DNA of 63,926 nucleotides, the filler included, from Collodictyon triciliatum (lineage: Eukaryota), in assembly GCA_043381765.1 (NCBI GenBank). It is 9 parts of 9 records of this genome, joined end to end, with 100 filler letters (N's around TTAATTAATTAA, not from the genome) between each part and the next. Parts side by side here need not be neighbours in the genome. Positions count along the whole stretch, not along the records: positions 14,247 to 21,262 come from JBHJMP010004103.1; 8 more parts are not named here. One strand, given 5' to 3'. The notes below the pieces were generated by a model, which saw only the letters and a list, made by a program, of their open reading frames with translations, was not told the DNA's origin and did no database searches. The stretch's first letter is position 1. Every line of letters begins with the position of its first letter. Both the position numbers and the translations under genes were made by a program. Below, one piece after another: positions 1 through 63,926 of the stretch.

Positions 1-11744: not shown

Positions 11745-13277
11745 ATGACAGCTTGCAGCGACGAAGAATCAGCAAGAGCAATATACACACATGTCTGGTT
11801 GACTGTGTACACAGTGATCTTTTTCTGGTCATGTTTCTTGTATATCAGGAGCGCAATGTGGCCTCAAAGAGAAGCAGAACAACAAACCCACTACAGGCGC
11901 CTTTCTTTCTGGCCGCGATGTTCTGCTAGGATTTCATCATATATCTTAATCGTCTTACACTCTGGATGTAGGTGGTTCAATTTACATCGTCTGAGTGAGA
12001 AAAAGTGTATTTATTTATCCGAAAGAACACCTACAAGAATCATATGAACCATATAAATCCATTTTATTACTTAGTTAAAACAGTCGAGTTTATCCTAAGA
12101 GAGTCTGAGGTTGCTTACAGTTATTCGGCGGAGAAGGAATCATTAGATAATGGGGTCATATTTGTCAAGCATATGTTCTTTGTTTTTCCAATGGGGTTTC
12201 TATTCACCACATATACAATCATGTTGGTTTTCTGGTGGGTTCATTTGATTATGCATGAACAAAAGATAATAACATGTTGGTGATACGAAGAATTGGATTT
12301 TGAATCATATGAACCACCTCACTCACACTCACTCAATATCATATATTCATTTATTCACTCAAAATAAGGATGCGCGTAGTTATCAACGTAAACTCTGAGT
12401 CTCAGTTGGTGAAAAATGTTGCCTTATTATGGAGGATTTTCTTCTCGGCTAATGTGGTTATGTACCTTGGAATAACCCTCTTGTGTATATTGATTGGAAA
12501 TCTTGGAAACGAGACTGACGAAGCACGCATTCATTCAATTTTGTGTCTCACTTACTAAACGTATAGGTCATATGTAAAGAATAATAATTTGAATTGACAT
12601 TTAACCCCCTTTTTTTTATGTAGATAAGAGCTGCATCAAACATATTTCTGTCCATTTTTTATCTCGGAATATTAGTCTCATTCTACATTTTTGCTGTGAA
12701 ACTGTTCTTCTTGATAAGGGAAATCCCATCCACCAAAACGAATTTCCATGTCAAACTGGGCACTTACAAGAAGACTTTGCAAATGGTAATCATATTCTTA
12801 TTCAATGAAACTCTATATTTGTAAGTCCTAGCACGTCTTTGAATCAGTTTTTTCTTTTTAGTTTTCAGTCATGGCTTTTGTTACTGGGTCTTTAATGACG
12901 GCAGATTCGGTCATAATGTTAATCGATGCAAAATCGATGATAAGTAATCCAACAGACAACCGGGCTGATTATCCTGCAAATCCATGCATTCTGTAATATC
13001 TTCAGCTTTGTATCCGTGGATTTATTCACTTAAAATTTCAAACCATTTATTGACTGCCTTCTTTTACACACCAACGAAAGGAAATCATCACCATATTTTT
13101 TTTTATCATAGTTCCGTAATTCGCCTAGCAGAGTGCGTGCCTCCCTTGATGCTGCTTTACATTCTGCAATCATACCAAAAGCAAAGCTCCTCGACAACAA
13201 GCACTAGTGGCTCCGATGATTCTGGCTTTGAAATCACACCCAGCTCAAGGAACGCACGAGCTGCACAGCGCGCATAG
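11745..13277 (+). CDS. Seven-transmembrane protein, THH1/TOM1/TOM3 (GPR137-like) family, multi-exon; true start may lie upstream
   Basis: Successive hydrophobic exons including HMFFVFPMGFLFTTYTIMLVFW (P..F.TY..L..FW, typical TM3 of this family) and RLAECVPPLMLLYIL (E..P TM7), followed by a Ser-rich tail. Confidence 0.7.
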
Positions 13278-13844
13278 CCCAAAGCGATGGCTGTTGCATA
13301 ATTGAATTAGGATTTTTTTTTCTTGGACATAAAATGATTTGGTAATGATGACATCAAGAATCGCTTAACTAATACACGAAATTAAACCAACATTCGAAAA
13401 TGATATTAATCCACTGCATGGGAATTATCCTCACCCGCATCCCTGGCTTTTGGAATAAAAAGAAACTATACAAAATGATAACTTCGGCGGGTACCTTACG
13501 TGCGCTATTCTCTGCACCTGAGAGGAAGAAATATGTCCTCATTATTACCATATATCATCTTTTGACACTTCTCTAAAGTTCAAAATAAGTCCTCGCCTTT
13601 CCCTCCCGTGTGCTTTCAATAGTGCCTCGTTTATGGTCTGTCGTCGGCGCCACTCCCTTTCGCTGAGAACCGGCCCGCGAACAGATATCTTTTTTGATAT
13701 TCCACAAATAATCGCTTTCATGGCATCGGAAAACCGAATCTTCGAAAATGCGTTCGCTTCGGTCGCACTTGTCGATCCTTCCAAAACACCCACAAAAACC
13801 CCTGCGGAATAAAAACACGGCCGGCAGAGCAGCGCAGAGTGGTA

Positions 13845-13893
13845 GACTCAATCGGACTCAATCGGACTCAATCAGACTCAATCAGACTCAACC
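13845..13893 (+). repeat. 10-bp tandem repeat GACTCAATC(G/A) x~5 abutting an ATG
   Basis: gactcaatcg gactcaatcg gactcaatca gactcaatca gactcaacc-ATG(13894). Confidence 0.9.
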
Positions 13894-14146
13894 ATGTTGC
13901 GCTTCCCTGAGATAGAAACACTTGCCAAGAAGCTCGGTCCTTCTTTCCCTTTTGTTCCTTATCCTAGATTACTTTTCCCTTTTGTTCCTTATCCTAGATT
14001 ACTTTTCCCTTGTGTTATCTTTTTCTTTTCCTTTCTTTTCCTTTCTTTTCCTTTCTTTTTCTTTCTTTTTCTTTCTTTTTCTTTCTTTTTCTTTCTTTTT
14101 CTTTCTTTTTCTTTCTTTTTCTTTCTTTTTCTTTCTTTTTCTTTCT

Positions 14147-14246
14147 NNNNNNNNNNNNNNNNNNNNNNNNNNNNNNNNNNNNNNNNNNNNTTAATTAATT
14201 AANNNNNNNNNNNNNNNNNNNNNNNNNNNNNNNNNNNNNNNNNNNN
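14147..14246. other. Artificial contig linker
   Basis: N44-TTAATTAATTAA-N44. Confidence 0.99.
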
Positions 14247-14287
14247 TTTTTTTTTTTTTTTTTTTTTTTTTTGTGTGTACCGGTTTG

Positions 14288-14318
<31 letters not shown>

Positions 14319-14362
14319 TCTTCCTTTCAATTTTGTGCAGGATAGTGGAGATGTTGGCATGG
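14247..14362 (-). mobile_element. Short poly(A)-tailed copy of the retroelement 3' terminus
   Basis: Long T run followed by ATTCTTCCTTTCAATTTTGTGCAG...GTTGGCATGG, matching 6592-6665. Confidence 0.5.
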
Positions 14363-14455
14363 TTTACCCTTTTCTAAGAAATGAAATGAACTTTTTAATT
14401 TAACCCTTATTTTCATAAATAATAATTTAGTTTAATCGCACTGAATCATAACTAG

Positions 14456-16445
14456 CGCTCTGCCTTGTTTGGTTTGAATACATGGACAGCCTTGATTTGT
14501 CTGGTCTACACAAACCAAGAGGGAAATAGTGTTGGTGCGTTTGCCGTTTATATGGTTGGAATTCCCTTTGCAATGGGCTCGGCATGGTATCTCGCAGGTA
14601 TTTTTTTTATTATTAAAAATCGATTAAAACTCAATATCAGAAAGATTTGTGATAATAAGTACTTTATCTGATGGCAGGACGAAGAATGCTGTTATTGAAT
14701 GATGACCATATGGAGAATCGAAACGTTGCAGCTGTCGACCAAAAAGTATTTAGTAATCCCTTCATGATGGAACTTTCTACCCGAACACCATTAAATCCAT
14801 TGAAAGGACAAGTGACACCAGCCACGTACGCTGATTTTTTTATTTAATCAATAATGATAAAGTATATTTTAATATTCATCCTCAAGTTCACCAAATAAAC
14901 GTGTAGGTTGGAAAACACAAAATACCTCTATCAACAAGGCGTGAAAAAATTTCCGAAGTCGATTTATGTTCGAATAAATTACACCTTGTTTCTACTGTGC
15001 TACAATACATACACAGACCCGAGCGAAATCCAGATGCACGTCCACGCTGTAAGTTCTACACATGTTTATCTTTGTTTTTTATTTTATTTTTTATTTTCAT
15101 GCCCTTACTAAGTTGCATTTTTTTTATTGCGTTTCTCATTATGTGAAAAATTAAAATTCTTTGAATCCGTGAATGATTTAGTTCATAAATTTTCCAACAA
15201 ACAAGGTTCTTGGGATGAGAAAATCGACTATCGATGAGCGATACCTATCCTTTTATCTGCGAAAAATTTGGCAGCAAGATATGGAAACAAAGTACGGAAA
15301 CATCCCCATATTATACTTCGTTTCCCCCTTTTCTCACTCTACCTCTTTTCACTTATTGATTTACGCAAGCATATTATTGATTGCTATTACTCATATATTT
15401 TATCATATGATCAATTGATACGCTTGAAACGTACCATTAATGGAAATGACCATTTCTTTTGATAACCACAACCGTTCTTAATGATATATTATCATGGGCC
15501 AAATGATACTAGAATGCAGTATATTTTCTTAACCTCGACATCTCCTCCTCTATCATAAATGAAGCATATGTGTTTTAATAAAATGCTAATAGACACTATT
15601 TCTTTTCATCGCGCTCTTTTTGCAAACAAAAAATAATAATCAGGGGACTAGGATTCATGAATGACGGAATGCAAATCACTGACTTTATGTTCCTGAAGCG
15701 CCAAATGATATTATCCAAGTAAAAAAAAAAACCTCCCTTTAAATCTTTGTACTTTTTTCTGAATGAGTATTTATATTTTTTTAATCTACTCAATCATTTA
15801 TCAGCACTATATCTCATGTAACATTCCCTTTCTTTGCACAGGTACCGAAACATAAGTCTCTTATATATAATTTTTTCCATTAAGGCACTTACACAACGAG
15901 ACAAAAAGATGCCTTCTTGAATTCTGGAGAAACTTATTAAAGCCTGGTATTACCGATGCCCAAATTGAGAGCAAAGCAGAAGATTTTGAAGCATTAGAAC
16001 AAATGACTCTTGCATGTTATGAGTCGATATTGCGAAAGTTTCCTCGCAATCGTGAAATGTTACGCTCGTTTGGTCAGTTCTGGATAGACATTTACAACAA
16101 TGAGAATGTGGCAAACGAGTATTTTCTACTAGCTGATGAAATTGAAGAGGAAGATAGCCAGGTTGATAAAATCGAAATATATTTGCACATAATTGAAAGG
16201 AAGAATAAAAAACCTGAATATATTTATTTGGATGAAAGATATTAAACACAAACCATTTCATATTAAGAATGTAAGAAGGAAAAAAAATCCTGTATATAAG
16301 CTATCCCTAGCGTCTCAACATACCATATGCAATTAATATATTTTGTAGAAAAATAAACAAACAAACAAACAAACAAACAAACAAACAAACAAACAAACAA
16401 ACAAACAAACAAACAAACAAACAAACAAACAAACAAACAAACAAA

Positions 16446-16502
<57 letters not shown>

Positions 16503-19500
16503 CACGCAAAAGCGAGGTTCGAGGGAGCAAACAACGGGACGCAATCCAGCCATCCTATGATATCCGAGACCACAACCGATAGTGACCAGGTGATTTTAAT
16601 TTTCTGACGATTGGATTTGAAATTTTTTTTGAGAATATCACACTATGTATATGCACACAGACAAATTCAGTGTTGTGCATATTGTTTCTTTTAAAAATTT
16701 TTAATGAACATAAAATACTGATAAGTCATGTTATTTGAGAAGAAATCTCAATCTTTCAAGGATGACCAAAGTCAAGCTGGGAAGAAAAAGAAGCGAGGCG
16801 ATCAAGAGAATGCCTCTGAGTACACAACTTCAAGTAAAGAGAAAGTTCGGTAAGTGAAGCAGCAATAATCTCAAATTTACATATTTGTGTTTGGTTCATG
16901 TCCACATGGAATCAATCTACATTTAATGTTTTTTCAACTGATTCATTTAATCACCGCACAGGCTGCGTCTTCTCAAGAATAAAATAAACCGCATTCGAAA
17001 AATTGACATCGAAATTGACTCAAATGCCGTCAATCGCTTCTCTACTTTGTTGAAAATACTTCGTGTAATTTTGTTCGCCATTCCTATTGCAGGTAATTTT
17101 TCTCGTATATATGCCCCCAAATCTTAATTCCGTATCTATCTCATTGAAGTTCAATCAAGTAGTTTACAATATTTTATCCGTGCTTGACTCTATGCTTTGA
17201 TTATATAATTCATATAAAAATTAGGCTTTGCTGTCTTCACTCACTCAATCAAGCTGCTTCAGTACAACGCAGGAGTTTTGGAAGAGACACACATGCAGTT
17301 TTTACGCTTCGACCAAATCAATTACTCTGTCCGTTCTCAGATACTGAACGTGATGGTAAGATAGTTTGGAGGCTTTTTGTCCCATTTATTAATCTACTAG
17401 TAATTATTTTTTTTTTAAAAAAAAATACTATGATATTCTCCTCAAATCAAACAAAAAGGTAACCAACCTCGAGCCAGGAAATTACGGATGTGCTTCAGAC
17501 CCAGCATGTATCCAGCAAGCTCGCGATTCTGCGCTCGAATATGTGCTAACGTTCCAGGATAACTACGTGAAGATGTACACAACGTTGAATCCTTCGTTTA
17601 CCAAATTGAAAGACTACTGGTCAAAGGGGTCGATTCGCGTCCAGTTTTACACTGGCGAGTTTTTGAAACCCGCAACAGAAACGCTGAGCTTTCTTGAGGC
17701 ACTCAATTACTTCAGCACCAGCGCAAATAACGTGTTGAAGCTAGGTAGGAAATTTTGACATTCACATTTGCATAACAACCGAATGTTCCAAAAAATAACT
17801 TATCCCTTTGTCAAGACTGAATATCTCTTGCTGATTTTATTTCTCGTGCTGATGCGCATTTTCAGGTTTTGATGTCGATTTAACAAAGAATGCAGATTAT
17901 CTTTTTGTGACAAAGAACGGCCCTGGTGTTATCTTTGATAGTATTATTAAGCTGGAAAACATGCTTCTTGATGAGGAAGTGGTCATCATGAACCAGTTTT
18001 TCATTTCGATTGGATGCTTGATGGGCACGATGCTTGTTGCAATTATATGGGTTGCGTTATTATGGGTTCCAAATTATGAGAAGGTCAGAGAAGAGGTCAG
18101 TGCACTGGGAAAGCTTCGTGAGATTCCACGACCTGGTAAGAACGAAGCACTTCATTCGCGTCCAATGTTACCAATATATAAGACAGAAAATTGAATTTTG
18201 ATATCTTCAAAATGAGTCGGTTTATTTATGTGCCGAGTTCTCATTTCATGCCTAATTATCTGTTCTAGAAATCATCAAGATGTGTAATTTGTATCGTATG
18301 AATCGAGACAACCAAGAGGACGAAGAGTTTACTGCGTTTGCCATGAGCGCTCGGACGATGAAAAAGACGTATACATACCAACGAGTCTCTATGCTGTGCT
18401 CCGTTCTTTTTGCGATGCTTGGATTTGTCGTAGTCATTACAGTCGGGATCTACAAAGCCTCCTTGTGAGTGTGAATATATAAGCAAGGGAACAAACTCAG
18501 TGTCTTATGTTGAATTAGTAGGCTCGTGGCTTCATATGATTTTTTTTACACAAAGTATGCTATTATATAATTGCATAAACTGCTCACTTTTATTTTCATA
18601 CCTCCGATAAGGTTGTCACCCGTTGCAAACGATGCTGCGCTGCGACAGTCATACAGCGCGTCAGCCTACTATAAACTGCGAGACCATTACCTGACCGAGA
18701 ATGTGACTTCCTACATGCGAGACGATTTGGCAGTGACGCGAGAAGTACGGCTCCTTATTGATATCACTATTACACCATCTTTTTCTTGTTCATTGCATTC
18801 ATATTATCATATAACATTTTTCTTGCGTGGCTTTATTCGTGAGTTTTATATAAAGAAGGGATTTTATCCTTAATAACAATATCGAATCACCATGCAGAAT
18901 GTGATGACAACAAACAATAAACTTGTTCTTGCTTCGTGGGGAAATGCCGAAGAAGAAAAATGGATGCTTGAACGTTGCAGTGCCAATCTGGCCCTGGGTA
19001 TTCAACGGTATATTGTTTCGTTGATGTTCAACACCATGCAGGTTGGAAGCCTTTTTGTTGAGACATTCTTATTTTTATTGTTCTTATATGACAATATTTG
19101 TTCATAAATTCAAGTTCCTTTCATAATCGATTGATATTCATATTTAAGATGTTTTTTTTTTAAAATTAGGAATCCTACCAAGCTCTTCATTTATCCTTTC
19201 CTGATCGAATCAAAGCCGCTGCCACAAACTATTCTTACGGAAGCTTTGATGGATTCATCATGGAGTGCATGGTCAAAATACAAAAGCATTACAACGATGC
19301 GGCCATCCAAACACGCAGCGACACGCGAATGCAAGGGAATGTGTACTTTTGGCTAATCTGGCCGGTGTTCTTCCTCACATTCGGTAAAATCATATGAAAA
19401 AGTTAGATAAGATGTATTTTTTTTTTTATGAATTCATATCTTATCATTTTTCGTTTTAGAGACAAACCCTCAAATTTATCGTTCCACTTCAGCACTTTGT

Positions 19501-20916
19501 AGTTTTATTTTTCATACATAATTTTACGGAAAATTAGGATTCTATCTTCCAAATATGTTTCGCAAAAGTGTGCGTGATGCTACGGCCCGCTCGGCTCGAA
19601 TCCTTCGAATGATACCGCCCTCCATCATCGAGTCCACACCAAAGCTCAAGGATTATGTAATTGACACGGGAATCATCAAATTGGAGAAGTTTGGAGACCT
19701 CGGGTTCATCAACGATGTGCGAGAAGGAGATGTGGATATGCCAAGCATCAGCCGTCGGAACTCCGAACAAGGTTAATATCCTGGCCAATTTAAAGATATG
19801 TAGCCCACCCAGACATTTCAACTTCAACAGCAACTTCATATTATTATCGATGTGCTTACTTTTTTTAAAATAAAAAATAATAATGTAATGACAAGTTTTA
19901 AAAGGCCAATATATTTGTATACATACAGGCTTGAATGTTAAGTCAGACACGAATGCAAACACGAATGCGAACGCAAACAGCAATGTGAACGGCGCAAGTG
20001 ACAGTGAGCGAGACACGCTCGACCTGTCATTGTCAGCTTCAATCCCACTCAAAGCACGCACAAAGAGCGAAGGCACTGGCAAGAAAATATCAGACCAGGA
20101 AGGACACAGTTCAGACTCTGACAGCAGCCCGTTCGGAATGGCCGGACCAATACCACTTACGAGCGAAAAGACGACATCCTCAGGAGGAATGCTGCAACCA
20201 AATATGAACCGAGTAGGAATGGCACTGAGCGGAGTGACCGAGGAATCCACGTCGCGCACAGCATCCATTCCGACCACACCGCACACTGCAAGAACGGACG
20301 ATATGCAGCCGAATCTCAACTCTTTATCCCGCGACTTTCTGGCCGAAAATGCCTGTGGGGATGGGAACGTGGAAAAGGAGGGAGGCAAAGACATCGCCGA
20401 TATTGTTGTGGATGTGCGAGACGAGTTGGCGAGCGAAAATCCTGTTTATGTGGAGACTTCGCCAGTCGAAATATTTGGTATGTATCGCCTCATCTAGTCA
20501 GATTGAAAAGAAAAGCATTTCAGTTTGGATACATAGCATTTTTTTTTCCTTTATTCGATTCAAAGTTTGGATACATAGCATATTCAACTCATATAATCTT
20601 TTATATTGTTTGAATGGGTTCATGTGCTTATTTGACTTACTTTTATTCTGTTGGATGTGTTTTCCCAGATGGCCAAATGTCTTACAGAAAAGACACAGAC
20701 GATGTGATGGACGAGATTAAGAGAGAGCTTGCCGAGTCGCAGGCTGTGGCAGACAATGGAAGACCACTAATGCAGTGCGAAATCTGCAAAAGCACTGCAG
20801 CCTGCATGACGCTTTATCCCTGCGGACATAGCCAATTCTGCTCGGCCTGCGTGGAAGGGAAAGCCCGGTGTCCACATTGCCTGAAGGCCATCCAGTGGCG
20901 ACAAACCAGCGAATAG
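14456..20916 (+). CDS. TmcB/TmcC-family multipass membrane protein, 5'-partial, no PAS domain, C-terminal C3HC4 RING finger
   Basis: TPR-like segments KKFPKSIYVRINYTLFL and YESILRKFPRNREMLRSFGQFWIDIYNN...YFLLADEIEE. Repeated extracellular/TM modules. TmcB-type juxtamembrane motif RSARILRMIPPSII. Phase-consistent introns at 19772 and 20478 connect to CEICKSTAACMTLYPCGHSQFCSACVEGKARCPHC. Confidence 0.8.
16183..16212 (+). mobile_element. Intronic ~30-nt copy of the retroelement 3' terminus
   Basis: TTGCACATAATTGAAAGGAAGAATAAAAAA is the near-exact reverse complement of 14311-14340. Confidence 0.5.
16355..16498. repeat. Intronic (AAAC)n microsatellite plus poly-A
   Basis: Visible tandem run. Confidence 0.97.
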
Positions 20917-21162
20917 CCGCGTGCCAGCAAAATCCAACTTACATTGTTCTAATTGTTCTAATTTTTTCTGAGGATTAATTACTAAGCAATCGAGAATGAA
21001 TCAATCACTAAAGGAGAATAAATAAACGATCTGAAAATTTTACATTTAAAATGCTGGTTTATTTATTTACTTCTTTTTATGAATGTTACAAATTGTACTG
21101 CATGTCACGATACGCCTTCGTCTTCAATGTTCTCTTTCTCTAAATGTCACACACACCCACAC

Positions 21163-21262
21163 TTTCTCTTTCTCTTTCTCTTTCTCTTTCTCTTTCTCTT
21201 TCTCTTTCTCTTTCTCTTTCTCTTTCTCTTTCTCTTTCTCTTTCTCTTTCTCTTTCTCTTTC
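21163..21262. repeat. (TTTCTC)n microsatellite at contig end
   Basis: Visible tandem run. Confidence 0.97.
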
Positions 21263-21362
21263 NNNNNNNNNNNNNNNNNNNNNNNNNNNNNNNNNNNNNN
21301 NNNNNNTTAATTAATTAANNNNNNNNNNNNNNNNNNNNNNNNNNNNNNNNNNNNNNNNNNNN
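21263..21362. other. Artificial contig linker
   Basis: N44-TTAATTAATTAA-N44. Confidence 0.99.
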
Positions 21363-21428
21363 TATTGGCATCGACATTTTCGTGCGCCTCGCATGATTCC
21401 TTCTCGGGACGGTGGCCTATCAAGCTCT

Positions 21429-21433
<5 letters not shown>

Positions 21434-21484
<51 letters not shown>

Positions 21485-21665
21485 TATAAAAAAAAGTATA
21501 AAAAAAAGTATAAAAAAAAGTATAAAAAAAAGTATAAAAAAAAGTATAAAAAAAAGTATAAAAAAAGTATAAAAAAAGTATAAAAAAAAGTATAAAAAAA
21601 AGTATAAAAAAAAGTATAAAAAAAAGTATAAAAAAAAAGTATAAAAAAAAGTATAAAAAAAAGTA
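21434..21665. repeat. Poly-A grading into (AAAAAAAAGTAT)n minisatellite
   Basis: Visible 11-13-bp A-rich units. Confidence 0.95.
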
Positions 21666-21760
21666 AAAATAAATACAAGTTTATAAAACTGTTTTCGATC
21701 TATTCACTCATTTATTCTATTGATGACATCCACCATTTTTTTTCATGCTTCGCCTAAAGA

Positions 21761-28281
<6,521 letters not shown>

Positions 28282-28377
28282 GTACAGAACCATTCTAAAA
28301 ACATAAGGCAAAAAAAAAAAAAGAAAAAAAGAAAAAAAAAAAAAAAGAAAAAAAAAAAAAAAGAAAAAAAAAAAAAA

Positions 28378-28477
28378 NNNNNNNNNNNNNNNNNNNNNNN
28401 NNNNNNNNNNNNNNNNNNNNNTTAATTAATTAANNNNNNNNNNNNNNNNNNNNNNNNNNNNNNNNNNNNNNNNNNNN
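28378..28477. other. Artificial contig linker
   Basis: N44-TTAATTAATTAA-N44. Confidence 0.99.
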
Positions 28478-28681
28478 AAAAAAGAAAAAAGAAAAAAGAA
28501 AAAAGAAAAAAGAAAAAAGAAAAAAGAAAAAAGAAAAAAGAAAAAAGAAAAAAGAAAAAAGAAAAAAGAAAAAAGAAGGAATAACAAAAAAGAGATACTA
28601 TTTTATCTGTTGGTTCATCTGAAACATATATTCTCACCTCTATTGTCCTCCACACTTTGACATTATCTATCTTCCATCAAG

Positions 28682-29533
28682 GTCTGAGGCGGAACCACAC
28701 AAAATTTCTGTAGCTAACATGTCAATTGAAGAGGTAAGAATTGATGTTAACGAAGACATAACTTCAGTGGCGTGGGAGTTTGTTACCCAAGACTATGATA
28801 TTTCCTTCGGTGTCTTTTATGAGAGCGCTGATAAAAAGGTATTTTGAAACAATTAATAGGTATATGTCCATTTATTTACATATACAAAAAGCGTAAACTA
28901 CCACATATGCAACCCCTTGTGGATTCATTTTGGATTATCGGATTTTTATTCGTTCATTTCTGTTTGACATTGATAATTTATATGATTTTGCTTCTTTTTT
29001 TTTTAAGCGGATTGAAGTGGAACCTGTTCGCCGTGTTGACAGCCACGTGGCCCCGATTCAGGTATTTGATAAACTCAACTGACTTTGTCCATCAACCTAT
29101 TTGTATGATTTTTCTCTCGATGTACCCTGACTCTTATTTCAACTCTTAAGAAGCAAAATTAAACATATTTGTCCTTGTTGCAGAACCTTCATTTCTCACC
29201 TATATCCTTCATTTACTTAATCGAATAAAGAAAAAAATCCTTCATTTTTTTTTATTTGTGCATGAGAAGCCCAATTAACGCATATTAATAACAGGGCTCA
29301 ATCGAAGAAGTTGCAAAGTCAGGAACTTACATTCTCGTCTTCGACAACACAGCTTCATATGTAATCACCATCCTTTATATATACATATATATTTTTTAAT
29401 AATGTAATCGTGGTTTCACATAGTGAGACAAGGGCTTTTATGGAATATAATAATATTTATCTAATCCACTTTGATCCTCATCACGAATCAGCTTCGCTCA
29501 AAGGAGGTGAATTACCATATCTTCGTCGAGTAG
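28682..29533 (+). CDS. C-terminal GOLD domain of a 5'-partial protein (SEC14-like/ACBD3-type GOLD)
   Basis: Four spliced exons give ...VAWEFVTQDYDISFGVFYE...|RIEVEPVRRVDSHVAPIQ|GSIEEVAKSGTYILVFDNTASY|LRSKEVNYHIFVE*. The WEF...DIxFGV and GTYxLxFDNxxSxxRSKxVxY motifs are the GOLD signature. Confidence 0.88.
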
Positions 29534-30090
29534 GCAAGCAAGTAAACAAGCGCATTTATACGCACTCAGCGACCCAAAAATATGAAGCAAATAAAAGGAA
29601 GATACAAACAAATTATGAATGTGCCAAGCATACCGAGAAACCCCAAACAAGGATATTTGTTTTCTCTTCGAACACATATGTATGCCTTGAATCAAAAGTT
29701 ACGATAGGGAGATAAAGCAGACACATCAGATGAATGATAGAGACGGAGCAAATACTAGAAAGACACCAAAAAATGTAGAATTATGGAAATATTTATCTTG
29801 GTTTATAGATATAAAAAAATTGCTACACAAATGCGCTATCAATTTCAATTCAATAAAATGTGTCGTTCGACGATAATAATAATAACAACAATAAAAGAAA
29901 TATCTTTATTTATTCATTCAATTCATGAGAGAAAAAGAGGAGAAAAAAGAGGAGAAAAAAGAGGAGAAAAAAGAGGAGAAAAAAGAAAAAAGAAAAAGAG
30001 GAGAAAAAAGAATAAGCACGCATAGTATAAAATATCAACAACTTCGTGTTACCCTACACTGACGATACATCAATCGGCATGCGCGGCACC

Positions 30091-33000
30091 TCAAAGAGTC
30101 GGGAGGAAGGAATATTCAATCAAGTAGCACGGGACACAGCGCTCTGGGCGCAAAACAACGTGGATTCCAGCGTGACTGAGCCGCAAACAATGGAATTGCT
30201 GCCGACGAGCTTCCTCGCAATATTCCATCCGGTTCCGGGCAAACTCTTGCATGCTCCCTTCAAAGTCGTAGACGTTTCCAGGCTTCACAAGAACAAGCAT
30301 CGCTCTCCAAGTCAACGCCTTATTGGCCTGCTGCTTCGCCGATATGATGAATGAAATTAATATAAGAGTGAATCTGTAGTAATTGACACCGCAAAATATA
30401 TCAGTTGCGAGTTTCAGTTTCCAATCGTTTCTTTCTCTTCTATTCGGGCGGTTCTTTTCTTTTTCTTTTTTTAAAATAAAGAAGAATAAAGAAAAGAAAG
30501 TAAAAACTTGTTTAGTAGAAACATCAGCTGTGGCATATTGATCGACGAGCGACAAATGGCGGCCGATAAGAACACCTCCATTCTGTTCAACCAGACCAGC
30601 AAACCCGTGGTTCATAACATCTGGGCGCAATGTTCGAGTTAGATGAAAGTAGGGATATATCCTATCGTTAAAACGAGATATTCTCAACGAGATTGTAAGG
30701 TGCAAGCACATGCTAGTCATGCGATGTGAAAAATAGCGGGAAATTATCTCTTTACAACAACAACAAAACAAAACAAAACAAAAGTTGTGAAAAGGAACAA
30801 AGTCAAAGGTTCTAATCGAAGATATGAGTAAATAATGAGTGTCTTCATACCAAGGATTAAGTGGTAATCTCCACCAAATAAGAGCATGTCGAGGTTCTGA
30901 CCCAACTCGCTGACCCCATGGTCGAGTTCGTCCATAGAAGCATGCAACTGAGGGGAATAGGTAAATGAGTGAACAAAAACTTACGTACCATGTGCCAACT
31001 GCTTAAAGAAAAATATCATGGTGTTTTATGACCGCGTGTAATCAATAGAGGACGATATTACTCTGGGGTGATAAATCTTGCAGACTCGATGACATTCATA
31101 ACTATGAGAGCAATAATAATCATTACTGCTGCTTCAAAAATGAGGATGTCGCATGGTAATAAGAATAAGAAATTCGGTTCTAGAACGCATATAAAATTCA
31201 TTTTTGGCAGGCTCATAATATATACGCAGAAGCATCACGGCACTTTTTCTTCGATTGAGTCTTGACAAAGTTTTCAGTCAGAACAAAATCAGCGCATGCT
31301 TGGAATTCTGGGTGCTCCGGAATTAAGTCACGGATAATTGGCTTTTTTGAATCCTATATGATGAAAAACAAATAAAAGAAATGTTTACATATACAAACAT
31401 ACATAAGGGCGTGGGTTATATTTTAGGTGATATGAAAAGGATTAAAGTATAAAAACACACATGGCCAATAGGGATGGCGATTGGAGGTATTTGTCCAAAT
31501 TTCATTAGTTTGTGGATAATCGGGATTTGATGTGATGTATATGACTGAGAGCGAATCACATCTATATGTACAAGTAAGAACGAATTTTATAACTTACCTG
31601 CGATTTGCAAGCTGCATATTTATATAAATATATTATTACATTTAAGATTATCGTCCTAGTTACAATTTCTATCTATCTATTTTTTTCTGGATGGAAAAAG
31701 GATGAACCTCTTGCGCCTTTTGAGTTAAACATTTCATGAGCATCTTCAAACTCGTAAGTGTGGAGTCTATTTCTATTCCCAACCATTTGATTGAGCGATT
31801 CTGAAGAGTGATTCTCGTCTAGTTTAAATAAACATTAAGGTTATATAAGTAACAGGTGCTTTGAAACGGGGGAAAAAAACAGGAGCATATGGTGCTCATT
31901 AAGCATTACACTCGACTCTGTCTGTTGGGGATGAAACTGAATTCAAATCTTCTCTAGTTATATCATGTTTCCTGATTGAATTTCGCCCAGCTTTAGCCAA
32001 ATGCATCGGGTTCTGGCTTGAAATGCTCGAAAAGCTATTCGCAGTTGAAACAGAACCAGTTGCGCACTTCTCATAAGTAGCACTGTGTAATGGAAATTAA
32101 GAGGAAATATGATATAAATAATATAGGTTGAATCTGATACAAATAAAAATGTGTTTATGATATACCTCTGTTCATTTCTGGATGATGTGGGCAATTTGGA
32201 ACGGAAAGGCAGTTCAAAGAGGCCCATTTGCTCCGTAAGTACCTTCTGAGAATTTCCTGATACTGGTGTCGAATCTACAACAGTTGTTGAGGATGACACA
32301 TCAGGGTCCGTAACGCTTCTTGAATCAAGCGATTTTTTGTTCGGGGTTTGGTAAAAAATGGAGTTCTGAGAACCGTCGAGCGAGTGTCCAGTCGATGCGT
32401 TTGAGTATGATTCTCGGCGATTTGTGCACGACTGTGCGCGATGGTTAACGAAATGCTCTGTTTGAATACGACGATGGCACATAATTTTCCCTTTGTGACG
32501 GAAACTGACAGGGTCTACTGAGAAATAGAGATGGCAGCAACCAAGATCGTGCGGTTCAAGTTGTTTCAAGTAGGGGAAAAATGAATATGAGAGGAGGCTT
32601 ATGAGAGATATTTTATACATCACAAGTCCCATGTAATTTTTTTTTTCTAAAGTCCGATGTAAAGTTGAAAAAAAAAAAGAATGAAAAAACACCGGAGATA
32701 TGTAAACATACCTCGGCCTGAAGATGAGCTAAGACTGTTTTCGTTTCCTTCTTGGCTGCTTAAAATACTTGAATCAAGCACTAAATCTGTCTGCACTCCT
32801 CTCGACCTCAAGTACATCTTAATAAATTTAAGGAAATAGCAATATTCCGCATATAAAAATAGCAGCATGATACAAATAACACAATATTCATACAGTAGAT
32901 TATTATTACTAATATTGATTTTTTTTTTTAGAAAATATAATGGGGATACAATCTTAGATCGTGATTCATCTGTTTCTCTAGCACGTAGTGTTGTCTTGGG

Positions 33001-33928
33001 ATATACAATATCTGAAAAAGGATTGGACACAGGAGTAATTGAGGAACCAGTCCGAGAGCTATTTGAATGGTGGCTCGAAGATGAGGCACCGTTCACTCTG
33101 TGGGGCAGGGGTTTTCTATGATCATTAGATAAGAGCTTCTCTTGATTACTTAGTGCTCGTCTGGCTCCTATATTCTTCGTTACATTCCGTGATTCGCTAT
33201 GAAAGGGCGGAATATGCTTTGTTCCATACGGGTATTGGGCTGATTGGGCACGAGTCTTTGTCCGAGACCGAGACCGTGGAGGTGAAATGGTTATGACATC
33301 ACTAATAGAATCAGAACGGGTAATCACCTTGGTTCGAGAAGCTAAGTTTCGGTCGATATGTTCGTCTTTGCTTTTCGTTTGTTTTTCTCTTGATATGTTC
33401 ATTTCCCGTTTAATCAGTTGTTGACGGTAATAGTCAAACAAACCCGGGTTATGAGTATTTTCGTATCGCGCCGGTAAATTGCCCGTTGGTGTTGCCTCAA
33501 CAGCGCCATTCATTTCCAGGTGCTGTAAAGAATGCATTTGGGTTGATTCTGAATTGTACAAATGACTTCTGTCCTGAGATTGACTTTGGATAGTTGATTT
33601 TGTTTGTTTCGAAGAAGGCAGGGATAAATCAGCCTGTGTTGATACAGCTTTTGAGAAGGGTTTGGAGCCGTTGCTTTCAGAGTCAGATTCTGTTGCTTTT
33701 TCGTGCAGTTTGATATTGTGGGGTTCGCAGTTACCCCGTGGCGAGTTTTGTGAGAAAGATTCGGTCGTCTTATTGGATAGGTCTGCTGCTTGAAGACAAA
33801 AATGAGGAGACTCTTGAGTGATTTCATATGGGCCTTCTGGTTCTGCTGCGTCATTGAAGTACTTTCGAGGCTTTCGGCTTGTTCCCTTTTGGTCTATTCG
33901 TATCCTATGTTTTCCATGAGACATTACA

Positions 33929-34025
<97 letters not shown>

Positions 34026-34845
34026 TAAACTCAAAGTTCATCACAGAACTCTAATTTAACTTAATATTAAAAGGTTATGTATATCAACACACCTTCTTGA
34101 TAAAATAATAATGGTATTGGATTTGTCAAACTACACCAATTCAAGCTTCAAACCTTGTTTGTGTCTCTTTCAGTCGGCTTTGAATCTCGTGTGTTGTTTG
34201 TTCGACATTTGGAGATTCTTCTAAAATATTTGATACATTTGCATGCATCCTTATGCGCGATATTTTATCCTGAAAGGTGATTGAGCATTAGAAAAACTAG
34301 TTTAGTTTATTTTATCTTACTTAGAAATGAATTAAAGAATAAGTACGCCACACTTAGTGTTAAACTCCACTTACGAAGGCGGGTATAATCAATAATTATT
34401 TTTTTTTACGAGCATGTGTAGTCTTAGAAAAATCAATATAATATTTATTCTGAATCTAACCCTGGCTTTGTCTCTCATGTTTCTATCAATTACATGCATA
34501 GCTTGCTCATCCATTACATTATCGACTGTCTTTTTGTAGTGGTCCAGCCTGTCGATAAGGCGGTTTCTATTGGCAACAGTTTAGAGAAAATAATAAAATA
34601 ATTCGTTATTCATTCTTGAAATTATTATCGCTAAGATGAATTCTATAAAAAATCAAATCGCACCGATTTTTTCTAATGATAAAATAGAGTAAGTTGAATT
34701 TAAAGACGATAATGTAATTTTCGAGGTACATATATGAACAGGATATATTTTATTTACGGGAACCTTCTTTCGATCAATCTTTCCTCCTCCGCTTTGATAA
34801 TATCTGCATAAATACTCCGCATGCTGGTACTTCTTTTTGATATCA
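30091..34845 (-). CDS. Large Ser-rich low-complexity protein with C-terminal degenerate PARP/ADP-ribosyltransferase-like domain (5'-partial, multi-exon)
   Basis: Phase-consistent exons from ~34845 into a long Ser/Thr-rich exon (33904-32940). C-terminal exons carry MLLFGG...DVMNHGF...GGVLIGRHLSLVDQYA...AMLVLVKPGNVY...IHVVLRPERCVPCYLIEY*, colinear with PARP catalytic motifs. Some exon joins are unresolved. Confidence 0.55.
33929..34025. repeat. Intronic (AAT)n microsatellite
   Basis: Perfect trinucleotide run; produces the false poly-Leu N-terminus of ORF 32647..34044. Confidence 0.98.
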
Positions 34846-34906
34846 CAACATTAAGCGGTGATATATCTGTTTTTTTTTTTTTTTTTTTTTTTTTTCTTTT
34901 TTTTGT

Positions 34907-34945
<39 letters not shown>

Positions 34946-35094
34946 GATATTAATAAATCACATGAAACCAAATTATATTCCAAATGTTTGATACATCATA
35001 AGGCTTATCATTTCAAACGGTAATTTGCATCCGTACAATAGTCCCTGATTTAGTAATTTTGAATGATTAGTGCGGAAGAGTACACATTCGATGA

Positions 35095-35491
35095 AGAAAT
35101 AAGAAATACAATAAGAAATACAATAAGAAATACAATAAGAAATACAATAAGAAATACAATAAGAAATATAATAAGAAATATAATAAGAAATATAATAAGA
35201 AATACAATAAGAAATACAATAAGAAATACAATAAGAAATACAATAAGAAATACAATAAGAAATACAATAAGAAATACAATAAGAAATACAATAAGAAATA
35301 CAAAAAGAAATACAAAAAGAAATACAAAAAGAAATACAAAAAGAAATACAAAAAGAAATACAAAAAGAAATACAAAAAGAAATACAAAAACAAAACAAAA
35401 ACAAAACAAAAATAAAACAAAAATAAAACAAAAATAAAACAAAAATAAAACAAAAATAAAACAAAAATAAAACAAAAATAAAAAAAAAAAA
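35095..35491. repeat. 12-bp minisatellite (AATAAGAAATAC)n changing stepwise to (AAAAAGAAATAC)n and then an 11-bp (AAAAATAAAAC)n
   Basis: Visible blockwise variants running to the contig end. Confidence 0.97.
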
Positions 35492-35591
35492 NNNNNNNNN
35501 NNNNNNNNNNNNNNNNNNNNNNNNNNNNNNNNNNNTTAATTAATTAANNNNNNNNNNNNNNNNNNNNNNNNNNNNNNNNNNNNNNNNNNNN
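35492..35591. other. Artificial contig linker
   Basis: N44-TTAATTAATTAA-N44. Confidence 0.99.
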
Positions 35592-36083
35592 AACTAGTCG
35601 ACCAATGTGACTATGGTACTCCAGACCAATGCCCAACACAAACGGCACGTTCGATACCACACAGTATTTCGCTCGCCTTGCGTCAGTCTTTTTTTTTTGG
35701 GTGTTGCAATGCCAAAACAATCAGATTACATTATCCACAATTAGAAAATATTTCTGGAAAATAGCGCTATTTAGTTTCCATCACTTTTTTTTTGCATCGG
35801 CCAGAAGACCAGTCACTCCTTACAAAGTTCTCGGCATCAAGGATGCAGTTTACGTGACGATAGATTTCGACAGAACCACAGTCGTATTTTACCTTTGCTC
35901 TCTTACATGTCTCCTATTGATGCTGTTGCTGGATCCTGCAGCTGTTTCTTTTCCATCTCCGGACGGGCTTTGCCTTCGTCCCAGGCGATCATTTCGAGGT
36001 CGCTGCTAAAACAGCTTTGTCGGCAGGTTTTTTTTTCCCACGTGCAAAGGCGTGGTGGATTTTGGACTGTAACGCCGTAGGCC

Positions 36084-41023
<4,940 letters not shown>

Positions 41024-42498
41024 CACAGGAATCTTCTGCGCATTATCTATTCGATGTTGACTTTGCAATGTGATTTCAGAATGTCTTTTGTATCACTTTT
41101 CTTATCAGATGAGACAACAATCCCTTTCGACAAATTCTATCAGAGAATCATTCATTCGACCCCAACCTTTTCTTCTGTGTTTTGTATCCGATTTGAAAAT
41201 TTATATTTGCACGGGAGATGCACTCGGTCTGTGTTTTATAAACCTTTCATAATGCTTCTCGTACCTAACTGCCCCACTTTCCTTGCAACCGTGTGAATTT
41301 ACTGCCATAATATCACAACCTCGAAGCCTTTGTGAATATATATTCAAAATAAACGCCACAGTTAAAAGCTTCGTATTTGTGACAGAAAACTATGTATAAT
41401 TTATTTTTTTTTCGTTTGTCATGCAGAAGGGAAGGGAAAAACCCTGACAAATCAAAGAATATCGGACAATGCATCAAACCCTTCCAGCTGGTTCTATCCT
41501 ACAGCCTAAAGCACCACCACCCGTAGATAGATAGCAAGTAGCCCTTCAATTCCGATGCATATCTGACATAATCCGAATCATATCTCATTTTCCTCGCTCA
41601 AACACCCTTCGTTTCCCTTGCTGGCTTTGCTTGCGAGCTTTCAACCTATGCAACGGATGTGGCGTTTGCAACCTGCAAAATTACAAATTCCAGAAGTAAA
41701 CATCCTAATTAAATTTAAAATACAAATTCAAATAATAAATCAGGTCGTCCCTTTTATCTTTTTTTTTCCTTCGAAGAGGTTCCGTATCGTCACTTAGTTG
41801 GGCGAATGGCAACCTGCAAACAATCACCCCCCGTTGTCTCATTGCCATCACCGCCCGAAGAATGCGCGAGAGAGCCAATCATCATGAAGAACAAGGAGGA
41901 AAGAATGTCGGGGACGCAGCATATGTTAAAGCAATCACGCCAAGACATTTGCTGATGCGTTCATTCTACACTCAAATAATCCAATGCTCCTTCAGCATCC
42001 CTTCACAGCTGTGCTCATGAACCATATCACCCTTGATTAAGACGTTGAAACCCATGCAAATTCCTTCGAAATATAAACATTCGAAAGATAGTTGTTTTCT
42101 AGTATTTCAAACCTCTGTCACGCTCAGTAGCGAGCTGCTCCCTTCACAACACCCACTTATTATAAACATTCAAATGCACAATCCCCTTTACGCGCGCCTT
42201 CAAAAGCTGGCCGACATATATCCTCGCAACCTAACCCACATCGCCAAAGCAAGCCACATACCTTTCCACTCCACTGCCTACCTCGAACCCATGGCAGGAT
42301 GAATCAGCCTCGTTCTGTCTCATCTCAGTCTGTTCACCCACTTTCTCACCATGTCTCGTCCAATAGCTTCCAGCCGAATCATCAAGGAGTTCGCCTCTGC
42401 AATATCTTCCTTACAAGAGCCAGCGTCCTAAAGCCGCCACACTTCCAAGCCACTCAAACAAAGAAATCCATATTATGAATGTAAGTCTTGAAAGAACC

Positions 42499-42604
42499 AC
42501 TCACTCACTCACTCACTCACTCACTCACTCACTCACTCACTCACTCACTCACTCACTCACTCACTCACTCACTCACTCACTCACTCACTCACTCACTCAC
42601 TCAC
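42499..42604. repeat. (CTCA)n microsatellite at contig end
   Basis: Perfect run. Confidence 0.98.
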
Positions 42605-42704
42605 NNNNNNNNNNNNNNNNNNNNNNNNNNNNNNNNNNNNNNNNNNNNTTAATTAATTAANNNNNNNNNNNNNNNNNNNNNNNNNNNNNNNNNNNNNNNN
42701 NNNN
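42605..42704. other. Artificial contig linker
   Basis: N44-TTAATTAATTAA-N44. Confidence 0.99.
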
Positions 42705-42810
42705 ATACATACATACATACATACATACATACATACATACATACATACATACATACATACATACATACATACATACATACATACATACATACATACATAC
42801 ATACATACAT
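42705..42810. repeat. (TACA)n microsatellite at contig start
   Basis: Perfect run. Confidence 0.98.
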
Positions 42811-42841
42811 CATGAATGAAATGACTAATTATGACCAATAG

Positions 42842-42968
42842 GGATTTGAAGCCTGAGAATATTCTGATGGATGAGAAAGGAGATATCAAAATTATCGATT
42901 TCGGGCTATCCAATCTCCTACGACGCGAAAATGGATTAAAATCAAGGTGAATTCAGTTTGCCTCCTTT

Positions 42969-43004
<36 letters not shown>

Positions 43005-44011
43005 CATGAGGAAGATGGGTCAATTACAATCGAACAATTCAACCTGATTATGTGCCAAAAAACCAATTTTTTTTTCGCCCAAAATCGTTTCAAAAGTTGC
43101 TAATGCCTTGCAGATGAATCGTGCGATAGTTTGGTGAATTAGATACTATGTAAAACAAAGAAGATAAGTTGGCACCTAATTGACATCCAACTAGATGCGG
43201 ATCGCCTTATTATGTCGCTCCAGAGATGATTCTTGGAAAAGGATATGGCGCACCCGCAGATGTCTGGTCTATGGGGGTGATTTTGTATAGCATGGTCACC
43301 GGGGATGTTCCATTCATGGACACTTCTCTCAAAAGTCTCCTACAAAAGATTGTTGATGGAGCATATGAGATTCCAGCCTTTGTCTCTCAGGGTAAAGACA
43401 TGATATTTATTGCATCCGGCATGTTTTTCAAATTTTATGCATCTCATTTCATCAAGTATGAAACAGCTTCTCTCTAAGACCATATGTTTGTTGAGGAAAA
43501 ATCTATTAAACATTCAAAAACTGATAAATTGTGTTAAATAGATGCCAGAGCCCTAATCAAGATGATACTTGTCACTGATCCGAATAAAAGAGCCACCATC
43601 AATATGATTAGAAGGCATTCATGGATGGCTGAATACGTTGGTGAGAATGACCGTTCCTTTACGGGAATCCCTATTCAGAAACCATATGACTTTGATATCA
43701 TACAAAGAATGGGCGAAGCTGGCTACGACCCTTTGGCAGTGTACGATGCCATTGAATCAAAATCATATAATGGTATGACAAACATGTATAAACTCTTGTT
43801 AAGCCAAAAGATCTACAGAGAATCGAAGGAGAAAACACTGCAAGAAAGAAAATTACAGTCCGATAGCCACAGTCAACACCCTGGCCCAGTTGCAACAACA
43901 TCTAGTGAGGTTATGCATGCAAAAGCTGAGGGGAAAACAATGGGCTTGGCCCCAAACATCTCAAAAATACAAGATATTACCTCATATTCTATTAAAGCAA
44001 CCAATGATTAG
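42842..44011 (+). CDS. AMPK/SNF1/MARK-related (CAMKL) Ser/Thr kinase with UBA domain, 5'-partial (3 exons seen)
   Basis: [24 protein letters not shown]...[21 protein letters not shown]...[19 protein letters not shown]...|[20 protein letters not shown]...HSW, then a UBA-like segment [14 protein letters not shown]...[14 protein letters not shown]. Confidence 0.92.
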
Positions 44012-44313
44012 TCTGTGGTATAGAATCATTAAAACTAGATGAAATAATAACAGTAAATCAAAATTCAATGAATAAAATGAATTAATATGAATTATATTAT
44101 ATAATTGTGATAGCAAGAGTGGGTTTACCTTAAAAATTTTTTTATTCAAAATGTATTTAATTATCATTAAAGGAAAACACCGAATGAGTGCGAGATCCAC
44201 TCAAATACAAAACGATACAAAATAGAAAATTGATGCAGGATTTCAGCTTTTATTAATTGGATTGAATCGAGCGGGAATGTGCGAAGGCGGAAGTAGGCTG
44301 TGCACATAACACA

Positions 44314-47300
44314 CTATTTCGCACCAGCTATCTTCTTCAGACGTTCGACTTCTCGTTCCAACTCAGTACAGCGCGAGGCATAAAACATGGCGTCCTGCGT
44401 TTACGAATATTATCAGCAAATTTAGAGGGGATATTGCTTTGTTGGTATATGAATTCATCATTATAATAAAGGTGAGCGAATCCTCTGTACACTTGGCGTG
44501 AATCAGTTGAATAAGAGTATGAAAATAAAATTGGTAATCCGGACCTGTATGGTGTCCTGCAAAAGACCATTATACTTGTGTGTCGTTTCTTGTCTTTCAG
44601 TTTCAAAATGCTCGCGGTATCGCCTAAATACCTATTTTTCAAATTATGCATTTTAATTAATTATTTTTATAGCTATTTGTGTACAAACTAGTTGACATTA
44701 AAAGTGACATACTTGAAAGAACTGTAGTTGTTGTTTTTCTAGTTCTAGCTGCATCTGCTCTTGCAGGTTCGTTTTATCTTTTTCACCATCCTCTACTTGT
44801 TTCTCAAGCATTTTGACCTTTTCAATTTTTCGATAAATAAAAATAAAGAAAAAATCGATCATGAAAGTGTGTTCTGGTGAGGTGTAAAAAACAAATAAGT
44901 TTGAGTAGCTTAATTCCAATATTTCTTGTGTGACAATCACCCTGGTTTCCAGGAGAGCCTTCTCTGAATCCTTCTCGAGGTTCTAAAAAATAAAATTAAA
45001 AAAAATGACTAAATTGTTCATAGTGCCAATAAAAAGGAACATCGCTTTTTTTCTCCCAATTATAACACAGTCGGTTAAACTCTAAATCTTTTATTTCATT
45101 CTTTGTGAATATAAAAAATAATTCATAGATAAAAAAGACAAAAAAAAAGCCAAAAAAGCCAAAAAAAGCCAAAAAAAAAGCCAAAAAAAAGACAAAAAAA
45201 GACAAAAAAGACAAAAAAGACAAAAAAGACAAAAAAAGACAAAAAAAAGCCAAAAAAAAAGCCAAAAAAAAAGCCAAAAAAGCCAAAAAAGACAAAAAAG
45301 ACAAAGGTTCAAACCTGCATCTCAAGTTTTACAAACTCTTCAACCGTGATAGACTGTGCCTTCGCAGCAAAGCGTTTCTCAGCATCCACATGCAGCTTTC
45401 GTTTTTCCTCGGCCAATTTATCCTCCATCTTCTTCCTTTCTTCTTGCAACAGTCGTTCGTTTTCGTCTTGGATTCGCTTTTTCTCCTGCTCTATAATAGC
45501 CTTGCGCATTTCCTCACTCATTTCACTTGGCAGCATAACTGGAGCTTTTCCCTCTTCTTTCTCCTGTTTCTGCTTCTCTGTAATCTCTTGGATTTTTACT
45601 TTCAGCTTCTTTAACCTATTTGCTTCATCCTGAACAGTAGCCTTCAGGCCTTGAATCTTTCCCGCCAATGTCTTAGCCTCGGTTGAATCTACTTGTCCTG
45701 AATTGTGCACGATTTATTTCGATTAAATGTCAGATAGAACTTCAGCCGTTTGTATCAATATTTTTCATGCTAATCAAGTTGATGAAGTAAATATTTATGA
45801 AAAAGGCGGAATGAGGCATAATCGAATCGGAATATCCTCATAGTTCAAAAGGGAATGACAATCACCGTTCTGTTTCATTTCCTGGTATTTTTTCATGTCT
45901 GTCTGCAATTCTACCATCATCTCATCTACTCTGGCCTTGGATTCCTTGTATGAAGTCACGTAATCCTCCTTCTCTGTCCTCATGGTATCCAGCCTTTCCT
46001 TCAGCTTCAGATTCTCAGACCGCAAATTCTCCATAACAGTTTCCAGCATACCACGGGCAGCCAGATTTCGTGTTCCTTCTTGTTCAAACATTTTGGAAAC
46101 CCGCTCTTTTTCTTCCCATGCCTGCTTTTTTGCATATTCCAGGTCCTGAATAACTTCTTCCATACGTTCCAGCTTCGTCTGGTCTTCAGATGACATTTGT
46201 CCTCCACTGGAGCCGCCACCAACAGCGATCTGTTGACGCAGCTTTTCAATTTCTTCACGAAGCTCTCGAATAATTCGGGCATTTGCATCTTCGTTCTTTC
46301 GGGCAATATTCTGGATATTTTTAGCACGGTTGGCATATTCCAGGGTGCTTCTCGTTTCTTCATAGCTGTCATCTAATGCATATAGGGGTGTTAGACTTGG
46401 ATATCAATTATTTCTTGTGAGATTGCTTCGAATATGCATACGAATAAACAATAAATAATCACATAATATTTATAAGTTAATATCACACAAAGATTGAATC
46501 AGAACCTGCGGGAGAGAGAGCGCACAACATAACTGTCAGAGTGTTTCCTCCGAGAGACTCTTGTAGAATACGCGTAAGCTTTGAATCACGGTAAGGGACG
46601 TGTCCTTTCTTTTTCTCAGGGTCAGCCAAAGCATTAATGACGTTTCCCAAGGCACTTAAGCTAACAGATCAAATTTTATTAGAATTTGTGAAATATGAAA
46701 AATAGGAATGTGGTAGAATACTAACCTCTTGTTAATAGCAGCACCTTCTTTTAAACGGTCTCCAGTTGCTCCAGTTCGAGCAGCACGTTCAGAACCTTAC
46801 GGTTACAAACACGATTTTATCAAGAGAATGAATACATTAGTCGTATTGATTGCAGTTTAGGTTCCATATTTTATTTGATGATGAACAATTATTGACCAGC
46901 AAGATCGACGAGATTGATCTTTGAAGCAAGTGCTTTTGCATTTTCGGTTCCTTGCTTATCTCTTTGCTCGATTTTGAGAATGAAAACGCTGTGTGAACTA
47001 TAGCAGCAAAAAGTTTTCAGTACATATTTACAATTTTGTTTTCATCAAATTATGAACTATTATAATAGTAACAATAAACTGCAATAATTATACATATTTT
47101 TCTTTTCTAATTTTAACAAATATACCCACCGGGAACTTTGCTCATTCATATTTGTGGCGGCAACTGATCTGGCCTTGGTTCCTTGGTCTATATAGCGTTC
47201 GACTTCCTCGTTAGTTTTTACAACAAGTTCAGCAAGACCATCGACATATCTGGGGAAAAAAAAGGGATTTAATACGATCGATGACATTCTTGGCGCTGGA

Positions 47301-48695
47301 TGCCAGATAAACATCAAGAATAAGACCATATAGAAATTATGAAAGAGCTCAAACATTCCAAGCTTTGGGTGTTCACGAATCTTCAAATCACGGTCCGTCG
47401 GATTTAGCAAATCTAGTTTTATTCAGATTGAGTGAGTACTAGACCTCAAAAAGAAATAATCAGAAAAAAAAAGAAGATATTTTGTTATCTAGTCAAATTA
47501 CCGTGGATAACTTCATTGTATATTTCCAAGTAAGATACGGTGACTAGAAACTGCTTTTCTTCAGATGATTTGATGTATTTGAAGATGTCTTGATTCATCT
47601 AGGTTTGATGGCGTTTTATATCGGGTCGAGATTATATAGTGGGGTTATTTTAATGCAATTATAAGAATGAAGCCGATACTTTCGGTATAATTCCTATGTT
47701 GGTACCATAACCCATCATGGAGAACGATTTACCACTTCCAGTTTGACCATATCTATTTCATGACAATGGAACGCATTACGGAATTGTTTTTTTTAGCATG
47801 ATAAAGTGGAGTGCATGATTAAACAGGTTACTCGAAAAGTGAAATACAACATAACGAGCGTATATGGTTTAATGACATTAAAAGAAAAGTACGCAAAGAT
47901 GGTGCTATTATATCCCTCAAAGGCTTTGTTCATGAGGGGAATTCCAAGGTCTCTATATACCTATATATTTTGCACGATTTCATGAGTGAACTGTATAACT
48001 AGATGCATAGAATACCCATAGCAACATTTTCTACCCTTACAGACCTCGTCTTGAGTCGAATTTGTAAAGTAACTGAAATCAAACGTAAACGTCTTGTCCT
48101 GTAAGTAAGAGTCAACGATTCAGTTTTTTCCGCAGAAGAAATCGGGTAAATCGTATCGAGTATGTATGTTTCGTATGAGACAGATGGCAGCGAAATCATT
48201 ACGCGACCAGTGGCCGGGTCTGTGATACTTGTTGTTTGTCCATTCATGTTCAGACATATTTTGGCGTTGGCTCCTTTTTCTCTCTCTGTTCATTTCATCA
48301 CATGTGCGTTGAATAAAAGTCGATGTAATTGAGAAAAAATGAGAGGAAAGTGAGAATATGGGGAACCCTGGAAAGAAGATATATTATATACACAGAAATA
48401 GAAATAGAAATAGAAATAGAAATAGAAATAGAAATAGAAATAGAAATAGAAATAGAAATAGAAATAGAAACAGAAACAGAAACATAAAGAATAAGATAAA
48501 AATAAAGAATTTGATATATATGCAATCAAAGTAGAGAGTAAATAAACCATTCAAAGGACGCGCACGAACAGCGACCTATATTTTATTTTTAGGTATAAGA
48601 GGAGAAAATAAATAAAAGCAAGAGTGAGTCTTGTGAGTTTCACAGCATGGCTGAGTCCGTAAGTGTCTCTATACCTTTATATTTTGGGCTGACAT
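44314..48695 (-). CDS. N-terminal-motor kinesin (kinesin-3-like motor) with coiled-coil tail, complete, multi-exon
   Basis: [14 protein letters not shown]...|[10 protein letters not shown]...[20 protein letters not shown] (P-loop)...VSYLEIYNE...DLL...IREHPKLG...NEQSSR|SHSVF (switch I)...[11 protein letters not shown] (switch II)...SLSALGNVI...[20 protein letters not shown]...[16 protein letters not shown]. The coiled-coil tail ends ...[16 protein letters not shown]. Confidence 0.95.
45130..45306. repeat. Intronic degenerate A-rich repeat (AAAAAAGCC/AAAAAAGAC)n
   Basis: Visible 9-11-bp units. Confidence 0.93.
48394..48485. repeat. Intronic (GAAATA)n microsatellite
   Basis: Perfect run. Confidence 0.97.

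Positions 48696-63926: not shown

Follow-up and report, generated by a model that had tools for sequence, protein, structure and literature searches.

To our knowledge, TmcB-type proteins are present in many protist lineages with almost no mechanism attached to them. In Dictyostelium discoideum, tmcB, a member of the TmcB/TmcC (tiny macrocysts) family (PF25474), is assigned a role in the cAMP signalling of sexual development in the available passages of two papers (PMC12750705, PMC8516963). A second described system is the transmembrane adenylyl cyclases (TMACs) of Trichomonas vaginalis. As described in the available part of PMC2914791, these are chains of 1450-1700 residues that begin with six or eight helices, continue with ~300 residues of conserved cytosolic domain and then with two extracellular domains flanked by a further four or six helices, and carry an effector at the cytosolic C terminus; their cyclase activity has been demonstrated.

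The window, the whole stretch of 63,926 nucleotides of Collodictyon triciliatum that was analysed, consists of separate contigs with spacers between them. One of these carries a 19-exon gene at 14456-20916 (+) that encodes 1201 residues and fuses a C-terminal C3HC4 RING to a multipass scaffold of the TmcB family (Table 1), as a preliminary description had proposed. Its 5' end is truncated by the contig edge: because the contig stops at 14247, the model lacks the first ~307 residues and with them most of the N-terminal membrane block, and no additional exon was found in 14247-14455. The missing part is found in the paralogues C2032, C12818, C1935 and C5191, and the best explanation is that the complete gene encodes a TmcB-family membrane protein of ~1500 residues, with its TPR block in the cytosol. 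All 18 model introns have GT-AG ends, and no stop falls within the joined frame. Since the standard code leaves the spliced frame open, recoding (genetic code table 6) is not needed and was dropped. An acceptor at 15842 brings in stops and an apparent frameshift; the acceptor at 15885 clears both and agrees with a Diphylleia rotans protein (P0001) and with C5191, in which the exon bounds are also identical across the four-exon region 14678..15718. The features first described lie where they had been placed, except that the last exon begins at 20669 rather than 20670 and the gene starts upstream of 14456.

Table 1. Features of the TmcB-RING gene and its host contig, in window coordinates.
Feature	Position	Strand	Exons	Remarks
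Host contig G000:C4103	14247..21262	.		Left end truncates gene
Exon, last two helices of N-terminal membrane block	14456..14597	+		Aligned to P0001 308-355, 29/47 identical
Cytosolic helical region before TPR block		+	14678-14825, 14907-15048, 15206-15291, 15644-15718	69-100% identity to P0001
TPR_TmcB exon (PF25474)	15885..16161	+		E 1.4e-12, 48.1 bits; 77/93 identical to P0001
TPR-to-membrane interval	16500..17046	+	16500-16589, 16740-16849, start of 16962-17092	Disordered, with one basic helix
Module 1	17047..18053	+	16962-17092, 17225-17355, 17459-17744, 17866-18135
Module 2	18394..19551	+	18269-18464, 18612-18744, 18898-19041, 19170-19383, start of 19538-19771
ILRMIP motif	19600..19617	+		Ends helix behind last membrane span; scaffold terminus family-wide
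Phase-1 intron	19772..19928	+		Spliced in X1 and X3 contigs; conserved in C2225
Linker exon	19929..20477	+		183 codons, Ser/Thr- and acid-rich, predicted disordered
Phase-1 intron	20478..20668	+		Precedes RING exon; spliced in X1 and X3 contigs
Last exon	20669..20916	+		Acidic stretch, C3HC4 RING 20776-20880, 11-residue tail, TAG stop

The scaffold can be followed from end to end through P0001, a 1434-residue transcript ORF marked complete that is collinear with all 19 exons. Its residues 72-325 contain seven hydropathy peaks, which mark an N-terminal multi-helix membrane block with counterpart exons in C5191, C1935 and C12818. The TPR_TmcB scores of the exon (Table 1) and of P0001 (52.9 bits) both exceed the cut-off, which is 27 bits for PF25474 and for PF13920 alike. 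The TPR block ends, and the first C-terminal membrane helix begins, within a few nucleotides of the positions first given (near 16160 and 17050), and the interval between them, described as rich in Ser and Lys, has 13 Lys and 19 Ser/Thr among its 95 residues. The absence of a PAS domain claimed for this interval holds more widely: PAS families have no match in P0001 or in any of the 19 exons, scanned at E <= 1, and the positive controls were found (E 6.7e-07 for an exon of the gene at 21761-28281, E 1.8e-15 for P0018). In the predicted structure of P0002 the equivalent interval has pLDDT <50 and zero strands. The missing PAS had been presented as unusual, but it is ordinary within the family sample, in which one of 11 TPR_TmcB protein clusters examined has a PAS domain, the sample being biased toward relatives of the gene studied here. 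The gene at 21761-28281 is indeed a PAS-bearing family member, but it is on another contig, so the sequence does not place the two genes side by side, and the idea of a tandem pair was rejected. A cyclase domain was sought in all exons and in P0001, with no match.

Four C-terminal membrane helices are arranged around two large loops and are followed by the IL..IP helix. Each loop with its two flanking membrane helices makes up one module, the outer helical bundle being of 179 residues in module 1 and of 154 in module 2, each with a cysteine pair; at least two cysteines per outer loop are present in 5/5 sequences. The presumed inner and outer parts are not told apart by their N-glycosylation motifs. 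The top fold matches of the outer loops are chemoreceptor and histidine-kinase sensor bundles (Z 10-15.5), among them the NIT domain of NasR (Z 15.5, rmsd 3.6, 241 aligned), PcaY (Z 12.5, rmsd 2.1, 140 aligned) and NarQ with its membrane helices (Z 11.5, rmsd 3.8, 191 aligned). Foldseek, run with two predicted models, gave nothing at E <= 0.001, and the N-terminal membrane block had no clear match in the whole-model fold search. Both outer loops are thus predicted to fold like chemoreceptor four-helix bundles; homology to sensors is unproven, since de novo designed helical bundles score Z ~11 too.

The fusion of scaffold and RING is found in expressed sequences and is conserved. Besides P0001, the D. 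rotans proteins P0004 and P0011 combine TPR_TmcB with zf-C3HC4_3, so that the proposed architecture recurs in three transcript ORFs that fall into two gene clusters. Transcript contigs from two runs (X1 and X3) show 6 of the 12 model junctions of the stretch compared as spliced, four in module 2 and the two near the RING (19771/19929 and 20477/20670 in the preliminary description), although these contigs derive from a ~95% identical copy in one study and none spans both the membrane part and the RING. Both late introns are in phase 1, as had been read. Coverage is nearly nil over 16495-18200, and a third run, X2, contributes a single record. At three other C. triciliatum loci (C761, C2364 and C1129) the motif exon is followed almost directly by a single open frame, 201-340 codons long, that takes in the RING. 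Read in frame, retention of intron 19772-19928 would lead to an immediate stop and a RING-less protein. Three transcript joints (18449-18602, 20439-20697 and 20494-20642) are not GT-AG. P0001 and P0004 have 1200 residues in common and different RING tails.

The last exon matches zf-C3HC4_3 (PF13920) at E 4.7e-08 and 33.1 bits, and its zinc ligands are spaced C-2-C-11-C-1-H-3-C-2-C-6-C-2-C, the IAP type. All eight ligands are retained in 9/9 family RINGs. These were compared with 11 control RINGs of the same spacing from the C. triciliatum genome, from which L070 had been reassigned as a family member (C1129) and L089 excluded as lacking a full RING by pattern. The linchpin position (20881-20883) is Leu in our gene; across the family it is Arg in 0/9 and Lys in 1/9 (Leu, Met, Lys, Gly, Asn and Asp are seen), whereas the controls have Arg in 8/11 and Arg or Lys in 11/11. 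Similarly, the residue two after the seventh ligand, in loop 2, is hydrophobic in 0/9 family RINGs (His, Gln, Asn, Asp or Glu) and in 10/11 controls. The contrast between the two sets has a Fisher p of ~4e-4 with near-identical copies collapsed, the sequences being related. The hydrophobic positions in loop 1, the central helix and loop 2 are those that we take to face the E2; at these, our RING keeps Ile in loop 1 and Pro in loop 2, but has a polar His in loop 2 and Lys on the central helix, where 11/11 controls are hydrophobic. Two residues past the first ligand, 8/9 family RINGs keep the hydrophobic residue; the terminal strand is retained in both paralogue clades, and the RING of C2364 is without the loop-2 proline. 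Between P0001 and our gene, 23/43 residues of the RING core are identical, compared with 30/183 (16%) in the linker exon. The RING follows the ILRMIP helix by 270 mostly disordered residues, and the equivalent linker in P0002 (748-921) has pLDDT <50.

Working ligases offer several parallels for such a linchpin, a position defined here as in the available text of PMC7667886. XIAP is an active ligase with Tyr (PMC12326332); in the same passages of PMC7667886, Doa10 is active with Ubc6 despite a non-Arg linchpin and Rad18 has Leu. TRIM8, likewise without Arg, is active with UBE2N, and the linchpin is other than Arg in 30/66 TRIM RINGs (PMC13769585). In RNF38, a Leu linchpin weakens E2-Ub binding 18.5-fold and a Met linchpin is still active. 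Judged from these residues, the activity of the present RING as a ubiquitin ligase is uncertain. The ubiquitin-ligase output first proposed would be compatible with the eight retained zinc ligands, but is called into question by the linchpin and loop-2 residues and by the distance of the RING from the last signalling helix.

We regard it as an evenly balanced prospect that the protein is a ligase anchored in the membrane and driven by proximity, weak or selective for its E2, with the down-regulation of receptors as its function. The outer bundles would bind a small ligand or a partner, as chemoreceptor sensor bundles do, and the RING would lie on the cytosolic side, at the end of its long disordered linker. 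Since a flexible linker of 270 residues cannot relay rigid helix movement, the RING is most likely driven by proximity, acting when receptors cluster. As a tethered, E2-selective ligase of low basal activity, it may ubiquitinate its own tail or nearby membrane proteins, such as the RING-less paralogues, and so mark them for uptake or degradation, and the module would serve receptor down-regulation more than classical signal output.

Adaptor RINGs that pair with an active ligase have precedents in BARD1, BMI1 and MDMX. The family RING may likewise bind zinc and serve as an adaptor, with no ligase activity itself. Paired with a RING ligase that is active, or with some other partner in the cytosol, it would belong to a receptor or scaffold protein that brings in the ubiquitin machinery, a possibility that we hold tentatively and below an active ligase. 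It would account for zinc ligands and a terminal strand that are kept in both clades while E2-Ub-facing positions drift, and for the strong contrast to the (related) control RINGs; the frequency of non-Arg linchpins in working ligases and the hydrophobic residue kept after the first ligand argue against it.

The down-regulating ligase also has to be seen against the variety of tails behind the conserved motif. RINGs are present at the 3' end of six C. triciliatum loci (C4103, C2032, C2225, C761, C2364 and C1129), which form two deep paralogue clades with SH support of 1.0 each (FastTree); between the clades the scaffolds are <35% identical and the linkers unalignable, and a tree from the RING domains alone is too weak to separate one origin from two. 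Three D. rotans paralogue clusters nested in the RING-bearing subfamily are without a RING, which indicates that it is dispensable for the scaffold; it is lost or absent in P0006, P0014 and P0016, and apparently also in C1855, C2731 and C6953. In C1451, C2436 and P0023 a hemerythrin lies behind the IL..IP motif, within about ten residues, and in P0018 and the Cyanophora proteins P0020 and P0022 the chain ends just past the motif. The RING thus occupies a variable slot at the tail, which paralogues leave empty or fill with low-complexity sequence or hemerythrin. Contrary to what had been suggested, it would not be the first effector of the family, given the hemerythrin tails elsewhere in the C. 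triciliatum genome and, in the part of PMC2914791 available, the Trichomonas cyclases of the same described topology.

The RING could also be read as the true signal output: binding to the outer bundles would turn ubiquitination on directly, and the RING would take the place that a cyclase has in other members. In favour are a topology that matches the one described in the available part of PMC2914791 for TMACs with a C-terminal cyclase, the likeness of the outer loops to chemoreceptor sensors, and the hemerythrin behind the same motif; a RING that is weak and depends on dimers would also lend itself to being switched on and off by clustering. However, the RING stands much farther from the motif than the hemerythrin does, and the same scaffold is kept in RING-less paralogues; we consider such direct switching quite unlikely. 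It is very improbable that the RING is a passenger left over from an old fusion, decaying and heading for the loss seen in its relatives: silent to replacement changes in the RING core among three clade-A copies are 4:2, 4:3 and 0:3, in which strong constraint is not evident, but eight ligands, exact spacing and the terminal position are kept across two clades with such divergent scaffolds and linkers. That the RING is a separate downstream gene, joined by a reading artefact, is largely refuted and hardly credible: a retained intron would stop the frame, assemblers can join paralogues, and P0001 and P0004 differ in their RING tails, but both RING-proximal junctions are spliced in two runs and the fusion recurs in three transcript ORFs and in the single frames of three loci.

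The architecture was found in two related organisms, C. triciliatum and D. rotans. A word-based protein search with the whole scaffold recovered only itself among 4533 candidates, being insensitive enough to miss known relatives of 28-33% identity; a TPR profile search found 8 proteins among 8000 scored; and two metagenome scans (586 and 600 pattern matches) yielded zero confirmed relatives. P0009 and P0015 were set aside as spurious, since they are repeat-rich and without a matched stretch.

The presence of a RING tail on a TmcB scaffold suggests a possible link between this little-studied receptor family and ubiquitin tagging. The tail is small, soluble and assayable, and gives a direct biochemical handle on the family. 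An active RING would represent a membrane ubiquitin ligase that arose independently of those of animals and fungi, in a lineage placed close to the base of Amorphea; if the RING is inactive, the family offers a clean natural series in which zinc sites are kept while the usual catalytic residues are lost. Together, the RING, hemerythrin and cyclase tails suggest a scaffold that accepts exchangeable C-terminal modules. A bolder generalization, which we think unlikely, would make receptor ubiquitin ligases of this kind a class of their own, with outer bundles of the bacterial chemoreceptor type controlling a RING on the same polypeptide. A chemical signal from outside would then switch ubiquitination directly, and the TmcB scaffold would serve protists as a general receptor chassis, with the output (cyclase, hemerythrin, RING or none) exchanged behind one conserved helix.

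Among known systems, the bacterial four-helix-bundle sensors (PcaY, Tsr, NarQ/NarX and the NIT domain of NasR) have the predicted fold and the membrane-bundle-membrane layout in common with the outer loops, which are 4-12% identical to them, without a sequence-level match; no HAMP, kinase or methyl-accepting domain is seen in the TmcB-RING protein. The RING-HC tails of the XIAP, cIAP, MYLIP and CGRRF1 type (PF13920) have the same ligand spacing and the same extreme C-terminal position, and XIAP is the best solved-structure match (E 6e-06). Unlike IAP-type proteins, ours is without BIR or other known substrate domain, and its RING differs in the Leu linchpin, the polar loop-2 residue and the Lys on the central helix. 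Its tail is also two residues shorter than what we take to be that of XIAP, with no aromatic at the site presumably used in IAP dimers. RNF43/ZNRF3, MEGF8-MGRN1 and RNF145 are receptor-controlling RING ligases embedded in the membrane. These, and with them Doa10 and Hrd1 as given in the available part of PMC7667886, have a membrane anchor and a cytosolic RING in common with our protein; no sequence relation was found outside the RING, the scaffold and outer bundles being TmcB-type. The down-regulation of receptors by such ligases serves as the working analogy. Kinship with the TMACs is suggested by shared topology and by the top Atlas hit of P0001, a Parabasalia-led TPR_TmcB cluster (score 0.91); the likeness is one of described topology, the available TMAC passages being without the TmcB name, and the RING replaces the class III cyclase. 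With the TmcB/TmcC family itself, compared through the profile rather than the Dictyostelium sequence, the gene shares the TPR_TmcB block, the N-terminal membrane block (seen in P0001 and paralogues), the four C-terminal membrane helices and the IL..IP helix, and, as in most members examined, it has no PAS domain; what it adds is the long linker and the C3HC4 RING.

The RING is part of the same gene as the TmcB scaffold, as the preliminary description had claimed for this multipass protein, on three lines of evidence: a collinear transcript, spliced introns and six loci of the Collodictyon genome (G000) that end in a RING. Among named sequences, the closest relatives come from the transcriptome of Diphylleia rotans. 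A search with the TPR exon retrieved P0001, a transcript ORF marked complete (1434 residues) that contains TPR_TmcB and zf-C3HC4_3, but no PAS domain, and is collinear with the whole model; identity is 42-100% over the first 17 exons, 16% in the linker exon and 23 of 43 residues in the RING core. Both domains are also present in P0004 and in the distant P0011, likewise from Diphylleia transcripts. P0001 and P0004, which belong to one transcript cluster, are identical over 1200 residues, after which each has a linker and RING of its own. The point of divergence falls within an exon of the gene on C4103, so the pair reflects either an exchange of tails or a chimera assembled from close paralogues.

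In contigs from X1 and X3, two sequencing runs of one study whose RNA status is guessed, 6 of the 12 model introns in 16495-21120 are spliced out, including 19772-19928 and 20478-20668, so that the predicted splicing across both RING-proximal junctions is seen in a copy about 95% identical to the one on contig C4103. At the 19772-19928 junction the contigs differ over 20 letters at the start of the following exon, and the membrane part is connected to the RING by an overlapping chain, no single contig spanning both. The differences from C4103 are partly matched by the copies on C2032 (14 of 21), C5191 (14 of 18) and C2225 (10 of 19); given this partial overlap and the level of identity, their source is a closely related allele, paralogue or strain.

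The gene model extends from 14456 to 20916 and comprises 19 exons encoding 1201 residues in a frame without internal stop. All 18 introns are GT-AG, measure 80-352 bases and are AT-rich (GC 0.21-0.35, against 0.46 in exons). The 5' end is truncated, about 307 residues being absent relative to P0001. One intron (16162-16499) lacks a pyrimidine tract: at its 3' end a CAAA microsatellite and a poly-A run lead straight into the AG. C2032 has this A-rich acceptor as well, and P0001 confirms the exon. The last intron holds two copies of a short element (20535-20568) that is probably a common genomic repeat, because it attracts many unrelated contigs at high depth.

Features of the gene and its surroundings (window positions)
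Feature	Position	Remarks
Contig holding the gene (C4103)	14247-21262	
TPR_TmcB	15886-16161	Pfam E 1.4e-12, above cut-off
ILRMIP motif	19600-19617	gene model
RING	20776-20880	gene model
zf-C3HC4_3	last exon	Pfam E 4.7e-08, above cut-off
PAS-bearing TmcB gene	21761-28281	on the next contig (C4104), 7015 bases

The TPR block is separated from the first C-terminal membrane helix by 95 residues, which the model of the orthologue shows as coil of low confidence plus a single helix, free of strands, and these are followed by four hydrophobic helices, the ILRMIP motif, a 270-residue linker and the RING. The absence of PAS from this interval was confirmed: an exon-by-exon Pfam scan gave no PAS family at E <= 1 in any of the 19 exons, while the same scan detected PAS in an exon of the C4104 gene (E 6.7e-07) and in P0018. 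The C4104 gene, a TmcB gene with PAS exons, runs off the contig on its 3' side; P0018, which is its sister, has 1965 residues and no effector domain. Adjacency of the two genes is unsupported, since the window strings together separate contigs of about 7 kb with spacers, sorted by size.

The missing PAS, previously regarded as unusual, turns out to be ordinary, since PAS occurs in 1 of the 11 TPR_TmcB protein clusters scanned (RING in 2), a sample that leans toward relatives of the gene, and each of the three best named Atlas clusters lists TPR_TmcB as its only common family. The distinctive part of the gene is the RING. In a scaffold tree (21 sequences, 1054 columns, tails excluded), where all G000 rows except C4103 are pseudo-proteins built from profile-matched exon pieces, there is one PAS-less subfamily, and this node and the major nodes within it each have SH support of 1.0. 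The RING-bearing clade B (P0011, C761, C1128, C2364) is sister to a group containing clade A (P0001, C4103, C5191, C2032, C1935) and the RING-less P0006, P0014 and P0016. This nesting implies that the RING was gained once and then lost, or gained twice, and a RING-domain tree does not separate the two. Other tails are found outside the subfamily: P0018 and two Cyanophora proteins terminate just past the motif, and a hemerythrin domain starts about 10 residues past it in P0023 and in the genes on C1451 (L050:6973-7817) and C2436 (L052:96-694, minus strand), none of the three having PAS. P0017 and P0024 are isoforms that have lost the hemerythrin wholly or partly.

The RING-ending loci are on C4103, C2032, C2225, C761, C2364 and C1129, and in the last three a single open frame runs from just past the motif exon through the RING (340, 201 and 288 codons, respectively). 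Close copies keep the exon bounds, with 85-98% identity in exons and 51-90% in introns. RING-less counterparts lie on C1855 (with gaps), C2731 and C5439 with C6953, while C1935 has a gap at the expected tail position. The clade-A gene has at least three copies among C4103, C2032, C5191, C2225, C14063 and C12818 (80-96% nucleotide identity, introns included), which may be paralogues of recent origin, diverged alleles or a mixture of strains, indistinguishable here. At C7995:460-543 (L013) a clade-A-like RING is represented by its second half, which has the same signature in its tail; a first half was not recognised in the frames inspected, and the fragment may be a degenerate copy or belong to C1935 as its tail.

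AlphaFold models of P0002 (mean pLDDT 66.5, 7 sequences) and P0010 (74.8, 12 sequences) predict both outer loops as helical bundles continuous with their own membrane helices. The top structural match, across both loops, is the NasR NIT domain (Z 15.5, rmsd 3.6, 241 aligned), and the other best matches include PcaY (Z 12.5, rmsd 2.1, 140 aligned), NarQ, membrane helices included (Z 11.5, rmsd 3.8, 191 aligned), HK9, Vc1313 and Tsr; designed helical bundles score up to Z 11. A Foldseek search with the models gave no match at E <= 0.001, and a profile search against sequences of solved structures returned RINGs only. The predicted fold fits a sensor, a match that does not in itself establish descent or ligand binding. 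At least two cysteines per loop in 5 of 5 sequences would suit an outside location, and glycosylation motifs are uninformative on sidedness. As four helices intervene, the TPR block and the RING are on the same side of the membrane, presumably the cytosol.

The RING has all eight zinc ligands in IAP-type spacing at the protein end, and among solved structures XIAP matches it best (E 6e-06). The window RING has Lys at an E2-facing position on the central helix, which is hydrophobic in 11 of 11 same-spacing controls. At the linchpin, defined in PMC7667886 as the residue after the last ligand, it has Leu. None of nine family RINGs has Arg there (one has Lys) or a hydrophobic residue two past the seventh ligand, against 8 and 10 of the 11 same-spacing G000 RINGs (Arg or Lys in all 11) and 24 and 27 of all 37 controls (38 pattern-complete RINGs of 39 examined from 106 matches, L070 removed). 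The contrast gives a Fisher p of about 4e-4 with near-identical copies collapsed, an overstatement since the sequences are related. Six closely similar G000 RINGs (L073, L075, L082, L091, L092, L094) share Ala at the linchpin and then an acidic stretch, which looks like a recent expansion.

The architecture, fusion, conservation and zinc ligands are established. Beyond them, at roughly even confidence, we favour a tethered ligase, weak or selective for its E2, that would work by proximity: the outer bundles would sense a ligand or partner, the proteins would cluster, and the RING would mark its own protein or nearby receptors to be taken up or degraded. This proximity ligase is preferred because helix movements would not be passed on to the RING through so long and disordered a linker. 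A non-catalytic adaptor is a tentative second, the atypical linchpin and E2-facing residues lowering the ligase claim without refuting it. A ligase switched directly by ligand is improbable; the loop fold fits a sensor, and the 270-residue linker intervenes. That the RING is a decaying passenger is very doubtful beside its intact zinc ligands, and a separate gene is scarcely credible beside the collinear transcript and spliced introns. The TmcB-RING gene is real and conserved, known from one lineage, with a putative ligase role, and it lends itself to testing.

Each of the two building blocks has been described before, as have RING ligases anchored in membranes; tmcB is cited as acting in cAMP signalling during sexual development (PMC12750705, PMC8516963). 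The TmcB + RING combination appears undescribed, no description being found in the literature searched (mostly open-access main texts). Protein searches, which were insensitive, recovered the fusion from just two organisms, and two metagenome scans found no relative. Hemerythrin TmcB proteins carry their domain directly after the motif, whereas the RING gene has its long linker there. Among known RINGs, PMC12326332 reports that Leu at the RNF38 linchpin cut E2-Ub binding 18.5-fold, that Met and Lys retained most of the residual activity, and that XIAP functions with Tyr. Other sources describe Leu in Rad18 and His in Doa10, which acts via Ubc6 (PMC7667886), Asn in TRIM8, selective for UBE2N, and absence of Arg from 30 of 66 TRIM RINGs (PMC13769585). 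The layout that PMC2914791 gives for the transmembrane cyclases of Trichomonas agrees, by its description, with that of the TmcB-RING protein; a cyclase occupies the C terminus there and a RING here.
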